From Octopus vulgaris (Eukaryota), in the NCBI GenBank assembly GCA_951406725.2, contig OX597833.1, forward strand, positions 70,742,001-70,806,000: 64,000 nt of DNA, given 5' to 3'. Made by a program: the position numbers and the translations under genes. This document shows, piece by piece, positions 1-64,000 of the stretch. How positions within the stretch are numbered: position 1 is the first letter of the stretch; every line of letters starts with the position of its first letter. The notes beneath the pieces are model-generated. The model had not been told where the DNA came from. It ran no database searches and worked only from the letters and a program-made list of their open reading frames with translations.

Positions 1-467
1 ATTTTCTTTTCTATGACTGGGTGCTATTGCAGTTGCTAACCCTCGCTTATTTTCAAGCCAAGGTGACATTTCTCGATGGCCAGACATGTCTTCACAGGGG
101 ATTAGAGACTCAAATGGCACCACTTGTGCGACAGTGGAACTCGTTTACAATTACCATGTGATGTCAAGACATGGAGACACGAATAAGCAGACACACACAA
201 TGGGCTTCTTTCAGTTTCCATCTACCAAATCCACTCACTAGGCTTTTGCTTGTCCACAGCACTTTGGGCAAGTTTAGAAGCAGTAGCTGGGACAGAACCT
301 GAAACCACAAGGTTGAGAAAAAACACCTCTTAATCACATGGCCATTCTTGTACCTAATACATCATTTGAATCAAATAATTCCTTCAGACTATTTGGTTGG
401 ACGTATTGGAATCATCATCATCATCATCATTGGAATATTTCAAATAAAATGTTTTAAAGTGAAGTTT

Positions 468-712
468 GGCATGTAAAAAGCACCAACTGATCGTGGCCAC
501 TGCCAGCCTTCCCTGGCACCTGTGCCGGAGGCATGTAAAAAACACCCACTACACTCACGGAGTGGTTGGCGTTAGGAAGAGCATCCAGCTGTAGAAACTG
601 TGCCAGATCAGACTGGAGCCTGGTGCAGCCTCCTGGCTTGCCAGACCCCAGTCGAACCGTCCAACCCGTGCTAGTACGGAAAACGGACATTAAACGATGA
701 TGATGATGATGA
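468..712 (+). mobile_element. Repeat family C (RTE-related body, (GAT)n tail)
   Basis: GGTTGGCGTTAGGAAG(G/A)GCATCCAGCTGTAGAAA ... TTAAACGATGATGAT. Many copies. Confidence 0.85.
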
Positions 713-2076
713 ACTGAATGCTGCTCCCTATCTCCAAAATGAGATCTTTTCACCAGAATTATTATTTTTTTTTTTTTGTTGGAGGGGACAGAAATGATAA
801 AACCATCTTATTAGTTGTGTTATTTCTTTTTTTCTTCCTTCTTCCATATCTGTTCAAATCTCAACTTTTACCATATTTGATGGCACAAAAGACACACAGG
901 GGTGTATTAGATGCACACCAAATTTCAAGAAACAAAGGTTTTAGTGTATTTAAAACGCTAAAAGCCCCCAACTTTAAATATAGGACCCAGAGTGATTTGT
1001 TTTAAGTTTTTTTTAAGTGTGTCTTATATGCCATCAGATACAATAATTATAATAGCTTGAAGTGTACTAATAAATAATTATTTCTGTATTACATGTACTA
1101 ATATTTTTATTTAGTTATTCCTTATTATAATCAGTTAAAGGTAACTTTTAACTGCGAAAAAGGGGCAGGGAAACAAATTTGTAATTTGTTTTTATGATAA
1201 TTTTTGATAGTCATAATTAAACAATTTTTTTTTTATTTCCAGGTGAATTTTTGGTGATTTAAAATAATTTTTTTTTAAACAACTTTTATAATTTTCTGTT
1301 TATTAATACAAATATTTTGGTCTTTTAACATCACTTTTGGAAATGGAAATTGTTTTCATATTTTCCATCTGCACTTGGTTCAGTTTGTTTCGTTTCCAGT
1401 CATCTTCAGATGTCTTCATCTCCTTTGATGTGTGTGAGTTTTTATGTTAAGGGTGACTGTGATACACTCAACCACTCTCATGTTAATTCAATGCGATTGG
1501 CAAAGCAACAGAATATCCCTATGGCTGGAAATTCTGACCAAGACCTATTTCTTTTTTAAATAGTACAAGGACTGACCGATAGAATAAGTACGGGAGATAA
1601 AAACAAAATAATAATCACTGGGGTCAGTCTGTTTGGCTAAACCCTTTAAAGTGGTGCTCCAGCATGGCCACAGTATAAAACAGACTAAAACAAGAGATAA
1701 AAGTTACTACACACATGCAAACACACTCACACACACACACACATGCCTTTTTGTAATTTATTTTTGGATTGTGTTTGCAGTTCTGTCTCTGTGTGTGTGT
1801 GTGTGTGTGTCTCTGTGTGTGTGTGTCCCTTTTAGCATCAGATATTTTCAGTGCTGACCACATGACCTTTAAGATAAATGGTCCAATCCTTGACCCTTTC
1901 TGGATGTTATTAAGAGATGTTATTTAATTACTTTAAACAACTTGATATTTCACCTTGGAGGCAGTTTTTCATTTCTTTCTGCTGTGTTACATCATCACAC
2001 TTAACTTCCATTCATTATCGTTAACATTATTATCATTATTATTATTATCATTATTATTATTATTATTATTATTACC

Positions 2077-2108
<32 letters not shown>

Positions 2109-2884
2109 TATTATCATTACATTATTATTATTATTATTATTATTACTATTATTATTATTAGGATGGCATCAAGCTGGCAGAATCATGTCAATATAATTGA
2201 CTTTCCCCTCCACCGAAATTGCTGGCCTTGTGTAAAAATTTGAAACCAATGTTATTATTATCATTATTATTACTGTCATTTACTTTTAATCTGCATGTTT
2301 GATGCAATCACTTGCCGGGGGGCACACCCAACGCCCTAGGGCAAGTGAAGGTTAAGAGTTGTTGAAATATAGCTGAAAGTTTGGGGAGGGGAAGTAGAGA
2401 AATATTTCCATGTAATACAACACAAACATTTACATTGATATCAATGTAAATGTTATTATTATTATTATGAAGGCAGCAAGCTGGCAGAATTGTTAGCTCT
2501 CTGGACAAAATTTTTAGTGACATTTCGTCTGTCTTTACATTCTGAGTTGAAATTCTGCCGAGGTCAACTTTGCTTTTCATCCTTTCGGGGTTGCTAAAAT
2601 AAGTACCAGTGTTAAACTGGGATCGATGTAATCAGCTTAGCCCCCCCCCTCTCTCGAAATTGTTGGCCCTGCACCAGAACAGCAAGTTAGATGTTTTAAC
2701 TGTGGCTGTTATTTGAGTTGCAATTAAATATTCCAGGGAAAGGCGACCAAATACCAAGAACTGAGATTCCATTAGAAATTTCTTGTAATTTTAGTGATTT
2801 TATGATATTTAAATATTCTTATGCTGACTGTGCTCTTCTTAGTATATGGGTTGTGCCCTCAAGTACAGTTGTTATATAGTATCA

Positions 2885-3288
2885 CATTGCCTTACTGGCA
2901 CTTGTGCCCGTGCTTGTAGGGTGCCAAGAGCACCATCCAAGTGTGATCGTTGCCAGAGCAGCCAACTGGCTTCCATGCCAGTGGCACGTAAAAGGGCGCC
3001 ATTCGAGCGTAATCGTTACCAGCGTCGCCTTACTGGCACCTGTGCCGGTGGCATGTGTAAAAAGATTCGAGCGAGGTCGTTGCCAGTACTGCCTGACTGG
3101 CCCCCGTGCCGGTGGCACGTAAAAAGCACCCACTATGCTCTCGGAGTGGTTGGCGTTAGGAAGGGTATCTAGCTGTAGAAACTTTGCCAGATCAAGATTG
3201 GAGCCTGGTGCGGCTGTCTGGTTCGCCAGTCCTCAGTCAAAATCGTCCAACCCATGCTAGCATGGAAAGCGGACGTTAAACGATGATG
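2885..3288 (+). mobile_element. Repeat family C with internal GGCAC...GGCACGTAAAA subunits
   Basis: Tandem ~55-bp subunits followed by the conserved tail. Confidence 0.85.
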
Positions 3289-3468
3289 TGTGTGTGTGTG
3301 TGTGTGTATATATATGTATATATATATATATATGTGTGTGTGTGTATATATGTATACTTTATTTAAAGCAGCAGAAATTTCAACAAAACCTGTTACTCTG
3401 AGTTTCCCATTGCCGTTCATCGGACAGTTTTTGCTAGAATAGAACTGATATATATGTATATATGTATG

Positions 3469-3515
<47 letters not shown>

Positions 3516-3516
3516 A

Positions 3517-3548
<32 letters not shown>

Positions 3549-4839
3549 GACACACATACGTATGTATGTGTCTTTCTGTGCAATATTTTATGTGTGTGTG
3601 TATTCCAAAGCATGAAGAGTATTTCATCTTCTACAGCTAATAACAAACCATTCCGATCGGTTGCACGCTTGTGGATTGATTTGATTCTCAACAACCATTC
3701 CTTCACCAACCTCTCTTTCAAGACTCTTTTTTTTATGTCTATTTTTCTTTTCTTTTCTTTTCTTTTATATTTCTTCTTTCTTTTTTCGTTCTTTCTTCTT
3801 AGTCTGTGCATTGCAATGCATCCATGTTGAAAAAACAGATGAAAATATTGACATTTATTGGAGTTTGGCATTTGTTGTTGTTGTTATTATTGTTTTTGTT
3901 GTACTTAACTCTTTCTCTATTGCAGCTGCCTGACTTTTTAAAATTTTTTTTTTTTATATACATATATATATATATATATATAAGTATATATATTTTTTTT
4001 GCCAAGCTATTTTGCTACACACTGTTTCTGTTATTAAGCTTTTTCGTTTGCTCTGAGCTTCAACACCTACACTTAGACAAATTTTTCATCAGATCACTTT
4101 ACATGAGTACTAATTATATATAAATCTTGTTGCTTATAACTTTTACACTGCCATCATGTATGTATGTATGTATGTGTGTGTGTGTGTGTGCATATACATA
4201 TATGTATGTATGTATGTATGATGATATATATCTATGTATGTATATGTATTGTTTAATATTATATTTTCAACTATACTGAAAAATCTGTATTTTTATATAT
4301 TATTACATTTTGATATTATAATTTTTTTTAGGCTTTTTTTCTTATTATTCTGCTCTGTTTTAATGAATTAGGCTGTCAATTAAAAATATTAAATAGTTCT
4401 TAATTAGTTTCAGTCATTGGGCTGCAGCCATTTTTGGGGCTGCTCCCTCAAGAATTTTGTCTGTTATTTATTGAAGGAGGAATGGTGTACCATAATTATG
4501 GGAATGGAGTAATTACTTGAGTTGTTATGATTGACTAAAACTCCCTGAAGATGGCCCTTCATCTTGGCTTGTAGTCCACCAATGACTGAAGCAAGGGAGA
4601 CAAAACTGGAAGAATGCATAAAAGGTCTCCCTTTTTCTTAGTCTATGCCACATCACTCATGGAGGTTGTCCCGAACTTAAGAGCAAATTTCCCTCCACGC
4701 TGTGCACAACGACATTGCACATGCCAACTCTGAGACAGTGCACAGTCTTGTGTCCCACATATATTCACAGATATATGACCTATTGAGTCAAGTACATCAA
4801 CATCAAAATAAAAATCAAATGGAAATTGTAGTTGTGATA

Positions 4840-5158
4840 CCTGTACCGGTGGTACGTAAAAAGCACCATCCGAAAGTGGCCGATGCCAGTGCTGCCTTGA
4901 TTGGCTTCTGTGCCAGTGGCACGTAAAAAGCACCAACCGATCATGGCCACTGCCAGCCTCCCTTGGCATCTGTGCTGGTGGCATGTAAAAAGTACCCACT
5001 ACACTCATGGAGTGGTTGGTGTTAGGAAGGGCATCCAGCTGTAGAAACTCTACCAGATCAGACTGGAGCCTGGTGCCGCCTCCTGGCTTCCCAGACCCTG
5101 GTCGAACCGTCCAACCTGTACTAGCACGGAAAACAGACGTTAAACAATGATGATGATT
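4840..5158 (+). mobile_element. Repeat family C
   Basis: Subunits plus tail. Confidence 0.85.
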
Positions 5159-5244
5159 ATGCCATGTGATCCCAGCCACTGGGCTTGAACAAAACCCACA
5201 GGATTATAGAAAACAAGCACAATGTCAGGTTGATCTGTTTGACC

Positions 5245-5745
5245 AGGGCAGTGGTCTGCAAATTTTAGCTGTCTTTGGTTGTCTGGCCGATGGACAGTAA
5301 ACCTCCATATATCGACTTATTTCATATGTAGTTAGCATAAAATATGTTACAGACTTTGTGCAGAAGTCAAGTTCATGCGCTCTTTGGTGATGGTTGTTGG
5401 GTCACTGTAAGGGACCAGCATTCAGGGCGGTAGAGCAGGACAGATTCTGTTGTAGTACAAAACATGTAGGTCACGTGACAGTTTTGGTGCTTTACTGGAT
5501 ACTGACCATGTCATTGCTTTATACATGTTACCATCTGTGCTGGTGGAGTGACTATGAGAACCCAGGTAGCAGAAATCAGAAACTGATTCTCTGGACCGAA
5601 GATAAAAGTGTAAGGTGAACCACACCAGCATTTCCACCAGTGATTAGGGTCTTTTGCCTTTGAGCAGTTTATTAAAAGACAGACTTCGATGGCAGCTGAT
5701 TCCAGGTTTGGCAGACGAATGCAAAGTTGGGTCATCGAGGTATGA
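5245..5745 (-). pseudogene. Decayed RTE/RTE-X LINE reverse transcriptase C-terminal fragment
   Basis: Minus-strand frames give SDFCYLGS, TTESVLLYRPECWSLT, SIYGGL and LKFADHC, matching RTE-type F.YLGS, VESVLLYG.E.WTLT, LYG and LRFAGHC. Contains stops and frameshifts. Confidence 0.75.
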
Positions 5746-5871
5746 TGCTGGACAATGTGACCCTTGGGGTTTGAAATCGTTAATCTTAATTAAAATCAAC
5801 TAATGAGCATACAGAAACATATTAGCCTCAATTCCTTGGTTACCTTTGAAACATTTTCTGCACAATTATCA

Positions 5872-5903
<32 letters not shown>

Positions 5904-6076
5904 GATATTATCATTAAGGCCTTGTGCCAAAACTAGAACTATTATTGTTATTAAAATAGACTGTTATAGTCTCGCAATGGCCAAATTACCAGCCATTTCT
6001 GATAATTGATTCTCAACTTCTGGTATGAAACTAATTGGTAAATTGATTATTATTATTATTAAACTATAATATTGTA

Positions 6077-6111
<35 letters not shown>

Positions 6112-6701
6112 TTATTATTATTTTTATCATTATTATTATTATTATTATTAATAATAATAATGATATTCCCACACTCTTAACTAATATATTAGTGATTGCT
6201 TTTTCTCCTGACTCGTGGATTTTTAGATAATTATATATATGTATGTATATATGTATGTGTGTATATGATAATCAAAGGAGACTAGTGGTGGCCTGTATCA
6301 GCAAAACTTGAATCTATGAACGTACATGTATTGTTATTTGTATATAAAAGTTAAATTCAGTTGGTGTGACATTGTGAGGTCAAAGACGAAGTCTCTCACA
6401 TTTCAGGTTATCTCTTTTGGTAAGACTGCACCGGTTTCTCTGTTTCCCAAAGAAAAATATTGTCCTAAGCATCGGAAAATTGCCCTCGCAATGACATGCC
6501 AACTTGAGTAAACACACTTCTTAGGCTGCTGAGGACTCTCTATAGCTGTGCCTTTCAACCTTGAGGGTCCAATGTGACCCTTGTGGGTCTATATAAGATC
6601 TTGCTGTTAAAGTTTAATTAATAGATTGGTTATAGTTCTGCAATAAACAAAATGTTTGAACAATTTCTTATGCTGTTCCTGATAAGATTTTATCATATAA
6701 A

Positions 6702-7092
6702 TCTCTTATTATAAAATATATATATAAACAGCAAAATGTCTGTCTGTGTGTGTGCGTGCATGTCCTTTATACAAATCCACAATTTTTCAGTTAGTGGGCT
6801 CGCACTTTCTGTGGTCATTCAAAACTGTCCAAGGGTGGTTGTGCACATCTTTACAATTCCCCAGTCACCCCGCAAAGCCATTAAAAAATCAATAAAAGTG
6901 ACTTTTTTGTGAATTTTCTATCCAAAACCCAATCAAAATGCCCGAAACTTGATACGCCAATTGAATGCCAGCTAGCTGTATGTGATTGGTCAGAGATTTG
7001 GACAGTACTCGCGTGTATGTGCGCACCCACGCATGCAGCTGTATATGCATGCACTAGCACTATGACCCAGCGTTGCCCGGTCATAGTGCTAG
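6702..7092 (+). mobile_element. Non-autonomous Helitron
   Basis: A|TC start with AT-rich leader (5' end approximate), subterminal hairpin and CTAG|T end at 7089-7093. Confidence 0.7.
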
Positions 7093-7618
7093 TATAAATA
7101 TAATAGGATTTTCTTTAAGCATTTGAAACGCTATCAGGGTCCAGTTGTAAAATAGGAATTAAAGGATTCCACGGGCAAAAAATGGTTGCAAGCCACTGCT
7201 CTATATTGACTGTATACTAGGCACCACCCTCACTCCTGTACTGATGGCATGGTGGAAAGCCACACTCACCTTTGACCCCAACCACTGCCATCCATTACAC
7301 ACTATAAAGTGATTGGCAAAGGAGCAGAGAAAGGATGGGTTTGTGAAGTTGCTTAAGTCCTGTCTTGCTGAAGGCTGTGCAACCTCTCTAGTGTTGGTGC
7401 CAGGATGAAATGCATCGAGAAGAGTCTGTAGAGTTGTTGGTTATAGGAATAGCATCCAGCTGTTGAGAGCAAACCAAATGACATATGTACCAGTCAGTCT
7501 ATAAAGGCAGTGGCTTCCAATGAAAGATTATTGCGACTACAAGGATTCCTCTGAGCCATGCCAACAAAGAATGCAGACGTAAAACAATGGTGATGTTTGT
7601 AGATATATGCATGTGAGA

Positions 7619-7671
<53 letters not shown>

Positions 7672-7672
<1 letters not shown>

Positions 7673-8102
7673 GTGCAGACACGGCTATGTGGTGAGAAGT
7701 TTGCTTCCTAACCATGTGGTTCCAGGTTCAGTCCCACTGTGTGGCACCTTGGGCGAGTGTCTTCTACTATAGCCTTGGACTGACAGAAGCATGGTGAGCA
7801 GATCTGGTAGATGGAAATGGAATGTAGCATGTTTCATATATATGTATGTGTGTGAATGCATGTGTGCACTATGTTTGTCTTCCAGTACCACTCGATAACC
7901 AGTGTTGGTGTGTTTACATCCCTGGAACTTAGCCGTTTGGCAAAAGATATGGATTAGAATAAGTGTCAGGCTTAAAAAAGAACAAAAACCAAAAAAAAAT
8001 GCAAGATAAGTAGTGGGGTTGATTTGTTAGCCTGAAATTCTTTGAGGCATTGCCCCAGTATGGCCACAGTCGAATGGCTGAAACAAGCAGAAGATAAAAG
8101 AT
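7672..8102 (+). mobile_element. SINE family A, diverged
   Basis: Colinear with 8569-8947. Confidence 0.75.
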
Positions 8103-8568
8103 ACGTGTGTGTGTGTTTTATAATACTGTCCATTCCATGTCCATTGGCAAACGTGGTACCAGCTGGTTTATTGGTTTGCTAGTCACGGTTGTCCTGCTTA
8201 ATAAACCATTATTCATTCCTGATGAATATTTATCAGTAACTGGGTCCGACACCTCGTTTTAGTTAAGCAAAGACATTTCATGCCCTGGCTTTCCTGCTGA
8301 ATGGAAAACATTCACACGGAGAGAAAGAAACGGAAATTGTCAGCCTTGAAGAAAGCAATTACAGTTATTTTGGAGAATTTTTTTGGAAGCTTTTCTATCA
8401 ATTTCCAATTTTGATATTCACCTCGTGATTGCTTCTTGCATATCATGAGTACTATATGCTGTTGTTGTTGTTGGTGGTGGTGTTGGCCAAAGGCATTCCA
8501 TTAGTGACCAACCTGTCTTTTTAGCAGGGGGTTTCTAATATTACTTTATTATTTTAAACCTTTCATTA

Positions 8569-8947
8569 GGCGCAGGAGTGGCTGTGTGGTAAGTAGCCTG
8601 TCTACCAACAACATGGTTCCGGGTTCAGTCCCACCTTGGGCAAGTGTCTTCTACTATAGCCTCGGGCCGACCAAAGCCTTGTGAGTGGATTTGATAGACG
8701 GAAACTGAAAGAAGCCCGTCGTATATATATATATATATGTTTGTCCCCCTAGCATTGGTTGACAACCGATGCTGGTGTGTTTATGTCCCCATCACTTAGC
8801 GGTTCAGCAAAAGAGACCGATAGAATAAGTACTGGGCTTACAAAAGAATAAGTTCTGGGGTCGAGTTGCTCGATTAAAGGCGGTGCTCCAGCATGGCCGC
8901 AGTCAAATGACTGAAACAAGTAAAAGAGTAAAAAGAGTAAAAGAGTA
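8569..8947 (+). mobile_element. tRNA-derived SINE family A (CORE-like segment, internal (TA)n, TAAAAGAG tail)
   Basis: A box TGGCTGTGTGG, B box GGTTCAGTCCC, CCTTGGGCAAGT segment. More than 10 copies in the window. Confidence 0.9.
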
Positions 8948-10386
8948 TTACTAAACCGGCTCTGGCTCTGTAGTACAAATATCTTGTTTTCATAAGTTTT
9001 GAATTAAAATCTCCCACCAAACCTTAGTCACAATTTATGTTCCTAACACTAGCTTAATGATAATTAGGTTATCTTACTAAATTCTTTGTTATATTTAAAA
9101 TAATTGAAAGGAACTCAGAGCATCTCAAAATGAATAAAGTATCGAACCTAGTTTGCTGCAACCTAGTTTGATTTTAAAGAGATTTGGCTCCTGTTTCTAG
9201 CAACTCCGGCTTTCGCTGGAAATATTTAACTCCAAGTAAGTGAAGATGAACGTTTTTAACTCTCTAAAGCTCTGGGTGTCACCAGCACCACCAGAACCGT
9301 TACCAGCTTTCCCTTTACTCGAAGTAGGAACCTTGAGATAGAAACAGCTCACGGCTTGAATTGCAGAAAACTGTTTCATTAACGAGTGTTTATTTGATCC
9401 TAGCTTTTGAACTTTGCTCTCTTCAACCGGGGAATTAGTGGACTTCAAGAGGTCAAAGTTCAAAAATAAAGGTTAAGCAGAACGATTAACGCAACCCAAA
9501 TGAAACCTTTACGTGGTCTTTCGACCTGCTAGGAATAGCAACCAAATCTTTCTTAAACTATGACATTGCATCTAAAAAGCGAAACAGGGGATACTTAAAC
9601 TTTGAAAAGTGTTTCTTTTGGCTTTCGAATGCTGAATCCAACCAAGCCATTCCCTCTTGCGTATTGACTTCCAGAAATGGGTAGCTCCGCCTCCCTCACC
9701 GCCCCCACTCGAAACTAACCACACCAAAATGTCTCAAAGACTGGAAACGATCAACAGGAGTTCAATTCTCCCTCGATGCACCTTTTTAACAGGACAAGAA
9801 CAGCGGCAAAAACAACTCCATCCAACATTTGTTACAATTTGGTTTCTCAAACCATTATTTGATTTCCTTTTTATTCTTCTTTATTTTCATTTTTTTTTTC
9901 TTTTTCAATCTCCTTCCAAACAACTTCTTCCTTACTGAAACATAATGTCTTTTTCTTTTTTTTTTTTCTTTTTTTTTTGCTGCTTTGCTATGAGATGTTC
10001 CATTATTGTTTTCAGACTGACGCATCAACAGATTGCTGCCGGATACTTGAGTCACTTGTGACTGTCCGAGTTGTGTTTTGCATTTTGATGATTCTTTTGC
10101 AGAACAGTAACAAGAGAGGAGGAGGAAGAGAGAGAGAGAGAGAGAGAATGCCTGCATGTGCTCATGAGAGAGAGAGAGAGAGAGAGCAAAAGTTAAATTG
10201 GTCTTTGTCTTTAAGACACCCTGTTTCTGACATTTGACCTTATGTGGTGTGTATGCATATATATATATTTATATATGCATACACATATATATATATGTAT
10301 GTAGAAAATTGATTATGTTCTCAACTCTTGTTAATAACAAAAGATATCACTTTCCATCTCTTCCTGTTTATTTGTCTATATACTTG

Positions 10387-10439
<53 letters not shown>

Positions 10440-10755
10440 GTGTATGCATATATATGTATACATGTATGTATGTTTGTATATACACCTATCTATCTGCCTA
10501 CTTCTCTCTCTCTCTCTCTCTCATCTCTTTATGAAATATCGATCACAAAAACTCACACACGATCTTAAAATCTCTCTCTCTCTTTCTCTCTTATTCTACA
10601 CACTCTCTGTTTTCCGTTTATATTTTACATTTTTTTCCATATTTTCGTGATATCATGATGTCAATACTTTACTTGTAACTTGATTGCATAGTTTTATATA
10701 ACCTGACATTGTTTTCTCTTTTTTCTTTTTTTTACCATTTTTCTTCCATTCTCAG

Positions 10756-10791
10756 CAACATGTGGCATAGAATTCAAGGCCAGTTCAGACA
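10756..10791 (+). CDS. Candidate 36-nt exon of the SNRK-like gene (NMWHRIQGQFR-H)
   Basis: Long polypyrimidine tract and CAG acceptor (10753-10755); GTGAGT donor at 10792. Open in phase 2/2 and joins in frame to 33414. IQGQFR resembles the recalled human SNRK IKAQFR. Confidence 0.55.
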
Positions 10792-11210
10792 GTGAGTTGC
10801 TAATTTCTCACCAGACTACACTAATTGGATATGTACTCATGGTCGACACCATTTCTGGCTGATCACTTTCTAGATTATCTTCACTTATTTTCCGTTCTTC
10901 TTCTTTTTCTTCTTTGTATTATTATTATTATTATTTTTTTCATTATTATTATTATTATTATTATTTCTTTTATTATTTATATCTTATTTTTTTTCTTTTC
11001 ATTTCTTTGAACACTTTGTTCTCTTCCTCTCCGTCTTCCTGTCTTCTCCCCTTTTTTTATTTCTTGGCAGTGGGGTTAACTACCTGTAGATTCATTTCAT
11101 TTAGGGGTTTGAAGTTTTGTAAAGGTTTTAAAGTTTCAGGATCAAGCTGAGGGGTTAGGATTTAAGGATAGGACATGAGATGGCTATGGTTCAAGGACAG
11201 AAAGGTATTA

Positions 11211-11445
11211 GGCGTCGAGCTAGCAGAATCGTTAGCACACCAGGCGAAATGCGTAGCCGTATTTCGTCTGCCGTTACGTTGTGAGTTCAAATTCCGCCGA
11301 GGTCAACTTTGCCTTTCGTCCTTTCAGGGTCGATAAATTAAGTACCAGTTACGCACTGGGGTCGATATTATCAACTTAATCCATTTGTCTGTCCTTGTTT
11401 GTCCCCTCTGTATGTAGCCCCTTGTGGGTAGTAAAGAAATAGGTA
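11211..11445 (+). mobile_element. tRNA-derived SINE family B (Nin-like central domain)
   Basis: GGCG..GAGCTGGCAGAA-type head, GAGTTCAAATTCC B box and GCCTTTCATCC...GGTCGATAAATTAAGTACCAG-type body. Flanked by AGGTATTA repeats. Confidence 0.85.
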
Positions 11446-11786
11446 TTAGGAGTTGAAATGAAGAAAAAGTTTGGGGGTTAGGGTTTAAAGACAGGAAATT
11501 GTTTAGACTTTGAGGTGAGCTGATGGACTTTGATGGCTGAAAGGAGTTTATGACCTGCTACGAACATAGCGAACCTGCATGGACCGAAGCTTGCAAGAAT
11601 CCTCAACTCTTTGGATAGTCCACTTCTCTGTTTGTCTTGCAATATCTGCCCCCTTCCCCCCTCCTCCCATCTCTTTCTCGTTTCATCTCATTAGAAGTTA
11701 ACGAGATAATTCTGGGTGATTAAGTTTGAAGGAGAGAAAACATTGAATTGCTCCAGTTGGGAGAGTGTTTGAAACTTAAACATCAG

Positions 11787-12105
11787 TATAGTTCTATATT
11801 TAAGAGATGAGGAATTATTTATATTATTTACATTTCACGGATATTTGTCCTCGTCTTTGTTGTTAACACATCGTTTCAGCTGGTATACACTCCAGCCTTC
11901 ATCAGGTGTCTTGGGGAAATTTCGAACCTGAGTTCTCATTCCTAAGGTATTTTTCGATGTTATTATTATTATTATTACCTTAGGAATGAGAACCCAGGTT
12001 CGAAATTTCCCCAAGACACCTGATGAAGGCTGGAAGGTATATCAGCCGAAACGATCTGTAAACAGCAAACAAGATGAGGACAAATATCCGTCAAATGTAA
12101 ATAAC
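11787..12105. mobile_element. Inverted dimer of the same HHR-bearing element, tRNA head absent
   Basis: Arms ~11787-11950 and ~11976-12105 are reverse complements around (TTA)n. CTGATGA at 12020-12026 and GAAA at 12048-12051; mirror core on the minus strand at ~11865-11910. Both arms have GAAACGAT instead of GAAACGTT. Confidence 0.8.
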
Positions 12106-13404
12106 GAAAAGAACATTTAGTTGATATCATGCTTCAATGCTTGCCTTTGGTGATTATTATTATTATTATTATCATTGTGGTGAGCTTGCAGAATTGTTAG
12201 TGCGCTGGACAAAATGCTTAGCAGTATTTCGCCCGTCGGCGGTACATTCTGAGTTCAAATTCCACCATGGTCGACTTTGCCTTTCATCCTTTTGGGGTAG
12301 ATAAATTAAGTACCAGTGAAACACTGGGGGTCATTGTAATTGACTAGTTTCCCCCCCCCCCCACAAATTTGAGGCCTTGTACCTCCATTAGAAAGGATTG
12401 TTGTTATTATTGTTATTATCGTATCCCTCTTGTTTAATTCCAATTACAACTAATTAATTAAACCCTTAGTGTATTAAATTAATTATTGCTGAATCCCTTA
12501 TAAGCATCCGATTCGTAACAGTGAAGGCTTTTTGATATTTGTCGTCCGTCTAATCTGGTTTCTCTTTATTTTGTGTTAGCCGTGTGGTAAATGTTACACT
12601 CACAATGCTGTTGAGCTTTTCAAACCCTCCTGTCCCCTGCTAACATGCTGCTTAAATCAAGGATACCTGCTGCAGTTAATTATCAACTTAGATTCAGCCC
12701 CGTTTGCACCCCTTACTGAAAATAGATATTGGACCCCACACACGCCCACCTATATGAAGGGTACACTTAGTTTATAATAATCAACTTAGATTTATTCCCC
12801 CATCTTTCTTTTTTTCTTTTTTTTAACCCCTACTGAAAATAGATATTGCTTTGTACTTCTCAACCCCTGGAAAGATCAAATACAAAGTTGACTCTTCCTT
12901 CTTCTCCTCCTCCTCCGCCTACTTCCTCCTTCCCTTGACTTTGCTTTCTGAGTTCAAATCATACCAGAGTCGGCTTTGCTTTTCATCCTTCCAGGGGTGG
13001 GGTGGGGGCTGGGATGAAGATGGGGTTGGTGAAGGGGGGAAAGAGGGGGTCTGTGAATTAAGTGGATGGTCAAACAGCTATTTTATCTTATCAAGGAGTT
13101 ATTTCCATCCTCTGACTAGAACCACTCACCCCCCCCTTTTCTCCCCCTCCACAATCTTTATGGCCTTGTGCCAATCTTGGAAATGATTATTAATTATGTT
13201 AATTACGGCAATATCCTGTTTACTCATCAGCTGAAGCTTGAAAAAAAAAAAGAAAAAGAGAGAGAGAGAGGTGGGGAGAGGGTGATATGTTTGCCTTCCC
13301 CATAAAAGGTTACCTCTGCACACACAATGTCTTCACACAAAAAACGGGGCTTTTTGTTACTAGAAACAACAAGTTTGCAGTTTTTCAAACTCAGACTTTC
13401 ACTA

Positions 13405-13972
13405 TTCTCTTTCTCACCCCCACCCTTTCCCTCCTTTTTCTCTCTCTCTCTCTTCTCTTCCCGCTCCCCCTCCCCCTCCTTTTTCTCTCTCTTCTCTTCC
13501 CACTCACCCTCACCCTCCTTTTTCTCTCTCTTCTTTTCCTGCTCCCCCTCCCCTCCTTTTTTTCTCTCTTCTCTTCTCTTCCCGCTCCCCTCCCCCTCCT
13601 TGTTCTCTCTCTTCTTTTCCTGCTCCCCCTCCCCTCCTTGTTCTCTCTCTTTTCTTCCCCTCCTCTCCTTTTTCTCTCTCTTCTTTTCCTGCTCCCCCTC
13701 CCCTCCTTGTTCTCTCTCTTTTCTTCCCCTCCTCTCCTTTTTCTCTCTCTTCTTTTCCTGCTCACCCTCCCCTCCTTGTTCTCTCTCTTCCCTTCCCCCT
13801 CCCCTCCTTTTTTATCTCTTTCTCTCTCTTTTCTTCTCCCTCCTCCTCCCCTCCTTTTCTCTCTCTTCTCTTCTCCCCCTCCTTTTTCTCTCTCTTCTTT
13901 TCCTGCTCCCCCTCACCCTCCTTTTTCTCTCTCTTCTTTTCCCCCTCCCCTCCTTTTCTCTCTCTCTCTCTC
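13405..13972. repeat. Polypyrimidine/polypurine tract with ~60-bp higher-order units
   Basis: Almost pure C/T, with recurring TTCTCTCTCTTCTTTTCCTGCTCCCCCTCCCC. Confidence 0.9.
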
Positions 13973-14336
13973 TGTAATTTAAACTGAAACATTTTATACC
14001 TGACTCTACTGCTGCTGCTGCTTTTGCTGTTCTTGTTTAGCCCCAGGACAGCCCCGAAAGAGTAAACATACCTATGATCAAAAGTTTTTCCACCCATGAC
14101 TAACTACCCACCCACATAAATACAGTATATCTAAGACTCCCTCTTCTATTGCAGGGGTTTTCTCCCTCCCTTCATAGAATCTAAGGCTTAGAATCTGTGC
14201 CCTTATTTTTAAGGCAGTAAGGGGGTTAGTCTTGAGGGAGACTTGCTATTTCTTTCTCTCCCTTTCACACCTTTTTCTTCCTAACTTTCTTAGTCTTTTT
14301 TTATGTTCTTTTGCCTATTATTATCATTATTATTGC

Positions 14337-14396
<60 letters not shown>

Positions 14397-14518
14397 CTTT
14401 ATTCTTATTCTTTAAACCTATTTCTAGATTTTGCTTTCTGTGTCTCCTTCCTTGCATGATATTTGCATTTGCTTCTTCCTTAGACTTCTACATCCTTTTA
14501 TTTAACTATGTCTGTGTC

Positions 14519-14549
<31 letters not shown>

Positions 14550-15071
14550 GTGTGTGTGTGTCTATGTGCTTTGTTTGTTTTTTGCTTGCTTTTTTTTTGT
14601 GCTTCTTTATCATTGTTGCACCTGGTTACTTATCATGAACAACTACTACTGCTGCTGTGTGTTTGTGTGTGTGTGTGGAGATGCTGGTCGTCTCTCGTCC
14701 CCTCTTTCCCACTAGATCTATCTCCATCCCTTCACATCAAATACAGTGATGCTGGGAATTGCACCACTCCTGACACCAATATAAATCTTCGTTATGCAAT
14801 TATCTCCTGCAAGTCAATAATGTATGTATGGAAAAAAAAAGCCAAAAAAAAGAAAGAGAGAGAGAGAGTTACACTGGTTTCGGTTTGTTATGAATGTGTC
14901 TAATACGTCTTTTGTTCAACCTTTGACACCTCTCCCTTAATGGCCAATTCCTAGAAATTTTAAGAATCTTATAATTAAGCATCCAAAAAATAAATGCATA
15001 TGTATTCTATCTATCAGTTTCCTTAGAATTTCTTTAATTTCAAATTCAAACTTCTAATCCCAAGAAACAAA

Positions 15072-15360
15072 TCATCATCATCATCATCGTTTAACGTCCG
15101 TTCTCCATGCTAGCATGGGTTGGACGGTTCGACCGGGGTGTGGGAAGCCAGGAGGCTGCACCAGGTTCCAGTCTGATCTGGCAGTGTTTCTACAGTTGGA
15201 TGCCCTTCCTAACGCTAACCACTCCGTGAGTGTAGTGGGTGCTTTTCAAATGCCATCGGCACAGGTGCCATGGGAGGCTGGCAGCGGCCATGATCGGTTG
15301 GTGCTTTTTACATATCACCAACACGGAAGCCAGTCAAGGCAGCGCTGGCATCGGCCACAT
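15072..15360 (-). mobile_element. Repeat family C
   Basis: Reverse complement, begins with (CAT)n. Confidence 0.85.
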
Positions 15361-15591
15361 ATATTATGAAGAAATGATTATCCTCATTGTATTTACTCTC
15401 TGCCTACAGGACACTTTATCTCTGAACACTCCCTATATATTTAGATTATCTTCAACCCATAACTCAATACAGATTCATTCCTCATTCTCTCTACTTTGAC
15501 TTTCGTTAAAAATGAAAATAGTTTAGGTACAATGAAATGATTTTGCTATTTTAAGTTTTTTTTTACTCTATTTTAAACTTATACTTCAATG

Positions 15592-15631
<40 letters not shown>

Positions 15632-15719
15632 TCGTTTAACGTCTGCTTTCCATGCTAGCATGGGTTGATATATATATATATATATATATATAAATCGAAG
15701 TCGAAATCAAACTTGGTGA

Positions 15720-16155
15720 CTGGCATCCGTTGCTAGTGAAGTGCTAAGAGTACCATACGAGTGAGATCGTTGCCAGAGCAACAAGCTGGCCTTCGTGCCA
15801 TTGGGATGTTAAACACACCATTTGAGCGTGATCGTTACCGCTTCGCCTTACTAGCACTTGTGCTGGTGGCATGTGAAACATTTGAGCGAGGTCGTCGCCA
15901 GTGCCACTGGACTGGCTCCTGTGCAGGTGGCACATAAAAAGCGCCATTTGGGCATGGCCGTTGCCCATACCACCAAACTGGCCCTTGTGCTGGTGGTACG
16001 TAAAAGCACCCACTACACTGTCAGAGTGGTTGGCGTTAGGAAGGGCATCCAGCTGTAGAAACTCTGCCAGATCAGATTGGTGTTTGGTTTGCCAGTCCTC
16101 AGTCAAATCATCCAACCCATGCTAGCATGGAAAGTGGATGTTAAATGATGAGGAT
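15720..16155 (+). mobile_element. Repeat family C
   Basis: About five subunits plus tail. An inverted tail stub lies at 15630-15667. Confidence 0.85.
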
Positions 16156-16493
16156 GTAAAATATACAATGAATTCCTGGTTTACTACAGCAGCTTCTCTG
16201 ATGTCATCCTGACATAGCTTTTCAAGGAATTTACAGCCATTTCAAGAACACAACAATATATGAGTCATTAGTGAAAATTATATATATTTTTGCACTAATG
16301 TAAAAATAAAAACATTTTCTCTGGTTAAGATGCTGTTTCTTTCTTTTACGATGATGCTAGAAAGAGCAGTCAGTTATTAAACATTCCATTCTTAATTAAA
16401 GACACTGTTCACGTGTTTCAATTAATTCTGAAAAATACTCAGAACATTTAAAACTGTTAGAAGAATAATTGATTTTAACCACATTTTTTGTTT

Positions 16494-16910
16494 ACCATTC
16501 GAGCGTGATCGTTACCAACGTCGCCTTACTGGCACCTGTGCCGGTGACATGTGTAAAAAGATTCGAGCGAGGTCATTGCCAGTACCGCCTGACTGGCCCC
16601 TGTGCTGGTGGCACGTAAAAGGGCACCATTCGAGCTTGATCATTACCAATGTTGCCTTACTGGCACCTGTAAAATGATTCGAGCGGGGTCATTGCCAGTA
16701 CCACCTGACTGGCCCCCGTGCCAGTGGAACGTAAAAAGCACCCACTACACTCTCAGAGTGGTTGGCATTAGGAAGGGCATCCAGCAGTAGAAACTTTGGC
16801 AGATCAAGTTTGGAGCCTGGTGCCGCCATCTGGTTCACCAGCCCTCAGTCAAAATCGTCCAACTCATGCTAGCATGGAAAGCGGACGTTAAATGATGATG
16901 ATGATGATGA
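16494..16910 (+). mobile_element. Repeat family C
   Basis: Subunits plus tail, inserted into an AT-rich MITE-like repeat. Confidence 0.85.
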
Positions 16911-17367
16911 TTCCTATTAAAATACTCTGTCGTTGTTTCACTTAATTTTGGAAATTATGAAGAGTTTAGTGGAATAACTTCATGATTGTTAAACTGTTCA
17001 TTTAGAACATGAATTAACATGAAATTTTGGAGAAAGGATTTCACTTTAGACCACTTTAACCTTTTAGCATTCAAATGTGATCCTTATTTCTTCACATTGT
17101 TTCCAGTTAATCATTCATTATCTCATAACTTTGAGATTTCAATGATGTGACTGTTTATTTTTAGAAAGACATTACAGGATAGGTGTGAGAGGTTGGATCT
17201 AGCTAGTTTAATCATAGCTGGTTTGAGATAGGGAAGATTTAAGTGCTAAAAGGCTAAAACATAGTTTGTATCATAGAACCAGAGACAGTGACAGATAGGT
17301 TGATATCAAAATAGTTATGAAGCTGTTTGGAACACATGACTTATGAATAAAATGATCTTATATAAAA

Positions 17368-17759
17368 CTAGCAGTATCGCCCGGCGTTGCTCGGGTTTGT
17401 AAGGGAAATAACTATATAAGCATTTTTAGAGAGTTATAGCCAAAAAATAGCAAAAAAATGCATTAAAAATGGGGAAAAAAATTATGGTAAATTTTTTTTT
17501 AAATCGTTGACTCATCGTAGACATTTTTAGAGAGTTACTTCCCTTAGCAAAAAAAATGCATTAAAATGGAAAAAATGATGGTGAATTATTTTTAAAACCG
17601 TAGACTCATCGTAGACGCGCGCTAATACCCAGAAGGGCTCGATATGAATCACGACTATAAGATACCCGCTTTTGGTTACACTACACCGCAAAATGTGGGA
17701 GTAGTTAGGAATCTAAATCGTAGGAGACAGACACACAACCTTACTTTTATATATAAAGA
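17368..17759 (-). mobile_element. Non-autonomous Helitron
   Basis: Minus strand: A|TCTTTATATATAAAAG start, hairpin CCCGAGCAACGCCGGG (17380-17395), CTAG|T end. Confidence 0.85.
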
Positions 17760-18273
17760 TTTATAGTGAGAACTTCTTGGTTAAATATGAACAGCTTAAA
17801 ATGAGATTGTTCTGAAGTGCATAGGTATTAAATGCTCTTTGATCATTTCATATATGTCAGGGAAGCCATAAGAGTAAAAGAGAGAGGAAAAACACAATGG
17901 AAAAATGACAATAGTGTCTCTATATTGAATAGATCAACCGTCTTGATATTAGATCAACCACTCACTCAGCTCACATAAGACATTTATTAGAAAGCAACCT
18001 TTAAAGACCAAGTACATAACTTTATATCAAGAAATATTTGTTCAAAGCATTATGAAATGGAGCGATTCGTCATCCTTCTAATAATGTTCAGTTTTGCTTG
18101 CTTGCATGGGTGTCAGAGGTCAGCTGTCTGCAATGTGTGCAGTGTTGAAGCAAGGAAATATCTCACCGTGGCCAGACATGTTTTTGCAGACGACTGGAAG
18201 TGAATGACACTGCATGTATGACATCAACAATAATTGGCAAACGCCATGTGATGTCAAGACAAAGAGACATTAA

Positions 18274-18495
18274 CCGTTTAGTGTTCGCATTATTCTGCCA
18301 AAATTAATCCCTTTTTATCCACATTGCCTTGAACTAATCATTCATTAATCTTGGAGCTATGAGATTTAGATGAGGTAGCTGTTAATTTTTAAAACGATAT
18401 TGTAGGGTTGGTGTGAGAGACCAGATCTGGCCAGTTTGACCATAAAACAGGCAGAATACTTTTGGCCGGATATGGCCGGTTTAAATGCTAAAGGG
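18274..18495. mobile_element. TTAA-flanked MITE, same family as 50056-50276
   Basis: TTAA|CCGTTTAGTGTTC ... GCTAAAGGG|TTAA, with shared internal GATATGGCCGGTTTAAA. Confidence 0.75.
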
Positions 18496-19024
18496 TTAAA
18501 CACCCATACACACAACGAGCAGCTTTCCGTTTCCAAATTCACAGACAAGGCTTTGGTCAGAATGGGGCTGTTGTACAAGATACTTGCCTAAGGTACCGGA
18601 GTGGGACTGAACCCAAAACAGATTTGTTCCAGTAATGGGAAATATCGAAATCATATAGTCACACACACCCACACACACACCTATTCTCTGTAGCCAAATT
18701 CAGGTGTGTCTGTAAAAGATTGTAATCTTTTCTTTCTTTCTTTCTTTTCTCTCACCTGTGAATGCCTTCGAATTACTTTCGCTTCATGAAATGTGAAAAA
18801 GGGAAAAAACACCCAACGAACATGCAATTGACTCAGGAATGTCAAGGTGTTATTAATAGCAAATATTTATTGGAAATGATTGTGTGTGGGTGGGAGATGT
18901 GTAATAAATGCTCACCTGTATTCACCTGTATTTCCGAAATATTTTCTTTTCTTCAAAAATGGTTTTTAACAACTCGTTAAACATTCATTATTGTGGCCTC
19001 AGAGAAAGCTCATAACTTCACTTT

Positions 19025-19400
19025 CATAGCTGTGCGGTAAGAAAGGGTTTGCTTCCTAACCACATGACTGCAGGTTCAGTCCCACTGCGTGGCACTTTGG
19101 ATAAATGTCTTCTGCTTTAGCTTCAGTGTGACCAAGGCCTTATGAGTGGATTTAATGGATAGAAACTGAAAGAAGCCCATCATATGTGTGTCTGTGTTTG
19201 TCCCCCCCACCACCACCACCACCACTTGACAGCTGGTGTTGGTATGTTTATATCCCTGTGACTTAGCGGTTTGGCCAAAAAGTCCCATAGAATAAGCACC
19301 AAGTTTAAAAGTCATAAATACTGGGCTTGATTCATTCAACTTGAATGTTTCGAAGCAGTGCCCCAGCATGGCCACAGTCTAAAAGCTGAAGCAAGTGAAA
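19025..19400 (+). mobile_element. SINE family A, diverged
   Basis: Colinear with family A. Confidence 0.75.
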
Positions 19401-19957
19401 AAAAAGAAAAGAAAAAATAGGAAATTCATTATTGGGACATCAGAGAAAGCTTCTAACTTAACAAACCCACTTTCAAATATATTCTTTCCATTGCTCCGAC
19501 CCCCCCCCCCCAGCTGTAAATGGACTCTCCCCCCCCCCCCCAATTGGGGGGGGAATTTTAGCCTGCTTGCCTGGCCAGCTGCGTGGCATCGTTCGAAAAC
19601 TAAAACAATGCAAAGTGCATTGTGACTAGTGATGTACAACAACATCTGATATCTAATCTTAACATAACTTTCTAGAATCACATCTGGATATGTAAACCAA
19701 AGAAAGAGTTAGAAATAGCAGTTAAATTTTTTCTAAAATCTCACTCTACCTTCTCTAGTGTCCTTCCCTTTTTTTTTTTTTTTTAATACAGCTGTACATG
19801 AATTGAAGTGGATTCAGCTGCACTTTCTAGTAGCCAGTCAAATACCCATCAAGAGGTGCTCTCGTTGACTTGAAATCTACCGAGTTGATAAAATCTCTGC
19901 AGATTCTTTTCCTCAAAACTAATCTACCTAGAATTGTAGAAATGCTGTAAATATATA

Positions 19958-20122
19958 GGCGCAGGAGTGGCTGTGTGGTAAGTAGCTTGTTTACCAACCA
20001 CATGGTTCCGGGTTCAGTCCCACTGCGTGGCACCTTGGGCAAGTGTCTTCTACTATAGCCCCGGGCCGACCAAAGCCTCGTGAGTGGATTTGGTAGACGG
20101 AAACTGAAAGAAGCCCGTCGTA

Positions 20123-20164
<42 letters not shown>

Positions 20165-20377
20165 TGTGTTTGTGTCTGTGTTTGTCCTCCTAGCATTGCT
20201 TGACAACTGATGCTGGTGTGTTTATGTCCCCGTTACTTAGCATTTCGGCAAAAGAGACCGATAGAATAAGTACTGGGCTTACAAAAGAATAAGTCCCGGG
20301 GTCAAGTTGCTCGATCAAAGGCGGTGCTCCAGCATGGCCGCAGTCAAATGACTGAAACAAGTAAAAGAATAAAAGAA
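19958..20377 (+). mobile_element. SINE family A, full length
   Basis: GGCGCAGGAGTGGCTGTGTGG head through the GAAACAAGTAAAAGA tail. Confidence 0.9.
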
Positions 20378-21157
20378 TATCTCTAAATACCCTTTAGAAC
20401 CAAATAATAAATCTCCAGTGCTGCCTTCAACAAGTAATTCATCTCCATTCTAATAGTTATCATTTAACCCCCAGGTTAATTCCGATCAAGCAGGCATATC
20501 ATCAGAAGACTTTCCAGCTGTGGCCATCTCATTTTTTTCTCCTCAACCATAATATATCATTGCGTAGGTTGTAGATTGTGTGAGTTAGTGGGTAGTGTTT
20601 AGTTTGTAAGTAGCAGGTAGTGATGTGTGTAGTTGGTTTTAGTCTTGGTTGGTACTAGAATGTGAGGAAACACTACCTTTCATGAGAACCCAGTGCAGCA
20701 AGCTCTGGTTTAGTATCCTGCATAGCCAATCCCAGGCCTTTGTTGAAAAGAAGGAGAGACAGAATGTTGGGCCAGCAACCTTGCCTGCGGGGTTTAACTT
20801 GCTGCAGAGAGGATGAGGTTGTCCAACACTTCACGAGGAGTAGGCGGGACTGGGACTAAGACCCTGGTGTGTCCTTCTCTTTTTAAGAGATGGTAGAGAG
20901 TGATTTCAGGACAATTTGGCCATTGTCCTTCTCTGTTGACAAGGACAGAGAAGAGCCAATGGCCAACCCAACACATTCCAGCAGCAGTTTTAGTTGTTTT
21001 GTGCTGTCTTTGTCTGCTTTATCCCAAACTATCTTCACATTACTAACGTTATCTCTTGCTTCCGTTGCCAATAAAACCGATTCTTTGTAGATTTTGACCA
21101 ATATTCTAACCTTAACCCCTCAAAGTTTTGGCTTCTTTCTTTCTCCCTTTATAACTT

Positions 21158-21360
21158 TGGTGAAGGTACATGGCTTAACGGTTAAGGTGTTGTACCCACA
21201 ATCATAAGGTGATGGTTTCAATTCCAGGACCAGGGGACACATTGTGTTCTTGAGCAAAACACACCATTTCCCTTTGCCCCAGTCTGCTCAGTCATATATG
21301 AGTTCCAGCAAAGGCTGAGAAGTTAATCCTGTGATGGACTGTCATCCTATCCAGGAGGAG
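21158..21360 (+). mobile_element. Old tRNA-derived SINE (separate family)
   Basis: TGGCTTAACGG...GTTTCAATTCC boxes and GTGTTCTTGAGCAAAACAC segment. Related fragments near 54915 (+), 61690-61890 (-) and 63140-63240 (-). Confidence 0.55.
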
Positions 21361-21871
21361 GTTGTTCTAATTCCACTCACTGGGCTCTAACTTTGATTCT
21401 CTCCACACATTCCTTCCCTCTGTGCTTTCTTAGTTATTTCAAGAAGATTTTTTATATTTCTTTTACACTTTGTTCATTGTTGAAATTGATTCTTTTTTTT
21501 TTTTTTTTTACCGAAGTTCTTGAATTGCGGGTCAGAACCCATTTAATGTTCAACTACAAAACAACTATAACAAACTTTTTGTTTTTTTGTTTTTTTTTAT
21601 ATGATTGTGCATTAAAAGGTGGTTCAATTGGAAACGGTAAAGCTGGATCTAAAGTTAACCTGAAAAGTACTTAATATTTATGTATGTATTGTATCATGTT
21701 TAATATATATAGTATCAAAAAATGTTTTATACTCGAAACAGATGTAAGAATAATATATTTATAGTCATTGAGCAATGCAACTAGTATATATATATATATA
21801 TATATACATACACACAATAAATATATATATGTGTATGTGTGTATGTATATATATATATGTATGTATATTGA

Positions 21872-22002
21872 CAGGGCAAGACTGCAAGGTAGTCGGCCGT
21901 ATGCTAGAAGTAGATCATCAACGATCAAACTACAAACTTTGTAGTTTGATCGTTGATGATCTACTTCTAGCATACGGCCGACTACCTTGCAGTCTTGCCC
22001 TG
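21872..22002. repeat. Perfect palindrome: 65-bp arms, 1-nt spacer
   Basis: 21872-21936 is the exact reverse complement of 21938-22002. The ORF track shows the same peptide on both strands. Confidence 0.95.
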
Positions 22003-22115
22003 CCAAAATACACATATATTAGAATTTTCTCTGATTTTTCAGATTTTTTGTATGCTAGACTACTGGTTTTAAATTGATATTAAAATTAATATTAATTTAT
22101 CTCCTCATTATTTAA

Positions 22116-22160
<45 letters not shown>

Positions 22161-22573
22161 ACAAGTAGTCATACCCTGGGTTTCACAGCTTTGCACCCCT
22201 TTTCCTGTCCCTTTTTCTTATTGTCTAACTCTTTAGCATTTAAACCAGCAATATCAGAGGCCAAACAATTCAACGTGTTTTATGCTCAAACTGGCCTGAT
22301 CCCACCTCTCACACCTACCCTACAATGTCATTCTAAAACTAAGCAGTTACATCATCAACATCTCGAAACTACGAGATAATGCCCAGCTAATTCAAAACCA
22401 TGGGACCAACTTGGCATTACATTTGCCAGAATAATCTGAATGCTAAAGGGTTGACAGTTTGAACCATGGACATTTAAAGGCCAGAGGAAGCAGTGTTGGA
22501 CCACAAAAGCCAGAGAGGCCTTCATGTATACTTATGTAGCTTCATGAATGCAAATAGGCATTCTATATATATA

Positions 22574-22631
<58 letters not shown>

Positions 22632-22687
22632 AGAAATTAAAAAAGGAAAATACGCACACTTACATAGTTTTAATATAATTTTTAATA

Positions 22688-22720
22688 TATCGACCGGTTT
22701 CGCTATCGCTATTCATGATA
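22688..22720 (-). ncRNA. Degenerate minimal hammerhead motif
   Basis: Minus strand reads TATC-ATGAATA-GC-GATA-GC-GAAA-CCGG-TC-GATA. Stems and GUC site are present; two substitutions in CUGANGA. Confidence 0.4.
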
Positions 22721-23523
22721 TTATGTTTTAGTTATTTGAATATGTATTTTTACTTAAGAGGAAATTCTGTCCATGTTGTGTGTATATATTATTTATACTA
22801 GAAAAATATTGACAGTGACTTTGAAGTTTTGGCTTAGTTGCCTTCATTAGGTATTGAATGATCCTTCAATTAATGTTTGGCTATTTGTGTGTGTGTATGT
22901 GTAATAATTAATCAAATGTCAGTGATTGATAAAATATTTATTTCAGCTGTTTCATAATCTGCATCCAATTACATCATTGTCTCAGGTTACGAAACAGCTG
23001 TTAACATATAAGAATGAACATTTTATCTCTTCCTTCATTTCAATAACATCCGAATCATTCTGCCTCTGCTGCCTCCCACCTACCTCTATTTAACAAATGT
23101 TTTGCTATTGCTATATTTGTCAATGTCCAAAGACTACTCTCCTGGCTTCCTGCTGTCCTTTTTTCTTTTTTTTTTTAATCTGCAACAACATTGATGCTGA
23201 AATGCATTTTATTTCTCATTAAATTTCATTGGTCAGTTCCGTCTGCTCTTCTTTCTTCCTCTGCTCTGACCACAACTTCACATACACCTTTGTGTTTGCT
23301 CCCTATATAAAGCACCTGTACTGGTGCCACATAAAAAGCTCTCAGTTCACACCCTCTGAAGTGGTTGGCATTAGGAAGGGCATCCAGTCATAGAAGCCAT
23401 GCCAAAGCAGACAATAAATGCCTGGTGCAGCTCTCCAGCCTTGCCAGCTTCTGCCAACCCACGCCTGCACAGAAAACGGACATTCAGTGATGAAGACATG
23501 GACTATTAGCTCTCAAAGAGTAA

Positions 23524-23754
23524 GGCAGCGAGCTGGCAGAATCGTTAGCACGCCGGGCGAAATGCGTAGCCGTATTTCGTCTGCCGTTACGTTCTGAGTT
23601 CAAATTCTGCTGAGGTCGACTTTGCCTTTCATCCTTTCAGGGTCGATAAATTAAGTACCAGTTACGCACTGGGGTCGATGTAATCGACTTAATCCCCATG
23701 TCTGTCCTTGTTTATCCCCTCTGTGTTTAGCCCCTTGTGAGTAGTAAAGAAATA
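23524..23754 (+). mobile_element. SINE family B with 16-bp TSD
   Basis: TATTAGCTCTCAAAGA at 23504-23519 and 23755-23770. Confidence 0.9.
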
Positions 23755-24171
23755 TATTAGCTCTCAAAGAACCCTGAAGAGGGGACAGCAGTAATTAAGT
23801 GTGCTGTGGAACATATTAACAGTACCTTTGAACTAGTTTATAGCCTTAGTCTTCAATTTACAGACAGAGGTCTGTAGAGGCCATGTTGTTTGAACCCCTT
23901 TGATGCCTTCACATATGAGACCACCCCTAATTCTGTCAATACAAAGGGCTCTAAATAGAAATTTTCCATCAAAATTCCTCGTTAATTAATGTTTCTCGAT
24001 ACCAGCTTCACTCTTTCATTACCTCATTTCCCTTAAAATATCCTGCCTTTGTTTCAGGGAATTAATAACCCTTTTTGTTGGTAGGTTTCTGTTGGAAATA
24101 TGCTGCTGTTATTTAAGTTAATTTCTAAAAAATGAATAACTTAGTAAAATAATTTTGTCATTATTAACTAA

Positions 24172-24660
24172 AACGATTCTATATTTAAGAGATGAGGAAT
24201 TATGTACATTGTTTACATTTTACGGATATTTCTCCTCATCTTGTTTGTTGTTAACATAACATTTCAGCTGATATACCCTCCAGCCTTCATCAGGTGTCTT
24301 GGGGAAAGTTTGAGCCTGGGTTCTCATTCCTAAGGTATTTTTCGATGTTATTATTATTATTCAGGTCACTGCCTGGAATAGAACTCGGAATCTTGGGATT
24401 TGTTGCCCACGCTCTTACCACTTCATATATGGCACAGTGGTTAAGAGTGCGGGTTAAATCATGATTCCAAGTTTGATTCCAAGCAGTGACTTGAATAATA
24501 ATAATAATAATAATAACAACAACAACAAAAAATACCTTAAGGATGAAAACCCAGGTTTGAAATTTCCCCCAGACACCTGATGAAGGCTGGAGGGTATATC
24601 AGCCGAAACGTTGTGTTAACAACAAACAAGATGAGGACAAATATCTGTCAAATGTAAATA
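24172..24660. mobile_element. Head-to-head inverted dimer of a tRNA-headed, hammerhead-bearing non-autonomous retroelement
   Basis: Arms of about 240 bp are reverse complements. tRNA-like A/B boxes lie at the centre (24362-24490). 12-bp direct repeat ATTATTAACTAA at 24160-24171 and 24661-24672. Confidence 0.8.
24572..24617 (+). ncRNA. Minimal type I hammerhead ribozyme motif (Penelope-like)
   Basis: GACAC-CTGATGA-A-GGCTG(loop)CAGCC-GAAA-C-GTT-GTGTT. Stem I GACAC/GTGTT, stem II GGCTG/CAGCC, palindromic AACGTT for a dimeric stem III, GUU triplet. Confidence 0.75.
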
Positions 24661-25122
24661 ATTATTAACTAATATTTGGAAGGTTTTAATTTAGATTAGT
24701 GTAAAGCAGGGAATTTGTATCACAGGGCCAGCAGCGTTGGTCTTGAGGTTTGATACCAAAAAAGTTAATAATGATCAAGTTACTTAAATGAATTTTTCGT
24801 TTTATTCCTAAAATTAATTGAAACAAAATCTGTATATCTTAAGCAAAAATATGGTGACAAAAGTGTAAATCCATTTGAGAGAATAACCTGAATAGGAAAG
24901 GGTTGAATCTGAAAATAGCATCGTGTCCATGAGAAAAGTGCTTCCAGTGCCCTGGGCAAAATATTAATGCAATAATTCCTTTAGTCTGGCAATTCTCTCT
25001 GCCATGATAAAACTTACTCAAGCGGATCCAACCATGGCAACTCCACAACAAAGCCTCATGTCATTTGACTTTGGCCTAGTTTCATGTTACCCCACCACCA
25101 CCACACTTCCTTCTCTCTCTTC

Positions 25123-25189
<67 letters not shown>

Positions 25190-25317
25190 CCTCCCTCTCT
25201 CATCGGTTCTGTCTTTATCACAGATTGAACAGACATGATCAAAGGTGTTCCTGCTGTAATCATTCATCTCTCTCCTCCTCCTCCTCTCTCTCTCTCTCAA
25301 ATGTATACTCTCTCTTT

Positions 25318-25732
25318 TCTCTTTTACTCTTTTACTTGTTTCAGTCATTTGACTGCGGCCATGCTGGAGCACCGCCTTTAGTCGAGCAAATCGACCCCGG
25401 GATTTATTCTTTGTAAGCCCAGTACTTATTCTATCGGTCTCTTTTTGCCGAACCGCTAAGTGACGGGGACGTAAACACACCAGCATCGGTTGTCAAGCAA
25501 TGCTAGGGGGACAATCACAGACACACAAACACATACACACACACATATATATATATATATACATATATACGACAGGCTTCTTTCAGTTTCCATCTACCAA
25601 ATCCACTCACAAGGCATTGGTCGGCCCGGGGCTATAGCAGAAGACACTTGCCCAAGATGCCACGCAGTGGGACTGAACCCTGAACCATGTGGTTGGATAG
25701 CAAACTACTTACCACACAGCCACTCCTGCGCC
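25318..25732 (-). mobile_element. SINE family A, full length
   Basis: Reverse complement of family A. Confidence 0.9.
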
Positions 25733-26126
25733 TTCATTCTCCTTCTCTAACTCCCCACTCTCCCCCTTCACACCTCTCATACTGTCATTCTCTTCTCGTG
25801 AAACAGTAAAGCGTGATTTGAAGTAGATTCAGTTGCTGTTTCTAGCAGATCAAACAGCCCTGTAGAGGCTCCCTCTCTGACTCTGTTACCAAATAAAAAG
25901 AGAAGATTGCTGCTGTTTAACCCCAGGCGACATCCCATGACTGCCTTCACAGCATTTAGTGAAGTAAGGAAACAATAGAATAAGTCTCAGGCTTAGAGAA
26001 TAAGTTCTGGGGTTGATTTATTTGATTAAACCCTCTAAGGTGAATATAAAAACAGACATATATATATACTGGGTTATTCTAAAAGAATGAACCAATTTCA
26101 TTATGTAAAATTTTAATCAGCCTCGT

Positions 26127-26326
26127 CTGGCACCTGTGTCGGTGGCACATAAAATCACCCACCACTCTCTCTGAGTGGTTGGCGTTAGGAAGGGCATCCA
26201 GCTGTAGAAACACTGCCAGATCTGACTGGCCTGGTGCAGCCTTCGGGCTTCCCAGACCCCCAGTTGAACCGTCCAACCCATGCTAGCATGGAAAGCGGAC
26301 GTTAAACGATGATGATGATGATGATG
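26127..26326 (+). mobile_element. Repeat family C, short
   Basis: One subunit plus tail. Confidence 0.85.
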
Positions 26327-26778
26327 AAAAGCAATAGAAAACTCCAGCTAAGTCACAAGTATTTACTCCCAATCAACTTTTATTTCCTGTCTTACAAAGG
26401 GTTCAATGTGGCCACCACCACAGGCAGCACGGGCAACATCAATGTAATAAGAGAATTCTTCCCAGACGCTCATCAGCATATCAAAAGCAAGTTCGTTATG
26501 GAACTAAAGAATAAATTTGCTTTTGTTTGAGACGATTCCAGAAGATATTGACAGAGAGGGGAAATGGAAAAACTTGGATAAAGCATTCAACCAGACAGCC
26601 AAAGAAGCACTCAATGGATTGTGATATGCTGATATGCGTCTGAGAGGAATTCTCTTATCACATTGATGTTGCCTGTGTTGCAGGTGGTGGCCACATTTGA
26701 AGACTTGCAAGACAGGAAATAAAAGTTGATTGTGAGTAAATACTTGTGACACAGCTGGAGTTTTCTAATTCTTTTGCT
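26327..26778. repeat. Fold-back element with ~155-bp imperfect inverted arms
   Basis: 26327-26484 versus 26621-26778, for example GAAAACTCCAGCT / AGCTGGAGTTTTC. Confidence 0.8.
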
Positions 26779-26827
26779 TATTAAAATATTGCGTAATGAA
26801 ATCGGTTCATTCTTTTAGAATAACCCA

Positions 26828-26866
<39 letters not shown>

Positions 26867-26895
26867 CAAAATAAAAACATGATGCAAAGGATTTA

Positions 26896-26983
26896 GCGGT
26901 ACATATGTTTCTGGCTTTTATTAGACGGTTTATATCAATGCATAATTGATGTAATTTGTATGTCAATAGCCTTCTTCAGCCGC
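26896..26983 (-). ncRNA. Hammerhead ribozyme motif with long branched stem II
   Basis: Minus strand reads GCGG-CTGAAGA-A-GGCT...AGCC-A-GAAA-CATATG-TA-CCGC. Stem I GCGG/CCGC, palindromic ACATATGT stem III, GUA triplet. Confidence 0.65.
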
Positions 26984-28129
26984 GTACAATTACTACTTCA
27001 AGGACATGTATTACATTATAAGTATACAGGTGCTTACAATTATCAAGTATTCACCCTGAATTTTATATATATATATACATGGGCTCATGTGTGTGTCTGC
27101 AAACACACACATATATCCTTAACTCCCCCAAATTATTAGATTTCATATTCTAATAAGTTGTATCATGCCTTTGCCCTTTGTTCCTCAACTCATCCATAAC
27201 AAGGAAGAGTCTGAGAATCTGGGATCATTGTTGAGAGTAGAACAAATTTTAGAAACCCCCGAAAATACTATTGTTGTTGTTGTTGGCATACTTGACAGAA
27301 AATCTTCTGACAACGGTTGCTACAAGATGGCTTTTGCTGTGCCTCACTTCTAATGAATGTCTGTCTGTTTGTATCTCTTGCTTAACCTTTGACCCATCAT
27401 ACTTCCTTCCTTCCTTTCTGCTTTCCTTCCACGTTTATTGCCCCTTTTTACTGGTTTCTAACTCCTGCTCTTTGCATTCTAGCTTATTAGCTCTGTTAGA
27501 ATATAATTACACTTAAACTTAGATTAACACGACCAGGATGCAGCAGCAGCCAACATTCTTTCCCAAAGGCAACTCTTCTGTGTGCAGACTTCCTCATAAT
27601 CTGGTTACAATAATTACAAACTCAGAGCTGTTATCTACAAACAGTCCCAGGCTTAATTGCCTGTCATAATCACCTGCTCACATGCGCACGTGGTATGTAA
27701 ATCGGTTTCTAGTCTGATATTCCGATATTGGGTTCTGGCTTTCACAGCAGAATTCTTCAGAGTCTTTTTTTGTTGGTTTTTTTTTTGTAATTCATTCATT
27801 GTTGTTGCAGTTTATTATTTTTTTTTTTCTTTGTTGGTCTTCCTTGTTATTCACTTTGGCAGCTTTCTTGTTCAATCCATGTCTGTCTCTGTTTGTCGGT
27901 GGCCATTTATTCCTGCCAACCACGCTCCACCCTCACCCCCCACCTTCCGCAAACCCCCACCCCACCCCACAGAGGTTTCGGATTATCACCAGGATGTCTT
28001 CATTTCATTTCATTTCTTTATCTTTCAGGGAATGTGAAATAATGTAAATCACAAATGTTTTATACACATATATAGTGCTCTGTCTGTGTGTGCAAATGTA
28101 TGTGTGAGCACGTAAATATATGTATGTAC

Positions 28130-28171
<42 letters not shown>

Positions 28172-28180
<9 letters not shown>

Positions 28181-28185
28181 CATAT

Positions 28186-28237
<52 letters not shown>

Positions 28238-28478
28238 CATATTGTGTGTATATATATATGTGTATATATATAATTACATATTGTGTGTATATATATATAT
28301 ATATATATAATTACATATTGTGTGTGTATATATATATATATATATATAATTACATATTGTGTGTATATATATATGTGTATATATATAATTACATATTGTG
28401 TGTATATATATATGTGTATATATATAATTACATATTGTGTGTATATATACATGTGTATATATATATAATTACATATTG
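28172..28478. repeat. Minisatellite: ATAATTACATATTGTGTG plus variable (TA)n, 8 units
   Basis: Directly visible. Confidence 0.9.
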
Positions 28479-29013
28479 TTCGTAAGTATGCATAAGTATA
28501 TGTATGTATACATAAATTTAGACATACACATACATATGTGTGTTTATATATATATACACACACATACTTTATATATATATATACACTCACACACATATGT
28601 GTGTGTGTGTATATATATGCATATATTTGTTTTGCAATCTTCTATTTTAAACGGTCTTCTTCTCGCTAAAAAAAAAGAACAAAACGGAAAGGTTTCCGTT
28701 ACAGATCTCACAATGCATAATTAATTAACAGCACTGCGTATTGTACTAACGACCACAGCTATACACACGATTAACCGTGGTGAGAAGGGAGAAGTTTCTC
28801 TCAGTAAACAACCTGAGCACAGATCTGGGGAGATGGTGGGAAAAGGGCACCTGAAAATTAAACAATCTCTATAATATTTGTATGGGAATGTCTGTATGTC
28901 AAGAGGAGATGTGAACACAGACATTTTGATCAAAGCCCTTTGTTGGAGAGAGTGTCTATGTGTATATATATATACATATAAGGTAATGTAGACAAAAAGA
29001 AGACAATTTGAGA

Positions 29014-29210
29014 AGGACAAGTTTTAACAAATGTTGTTTAATTTAATCATGTAAAAAAAAGAGAGTTTTGACGTTTCGGACATTAGTCCTTCATCAGAAA
29101 TAAATTAGAAACTGCAAAACAGTGGTGTGAAGTTTTATATATTATATATGTTTAGGGCTACTATAAACAATTTTTGTTTGTTTTTTTGATGTTCTCTGTC
29201 CAGCGAAGGG
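29014..29210. repeat. ~197-bp HHR-containing repeat, copy 1
   Basis: Nearly identical to 40481-40677. Confidence 0.85.
29067..29100 (-). ncRNA. Minimal hammerhead ribozyme motif with canonical GUC site
   Basis: Minus strand reads TTT-CTGATGA-A-GGAC-TAAT-GTCC-GAAA-C-GTC-AAA. Core intact; stem I only 3 bp. Confidence 0.7.
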
Positions 29211-30600
29211 TTCTGTTCCAAAATGTCTGTATTCTCATCTCCACTCAGTATACACACTTAGCAGAATTTGTGGAGTTTTTTCTGAATGATTTTTTTCACT
29301 GATGCAGATCACCACAAGTCTCTTTCAACACTTTTTTCTTTCCTTCTTTATTCAGTTATTCTTTTTTCTGTTTTTTTCATTTTCTGTTTAAAGAAATCTT
29401 TCTTTCCAGATTCTAAAAAAAAAACAAAAAAAATCTTTCTGTCAATTAAGATATGTAAATGCCATCTATTTATTCATTTGTGTATTCTATTATTATTTCT
29501 TCTTTTCCTTCTTCTTCTTTTTATTATTACTTTTTATTATTATCCTTTCTTCTTATTATTATTATTATTATCACTTCTAAGGTGGTGAACTGGCAGAATC
29601 GTTATCATGCCGGGCAAAATGTTTAACAGCATTTTGTCTGTCCTTACATTCTGGGTTCTAATTCCACTGAGGTCCACTTTGCCTTTCATCCTTTCGGGGG
29701 TCGATAAAATAAGTACCAGTTACGCACTGGGGTTGATGTAATCGACTTATTCCCTCTCTCAAAATTGCTTGATTTGTGCCATTACTATTATTATTATTAT
29801 TTCTACTAAAAATTGTTTTTTGTGTGAATTCATTCTTTTTTCCTTTTTTTTTCTTCTCTAAAACTATATTCGTTAAACCCAACGATCAATCGAAGCCATG
29901 TTTAATTATTTTCAAGCAAATTTTAGATTGGTTTTTAGATCCTACTTGAGCTCTAAAATAAAGAAAAAAATATTGTGGTTGCTCATGCCAACGAGGAGCT
30001 CCATTCATAGCTTCTCAGCTGGCTAGAATAGCAGCTAAATCTCCCTCGTATTATACCCAACCATCTTCAAAATGAAGAACAGATGCTAGAGTCATAGCTG
30101 GAATGGTTTTTGGTCATAGATCTACTTCTTCCGGACTGGCATAGCACCAAACATTGGTCACCCCACAGATGCCATGTCTTGTCTCTCTGACCCTTCTATT
30201 CTACCCCAATAGTCTCTGCTCCTTGGAATCAGGTTATTGCAAATCCCCTCCACCACCATCCCATTTGAACACCCTCCTCTCTCTCTCCCCTTTCATCCAC
30301 TGTTTCTCAAGCATCCACTCACGCCACACAAATCCCCATGGTAAGTCTTAGAGACCCTAAAATAATAAAAGGTGCAATCCTTCCTTGTCTAGATTAAAAA
30401 TAAATCAATACCCCCAACTCAGTTTCAATCCTTATCCTTTGCCAACCATGACTCTGGGGCAGTCGTTGAATTCGAGATGCTTAAAATTGAGTATTAATTG
30501 CATCAATGCCACTAAGTTTTAGAAGTCTTGTGAAGGTCAAGAACAGTATTCTGTCCCCTGATTGAACCTTGGAGCACATAGGTAGATGCTGTTTATATGG

Positions 30601-30826
30601 TTACTCTTTTACTCTTTTACTTGTTTCAGTCATTTGACTGCGGCCATGCTGGAGCACCGCCTTTAATCGAGCAACTCGACCCCGGGACTTATTCTTTTGT
30701 AAGCCCAGTACTTATTCTATCGGTCTCTTTTGCCGAACCGCTAAGTGACGGGGACATAAACACAGCATCAGTTGCTAAAAATGCTAGGGGGACAAACACA
30801 CACACACAAACACATACACACATACA

Positions 30827-30868
<42 letters not shown>

Positions 30869-31039
30869 CATATATACGACAGGCTTCTTTCAGTTTCCAC
30901 CTACCAAATCCACTCACAAGGCATTGGTCGGCCCAAGGCTATAGCAGAAGATACTTGCCCAAGATGCCACGCAGTGGGACTGAACCCAGAACCATGTGGT
31001 TGGTTAGCAAGCTACTTACCACACAGCCACTCCTGCACC
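30601..31039 (-). mobile_element. SINE family A, full length
   Basis: Reverse complement of family A. Confidence 0.9.
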
Positions 31040-32562
31040 TGTTTAAGATTTTTGATAAAAACACATTTTTATCATAAACAAAAAAATGTTGTTGTTACTA
31101 TGAACAACAAAGACCGAGCTAGGCCAAAGTTTATTTTTCTTGGACTGGGTATAATAGAAGCCCCTGCCATGGGTCTGTTGGTGTGTTGCAGTTGCCATCC
31201 ATTGTTTTTGTCCTGTGACAGCACTCTGCCCAGCTACTGTCTGCTGACTGCCATCTTTCTGTGTCTGGTCTGATGTCTGTCATCTGCCATCTGTCAATAG
31301 CCCTCAGTCATTCGTCCAACCCATGCTAGCATGGAAAGCAGACGTTAAACGATGATGATGATGATGATATAGTAGCGGTCTTGCTCAGAAAATGCTCACC
31401 AATGGATGAAATTGTTGTTAGACTTGAATGGTCAGATTTTGTTTATGACATTGGTGATATTCTAGCGAATTGTGATTGCATTCTCAAGCTGTTTTTTTCT
31501 TTTACATCGGATATATTGATCTGGGTTCGATTGCTAAGTATTCCTGCTACATGGTCAACCATTCAGACAGTTAACCCGTTCGTTGTGGAAGCCATCAGAC
31601 AGCCACAAAATAAATTTTCAGCTAAAATGTCACCACAAACCCAACCAATTCTCTGCTAAGACCCAACCCCACCCCTAACTAAACCCAATTCACACTTAAA
31701 ACCCAGCCATAGTTTTTATGACAGATCTAAATATGGTTTCTTGATGAAAAGATCATCTTAAAAGTAATCAATTAGAAATTAATTTAATTAGTTTTGCTCT
31801 CCAACTTCATCGTTTGTTCAGGTCAGCTTTTTTAGTGTTAAAATTACATAATTGCTATTAATTATATAACTAACCCTGTTGGCAGAGATGTTTTCTAGCT
31901 GCTACCGCTGTCCCTGTAAATGTCAGTGTAGAACGTTAGGTCAGGCACCACTTATCAGTCAAAGGCCTTCCAGCCATGACTATCTTGTTTTGTTTTTTTT
32001 TTGTCCTTGGACATAACATATTTAGGATGCAGTTAGCTAATGTCCCTTCCTTTTTAAAATGATTGTAATTTGAAGGAATTTGGCTACTGTTTCTAGCAAG
32101 TCAAATGACCACATAGAGGCTTTTTTTGTCAATTTGAAAGTTGCTTAGCCCAAGGTCAGCCTTTTTGGAGCAGACCTGTGATCAAAGTTCCAGCTATGAC
32201 CATTCCATCCATCCCTTGGCTATTGTGTATTTAAGACAATCCAATGTGATCTATTTCCATGAGGGTAATAACACACCGAGGGTGATTAAGCAGCTATTTC
32301 TAGCTGGCCGACTTGTATGATAATGTAAGAGAGAGCTGAGGCAACCACTGATAACCAATGTTGGGGATATCATCACCACAAGTTATTGTGATGGCTGTGT
32401 GTGTATGTGTATGCATATATGTATGTGTGTGTGTGTTACAAATACTTACATATTCATATAGCAATACAGATAAAGGGTGAAATATAATTAATTTAATAAA
32501 ATCAACAAATTTCACCAAGTAGTGTTTCGGTATGGAAAAGGACCATATTCGGTAAAAGTATA

Positions 32563-33212
32563 TATAATTATAACAATGAGGATCGATGCAACAGGTTGCT
32601 AGACCACATACCGAAAGTATTAGAAATAGCAGCCAGAAAACTACTATTTCCTTTTACTCTTTTACTTGTTTCAGTCATTTGACTGTGGCCATGCTGGAGC
32701 ACCGCCTTTTAATCAAGCAACTCGACCCCGGGACTTATTCTTTTTGTAAGCCCAGTACTTATTCTATCGGTCTCTTTTGCCGAACCGCTAAGTAACGGGG
32801 ACATAAACACACCAGCACCGGTTGTCAAGCAATGCTAGGGGGACAAACACAGACACACAAACATATACATATATATATATATATATATACATATATACGA
32901 CAGGCTTCTTTCAGTTTCCGTCTACCAAATCCACTCACAAGGCATTGGTCGGCCCGGGGCTATAGCAGAAGACACTTGCCCAAGATGCCACGCAGTGGGA
33001 CTGAACCCGGAACCATGTGGTTGGTTAGCAAGCTACTTACCACACAGCCACAAAAATATGTCTCCACAGACAACAGTATTACAACAGTATTACTGTTGCC
33101 TGTGGAGACATTTTTGTAGTAAATGAAATAACAGTCCTCTAGCTGCTATTTCTAATACTTTTGGTATGTGGTCTAGCAACCTGTTGCAAAGACCCTCATT
33201 GTTATAATTATA
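32563..33212. repeat. Fold-back element interrupted by a SINE in its left arm
   Basis: 32563-32650 plus 33051-33078 pair with 33090-33212. The SINE occupies 32651-33050. Confidence 0.8.
32651..33050 (-). mobile_element. SINE family A, missing first ~10 nt, nested in a fold-back element
   Basis: Reverse complement of family A. Confidence 0.9.
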
Positions 33213-33413
33213 TTCATATATAATATATAAAAGGCAGAGAAGATACCTGAAGTATATATAATTTGTACATTAAATGTGTTGAGTTTTAAATAATGATTCA
33301 TTTAATAAAATGGTTTCAATGTTTTTGTAAATATTTGGTTTGTTTTGTTTTTTCAATTTTTATTTCTTTTGTTGTATTAATTTGTTGTTTTTCTTTTTTC
33401 TTTCTCTTTGTAG

Positions 33414-34758
33414 CATCCAGATAAAGGATGACGACCCTGGGAACTTGAAACACAGCATTGTGCAGACACTGGTGTCTCCGCCGGGAACATTGCCATCGCC
33501 ATCATGCCGCAACCCTTCCAGTCCGCAGAAAACTAGCTTCAACAGGAAATGTAGCCTGATCAAAGAGGAGTTGGGAGATGATGATGGAGCGGCCAGCGGG
33601 GGGAGTGAAGAGGTCGAAGTGAAGGCAACTCGATCAGTTGAAAATTTGTTGGAGTCGAAGAAGAGGAGCGTGGCGTCTGACCCGATTTACCAGATGGACT
33701 CCACGTCTGTTCGTCGAGCCCTACACTCCGTGGCTAGCTCTCCTCAATTACTCAATCAGATCTCAGAAGAAAGGGAATCGGATGAAGAAGAAGAAATATC
33801 CGTGTTGCCTTCGTCTGCCTCCAAGACGCTTCACCGAAGCATGTACAGTTGCCGGCCGAACCTAACCTCTGCCGAGATGCGCAAGTTTGAGCAGCACAAG
33901 AAGCGCAGAGGCACGGGGCAGCGGGGCACGAGTTGCAGCAGTTCCGATGCCAGCGACACAGAGGAGACGGAGAACATTGCTCGCAAGGACAAACTGAAAC
34001 ACAAATTTGCCACTCGTCGAGACAGCAGCGACCATTCTAGCGACAATGACGGGCCGGGGGGCCTCAGTGCGCCATCGGGGGGCAGTCGTTCGGTCGGACG
34101 CAGCAGTAGCAGCAATAGGGGTGAGGGCAAGCAGGGCAGCAAGAGCAGCGACCACCAAGACAAATCGTCTGAAAAGAAAGGTCAGAAGGGGTCGGGTGGA
34201 AAAAGCTCGAGGGCAAACACGACAACCACCAGTTACAGGAGCTGTAGTGATGGCAACACCAGCAGCAGCAGTAGCAGCGGTAGCAGCAGCAGCACCAAAC
34301 CACAGTCTTGTCATTTGAACGGGGCAACAGGGTGCTGTTCCCAGTTAATTGAAAACTTGTGTGAAACAAAGCAGACGGGGCATAATTTTTCGAAATTGTG
34401 TCTTGAAGATAAGCAGAGCCTTCTGGAGCAGGACGGCAAAAGGGCCAAACCCAATAACCAAAAGGACTTGGACGTGAATTTGTTGAACAAACTCAACTCC
34501 CACATTTGGGAAGTGAAGTCCCGTAACAATAGTGACTACAAAGAGATCAAGCAGTCGGCTAAGATAACCCCGGATGAAATCTTGTCGATGTGCTCTTCGG
34601 ACTGTAACTTGCATATACGGAAGGGGAAGAGGTTCGGACGACGGATCAAGACCGATATCAATCGGAACGGCCTGAAGCCGAGCATGTGTAAGCTATCGAG
34701 TTCTTCCAAGACTAGCCATTCTATAAAACTAGAGACAAAATGTTGCTCACTTGTGTAA
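33414..34758 (+). CDS. SNRK: Terminal coding exon of an SNF-related serine/threonine kinase (C-terminal regulatory region; kinase exons not seen in the window)
   Basis: Only long GC-rich non-repetitive ORF. Polypyrimidine tract and TAG acceptor at 33411-33413 (phase 2); TAA stop ends at 34758. Motifs RKCSLIKEE, LNQISEERESDEEE, GTSCSSSDASD, RRDSSD and terminal CCSLV follow the order of my recalled human SNRK tail (RKCLFRVEE, LNQIFEEGESDDE, SSCSSSETSD, RRDSSE, CCHVI). Confidence 0.85.
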
Positions 34759-35139
34759 AATATTGGGGGAAAAAAACAAAAAAAAAGAAAAGACAATAAC
34801 AACAAAAATAATAATAATAATAACAATAATATTAACAATAATAATAATAATAATAATGAAGTAAATTAATTAATTAAAATGAAACAAGACAACAAACAAA
34901 ACTAAAAAAAAAAAATATTCTTTTGAAATCAGATCCTCAGATCCTATTAACCAATAAACAGAACGTAAAATACGTGAAAATTTGTAAATCCCAAACTTTT
35001 TATCTTTTTACCTCTCCTCCCACCCCCCTTTTCTTTTACCCCTTATTCCCCCTTCTCCCTCTTCCACCCACCCTATACTTAGCTATGACCCCCATATATA
35101 ATGTAATATATGTGAGTGTGTGCATGTATGTGTGAATGT

Positions 35140-35182
<43 letters not shown>

Positions 35183-36074
35183 TATATCTCATTCTCACTA
35201 ACAGATATGTAATTACTCTTCTAACCCTGACTTCTAAAATCAAACTATGTCTTGCTATTAACAGAATGTTATTTCAAGAATCCCTTTTTTTTTTTTTTTA
35301 TAATATTTATATTATGGAAAGACAAAACAGGAAAAAAACTGGGTATTTTTTTTTTCATTTTTTCATTTTTTTAAACATTTTTTTGTACATTGTTGTTGTT
35401 GTGATCAATTGTCATTAATTAGTCTTGAATTAAAGAAGATATTTGCATGTGTATGTATGTACGTATGTATGTTTGTATATATATATATACATATATACAC
35501 ACACACACGCAAATATATACATTCATATATATATTAAAACTATATAAAATATGTAAAACTAAAGATATATATATATATACATACACACACACATATATAT
35601 ATGTATACACATATATATATATCTACAACCACATGTGTAACAACTAATGAAGTAGACCTCGTTATTGCTGGAAATTGAGGGCTAAATTTATAAAACGACA
35701 CAGATATGGAACACTCACCTTGGAGGCCCTGAGTGTCGTGACAGCGGCCCCAAACCCACTGTACTTCACCCATCAGCTTTTGCATGTTTAATACTGGGGC
35801 AAGCACTGCATTGAGACTGCTTTCTACCTGCAAAAGCTGACGGGCGGACGGAGTGCCGTGCGTTTTCAGTTGCTGCCAAGACACTGTCTTCAGTGTGAGC
35901 ATTCCATATTGCAATAAATACATATATATTTACACACACACATATATGTATATGTATGTACGTATATGTATGTATATATATGTGTATGTGTACGTACGTA
36001 TTTGTATATCTGTATGTGTATGTGTACGTACGTATTTGTATATCTGTATATGTATGTGTATATGTACGTACATG

Positions 36075-36124
<50 letters not shown>

Positions 36125-38217
36125 TATATGTATGTATATATATATGTACATATATGTATGTATATATATATGTACATATATGTATATATATATATATGTA
36201 CATATATGTATATATATATATATGTACATATATGTATGTATATATATATGTACATATTTGTATATATATATATGTACACATATGTATGTATGTATATATA
36301 TATATATGTACACATATGTATGTATGTATATATATATATCTATATGTATATATATATGTACATATATGTATGTAATATATATATATATATATATATATAA
36401 ATATGTATATATATATGTATATATGTATTTACATGCACACACACACACACACATGTACATGCACACACAAAACCCTATCTCTGAAGATATATATGTATAT
36501 ACATATATATATGTATATAAATGATTGCGTAAATAATTTAAAATATATTTATTTTATTAATCATCTTTTTTTTTTCTAAAAAAAGAAAAAGGAAAGAAAG
36601 AAACCATAGTGTGCAGTTGTTAAATCATTATCTGACATTTGCCATTGTTTTTTTTTTTGGTTTTTTTTACACTAAAATATTTACATTTGGCCGAGATTTT
36701 CAAATAATTTCTCCTCACGGCTTCAATACAGAAACTAAACCACAAAGATTTACACACACACATACTTTGACACACATACACACATTTGGAAAATAGGGAA
36801 TTCGACAATTATTATTAGATGCAGTTAGATTCCTTCTTCCCTTTCTTTTATATATATATATTTTTTAATTAACGATTTTAATTATATCTCACCTTTCTGA
36901 GGTAAACTATCAACTCACATTTTATTTTTATTTTGGTTTTTTTTTTGTTAATAAAGAATTTGTTAAATTCAGAAGAGGTCAAAGGTGACAGGAAGTACCA
37001 TGAGTTTGAGTGCAAGGGGGCGCCCCCCTCTGCAATAAAGAAAATCTAAAATAGGGATAATGTATGAGGAATACCTGTAATTACAGGGGTCAACCCGGGA
37101 GGGATTTCCATGTACATATGTGTATACAAATGCACACACCTGTGTATATACACCTGTAAATATGCACACACACACATACACTTGCATATTTATTATATTT
37201 GTATGTAGACAAATACACACACGTATGTGTATATATATACACACACATGCACGTATATATGTGTATATACATGATATATATATACACATACACTAAAACA
37301 TAAATTATATATACATATATATAAAACATATGTATACATATTTATTCATATATGTATATGTGTGTGTATATGTATTGATAAATATGTGTGTATATAGATA
37401 TATATGTATGTGCACACTCCCACACACAGAATATATATTTTATGTATAAAAATGTACATATAGAAAAAAATGAATTGAATACATATGTATGTATGTATGT
37501 ATGTGTTAGTATGTATTTATTTGTAAATATATATATTGTGTGTGTATATGTACATATATAATTTTACACACACACAGACACACACACACTCACACAAACT
37601 CTTCCTCTGTATATGCAAATGTTGACAAGTAGCAATTAAAACCAAGACTTCCTAATGAACAATTATAGCCAAGGATGTCCGTGTGTTACTTCCACCAAAT
37701 ATATTTTATCCAACCATCCAGTGTCTACTCCATCTGCTTCTCCTATTTATCAACATCTTCATCCTCTCCCCCACTCTCCCCCTATGATATATCGATGAGG
37801 TTTCCTTTTTTTTTTTTTAAACTTTGTTGGGTAATTTTTAAATTTTTTTTTTATTATTAAAGGGGTTGGGTCTCCGATATTTCATAGATTTAAAAATCTG
37901 GGACTCATTTTTTTTTTTTTATTAAATGTAGAAATTTTTTTTGGCTGCAGGATGTTCTTCATTGGACTACAAAATCACAATGCCTTCTGCCATTAATGAA
38001 ATTGTTTTGTCTAAAAATTTGTTTTATTTTTAATTGTTTTTTTAATGTTTTTTTAAAAATTTCTTCTCATTATTCCAACTCATATTGAGTTGATGTGTTT
38101 TTAGTAATAAAAGATATCTCGTTATAATCAAACTAGTTTTGTATTGCTTAAAAGTCTCTCTCTCTCACTATCACTACCTTTTCTAGCTCCATACCCTTTC
38201 AACTTCATATCTCCCTC

Positions 38218-38257
<40 letters not shown>

Positions 38258-39051
38258 GTGTATATATATATATATACACATACACACACACACCTATGTC
38301 CTTCCAGTCTTCCACGTAAAGCCTTTCTTTTAAGATAGTCTGGGTGTGATTTGAGTTTAGACATCGTTTCCATTTCTGACCGGTTCACTGACATTCTGGT
38401 CAACCTTCTTTGTCTTTTATAAAGTTAGTCAAAGACAGGATTAGAACCAGCACAACCATTTTGTATCCAAATCCTTTTACCTCTTTCATATGAATTCTTC
38501 CGGTCCTAGATTCAAGACGCAGCATACCTTATTATTGTTGCCCTGTAAAAGCACTGAAGATGATCCCAGTTCTTTTTTTTGTTTTTTTTTTTGTTTTTTA
38601 TAGTAAAATAATTTCACATTTTTCAAGAAAAAAAAATGTCAAAAATTATAAAATTGTGAGATTTGAAAATACTTTGATTCCCTCTTCTTGCTGTTTGCAT
38701 ACATGAAGAATGCTGCTTTCATTTTCTTTTAAAATATTGTAAAAGCAGGAAACGTTCACATAAATTTGACAGATGGAGGCAAATGACGAAGAGGTTTGTG
38801 TAAGTTTAAAGATGGAATCAAGAAAAAAGGAGAGGATGTGAGGGAGAGAGAGAAAGAGAGAAACTGGAAAAGATTGAATTGTGGGGTTGGAGTGAGGATG
38901 GTGTACAAAATAGACAATGAAAGTAACGTTTTTATTACGATGTATTGAAATTGGAATTTTTAATGATTTTTCTATCATTTTAGATTGATTTAAAAGCTTG
39001 TTTAGTTTCAGTTACATATGTAGATGTACTTGCATTGTGATCATTAATAAA
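34759..39051 (+). other. Probable long 3' UTR of the SNRK-like gene (3' end uncertain)
   Basis: Follows the stop codon. No recognisable full SINE for about 4.3 kb. AATAAA near 34953, 35913, 36950, 38107 and 39046. Confidence 0.4.
35925..36520. repeat. Compound (TA)/(TATG)/(TGTACA) microsatellite in the presumed 3' UTR
   Basis: Directly visible. Confidence 0.9.
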
Positions 39052-40228
39052 TGAGATTTGATTATTTTTTTTGAGATTTAGTTAGGAATTTTTCCTAACT
39101 ATCAATGCTTAATGACTGTCAATCTTACCAATCAAAGCCTCTTTGATTGGTAAGATTGATGTGATTGATGTTCAGTTTAAACTTCTGGAAGTAAATGTCT
39201 ATATGGAAAACACTGGCAAGAAGAGAATTTCAAAGAATTAGCTTTCTGATGTTGGAATGGAAGGGTGGCCAGTGGTCCCTCTTAGCTGAGCCCTTGTACA
39301 TGCAGTACGTGTGTTTTACAACTAGGAATAGGAGCTGTGGAATATGTGCACACAAAATTTTCAATAAATTGAAATTTTTTTTTTTAATTGAAGATTATTT
39401 GGCCTGGCATTTAAGAGTTTATAAAACTAGAACTGCGTTACATGTTAAGTGGCACCAACTTCACAGGACAGTGCCTCTTAGCCATTTCTAAAGAATGAGC
39501 ACATTTTGATGCCAACCCACCTGACACTGGCCCTGGTTCTACGATATCAACTTGCAGTTTTAAAGGGATCTTAGTTGAAACTTTGCATGAAAATTCCATG
39601 TTTTTGTTCCAAAAACCAACTTGATTCTAATGATGGTTATTTTACTAAATTCTTTAATTAATTTCAAAATTAATTAAAACAATGGAAATGTATTTCTACA
39701 GAGATATGGTAATGAAAGGATTAAGGCTTAAATCTGTGGATTTAGAGAATATTAAAATTTTCTTTGTGTGTTGAAGAGAATAAAGTTATTTTAAAAAATG
39801 GATTAATTTTATTCTGGAAAGCATTTTTAATAAAATTTATATACTTTACCCTCTTTATCATCCCACCATCCCTCAAAACACCATTTTGTATCTCCAAGGG
39901 GGTGCGGGCACCCCAAATTGGAAAAGACCCCTGTCATAGAAGATCCTTCATTGTATGTCCTTTATGTGTGTGTGACACACCACCATTGAATCGGTCATCA
40001 ATCATTAATCATTCTAGTTCCTCTACTTTTAAAGTTTGGTTATTTTAGGTTTCAGTTTCTTCTTTTAAAGATCTGCTGAGAGAGTTTGTTGCAGAAGCAG
40101 GAAATATCTTGTTGGATGAAGCGAATGGATCAGTTTTACAGAATTGTCGAGGTTCTCCCTGGTTCTCCTTTGTCTCAGATTGGCCGTTGATGCGGGTTTG
40201 CCTTGCATCGATATTGTTATTCTCTTAA

Positions 40229-40459
40229 GGCGACAAGCTGGCAGAATCGTTAGCACGCCGGGTGAAATGCTTAGCGGTATTTCGTCTGCCATTACGTTCT
40301 GAGTTCAAATTCCGCCGAGGTCGACTTTGCCTTTCATCCTTTCGGGGTTGATAAATTAAGTACCAGTTACGCACTGGGCTCGATATAATCGACTCAATAC
40401 CTATGTCTGTCCTTGTTTGTCCCCTCTGTATGTAGCCCCTTGTGGGTAATAAAGAAATA
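40229..40459 (+). mobile_element. SINE family B with 15-bp TSD
   Basis: GATATTGTTATTCTC at 40210-40224 and 40460-40474. Confidence 0.9.
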
Positions 40460-40480
40460 GATATTGTTATTCTCACTGGG

Positions 40481-40677
40481 AGGACAAGTTTTAACAAATG
40501 TTGTTTAATTTAATCATGTAAAAAAAAGAGAGTTTTGACGTTTTGGGACATTAGTCCTTCATCAGAAATAAATTAGAAACTGCAAAACAGTGGTGTGAAG
40601 TTTTATATATTATACATGTTTAGGGCTACTATAAACAACTTTTGTTTGTTTTTTGATGTTCTCTGCCCAGCAAAGGG
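40481..40677. repeat. ~197-bp HHR-containing repeat, copy 2 (GAAA core disrupted)
   Basis: Nearly identical to 29014-29210, but GACGTTTTGGGAC replaces GACGTTTCGGAC. Confidence 0.85.
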
Positions 40678-40953
40678 AGACTTTACCCTCAAACCAAGTC
40701 ACAACTCCGACCAACCTTGAACCCTACATTGTTTGGGACGTGTGCATTATATCTGTTAGATTCTACTTGTTTCAGTCTGCGACCATGCACAGTTTTTAAG
40801 ACACTTTATCTACAGACCTACCTTCATTATCTCCTCTCTCTCTCTCTCTCCACCCTCTCATCTTTGCTCTTATTCAGTCCCTCTCTTGTACATCTCACAA
40901 ATTCTCTCCTATTTTCTCTCTCTTTCATGTGTATATATATATATATATATATA

Positions 40954-41157
40954 TCATCATCATCGTTTAACGTCCGCTTTCCATGCTGGCATGGGTTGGA
41001 CGGTTTGACTGAGGGCTGGTGAACCAGGTGGCTGCACCAGGCTCCAATCTTGATCTGGCAGAGTTTCTACAGCTGGATGCCCTAACGTATCCAGCTGTAG
41101 AAACTCTGCCAGATCAAGATTGGAACCTGGTGCAGCCACCTGGTTCGCCAGCCCTCA
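40954..41157 (-). mobile_element. Repeat family C, truncated with a 71-bp fold-back inversion
   Basis: 41010-41080 is inverted at 41087-41157. Confidence 0.9.
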
Positions 41158-41817
41158 TATATATAAACCTGCCTCGCCATCTCTTAAAGAGAGACTGTGC
41201 TGCTGCCTGGTTTAAACCTCACAGAGACTAACTATAAAACACTCCCCTTCTGGGCCTTGTAAACTCTTCACCTGTTTACTTAACTATATAGACTGATATT
41301 CAACTAACTCACATTTTAAAACCACCACCACCACCACCATTTTAAAATCATCATCATCATCATCACCATTATTATTATTATTCTTTCTGATTTGGGCCTA
41401 AAGCTATCAAATTTAAAGAGAGTGATTAGTCAGTGATACCATCCACACCAGTACTTCACTGGTACTTTATTTTATCAGTCAAGTACTTTAATATAATTGC
41501 CTGACCACTTCTCCTTAGAATTACTCACCTTTTGCCTAAATCAGAAACTATTATCATTATTATTATTATATTTCTTAGTAGAAGTGTAGCCCAGAATGCC
41601 TTGTGGTGTTTAGTGAAATCCCTTCCCGTTGCCCAATTACTGCTGAGGTAGCCTTTTCACTTTTGAGATCAATAAAATACCAGTAAAATACTGGGGGGGT
41701 AATTTTTGATTGATTCAATGTTTCCTTCCCAGAAATGTTTGGACTTGTGCCTCTGTTAGGAATTGTTGTTGTTGTTATTATTTACAATGAATAACAGAAG
41801 AATTTGACAAATCTTTC

Positions 41818-41866
<49 letters not shown>

Positions 41867-41997
41867 AAGAATGGCACCCTTAGCACACCATACAAGCAAC
41901 CCTTTGTTGTTACTGGAGCACACACACACACCCCTCATCAATTCACACACTTATCTTTACACACAAACACATACCTTCGTTATATACACACACACAA

Positions 41998-42410
41998 GGC
42001 GGCGAACTGGCAGAATCGTTAGCACGCCGGGCGAAATGCGTAGCTGTATTTCGTCTGCCGTTACGTTCTGAGTTCAAATTCCACCGAGGTCGACTTTGCC
42101 TTTCATCCTTTCGGGGTCGATAAATTAAGTACCAGTTACACACTGGGGTCGATATAATTGACTTAATCCGTTTGTCTGTCCTTGTTTGTCCCCTTTGCGT
42201 TTAGCCCCTTGTGGGGAGTAAAGAAATAGGTATTTCATCTGTCTTTGTGTTCTGAGTTCAAATTCCACCGAGGTCGACTTTGCCTTTCATCCTTTTGTGG
42301 TTGATAAATTAAGTACCAGTTACGCACTGGGGTCGATGTAATCGACTTAATCCATTTGTCTGTCCTTGTTTGTCCCCTCTGTGTTTAGCCCCTTGTGGAT
42401 AGTAAAGAAA
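41998..42410 (+). mobile_element. SINE family B with tandem duplication of its body
   Basis: Full copy to ~42230, then a second headless body at 42231-42410. Confidence 0.85.
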
Positions 42411-42502
42411 TATATATACACACACACATACTTGTCTATCTTTACATTGACACACACATACACATATAATATCTATCATTGCACACATATATATATAACC
42501 TT

Positions 42503-42533
<31 letters not shown>

Positions 42534-42744
42534 ACCCTCCTCCAAACTTTTTCTTGTTAAAATGGTTTTAATTTTTTATCAAATTAATGAAACCAAGAGG
42601 TTGTTTTTTTTTGGTTTTTTATCCCTTGTATTTAATAATTATCACTGCTTTAATTAATTGCCGACTCATTTTAATTGTTTTCCAAAAAATATGTTCTGTA
42701 TATATTTATATTTATATTAGTATTTTTTATTATGTGCAAAGGAA

Positions 42745-42990
42745 GGCAGGTCGATGGGTAGACTCGGTGGAGCATCGCACTGAAAACTTTGTGCTATGTC
42801 GGTGTGTCACTTTTTACATTCTGGGTTCAAATCCTACCGAAGTCAGCTTTGCCTTTCATCCTTCCTGAGTCAATGAAATAAAGTACCAGTCATATACTGG
42901 GGTCATTTGAATCAACTAACCTCTCTTCCATGTTTGTGACCTTGTGCCTGCCTGTCTTACAAACAGTTGTCGTTGATGTTATTGTTGTTG

Positions 42991-43023
<33 letters not shown>

Positions 43024-43600
43024 GGCAACCAGTTGGTAGAAGGCTGAGCAGCATTTTGTCCGTCTTTACGTTCTGAGTTCAAATCCTGCCTTGGGCGACT
43101 TTGCCTTCCATCCTTTTGGGGTTGGTAAAATAAGGGCCAGTATTTGAGGTCGAGTACCAGTGAAATGCTGGGGTCGATGTAATCAACTTGCCCCACCCTC
43201 GAAATTGCTGGCCTTGTGCCAAAATTTGAAATCATTATTATTGTTCTTAGTATTAAGGTGATGAGCTGGCAGAGTCGTTAGTGCACTGGACGAAATGCTT
43301 AGCAGTATTTCGCCCCTTCGCTATGTTCTGAGTTCAATTTCTGCCAAGGACAACTTTGTCTTTCCATCCTTTTGAGGTCAATAAAATAAGTACCAGTTAC
43401 ACACTGGGGTCGATATAATCAGCTTAACCCCACCCCCAAAATTGTTGTCCTTGTAGCAAAATTTGAAACCATTATTATTATTATTATTCTTTTCTACTCT
43501 AGGCACAAGGCCTGAAATTTTGGGGGAGGGGGCCAGTCAATTAGATTGACCCCAGTACACAACTGGTACTTAATTTATCGACCCCAAAAGGATGAAAGGC
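42745..43600. mobile_element. Cluster of four diverged family B SINEs (three +, one -)
   Basis: Nin-like bodies at ~42745, 43023 and 43256 (+) and 43495-43600 (-), separated by (TTA)n. Further diverged copies at 2471, 12178, 29581, 47838 (+) and 58100, 59150 (-). Confidence 0.75.
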
Positions 43601-43924
43601 ATATCGTTACTATTATTAGGGCAGCTGTTAAAGCTAATTTTTGGTCTTGTATTCTGGTTTTCTTTTTGGGCTTTTTTTTTTGCAATCAACATAAGGGTGC
43701 AAAGCAGTGCTTTTCCACCCTTCATTCCACCAGGGCCAACAAAGTACTTAACTATAGACAATAATGAATTGACTAAAATTAATTTTTCTCATAAAGCTCA
43801 ATCTCATAGCTACAAGTAACAAACCCCCCCACTTCTTTTACTAATAGAATCATTATAGAAATTCCAGTGAGTTCACAGAAACTGGGGGGACACAGGAATC
43901 AATGTCCTAAAATACTTTACTCTA

Positions 43925-44209
43925 TACATTATTTACATTTGACAGGCATATGGCGTAGTAGTTAAGCGCACGGGCTACTAACCCCAAGATTCCAGGTAGT
44001 GACATGAATAATAATAATAATAATAATAACATCGAAAAATACCTTAGGAATGAGAACCCAGGTTCGAAATTTTCCCCAAGACGCCTGATGAAGGCTGGAG
44101 GGTATATATCAGCCGAAATGTTGTGTTAACAACAAGCAAGATGAGGAGAAATATCCGTCAAATGTAAACAGTGTACATAATTCCTCATCTCCTTAATAAT
44201 AGAACTGTA
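43925..44209 (+). mobile_element. Near full-length monomer of the tRNA-headed HHR element with a short inverted 3' remnant at its 5' end
   Basis: tRNA-like head GGCATATGGCGTAGTAGTTAAG at 43945, then (AAT)n, then HHR core CTGATGA 44085-44091 and GAAA 44115-44118. 43925-43943 is an inverted copy of ~44157-44175. Flanks TACTTTACTCT (43913-43923) and TACTTCACTCT (44211-44221). Confidence 0.78.
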
Positions 44210-44584
44210 TTACTTCACTCTGTGTGTGCACATGTTTGTGCGTATGATCTTGTCTTCTTGTATTTTGATTGAAACTAATACAGACTTGTGATTACCTTTA
44301 ATTGTTCCTACATTAATTATATAAATATCCTGTGATATCCACCCCCCCCTTTCTTTCTTCGAAAATTGCCCTTCTTCCCCAGTCAGAATCAACAGTAAAA
44401 TCCAGAATCCAATTAGTATTTATCTGCTGCTGTAGAATTTAATGCATAAAATTTTATCCATAAAAATAAATTACATCCAATATGGCAGACACTTGTCTTC
44501 CTTCATTAAGAAACTGAAGAGGAAAGAAAAAGAAAGAAATGAAATGAGGCCAAAACAGGAATTGTTGAGAATGTTTATTTAGTC

Positions 44585-44845
44585 TTTTATTTGTTTCATT
44601 CATTTTGACTGCGGCCATGCTGGAGCACAGCCTTTAGTCAAACAAATCGACCCCAGCACTTATTCTTTGTAAGCTTAGTACTTATTCTATTGGTCTCTTA
44701 TGACAAACTGCTAAGTTACGGCGACGTAGACATGCTACCATCAGTTGTCAAGTGATGGGGAGGGGGAGACAAACACATACACACACACACACATATATAT
44801 ATGATGGGCTTCTTTCAGTCTCCATCTACCAAATCCCCTCACAGG
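44585..44845 (-). mobile_element. SINE family A, 5'-truncated
   Basis: 3' half only. Confidence 0.8.
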
Positions 44846-44871
44846 GGATACATATAAATGAAACAAATACT

Positions 44872-45166
44872 GTAATAATCTTATCTTTACAGCTGTTTCG
44901 GATGAACCATGACTTGTGTCACAGCCATGGCTATTATGTAATAATGATTATGTAATATTGTAGATGAATCGAATAATATGAATTTTTAAAGTGTATTGCT
45001 GTGCAATGCACTTTTAGCTAGAATCTTCTTTTGAGGTTAATATAATTTTTGCCTCAGAGATCAATAAAAATTCATGTAGTTCTATACATCTATGATATTA
45101 CAGGGTTTTTTTTATTACATAATAGCCATCATTTGTTTTGAAACAGCTGTAAAGATAGGAATATTA
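44872..45166. repeat. Diverged fold-back element with HHR-like 3' half (GAAACAGCTGTA) in each arm
   Basis: ATCTTTACAGCTGTTTC / GAAACAGCTGTAAAGAT and ATGGCTATTATGTAATAA / TTATTACATAATAGCCAT are inverted pairs. Confidence 0.65.
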
Positions 45167-45815
45167 TATCTTTTCTTTTTATTTGTATTCCATGTAAATA
45201 TACTCATCAAGCCTAATTGGGTTGATCTACCTTTTTTATTTTCTCAACAGGAATCATTCTTGTGGCCAACATTTCACACCAGAGCCAGGTGCCTTGGGTG
45301 ATGGAGTTGGACTTTAAATGCTCTTCTCTCTGAGCACCATTCCTTGAATATCTACAACATTCTTGCTTTAGAATTCTCCAAAATACACTTCATATAAATT
45401 TACACATCTATGTAAATAACGTACTTGAATTCACTTAGCTAAGGTACCATGCACTAGAATGGAACCCGAAACCAGGTGGTTAATAAGTCAACTACATATG
45501 CATGCAACCATGCCTACACTGCACACACACACACACACAGCTCATCTGTGGTTAAACAGTGTATATAATTTATACTGTATTTATTTTAAACATTTCTTCT
45601 TCCATGCTGGCATGGATGGAATGGCGTTCATTATAATAACTGTTTATCTCTGTCTGGATGAGCATCATTCCTTTATGTTAATCAGTTCAGTCTATAATGA
45701 AGTAGCAGAAGAGCCTGTTGTCAGCCAAGTAAACTGAGGCAAGTATAACACAACACAGGCTGCTGTGTAGGTTTGAACTCACGGCTTGTATGATCAACAC
45801 TCGGTTACGTTAAAC

Positions 45816-46123
45816 TAGGGTTTTTCAAGTTGGGATGCACACCCCACCAGTAGGGAGCACAAGCCACTGGTGAGGTGGGGAGCACTAACCAGTGGTGAGG
45901 TGGGGCAATATTTTGGCAGGACGTGGGTAACTTCAAAATGGGACGTCAGAATTAAGGGAATAAAACTGGCCACAAAGTCTTTATTAAAACTTCTGAATAT
46001 ATATATTTACAGAACACACACACACACGTGTGTGTATGTGTGTGCTGTATATGAAATTTGTTCATGGTGCGATGTATGGAAAATCAACATAGGTAACGGG
46101 ATGAAAAGGGTTAAAAAACACTG
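45816..46123. mobile_element. Diverged hAT-type MITE
   Basis: Ends TAGGGTTTTTCAA / TTAAAAAACACTG. 8-bp flanks CGTTAAAC / CTTTAAAC. Confidence 0.6.
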
Positions 46124-46324
46124 CTTTAAACCCAGCAGGGGTCAAACATCCTTGGTTCAATATGTTAGTTTGGCAATCACATGGTTTCATATTTTATCCC
46201 CCTGAGGGACACCTTGGGCAAACAGGCAAGTGTCTCCCACCATTGACTTGTGTTGACCCATTACTTTTGCATGACATTCAGTTGATGGAAACTTTGTAAA
46301 TCCCTGGCTTACATATGAACTTGT

Positions 46325-46950
46325 AGTAGTAGTAGTAGTAGTAATAGTGATGATAATGAATGCCCTGATGCTGTACCAGGCAGTGGCTCTCATGGCTTCT
46401 GATCTTAACTGATTGGAAGTGTTATCATGTACATTGTTTTGTCTTGGTATAAAAGATGGGTTACAGCAAATATTCTGCTCAATACCACAGATTTGCTGGT
46501 CAGTTGTTGGACCTTAACCAGTTGAGCATGTCCCTTGGTGGCTGACGATATGTGCATCTCTGATCACGAGCGGAAGTAGTGGGAGAGCATCATAGCCGTG
46601 TGTTGTGAGGAATTCTTGGACGTTTGGATAATTCTCTAGGGTTTTCATCATCCTCAACCATTATTCAGGGGCCTCTTGAGCGGGATGGGATACTCGATCT
46701 GAAGAAAATTCTAACTGGGCCCCACCTGCAAAGTTATTCAATGTTTATCTTGGCATGTGGTCACCATGTTGTGTGCACACATGTTTCTAACGCATGTGCC
46801 TGGTGTTGCTGTCAAGACACAACAGGAATAAACACCACAAGGCATATGTCCCGACCCTCCTTCAGCAGTCCAGACAATCCACTTGCCTGGTTTGCTTGGC
46901 TTTGGTGGAATGTGAACTCAAACCACAGACGGGCAGAACAAACACTGTGA
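46325..46950 (-). mobile_element. Unclassified interspersed repeat or LINE 3' remnant
   Basis: Higher-GC block ending in a (TAC)n tail on the minus strand, with a weak RTE-like C-terminal peptide (PVCGLSSH). Confidence 0.35.
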
Positions 46951-47767
46951 TGTGGCCAATCCTCTAATGATCCTCTCAACGTGGATCAATGAATGATGTA
47001 AACATTGGCAATCTAGTGATTTGCAAGCAGAGTCCCTTGAGGTATTTGTTCTGCATTGTGTTAAGATACTCCCTTGTCATTCTCATCATTCCAAACACAG
47101 TGAATCCAGGATTGGACATTTACAAACTAATAACCATCAATACCATTGTTTACTAATTGGTTTAATGAATAAAATTAATTAATGGTTTTATTTTATTTCA
47201 TTGACCATTTTACTTTAAAAGATTTTTTTTTAATTTTTACCCCAAATTTTTAAAATAATTTTTAAAATTTAAATTTTCTTTCCAATTATCAAAGTGATGA
47301 TATATAATATGGTGTATATACAATATATAAATATTTGTTTTTTAAACCAGACTCCCTGCTTGTAAATAAGTTGAAAAAGACCAATAATTTCCCCTTTTCT
47401 GCACATTAACAATGTAAATGTTATAAGATTAAAGATTAAAGATTTAAGATGGTGGAGTGAAAGAAATTGCAGAGCACCAGACTAGATGTCTTACTGTACT
47501 TTTGTTTGTTTCTTGACATTTCTTGACATTTTGAGATGAAATTCTACAGGGGATGACTTCAATTTTCTTTCCCTCCAGACTTGACAAAATATGTACCAGT
47601 GTTATACTGGGGGAAGGTAGTAGGAGGCAGTTCAGTTAACACTCCTCCTCTTCATCCATTAGTCTTTAAGCCTGGAGGGGAAAATATTAATCGGGGCTTG
47701 ATGCTACTCACAAAAACACTCTTCTCAAAAACTTCTGGCCTTCTGCCAAAACTTGAAACCATTGTTG

Positions 47768-47832
<65 letters not shown>

Positions 47833-49394
47833 GTCAAGGTGGCAAGCTGGCAGAAATGTTAGCAAGCCGGGTGAAATTCTTGATGGCATTTCGTCTGTGT
47901 TTACGTTCTGAGTTCAAATTCTGCTGAGGTCGACTTTGCCTTTCATCCTTTTGGGGTTGAAAAATTAAGTACCAGTGAAATACTGGAGGTGGGGTCGATG
48001 TAATAGATTCGTCCCCTCCCCCCAAAATGGCTGCCCTTGTGGCAAAAAAGAAATAATAATAATAATTATTATTATTATTATTATTTTTTATTATTATTAT
48101 AGCATCGAAGGTGTTTATAAGCCATTTAAAAACACACACATATATACATACATACATACATACATACACACATACATACACACATGCATACATACATATA
48201 TATATCATGAGCTAACTGTTACTTTCTCAGATGCAGCACAGAATTTTGCCAGTGAACAGGTCGCAGTCTCAAAGGGATGAAAATATTTTGGCAAATTAAA
48301 AATTTAAATGTTGAAGTGAATCTAATGGCTTATAATCACCTTCCATGCTGCAATTTGTTTTTGTTCCAGCACACGATCTCAGATCAGGTCACTTGCTATG
48401 CAAGTACATCTCCATAATATTATTATCTGGGAAAAATTGCTGAAAGAGAGATACAAGAAACAAACTTTTTTGGTTTTTTTATTTGGAGACTTTGGTGACT
48501 GAATTGTAAACACAATATTTAATAATTAATATCAATTAATACTTAATAAACAATATATATATACCCATATATATATAATATATTTCTATATACATAATAT
48601 GTATGTGTGTGTGTGTGTGTATATGTATATATATGTGTATATATATATATATATATTTGTAGTCTACCCTCTTCAGATATATTATTAATTAGGTTCACAT
48701 CCTCAAATGATTTGCTATAAAATCTTAATTATTTTGAGATGAACAATTTTGGAGAGAAGTGATTTTTTTAGAAAAAAAAATATTTTGTGGATTGTAAAAG
48801 AAAATGCAGAAAAAATGTTTTTAATCTCATAAATAAAAAAAAAATAATAATTTCCATTTATTTGGTAAATTGAAACACACTAATTACAACAACAACAACA
48901 AAAATGTTGATTTTTTTTTTTTTGTTTTCATTTCTAATTCTTATTTTTACATATTTATATCATTGTCATTGGTAGAGTACTTGGGTACTCAGGAGTACTC
49001 TGGAGTACTCAGGAGGTAGCAGTGGGTTTTTTTTTTTTTTGTTTTTTTTTTTCATAAAGAAGTACCTACTTGAGTTTCAAGAATGTTCTCCGCCTCCTCC
49101 TCCTCCCCTCTTCCTCCTCCTCCTTCCCCACCCCACCCCATACACCCCCATCCTCTGTGGTAGCCTTAAACAACAACAACAACAACAGCAAAAGATACTC
49201 CTTTATTTATTACTCTTAGATGGTCCTTTTAATAATCTAACTCATGTGTAAACCCCTACAGAAAAAAAAAAGAACCCTTTTGTTTTTGTTTTTTTTTTAA
49301 AGGTTTGTTATTATTAAACTTGTACAGGAGAACTAACTTGGTGTGACTTTGTTATTTTTGCTCATTTTTATTGTTTATTTTCATGTTCTAATAT

Positions 49395-49799
49395 ACTCTT
49401 TTTATACTCTTTTACTCTTTTACTTGTTTCAGTCATTTGACTGCGGCCATGCTGGAGCACCGCCTTTAATCGATCAAATCGACCCCGGGACTTATTCTTT
49501 GTAAGCCCAGTACTTATTCTATCGGTCTCTTTTGCCGAACCGCTAAGTGACGGGGACGTAAACACACCAGCATCGGTTGTCAAGCAATGCTAGGGGGACA
49601 AACACAGACACACACATACATACATATATATACATATATACGACGGGCTTCTTTCAGTTTCCGTCTACCAAATCCACTCACAAGGCTTTGGTCAGCCCGG
49701 AGCTATAGCAGAAGACACTTACCCAAGATGCCACGCAGTGGGACTGAACCCAGAACCATGTGGTTGGTTAGCAAGCTACTTACCACACAGCCACTTCTG
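49395..49799 (-). mobile_element. SINE family A
   Basis: Reverse complement of family A. Confidence 0.9.
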
Positions 49800-49818
49800 T
49801 TTATAATTATTATTATTA

Positions 49819-49860
<42 letters not shown>

Positions 49861-49905
49861 CTTATCTCAAGCTATGAGTCTCCCTGTTATGCATATCTTA
49901 CATAA

Positions 49906-49950
49906 CACCTGTGTGACTCACCTGTGTGACTCACCTGTGTGACTCACCTG
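49906..49950. repeat. 13-bp tandem CACCTGTGTGACT, 3.5 copies
   Basis: Directly visible. Confidence 0.9.
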
Positions 49951-50055
49951 CTCTCCTTATCTTACTCTCTAACTCAACCTTCTTCCTTTTCCATTGAGGT
50001 GTCCGTGCATCTACTCTACAGCAAGACACCTCTGTCTGTCCCCTCTATGCCTTAA

Positions 50056-50276
50056 CCCTTTAGTGTTCAGATTACTCTGTTAAATGTAATGCTATTTTCA
50101 CTCAAATTGTTTTGAATTAATCATGCATTATCTTATATCTTTGATGTTTCAATGATGTGATTGTCTATTTTTAGAATGTCACTGTAGGTTAGGTGTGAGA
50201 GGCAAGATATGGCCAGTTTGAATATAAAATATGTGGAATATCTGGGCCAGATATGGCCGGTTTAAACAATAAAGGG
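50056..50276. mobile_element. TTAA-flanked MITE (piggyBac-like ends)
   Basis: TTAA|CCCTTTAG ... TAAAGGG|TTAA. Homologous copies at 18274-18495, ~17060-17255 and ~22228-22452. Confidence 0.75.
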
Positions 50277-50572
50277 TTAAATCTCTCATTAACTGGCACA
50301 AAGCCACTCTCAATACGACCCCCACCCGCCGACTTACAGCTGATGGAGTTATTAAGTGACCCCCGTTGGAACTGGTGTCAAGCGAAAAGTACCCGGCCCT
50401 CTCTGTAAAGTGGTTGGCATTAGGAAAGGCATTCAACCATGGAAACCAAGCCAAAACAGACAACAGAATCTGGTGTGGCCCCTGCCTTGGCCGGCTCCTG
50501 TCAAACCATCCAACCCATACCCGCATGGAAAACAGATGTTAAATGATGATGATGATGATATATTATATAATA

Positions 50573-50990
50573 GGCGCAGGAGTGGCTGTGTGGTAAGTAG
50601 CTTGTTTACCAACCACATGGTTCCGGGTTCAGTCCCACTGTGTGGCACCTTGGGCAAGTGTCTTCTACCATAGCCTCGGGCCGACCAAAGCCTTGTGAGT
50701 GGATTTGGTAGACGGAAACTGAAAGAAGCCCGTCGTATATATGTATATATATGTATATATATGTATATATATGTGTGTGTGTGTGTCTGTGTTTGTCCCC
50801 CTAGCATCGCTTGACAACCGATGCTGGTGTGTTTATGTCCCCGTTACTTAGCAGTTCGGCAAAAGAGAGCGATAGAATAAGTACTGGGATTACAAAAAGA
50901 ATAAGTCCCGGGGTCAAGTTGCTCGATTAAAGGTGGTGCTCCAGCATGGCCGCAGTCAAATGACTGAAACAAGTAAAAGAGTAAAAGAGA
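50573..50990 (+). mobile_element. SINE family A, full length
   Basis: Head and tail intact. Confidence 0.9.
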
Positions 50991-51364
50991 ATAGATGTTG
51001 AATTGCAAAGTTTGGGCCTCCCACCAAAGTGGTTTGAAGGGGCCAAGTGTCTTCTAACGCAGGCTCAGATTCCTCAAAGTTTTGCCATCTTCATCATCAT
51101 CAACAACAACATTTTAACGTCCACTTTTCCTTGCTGTCATGGATCAGACACAATCTGTGGAATCAGGTTTTCTGTAGCTGTCAGAGATTTTCTCCATGTC
51201 CGGACATGTTTCCACAGAAAATTAGAAACAAATGCCATTCCTTGTGTGAAGGTGATGCTTGTTCAAACATCACACCAGAGGCAAAGGCACAGAGAAACAT
51301 CCATACACACACACACACATATATATACATATATATGTGTGTGTGTGTGTATATATATATCTTT

Positions 51365-51527
51365 CTTTTATCTTTTACTTGTTTCAGTCATTTGACTGCG
51401 GCCTTTAGTCGAGCAAATCGATCCCGGGACTTATTCTTTGTAAGCCCAGTACTTATTCTATCGGTCTCTTGTGCCGAACCGCTAAGTGACTGGGATGTAA
51501 ACACACATATGTTTGTGTGTCAAGCAG

Positions 51528-51566
<39 letters not shown>

Positions 51567-51701
51567 CGACAGACTTCTTTCAGTTTCTGACTACCAAATC
51601 CACTCACAAGGCATTGGTCGGCCCGAGGCTATAGCAGAAGACTGAACTCGGAACCATGTGGTTGGTAAGCAAGCTACTTGCCACACAACCACTCCTGCGC
51701 C
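51365..51701 (-). mobile_element. SINE family A with internal deletions
   Basis: Reverse complement of family A with several gaps. Confidence 0.85.
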
Positions 51702-51714
51702 TATATTTGTATAT

Positions 51715-51858
51715 ATAATAACAATTTAATAAATAAAACATATGCATACATACATATATGTACATACCTATATGTATATATATACATGCATATAGATGTA
51801 GGTATGTACATATATGTATATATGTATGCATATGTTTTATTTATTAAATTGCTATTAT
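51715..51858. repeat. AT-rich inverted repeat
   Basis: CAATTTAATAAATAAAACATATGCATACATA / TATGTATGCATATGTTTTATTTATTAAATTG. Confidence 0.75.
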
Positions 51859-53075
51859 GATTGAACAAGGACAAAGTTACCCCACTCACTTGCTTTTGTT
51901 GTTGCCGTTAGTCCCCTATTCAGCTTTCATAAAGATAATTCAAGCCTTTTTTTCATATATATACACACATATATATGTATAACTTACTTGGAAGAAGACG
52001 CATGTTAAAGTAAAGTTTGTGTTCCCCAATGGTTTATAAGTCTTTCACGACGGGGAAAAAAAACAGAACTGACTGGCAAGAGTATAAAGACGAACGTAGT
52101 TGCTTCCCTTGGATTATATTATGTTAACGTTTCATTAGTCTTGAGTCAGATTTGACTGAGTCATATTTATTGTTACTCATAAGTCATTTATGAGCCGACT
52201 GATAAGTCAGATATTCATAACTCTTCTCTGTTGCTGTACCAACTCCTCAGCACATAATTTTATCTCCCAGTGACTGTTTTCTCAATTGAATTAATCTAGT
52301 TGATGTTCCGTTCCAAATTCAAAACAACAAACAACTGGTGTTTTCCATTTGGAACCGTTAAATCACATATGTGAGAACCTGCAGTATATAACAGTCAATT
52401 TGGTATGGTGAGACCTCATTTGTATAAAACAGTGAGTTGAGAAGCATCGAATTTCTTCGATCCTGAAATTGTCTTCGACCTTGTCCAAATATTTCGACCC
52501 CTTAATCGATTAGAGTTATCTCCCTTCCCATTGCTCGCCTTCCAACGCCTCCTCCTGCAAAAGGGAAGAAGTCTTTGGCTATTAAGGGCTTGATTTAATC
52601 TTACTTTTAATTATGTACTTTAGTCTCTTTAAAGAAAAGTGAAATTACTTTACGCCGGAATTGATGAGAGTGAAATCCCATAATTTCATTAAAAAAAGCT
52701 TCTGAAATATAATTTTATTACAGAAAAACTTACTGTCAATTAATACAGGGATCCAGTACATTGGTTTGCCCAGGGGCCTAGAACGACGCTAAGACGGTCT
52801 TGTGTCTATCCTTGATAAATATTTCTGAGGCAATCAGCGTCACTTTGTATGACAAGGTTGCAGGGGTATAATAAACCCAGCCAATGTATTTCGGTATTTT
52901 CTGCTGACTCAATTTCCTCTGTAAAGATTTGTCAAGAAATTAATTCCGAGAGCCACGTATTTTCTCGATAAAACCAATGTTTTTAGAGCTGGGTTGTGGA
53001 GACTGTAATATCGTGAAAAACAACACGATTACAAATAAATTTCTCAATAAACTTGCTCAGTGCTCAAGAGAACAG

Positions 53076-53470
53076 GGCGCAGGAGTGGCTGTGTGGCAAG
53101 TAGCTTGCTTACCAACCACATGGTTCCGGGTTCAGTCCCACTGCGTGGCACCTTGGGCAAGTGTCTTCTGCTATAGCCTCGGGCCGACCAAAGCCTTGTG
53201 AGTGGATTTGGTAGACGGAAACTGGAAGAAGCCTGTCATATATATGTGTATGTGTGTATATGTTTGTGTGTCTGTGTTTGTCCCCACCACCACCACCATT
53301 GCTTGACAACCGATGGTGGTGTGTTTACGTCCCCGTAACTTAGCGGTTCAGCAAAAAGAGACTGATAGAATAAGTACTAGGCTTACAAAAGAATAAGTCC
53401 CGGGGTTGATTTGCTCGATTAAAGGCGGTGCTCCAGCATGGCCACAGTCAAATGACTGAAACCAGTGAAA
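53076..53470 (+). mobile_element. SINE family A, full length
   Basis: Head and tail intact. Confidence 0.9.
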
Positions 53471-53752
53471 GAGTGCGAGAAAGATCGATTTTCAACCACA
53501 AGTGACAACGATGGACATGTTTTTTGCCGATCAAGTAAAACAAGTCTGTTTCTTAAAGTTTCCTAATCAGAAATATCGATCGATCGACGATCGACTCGAA
53601 ATCATCTTTGCACAAATAATCTAACTTCTCTTTTCTCTTGACATTTAAGGAAATTGAGAAAATCTCACTTTCGTTTCATACAGAGACCAGTTCTCAATTA
53701 TTAAATTTAATGGTTTTGGTTTTTGTTTTTTTTTACCTTTTGTGTGATTTAA

Positions 53753-54153
53753 TTACTCTTTACTCTTTTTACTGCGGCCATGCTGGAGCACCGCCTTTAA
53801 TCGAGCAACTCGACCCCGGGACTTATTCTTTTGTAAGCCCAGTACTTATTCTATCGGTCTCTTTTGCCGAACCGCTAAGTAACGAGGACATAAATACACC
53901 AGCATCGGTTGTCAAGCAATGCTAGGGGGACAAACACAGACACACAAACACACACACATACATACATACATATATATATATACATATATACGACGGGCTT
54001 CTTTCAGTTTCCGTTTACCAAATCCACTCACAAGGCTTTGGTCGACCCGAGGCTATAGTAGAAGACACTTGCCCAAGGTGCCACGCAGTGGGACTGAACC
54101 CGGAACCATGTGGTTGGTAGACAAGCTACTTACCACACAGCCACTCCTGCGCC
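53753..54153 (-). mobile_element. SINE family A
   Basis: Reverse complement of family A. Confidence 0.9.
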
Positions 54154-54837
54154 TATATATTTATATATTATTATTAAATAATTATAATTATTTTAATTGC
54201 TTTATTTCGGTATAGTAACTTTTCCCACCTCGTCGTGTCTTAATAAATCATCAGCAATGGAAGCAGTAGTACTAATACCGAAAGATAATCTTTAAATCCA
54301 TCTTGACATGGGATGCATTGTTAGAACACCGAATACTGCGTTATTAGCGTTGAAAGAATCGTCTGCCATGGGGCACAGAACTCCAACGGAGGACGCAGAG
54401 GAGCTGACACGGCGATGATGGGGTGGGAGGGGCACTGGTGGACGTGGTCGGCTCTGCATCACTAACTTGGAACGACCTAAGCCCCATCAAGCAGGAGCAT
54501 GGAACCAAGACAAAGCCACGGGTGTCACTCTTGTTTGATTTCTACTTCGCTGAGCACCGCTGTTAAGCCATGTCTGCAGTTGTCTCCCTTTGCTCAAACT
54601 CGCTCAGAATTGTCTCCCCTAATCAAAGCCCTACTCCAGTTAAAAACTACATATCCATCCATCTATCTATCTATCTATGTCTGTCTGCCTGTCCGTCCGT
54701 CCGTCCATCCATCTATCTATTTATCTATCCATCTACATATCTATCTATCCATCCATCCATCCATCTATCTATCCATCCATCTATCTATCTGTCTATCTAT
54801 CTATAACACCATCTATATTTATCTCTCTATCTTTAAT

Positions 54838-54895
<58 letters not shown>

Positions 54896-55059
54896 TTCAC
54901 ACAAAATGTGAAGGGATGTGGCTTACTTCTTTGGGTGTTGGGTCCATGACTTTTGAGGTTTTGAGTTCAGTTCCAGGACCAGGAATCCTGGTTGTATTCT
55001 TGAACAAGGAATTCCATTTGATGCTGCTCCAGTACAACCAACTCAAAGAATTAGTACCA

Positions 55060-55720
55060 ACTTCATAATGGTGCAGCTTTCCTTCTCTCTTGCTATCACA
55101 ATCCTGGACATTACACTTGACCAAAGATGGATAGATTAAAAGAACATCATCTACATCTGCTCTCAACTGTATCTGGGGATTCTTGCTAAGTAAAACTTGA
55201 TGGAGAGTGATGTCTATAGTTTGTGCTTTGGTGTAGACTTTTATATATTTCGGTTTAGAATCATCTCTAATAATACAGACATTATTGATATCACATAATG
55301 TATGTTTTCTGTGTGTATATTTATCAACTGTGGAATTTATCCAGGGAGAAATGTCTTTAAGGTGTGAAGTGTTAAAAACCATTGAATACCTTTGGAGGTA
55401 GACTCAAAACACACGAACCAGACGACATCAGAAATGGATTGCATTATTCAAGCCGTTTTTAATGCAGCATTTTGTTTTAGTTGTGCAGCAGTATTGTGCA
55501 TTAGCAAAGATAGATTTTTATGCTATCTGCATGTGTACCTGCAGAACAATGTCTTGAATCGATTTCAAGGTAACTTGGGTATGTGATGCTGGCGAAATGA
55601 AATGAGAACAACATATCCAATATCCACCGTTCTCGTTCACATCTGGAGGGATTTGTTTTGTCTGGTTTTGAAGTTTTTGGTGCCTTTTTAATAATCAACA
55701 TCTGAAAGGGATTTTCCAAG
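55060..55720 (-). pseudogene. Possible decayed Penelope-like reverse transcriptase fragment
   Basis: Ordered motifs LFSFHFASITYPS (~SFD..SLYP), KGI.MVFNTSHLKDI (~G..MG...SP.L.DI) and RADVDDVLLIY (~RYVDD..LI). Frameshifted. Confidence 0.45.
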
Positions 55721-55909
55721 GATCAATTAATTTCACAGCTAATAAATGTAAGAACAAAACACATACATTAAGTATATGTCATTGGCAATGTTTATATGTA
55801 TATATACACACACAGCATGTCCATAAACTATTTTTACAACTTCTATAATTTATTGTATCTATTAAAGTTGATATTTGTCAACCAAATTCTTTTCATCTTA
55901 AATAAATAT

Positions 55910-56060
55910 CATTTTATTTTCCTACAAGACGGTGTGCTGCACCATAATGGGTCGAGTGCTTCTGAGTTTCTGAATGAAACTTTTCCAGACAGGTCGATTG
56001 GAAGAAGCAGTCTAGTTCCATGGCCACCACCGAGGTCACCAGATATAACCCCTTCAGACC
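55910..56060 (+). pseudogene. Tc1/mariner transposase catalytic-domain fragment
   Basis: FLQDGVLHH...FLNETFPDRSIGR...WPPPRSPDITPSD matches QQDGAPPH...FP.RWIGR...WPPRSPDL.P.D. Confidence 0.8.
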
Positions 56061-56811
56061 CCTCCTTACAGTCCTCTTGTCCAGTCATGAAGCATTTCCT
56101 CACAATCGTAACACACAACACAAGGGGCCCATATTTTGTATGGTCACCCAGAGGAATTCCAAAATAGGTTTTATAAGCCCGTCTCACAGACGATGTGATG
56201 TTGCACGTTTGAGGAATAAGCATGAAAGAGCTACACAGACACAGCAGAAGCCATCAGGATTATTCACACATCTTTGTCTACTTGAAAAAGCCATGATCAG
56301 ATCTGAAAAAAACCACCGTTGTCAATTCTTTGTAAGTAGGATATATGCATCTCAATATGTCGAATTTCATTACAAAAATTGAATCTTCAAATTGCAAGAA
56401 AACTAGAACAACAGGAGCAAAACTGAGGACAGGTTTGAAATTAGCACAAAAAGACAGACGGAATCAGTAAAAAAAGAAAAATCGTATTCAACAAATTTTT
56501 TTAAAATTGTCCAATGCAATCAGACAGTTTATTTTGACAAAGATTTATAAAACTTTTTTATTTAAAATTTTTATTGTTTTTTTTTTTGTTTTTTTTTCAG
56601 TATTCCGTAACAATTTATACAAGACAATGAGTTTGTTGTGAAATTTATTTTGGTTTCAGTTGAATAAACAAAACATAAACAAAACAAATATATAAACATG
56701 CAAAAACAAAACAAGAAAAAAATTAAGATAACAAACGAGAGTGAAGTCTCTGATAACGAATGTTTAGAATTGGAAACAAAGATAGGCTGGGGGGGGGGGG
56801 GTAGTAAACAA

Positions 56812-56982
56812 GTACTTGAGTCGTACTTGAGTCCCGTACTTGAGTCCCGTACGTGAGTCCTGTACTTGAGTCCCGTACGTGAGTCACGTACTTGAGGAGT
56901 CCCGTACGTGAGTCACGTACTTGAGTCCCGTACTCGAGTCCCGTACGTGAGTCACGTACTTGAGTCCTGTACTTGAGTCCCG
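56812..56982. repeat. 13-bp minisatellite GTAC(T/G)TGAGTC(C/A)C
   Basis: About 13 units with alternating variants. Confidence 0.9.
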
Positions 56983-58359
56983 AGAATAATCATAAAGTGA
57001 TTTAACGAAACATAAAGTGATTTAACGAAGCAAGGCATTTAATCCATTTTCTGTTAATCCTTTTTGCCAATCCACAAATGTCTCCGGTTCTTCGTTTGGC
57101 ACATTTTGCAGAGGATTTTTGGCAAAAATGAAAGAAACAGTGAATGATTCCAAAAGACTTGAAGAGATCAAAGAATGTCAGAAAGAATGAAGATTTGTGC
57201 AAAGAAAATATATTCTGGCCGTCGCAGGTCGACAACCGAAATGTCAGCTGAGATAACGAGTCAACGATACAAAAAAAGAAACAAAAGAACAAAAAGGGAA
57301 AAAAATGATTCCCTGGCAGTTTCTTAAATGGGAAAAAGAAAGAGTAACTCTTGGGGGCCTTTATTGCAGGAATTCCAAGACTGGAAGTGTGTGGAGAGGG
57401 TGGGGAAGACTGATTAATCGATTCGTCAAGTTGGAAGCAATTTATTATCAATTAGTGATTTGGTGTGAATGTTTTGCAAGACTAGAATCCACAAAAAACC
57501 TCCATGGGCCAGATGGTGGTGGTGGTGGCGGCAGTGGTGGTTACTGAATCAGTGGGGGTGGTAGTTTAAGCCTACACATCAATGGGCACCATAGCTCTGC
57601 TGCACTCTCACCCCGCCCTCCTCCTCCCATTCTGTGATTTCATGTCATGGGAATCTACTTACCGAAACTCTGCTACAAGTGGGTTCCAGGCATTGTGGAG
57701 ACACAAATGTCAGTTATGGACATATGGACATATTGGCTTGAAATATTTTAAGTACACATTGAATGGACAATGTAAGATGAAATGTATAAAAAAACAAAAT
57801 GGAAAAAAGAGAGGATGGTCACTGTTGGACTGTCATTGATCATAAGTCTGTTTGTTTAGGACTGACCTGTGGTTAAACAGGAACAACATGTTTGTACTGC
57901 AATCCACTGTGGAAATAAACATGGGTTTTTCTACAGCCACACTGCATTACATTGTGTCCTAACCATGTAGCATACCACTCTACATGCATGCCACTGCTAC
58001 ATTCACAGACACACTACACCAAACACCTGTTTACACTAAAACCCGGTCCATCAGCTTATTAGAAACAGCAGTCAAATCTTCCTATAACAAATTCTTTCTA
58101 ATTTTTGCACAAGGCCAGCAGTTTCGAGGGACGTTAGTTACTTGATACCACTGACTCCAGTATATGACCGGTACTTCATTTTATTGACCCCCACCCAAAA
58201 AAAAAAATGAAAGACAAATTTAACCCTGGCAAAATTTGAACTCAGAACATAATGCAGTGGAGGAAATACCACAGACCCTCTTTGTCAGCCACTTTAACAA
58301 GGCTCACCACCTTCTTATGTCATAGAATAAAGATACTACCTTACAAAAAAAAAAAAAAA

Positions 58360-58395
<36 letters not shown>

Positions 58396-58449
58396 TGTTG
58401 CTGCTCATGTATTTTAATTTAACTTAAAAAAAAAAATTTTAAAAAAAAT

Positions 58450-58616
58450 ATGAACGAACTACTGAGTTTGGTTTAATGGCCTACCAATATACACTATGAG
58501 TTTCTTTGCCCTAGGAGTCGGGAAGACACTCGGCAAGAAATGGAAGCAAATTTGAAAGAAGAAGAAAAAAACCATAAATAATAATAATAATAACAATAGT
58601 AATAATAATAATAACA

Positions 58617-58662
<46 letters not shown>

Positions 58663-58822
58663 TAATTTTTTAAAAATGAACAAACTAGTGAGTTTAGTTT
58701 AATGGCCTACCAATGTATACTATGAGTTTCTTTGCCCTAGGAGTCAGGAAGACACTCGGCAAGAAATGGAAGCGAATTTGAAAGAAGAAGAAAAAAACCA
58801 TAAATAATAATAATAATAATAA
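58450..58822 (+). mobile_element. Two tandem ~130-bp LINE-like 3' ends with (TAA)n tails, possibly Dong/R4-type
   Basis: 58450-58580 and 58677-58822 are near-identical and sit in TAA tracts. CCTAGGAGTCGGGAAGACACTCGG resembles recalled Dong/R4 3' UTRs. Confidence 0.5.
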
Positions 58823-59357
58823 TTTCAATGTAATCTCAAGTTTTAAAACAAACATAATTTTCGTATGGTTTTTTTAGGCATTCACTAGTACAACACTAAG
58901 TACAAAACCAAATATATGGCACCCTAGGCATAACAACAACATGAACTTCCAACTTTTTGTCTTCTGAGGTCTTTGGGTGAGACTTGGAGCCAACTTGTAC
59001 AAATGTAAAGCAAAAGTCTAACATAGATTATCATGGCTAGAATGCCTTTGATCACAGTTCTGCTTGATTAAGGTTGACCCAGGGTTAACGAGTGCCAACA
59101 ACAATGAGTGGAGTTCACTGCACAGGGGTTTCAGAATTCTTTCTAATTTTGATATAAAGCCTGAAATTTGGGGGCCAAGGGAGCTTGTCAGTGACACCAA
59201 ACCCTCAACTCAACTGGTACCAATTTAATCGACCCCCAAAAGGGTGAAAGGTAAAGTCGACCTCAGCAGAATTTGAACACAGAACATACAGCTGGAAGGA
59301 GTGCCACTAAGCATTTTGTCTGAGGCCCTAACACTTCTGCCAGCTCACTGCCTTAAC

Positions 59358-59458
59358 CCTGTGCCTCTACTCCCCCATGTGCCTCTACTCCACCATGTGC
59401 CTCAGCGACACCATGTGCCTCTACTCCACCATGTGCCTCTACTCCACCATGTGCCTCA
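59358..59458. repeat. 18-bp tandem CCATGTGCCTCTACTCCA, about 5.5 copies
   Basis: Directly visible. Confidence 0.9.
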
Positions 59459-60044
59459 GAATCCTTACAAATATAAAACAAATTGACTGAACCGTCCAGA
59501 GCTGACCACACACTGATACTTCCTTCCTTCGTTTCAGCATTAAGTCATGGTTGGATTGCCTTACACAGAGTTAACAATAAAATGGTAAAGACTTAACTTT
59601 CACTTTCCCATCTCTTTCAACTGACATGGGGGAAAATAATGGTGAACTTCAAATATATACAAGAATTGGCAATATTTCAATAAATATCGCAACGCCAGAC
59701 ACTGGTCCTGGACAATATATTTGGTTGATGGAATTAAAATCAATTAACATTCTCATCAGACTTCTTTATTTTTAATTATATATAAATACACACACGCACA
59801 CACACATACACACACACATGCACACTATATATATATAGATAAAAAAAATTTTTCTTAGAAATATGTCAAAATAAATTTTTTAGGGGTTTTTTTTTCCATA
59901 TATTTTAGAGAAAAAATATACAAATTTAAATGCTTTGGTTTACAAAAAGAAAGAAAGAGAGAAAGAAATATTCAGAACCTCAAAATATAAATTCAAAATT
60001 TTTGAAGAACCAGTCGTAAAAGATACAGAGATGGGAGATATTTC

Positions 60045-60239
60045 AAACACGTATATATATATATATATATATATACATATATATATACACACACACATAC
60101 ATATATATATACACACACGTACATATATATACATATATAAACACACACATATATATATATGCATATAAATATATATACACACACATACAAAAATATGCAT
60201 ATATATATATATATATATACACACACATATATATATATA

Positions 60240-60281
<42 letters not shown>

Positions 60282-60510
60282 TATATATACACACATATAT
60301 ATGCATATATATATACACACACACATTCATATATATATACACACACATACATATATACACATATATATACACACACATACATATATACACATATATATAC
60401 ACATATATATATATACATATATATACACACACATGCATATATATACACACATACATATATACGCATATATACACACACACACATATATATATAACTATAT
60501 ATATATATCT
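60045..60510. repeat. Compound (TA)/(CA) microsatellite
   Basis: Directly visible. Confidence 0.9.
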
Positions 60511-60874
60511 TATGATTTAATGTCCTTTAAATGATGATGATGTATATATATAGCTATATATATTTATTGCATATATTACATGTATACATGTGTGTGTGTG
60601 TGTATGCATGTATGTATAATGTTTATGTGTGGATGTACAGCTCTTAAAATAGAGTTGATTACAAAAAACTATGTTCAAAGCAATTTTTGATTCTTTCTTT
60701 GTCTTCAAATGTAAAAGACAGACGAATGACTCAATTATTCGTCTCCTAACGGAGAATTTCCCTAGAAAATAATCTACCATGCAACAAGGTCTACTCTGCC
60801 GAGAGAAGAGTACAATCAGAAAGTAGACGGGTCATAGTTTTATAGCTTTCTTCCGGTTCTCTATCGAGAAAACT

Positions 60875-60993
60875 TCAAGGCGGATTTGAGAAATGAGTTT
60901 CCTCATCGGAACTTGTGTTTGGATCACCGTGAGAATTTAGCATTTCGATTGCTTCCTCGTTTAGTTCTTCAACCTTGTTTGTGTCCTCATATC
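60875..60993 (-). CDS. Terminal coding exon of an unidentified convergent gene (GYEDTNKVEELNEEAIEMLNSHGDPNTSSDEETHFSNPP*)
   Basis: On the minus strand, a CT-rich tract and TTACAG acceptor (AG at 60995-60994, phase 1) precede a non-repetitive acidic peptide and TGA at 60877-60875. Confidence 0.7.
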
Positions 60994-61318
60994 CTGTAAG
61001 GAAGAGGGAGAGAGAGAGAGAGAAGAAAAAAATGTATATGTCAGAAACAGCAGGATTAGTATTTACAAGGCAGTTGATAAAAGTCAATCAAGTGATACAC
61101 AAATTACTTTTGTGCTAACGAGTTGCATGCCTTTAGAATCATAAACGAAGTCTTGCTGAGGTCAACTTTACTTTTCCCTTTTCTGGAGGAAGGGACTGGG
61201 GGCTGATTAAAATAGATACCAGTTGTCTATTGGGGTTGATGTCATCTACTAGAACCCATAGCCGTCTTCACTCTGTGAGTGACAGCTCTGAGTTAACATG
61301 CATGCCAAGTGTTTAAGG

Positions 61319-61537
61319 CAGTGCTTTTCAAACGTTTTGCTGGAGCGGAACCCCAAGGAAACATTCCACTGGCTTGGGTAACCTCTGTGCAATAATTTAA
61401 TAGTCTTATGCACACATATCTGCACAGGAGAATTAAAAATTACTGCCGATTTTAGCAGTTTTGTAACTTCTTGCGGAACCCCTAGACTGTACCGGCGGAA
61501 CCCTAAGGTTCCGCGAAACCCTGGTTGAAAACCACTG
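61319..61537. mobile_element. hAT-type MITE
   Basis: TIRs CAGTGCTTTTCAA / TTGAAAACCACTG. Perfect 8-bp TSD GTTTAAGG at 61311-61318 and 61538-61545. Confidence 0.9.
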
Positions 61538-62226
61538 GTTTAAGGTGCCAATGTATTGGCAAGCAGCCACAGAGACACTTTCTGAGACCTCCTACCTTTT
61601 GTTGCAGAGGAACATTAAATCTGGAAGGAGAGGGCAGTACCAACGCTCGGCTGGGACCTATTTACAGGGGAGTAGACTGGAGCAACATGAAGTGAAGTAA
61701 CTTGCTCAATGCAGCAATCAGTCCAAGAATCAAGTCCACAACTTTATCACCTTGAGTCCAAGCCTAAACCACTGTGTCATGGGGCCTTCATGGTTTGCCT
61801 TGTTTAAGGACACAAGGTAGTGCCTAATCCAGGAATGGAACCTGTGACGTTGTGATCACGAGTCTAACACCGTATCCTATAGACTAAATGCCTATATTTG
61901 TGAAAGTGGAAAAAATGAACAGAGAGGAAGAAGTCAGTGAAAGATTTGAGTTTGGCTGATGAGGAGAGAGACAGGGGCACCATTTCTGGGTGTCGAGATA
62001 TGGCTGCTCAACGGAGACTTTGAGCTATGGTGAAAATACTGCTAAGAATAATAATAATAATAATATTAATAAGAAACTTATAGTATACACAGCTCAGCTA
62101 TGCTGTATATTGGTGTACATTTAAATCTGTATATTTTTTTCTCAAAAGATATATATATATAAAAAGATGAAAAAAATTTACTTTTAACAAGTTTTAAAAG
62201 AGTAAATATTTTTATCTATATCAGAA

Positions 62227-62861
<635 letters not shown>

Positions 62862-63021
62862 GTGAGGGTACAATATGCACTTGTTTGCTAGAAAGAAGAG
62901 TTAAAACTCTCCAAAGCCTCACATCTCTCACTATATGTAAACACACACGGAAAATGTTGCAAATATACTAAAACGAAACAGTGGTCCCCATTCGTAAAAC
63001 TACAAAGAGGAGAGAAGATAT

Positions 63022-63080
63022 CCCAGCATCAATTGATTTCGCTTTCTGTGCTGAAAGACACTCAAAACTCATCAGCTAGG
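63022..63080 (-). ncRNA. Hammerhead-like motif, probably inactive (AUG at the cleavage triplet)
   Basis: Minus strand reads CCTAG-CTGATGA-GTTTT...AAAGC-GAAA-TCAATTGA-TG-CTGGG. All three stems can form; palindrome ATCAATTGAT. Confidence 0.55.
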
Positions 63081-63397
63081 CTCACCACATAAACTATTTT
63101 TAAAAATATATTTCCCATGTAAATAGGCAATGTGAAATGAAGTGTCTTGCTTAAGAACACAACACATTGCCCAGTCCAGGAACCAAAATCACAATCTTTT
63201 GATCATGAGTCCAACACCTTAACCACTAAACCATGTGCCTCCACACACACAAACACACATATAACACTTTATTTTAGGGGTTAAGGATGCTACCAATAGT
63301 TTTATGCAGAAGGAATTTCAGAATATTTAAGTGATCCCCACTAAAAAACTGTGTAAATTCTCTTCACGTGAAACCATTGGTAGCATTCTTAACTTTA

Positions 63398-63584
63398 TCA
63401 TCATTTAGCGTCCGTTTTCCATGCTAGCATGGGTTGGATGGTTCAACTGGGGTCTGTGAAGCCGGAAGGCTTCATCAGGCCCAGTCAGATCTGGCAGTGT
63501 TTCTACGGCTGGATGCCCTTCCTAACGCCAATGCCCTTCCTAACGCCAATACCCTTCCTAACGCCAATGCCCTTCCTAACGCCA
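63398..63584 (-). mobile_element. Repeat family C, truncated in a 4 x 18-bp tandem stutter
   Basis: ATGCCCTTCCTAACGCCA four times at 63513-63584 (one unit with a substitution). Confidence 0.85.
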
Positions 63585-63756
63585 AAATAAATAATATTGT
63601 AAATAAATAATATTTATTCACCAAGTGCAATGTTGAACACTCATTCTCACTACTCAATGCCATTATATATATGTATATATAATTAGAAATTTAAAAAAGA
63701 TATCAATAAGTACTCCATCTTGTGAGAGATAAATATTATTGATAAACACAATATAC

Positions 63757-63963
63757 ATTTTTATAAGCCACTAATAGTTTCATGCGATGAAAACATCTCA
63801 GACAGCATTTTTCAGATATCTGGTGCCTCCGTGCAATCCTCGGGCTCTGCCCATATGGCATAACAAGCTAATACTGAGGACCTCATGAAGGTAGCAGATA
63901 TGTTAAAGAATGCTGTCTGAGATGTTTTCATATCACATGAAACTATAAGTAGCTCATAAAAAT
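63757..63963. repeat. Fold-back element with ~80-bp imperfect arms
   Basis: ATGAAAACATCTCAGACAGCATT / AATGCTGTCTGAGATGTTTTCAT, with flanking matches. Confidence 0.8.
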
Positions 63964-64000
63964 ATATATATATCACCCATGCCAGCATGGAAAGCAGATG

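What the first reader, a model, noticed from the sequence alone, without database searches (positions are those of the whole stretch)
24160..24672. tRNA-headed, hammerhead-carrying SINE-like element that inserts as inverted dimers (candidate Penelope-mobilised SINE)
Seen: three loci (11787-12105, 24172-24660, 43925-44209) share a ~270-bp unit. It has a tRNA-like head with A box (TGGCNNAGTGG) and B box (consensus GAGTTCGATTCC), an (AAT)n spacer, then a tail with a complete minimal type I hammerhead (GACAC-CTGATGA-A-GGCTG..CAGCC-GAAA-CGTT-GTGTT). There is no poly(A) or simple-repeat tail. Every locus has an inverted copy of the 3' part at its 5' side. Two loci have 11-12-bp TSDs (one perfect, one with a mismatch). 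Established: Penelope-like elements (PLEs) carry minimal dimer-forming HHRs in their pseudo-LTRs and often insert with inverted partial pLTRs, whereas typical SINEs borrow LINE 3' tails. Inference: a Pol III-transcribed non-autonomous element, processed by its own ribozyme and mobilised by a PLE reverse transcriptase/GIY-YIG endonuclease. I cannot confirm it is undescribed.
Basis: partly seen in the sequence, partly recalled or inferred. Interest (0 to 1): 0.9.

Follow-up and report, generated by a model that had tools for sequence, protein, structure and literature searches.

The report
Penelope retrotransposon end with tRNA-like promoter
The short repeat is not a separate SINE but the end repeat of a protein-coding Penelope-type retrotransposon that has captured a tRNA-like promoter sequence, which may let the cell's tRNA-making polymerase transcribe it and would explain why thousands of short back-to-back copies start at the same spot.

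Summary
The repeat is real (8,900 exact hammerhead 18-mers genome-wide, control 0). It is the pseudo-LTR of an autonomous Penelope-like element (PLE) in the same genome. In 17 of 20 reverse-transcriptase-bearing copies that reach the ORF end, the tRNA-like head follows about 26 nt after the stop codon. The same unit also precedes the ORF, and its hammerhead and 'tail' encode the first ~50 codons. Short and long copies share one consensus, so no independent SINE lineage was found. Inverted pairs have one long and one short 3' end (48 of 54) and mostly 11-13-bp TSDs, known PLE hallmarks. What I did not find described: the pLTR starts with a tRNA-derived A/B-box head. 5' ends pile up at its edge (19 of 29 within -8..+7), two ORF-bearing copies start there, and the 2.6-kb consensus has no TTTT (expected 3-5; relatives about 4 per kb). 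Best reading: a captured Pol III promoter marks the transcription start. Rival: a hairpin at that edge causes the pile-up. Pol III use and self-cleavage are untested; RNA reads were uninformative. New variant of a known kind; interest 0.6.

The parts
24160..24171 (.). left target-site duplication (12 bp)
   Evidence: identical to 24661-24672
24172..24346 (-). long arm: pLTR body, decayed hammerhead (core at 24287-24293), and the extra ~30-nt PLE 'tail'; the first ~50 codons of the PLE ORF
   Evidence: 95% to family consensus positions 1-170; translation matches the ORF N-terminus
24359..24422 (-). long arm: tRNA-like head, 5'-clipped at about +13, B box at 24375-24386
   Evidence: 88% to head consensus; alignment
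24424..24431 (.). head-to-head junction, an 8-bp palindrome
   Evidence: sequence
24427..24496 (+). short arm: tRNA-like head with A box 24430-24440 and degenerate B box 24469-24480
   Evidence: 81% to head consensus; consensus head aligns to the genome's own tRNAs, z about 7
24495..24527 (+). (AAT)n/(AAC)n spacer of variable length; 5' UTR of the PLE
24543..24660 (+). start of the PLE ORF (likely ATG at 24543; a stop at codon 6 in this copy), ending at the 'short' 3' site
   Evidence: translation; a homologous N-terminus is present in P0125
24572..24617 (+). minimal type I hammerhead: stem I 24572-24576/24613-24617, CTGATGA 24577-24583, stem II 24585-24589/24600-24604, GAAA 24605-24608, palindromic ACGT in place of stem III, predicted cut after 24612
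   Evidence: motif scan, 0 in 30 shuffles; not detected by Rfam
24661..24672 (.). right target-site duplication
11787..12104 (.). second insertion: long minus arm 11787-11977 plus short plus arm 11976-12104, both headless; no reliable TSD
43913..44221 (.). third insertion: TSD 43913-43923/44211-44221, inverted short-end piece 43925-43943, then head from position -2 (43942), hammerhead core 44085, long end at 44209

Best explanation
[quoted passage not shown] SHOWN: its pLTR is tRNA-like head + (AAT)n + hammerhead-containing ORF start. INFERRED: the head is a captured type-2 (A/B box) Pol III promoter and sets the RNA 5' end at about -6 to -2. The element's protein binds the RNA at the pLTR-ORF junction, nicks both strands of an AT-rich target about 12 bp apart, and primes two cDNAs from two internal start sites about 30 nt apart, one per strand. 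Both run towards the RNA 5' end and are joined at microhomology or at the small palindrome there. Priming at the first junction gives the SINE-like inverted pairs, which stop at the RNA start; priming at the second gives long, randomly truncated copies. Solo pairs lack the ORF sequence beyond the start sites and are probably dead on arrival, by analogy with the anole element PAc. The family looks mostly inactive now (3-4% non-CpG divergence, no intact ORF seen).
For: A degenerate RT motif gave 128 hits, control 0, nearly all with the same sequence, i.e. one family. 17 of 20 such copies that reach the ORF end run into the head. 43 of 59 copies anchored in the 5' ORF run back into the pLTR tail, 11 through the hammerhead. 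The consensus reads as one frame of 827 codons (833 after the junction was refined); RVT_1 passes the Pfam cut-off on two real copies; relatives carry the same Pfam set as other PLE proteins. 3' ends are bimodal (about 139-148 and 166-175) and 48 of 54 classifiable pairs are long+short, p 3e-9. TSD score >=7 in 32 of 49 pairs against 8% in shuffled flank pairs, mode 11-13 bp. In L075, L081, L083, L093 and L098 the ORF-bearing arm ends short while the inverted piece carries the tail, which one fold-back cDNA cannot give. Promoter: 19 of 29 head-anchored arms end within -8..+7 and none beyond -26, whereas 30 arms anchored just upstream end from -40 to beyond -1034, median about -410. Exact 18-mer counts drop from 6,097 (head) to 1,101 (about 65 nt upstream). 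ORF-bearing copies L095/L240 and L262 begin at -2 and +3. No TTTT in 2,628 nt; expected 2.9-5.0 in the ORF, P 0.003-0.03 by null; two other PLE families here have 9 and 8; 33 related ORFs from other organisms have a median of 4.1 per kb, only 1 of 33 has none. The other two PLE families have CCAAT and TATA-like motifs after the ORF and no B box. PAc cleaves and extends both strands and starts at two internal sites (PMC11167929).
Against: An imperfect 14-16-bp hairpin (-13.4 kcal/mol RNA, -7.0 DNA) is centred on the head's 5' edge and could itself cause the pile-up. Only two ORF-bearing copies reach the head's edge. The TTTT test is modest: P 0.03 when codon usage is kept, one relative also has none, and low-T relatives have few. 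An uncapped Pol III RNA is a poor mRNA, so the protein may need a Pol II transcript. Three RNA-seq runs were unstranded, with depth following copy number and no start or end pile-up at the head or ribozyme; head depth was no higher than the ORF end. The same-template test is weak (shared variants 0.107 vs 0.032, max 0.098 in 500 shuffles, but 19 of 36 shared sites come from three loci). The GIY-YIG domain is supported only by a pairwise match (E 3e-7).
Confidence: 0.6

Rival explanations
1. Ordinary PLE debris: the same autonomous element, transcribed by Pol II from an internal promoter. The tRNA-like piece is a passenger (an old SINE or tRNA insertion) and the 5' pile-up comes from the hairpin at its edge, where cDNAs stall, fold back, anneal or are nicked.
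For: Hairpin centred on the breakpoint cluster; several junctions are exact palindromes at its loop. Short inverted hammerhead pairs and solo copies are described as truncated PLEs (PMC4209133). D. virilis Penelope has a LINE-like internal promoter (PMC2377424 abstract).
Against: Many junctions at -4..+7 are not palindromic. A stall would be expected at the 3' foot of the hairpin (about +15), a smaller cluster. It does not explain the missing TTTT, the tRNA-like A/B spacing, or the lack of room for CCAAT/TATA motifs.
Confidence: 0.27
2. One reading: an independent Pol III SINE, derived from the pLTR, that propagates from its own short master copies using the PLE protein in trans.
For: Short copies outnumber long ones about 4-5 to 1. 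A few head-to-tail repeats of the short unit exist (L162/163, L171/172, L167). Short arms are slightly less diverged (median 3.2% vs 3.6%, p 0.04 with the best-hit loci; p 0.28 without). Non-autonomous PLE derivatives are known.
Against: No fixed differences between 38 short and 39 long arms. Short copies lack the ORF sequence past the start sites, which PAc needs for activity. Some short copies carry PLE sequence upstream of the head (L166, L168, L012, L009).
Confidence: 0.1
3. A MITE or fold-back DNA element, with the arms as terminal inverted repeats.
For: Long inverted arms flanked by TSDs.
Against: Unequal arm ends, variable junctions, TSDs of 7-15 bp, and continuity with an RT ORF.
Confidence: 0.02

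Closest known systems
EN+ Penelope-like elements of the Penelope/Poseidon clade (PAc of Anolis, PMC11167929; overview PMC8557442; hammerheads PMC4209133)
   Same: Single ORF with RT and C-terminal GIY-YIG-like domain; pLTRs; minimal hammerhead overlapping the ORF start; inverted 5'-truncated copy; 30-40-bp tail at one end only; AT-rich targets; ends about 120-155 nt into the ORF (PAc starts at 111-118).
   Different: The pLTR begins with a tRNA-derived A/B-box head 26 nt after the stop codon; 5' ends pile up at its edge; no TTTT on the sense strand. Of the related ORFs, the 10 with a hammerhead downstream show no B box before it. Clade placement rests on recalled motifs, not a tree.
Schistosoma Sm-alpha/Sj-alpha SINE-like repeats (as reviewed in PMC6765202, passages)
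   Same: [quoted passage not shown]
   Different: Those are head-to-tail repeats with a self-cleaving hammerhead and no coding partner named in the passages seen; here the unit is the pLTR of an autonomous element and inserts head-to-head.
Non-LTR retrozymes (PMC7229834 passages; bioRxiv 10.64898/2026.07.22.740005, parts 1-3 of 5)
   Same: Short type I hammerhead repeats related to PLE pLTRs and thought to use PLE machinery.
   Different: Defined as tandem arrays; here tandem units are rare, ends match RT start sites rather than the cleavage site, and the passages and parts seen mention no tRNA-derived promoter.
TRIMp3 elements Cassandra, Helenus, Ajax (PMC10886601, passages)
   Same: A small-RNA-derived Pol III promoter captured inside the terminal repeat of a retrotransposon.
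   Different: Those are non-autonomous LTR elements; this is an autonomous, protein-coding PLE.
Octopus tRNA-derived SINEs OK, OR1, OR2 (Ohshima and Okada 1994; paper not held)
   Same: Recalled, not checked: tRNA-Lys/Arg-derived heads and lengths of a few hundred bases.
   Different: OR1 and OR2 are cited as CORE-SINEs; I could not compare sequences, so the short unit may already be catalogued under such a name.

Membership tests
EN+ Penelope-like element | single ORF with PLE-type RT | tested here: met
   one consensus frame of 827-833 codons; RVT_1 over cut-off; relatives share PF26215/PF28514 with other PLE proteins; telomerase RT among weak PDB hits
EN+ Penelope-like element | C-terminal GIY-YIG endonuclease | tested here: inconclusive
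   30% over 84 aa, E 3e-7, to the Pfam-positive domain of P0170; the closest relative P0121 gives no GIY-YIG hit; YKG replaces YIG
EN+ Penelope-like element | direct pseudo-LTRs on both sides of the ORF | tested here: met
   3' side 17 of 20; 5' side 43 of 59; both sides in L078 and L095
EN+ Penelope-like element | minimal hammerhead in the pLTR | tested here: met
EN+ Penelope-like element | inverted 5' copy and 30-40-bp tail at one end | tested here: met
   21 of 29 head-anchored arms have an opposite-strand piece; 48 of 54 pairs long+short
Penelope/Poseidon clade | RT phylogeny with named clade members | not tested
   no clade-labelled reference sequences were available; assignment from recalled RT motifs
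tRNA-derived SINE | tRNA-related head with A and B boxes | tested here: met
   alignment to own tRNAs, z about 7; weak match to an annotated phage tRNA, E 0.05; Rfam and ARAGORN negative
tRNA-derived SINE | transcribed by Pol III | not testable with these tools
   indirect only; RNA reads uninformative
tRNA-derived SINE | non-autonomous lineage separate from its RT partner | tested here: not met
   the unit is part of the partner and codes for its N-terminus; no fixed differences
tRNA-derived SINE | 3' poly(A) or simple-repeat tail, single direct insertion | tested here: not met
non-LTR retrozyme | head-to-tail arrays with a hammerhead in each unit | tested here: not met
   mostly head-to-head pairs; partial tandem units in a few loci
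non-LTR retrozyme | self-cleavage and circular RNA | not testable with these tools
   needs in vitro assay; the catalytic dimer fold (-20.7) is less stable than the best fold (-29.2 kcal/mol)
MITE | fixed termini and fixed TSD length | tested here: not met

The most novel reading that the evidence does not exclude
An autonomous, protein-coding retrotransposon whose whole ~2.9-kb RNA is made by RNA polymerase III from a captured tRNA promoter, with its ORF purged of TTTT terminators, so that one transcript yields both full elements and over ten thousand SINE look-alikes. A dimeric protein primes the two target strands from two fixed sites on that RNA, which would account for the PLE 'tail' and the inverted copies. 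It would also show a route by which a PLE end could become a Schistosoma-type Pol III hammerhead repeat.
Probability: 0.33. Interest if true: 0.85.

Novelty: new variant of a known kind. Interest (0 to 1): 0.6.

Why it matters
If the head is a working Pol III promoter, this is a protein-coding retrotransposon driven by a tRNA promoter, which I did not find in ten full-text searches; the nearest precedents are non-autonomous. It would link PLEs, Pol III hammerhead repeats and TRIMp3-type promoter capture. Separately, the ~300-nt unit is a compact substrate for the open question of how PLEs make inverted copies and one-sided tails: the near-strict long+short pairing gives a direct prediction for the existing in vitro system. 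Practically, these copies would be mislabelled as SINEs or MITEs by pipelines.

Tried and rejected
Rfam scans of the window and three short stretches: no tRNA or hammerhead hit, only hairpin and microsatellite noise. ARAGORN: nothing in the window. First partner hunt by Pfam GIY-YIG found other PLE families that do not share the unit; the only match among those 44 loci was a separate short copy in L070. Their homologs did not help. Sequencing-run search: no RNA holder listed on record. Read lay on L078: unstranded, depth follows copy number, the one start pile-up (6 molecules at 2300 in one run) is not at the head or ribozyme; no evidence for or against a discrete transcript. Hammerhead core positions are no better conserved among copies than flanks, as expected for dead copies. 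Fold-back of one cDNA as the general source of the inverted arm: rejected. Ribozyme-made ends: not supported. An apparent cluster of 5' ends at position 128 is largely an artefact of the 9-bp repeat. First consensus builds had indels and gave truncated frames; only searches are used. Fixed-position sample of 40 stretches (400 kb): 5 held the unit, only 1 clearly two-armed, too few for statistics. Earlier findings of the scan: none returned. OK/OR1/OR2 sequences could not be seen: original paper and one other not held, SINEBase supplements unavailable. The octopus repeat-annotation paper (PMC13282606, parts 1-2 of 3) does not describe this structure; its supplement and library were not read and may hold the family. 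Supplements of the bioRxiv preprint were not seen. Dfam and Repbase were not searchable.

Full report
Setting. The window lies in a 2.8-Gb, 227-contig animal genome rich in microsatellites and SINE-like families. The repeats look cephalopod-like to me (recalled, not tested), so I consulted octopus literature. Coordinates below: 'head' positions count from the first G of the tRNA-like sequence (0); 'body' positions 1-175 run from the end of the (AAT)n spacer to the far 3' end, with the hammerhead core at 54 and the predicted cut after 89.

Observation. The three loci are real and related. The hammerhead pattern occurs twice in the window and never in 30 shuffles. Genome-wide, exact 18-mers from the hammerhead and the head occur 8,900 and 6,097 times, controls 0. 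With exact-match rates of 0.39 and 0.25 among sampled copies this is very roughly 23,000 arms. The consensus head aligns to the genome's own tRNA genes, best to tRNA-Arg (49-51 of 76 nt, z about 7 against shuffles; 33 of 34 fetched loci gave a tRNA call), with Ala and Thr close, so the source tRNA is not fixed.

What it is. A GIY-YIG search found other PLE families that do not share the unit. A degenerate pattern for a recalled Penelope/Poseidon RT motif gave 128 hits, control 0, nearly all the same sequence. Most of the first 30 loci contain the unit. In 17 of the 20 that reach the end of the ORF, the head follows about 26 nt after the stop codon, then (AAT)n, hammerhead and tail. The unit also stands in front of the ORF: of 59 scorable copies among 60 fetched (from 98 hits of a 5' ORF 18-mer), 43 run back into the tail and 11 through the hammerhead. 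The majority consensus is one open frame of 827 codons, 833 after refining the junction, starting 35 nt before the hammerhead core. A relative, P0125, has the same hammerhead-derived N-terminus. RT is confirmed by Pfam on two real copies; the C-terminal domain matches a Pfam-positive GIY-YIG domain only pairwise. No intact ORF was seen in the 30 RT-anchored loci. So the 'SINE' is the pLTR of an autonomous PLE. 38 short arms and 39 long arms share one consensus with no fixed differences and similar age (median non-CpG divergence 3.2% vs 3.6%).

Insertion anatomy. 3' ends are bimodal, at body 139-148 and 166-175, i.e. about 120-129 and 154-156 nt into the ORF. Of 60 adjacent head-to-head pairs (7 duplicate loci dropped first), 48 are long+short, 4 short+short, 2 long+long and 6 have a truncated arm; 48 of 54 gives p 3e-9 against independent choice. 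Some pairs in this automatic count may be unrelated neighbours, and the loci were picked by anchors, not at random. TSDs scoring >=7 flank 32 of 49 long+short pairs against 8% of 291 mismatched flank pairs, mostly 11-13 bp and AT-rich. Inversion is common but not universal: 21 of 29 head-anchored arms, but only 1 of 5 hits in a 400-kb fixed-position sample. These are known PLE features: inverted 5' copy and a 30-40-bp tail at one end (PMC8557442, passages), and short opposite-strand hammerhead pairs (PMC4209133, part 1 and passages). The anole element PAc cleaves and extends both strands, starts at two internal sites that define the tail, needs ORF sequence beyond them, and does not need its ribozyme for insertion in vitro (PMC11167929, parts 1-2 of 4). 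In five loci the ORF-bearing arm ends short while the inverted piece has the tail, which excludes simple fold-back and points to two priming events, one per strand (inference). Whether both use one RNA is weakly supported.

The unusual part. 5' ends of head-anchored arms pile up at the edge of the tRNA-like sequence: 19 of 29 within -8..+7, none beyond -26 (one duplicate locus dropped; by eye, four more scored -11 to -19 look like palindromic junctions over-extended by the aligner). Arms that pass -33 end anywhere from -40 to beyond -1034, median about -410, and the exact-match count falls 5.5-fold across this edge. Two ORF-bearing copies reach the edge from the 5' pLTR and both stop there (-2 in L095/L240, +3 in L262); none of 62 extends further. 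The simplest reading is that the RNA starts there, 9-13 nt before the A box, where a type-2 Pol III promoter would start it (spacing from established knowledge). The sense strand has no TTTT in 2,628 nt. In the ORF, 2.9, 5.0 and 4.4 were expected under three nulls (P 0.03, 0.003, 0.009); two other PLE families here have 9 and 8. Among 79 related loci from metagenome contigs, the 33 with at least 1,500 nt of ORF have a median of 4.1 per kb, 1.7 times the random expectation, and one has none; none of the 10 with a downstream hammerhead shows a B box before it. The other two PLE families carry CCAAT and TATA-like motifs after the ORF instead.

Against. A 14-16-bp imperfect hairpin is centred on the same edge and could produce the pile-up on a Pol II transcript; it may itself be a relic of an inverted junction. 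The TTTT result is modest. Translation of an uncapped RNA is unexplained; ribozyme-linked cap-independent translation is reported for RNA viruses (PMC13725137, abstract only), but here cleavage would remove the likely start codon. RNA-seq reads from three runs map on both strands in step with copy number and show no start at the head, so they neither support nor refute.

Comparison with what is known. It works like, and is a member of, the EN+ PLEs (endonuclease inconclusive; clade by recalled motifs only). It fails SINE membership on independence and tail. A Pol III promoter plus hammerhead is known from Schistosoma repeats (PMC6765202, passages); hammerhead repeats derived from pLTRs are known as retrozymes (bioRxiv 10.64898/2026.07.22.740005, parts 1-3 of 5; PMC7229834, passages); Pol III promoters inside terminal repeats are known in non-autonomous LTR elements (PMC10886601, passages). 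I found no account of a tRNA-derived promoter in the pLTR of an autonomous PLE in ten searches, but subscription journals, Repbase and Dfam were out of reach and the short unit may be catalogued as an octopus SINE (OK/OR1/OR2 sequences not seen). Other papers seen: PMC6962438 (passages), PMC13282606 (parts 1-2 of 3), PMC3531059 (passages and part 2), PMC4824008, PMC4758252, PMC5804259 (passages), PMC2377424 (abstract).

Verdict. Shown (about 0.95): pLTR of an autonomous PLE. Likely (0.6): the tRNA head is a Pol III promoter that sets the RNA start. Possible (0.33): the whole coding RNA is a Pol III product. New variant of a known kind; interest 0.6.

Noticed in passing
window 467-712, 4917-5161, 15072-15313, 26118-26324 and others; 41010-41157: A second abundant short repeat family (about 10 copies) ending in (GAT)n; one copy forms a 148-bp head-to-head palindrome at 41010-41157.
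   Followed up: no
window 11210-11447, 23523-23760, 40228-40465, 41997-42418 and others: Third SINE-like family with a tRNA-like start, about 10 copies, including a tandem pair at 41997-42418 and an inverted pair at 43357-43601.
   Followed up: no
window 25315-25735, 8567-8945, 19951-20380, 49392-49799 and others: Fourth family, about 420 bp, about 10 copies at 83-94% identity, with a tRNA-like start on the minus strand at 25735; possibly a CORE-type SINE (recalled motif, untested).
   Followed up: no
window 63751-63969 and 63280-63393: Two imperfect palindromes (76% over 223 bp; 75% over 117 bp), MITE-like.
   Followed up: no
window 33331-34755 (+): A 475-codon open frame of non-repeat character, probably a host gene exon.
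   Followed up: no
L061-L067: A young PLE family with many intact 781-codon frames (RT + GIY-YIG), a separate upstream frame of up to 479 codons, and a post-ORF region with tandem CCAAT and TGACGT motifs and a TATA-like box; no hammerhead found by my patterns.
   Followed up: partly
L068:1321-4483: Another PLE family whose copy has a 766-bp, 100% identical inverted 5' piece, so very recent, and a hammerhead-like motif with a core variant.
   Followed up: partly
L007, L020, L010, L082, L255, L282: Several copies abut the same unrelated repeat at an (AAT)n run, suggesting insertion preference or recombination at the microsatellite.
   Followed up: no
G000:C18:46257175-46392300: Seven evenly spaced copies of the PLE 5' ORF motif about 17-39 kb apart, likely a segmental tandem array.
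   Followed up: no
L322: A related PLE ORF from another organism with no TTTT in 1,993 nt but no B box before its hammerhead, a counter-example to keep in mind.
   Followed up: partly
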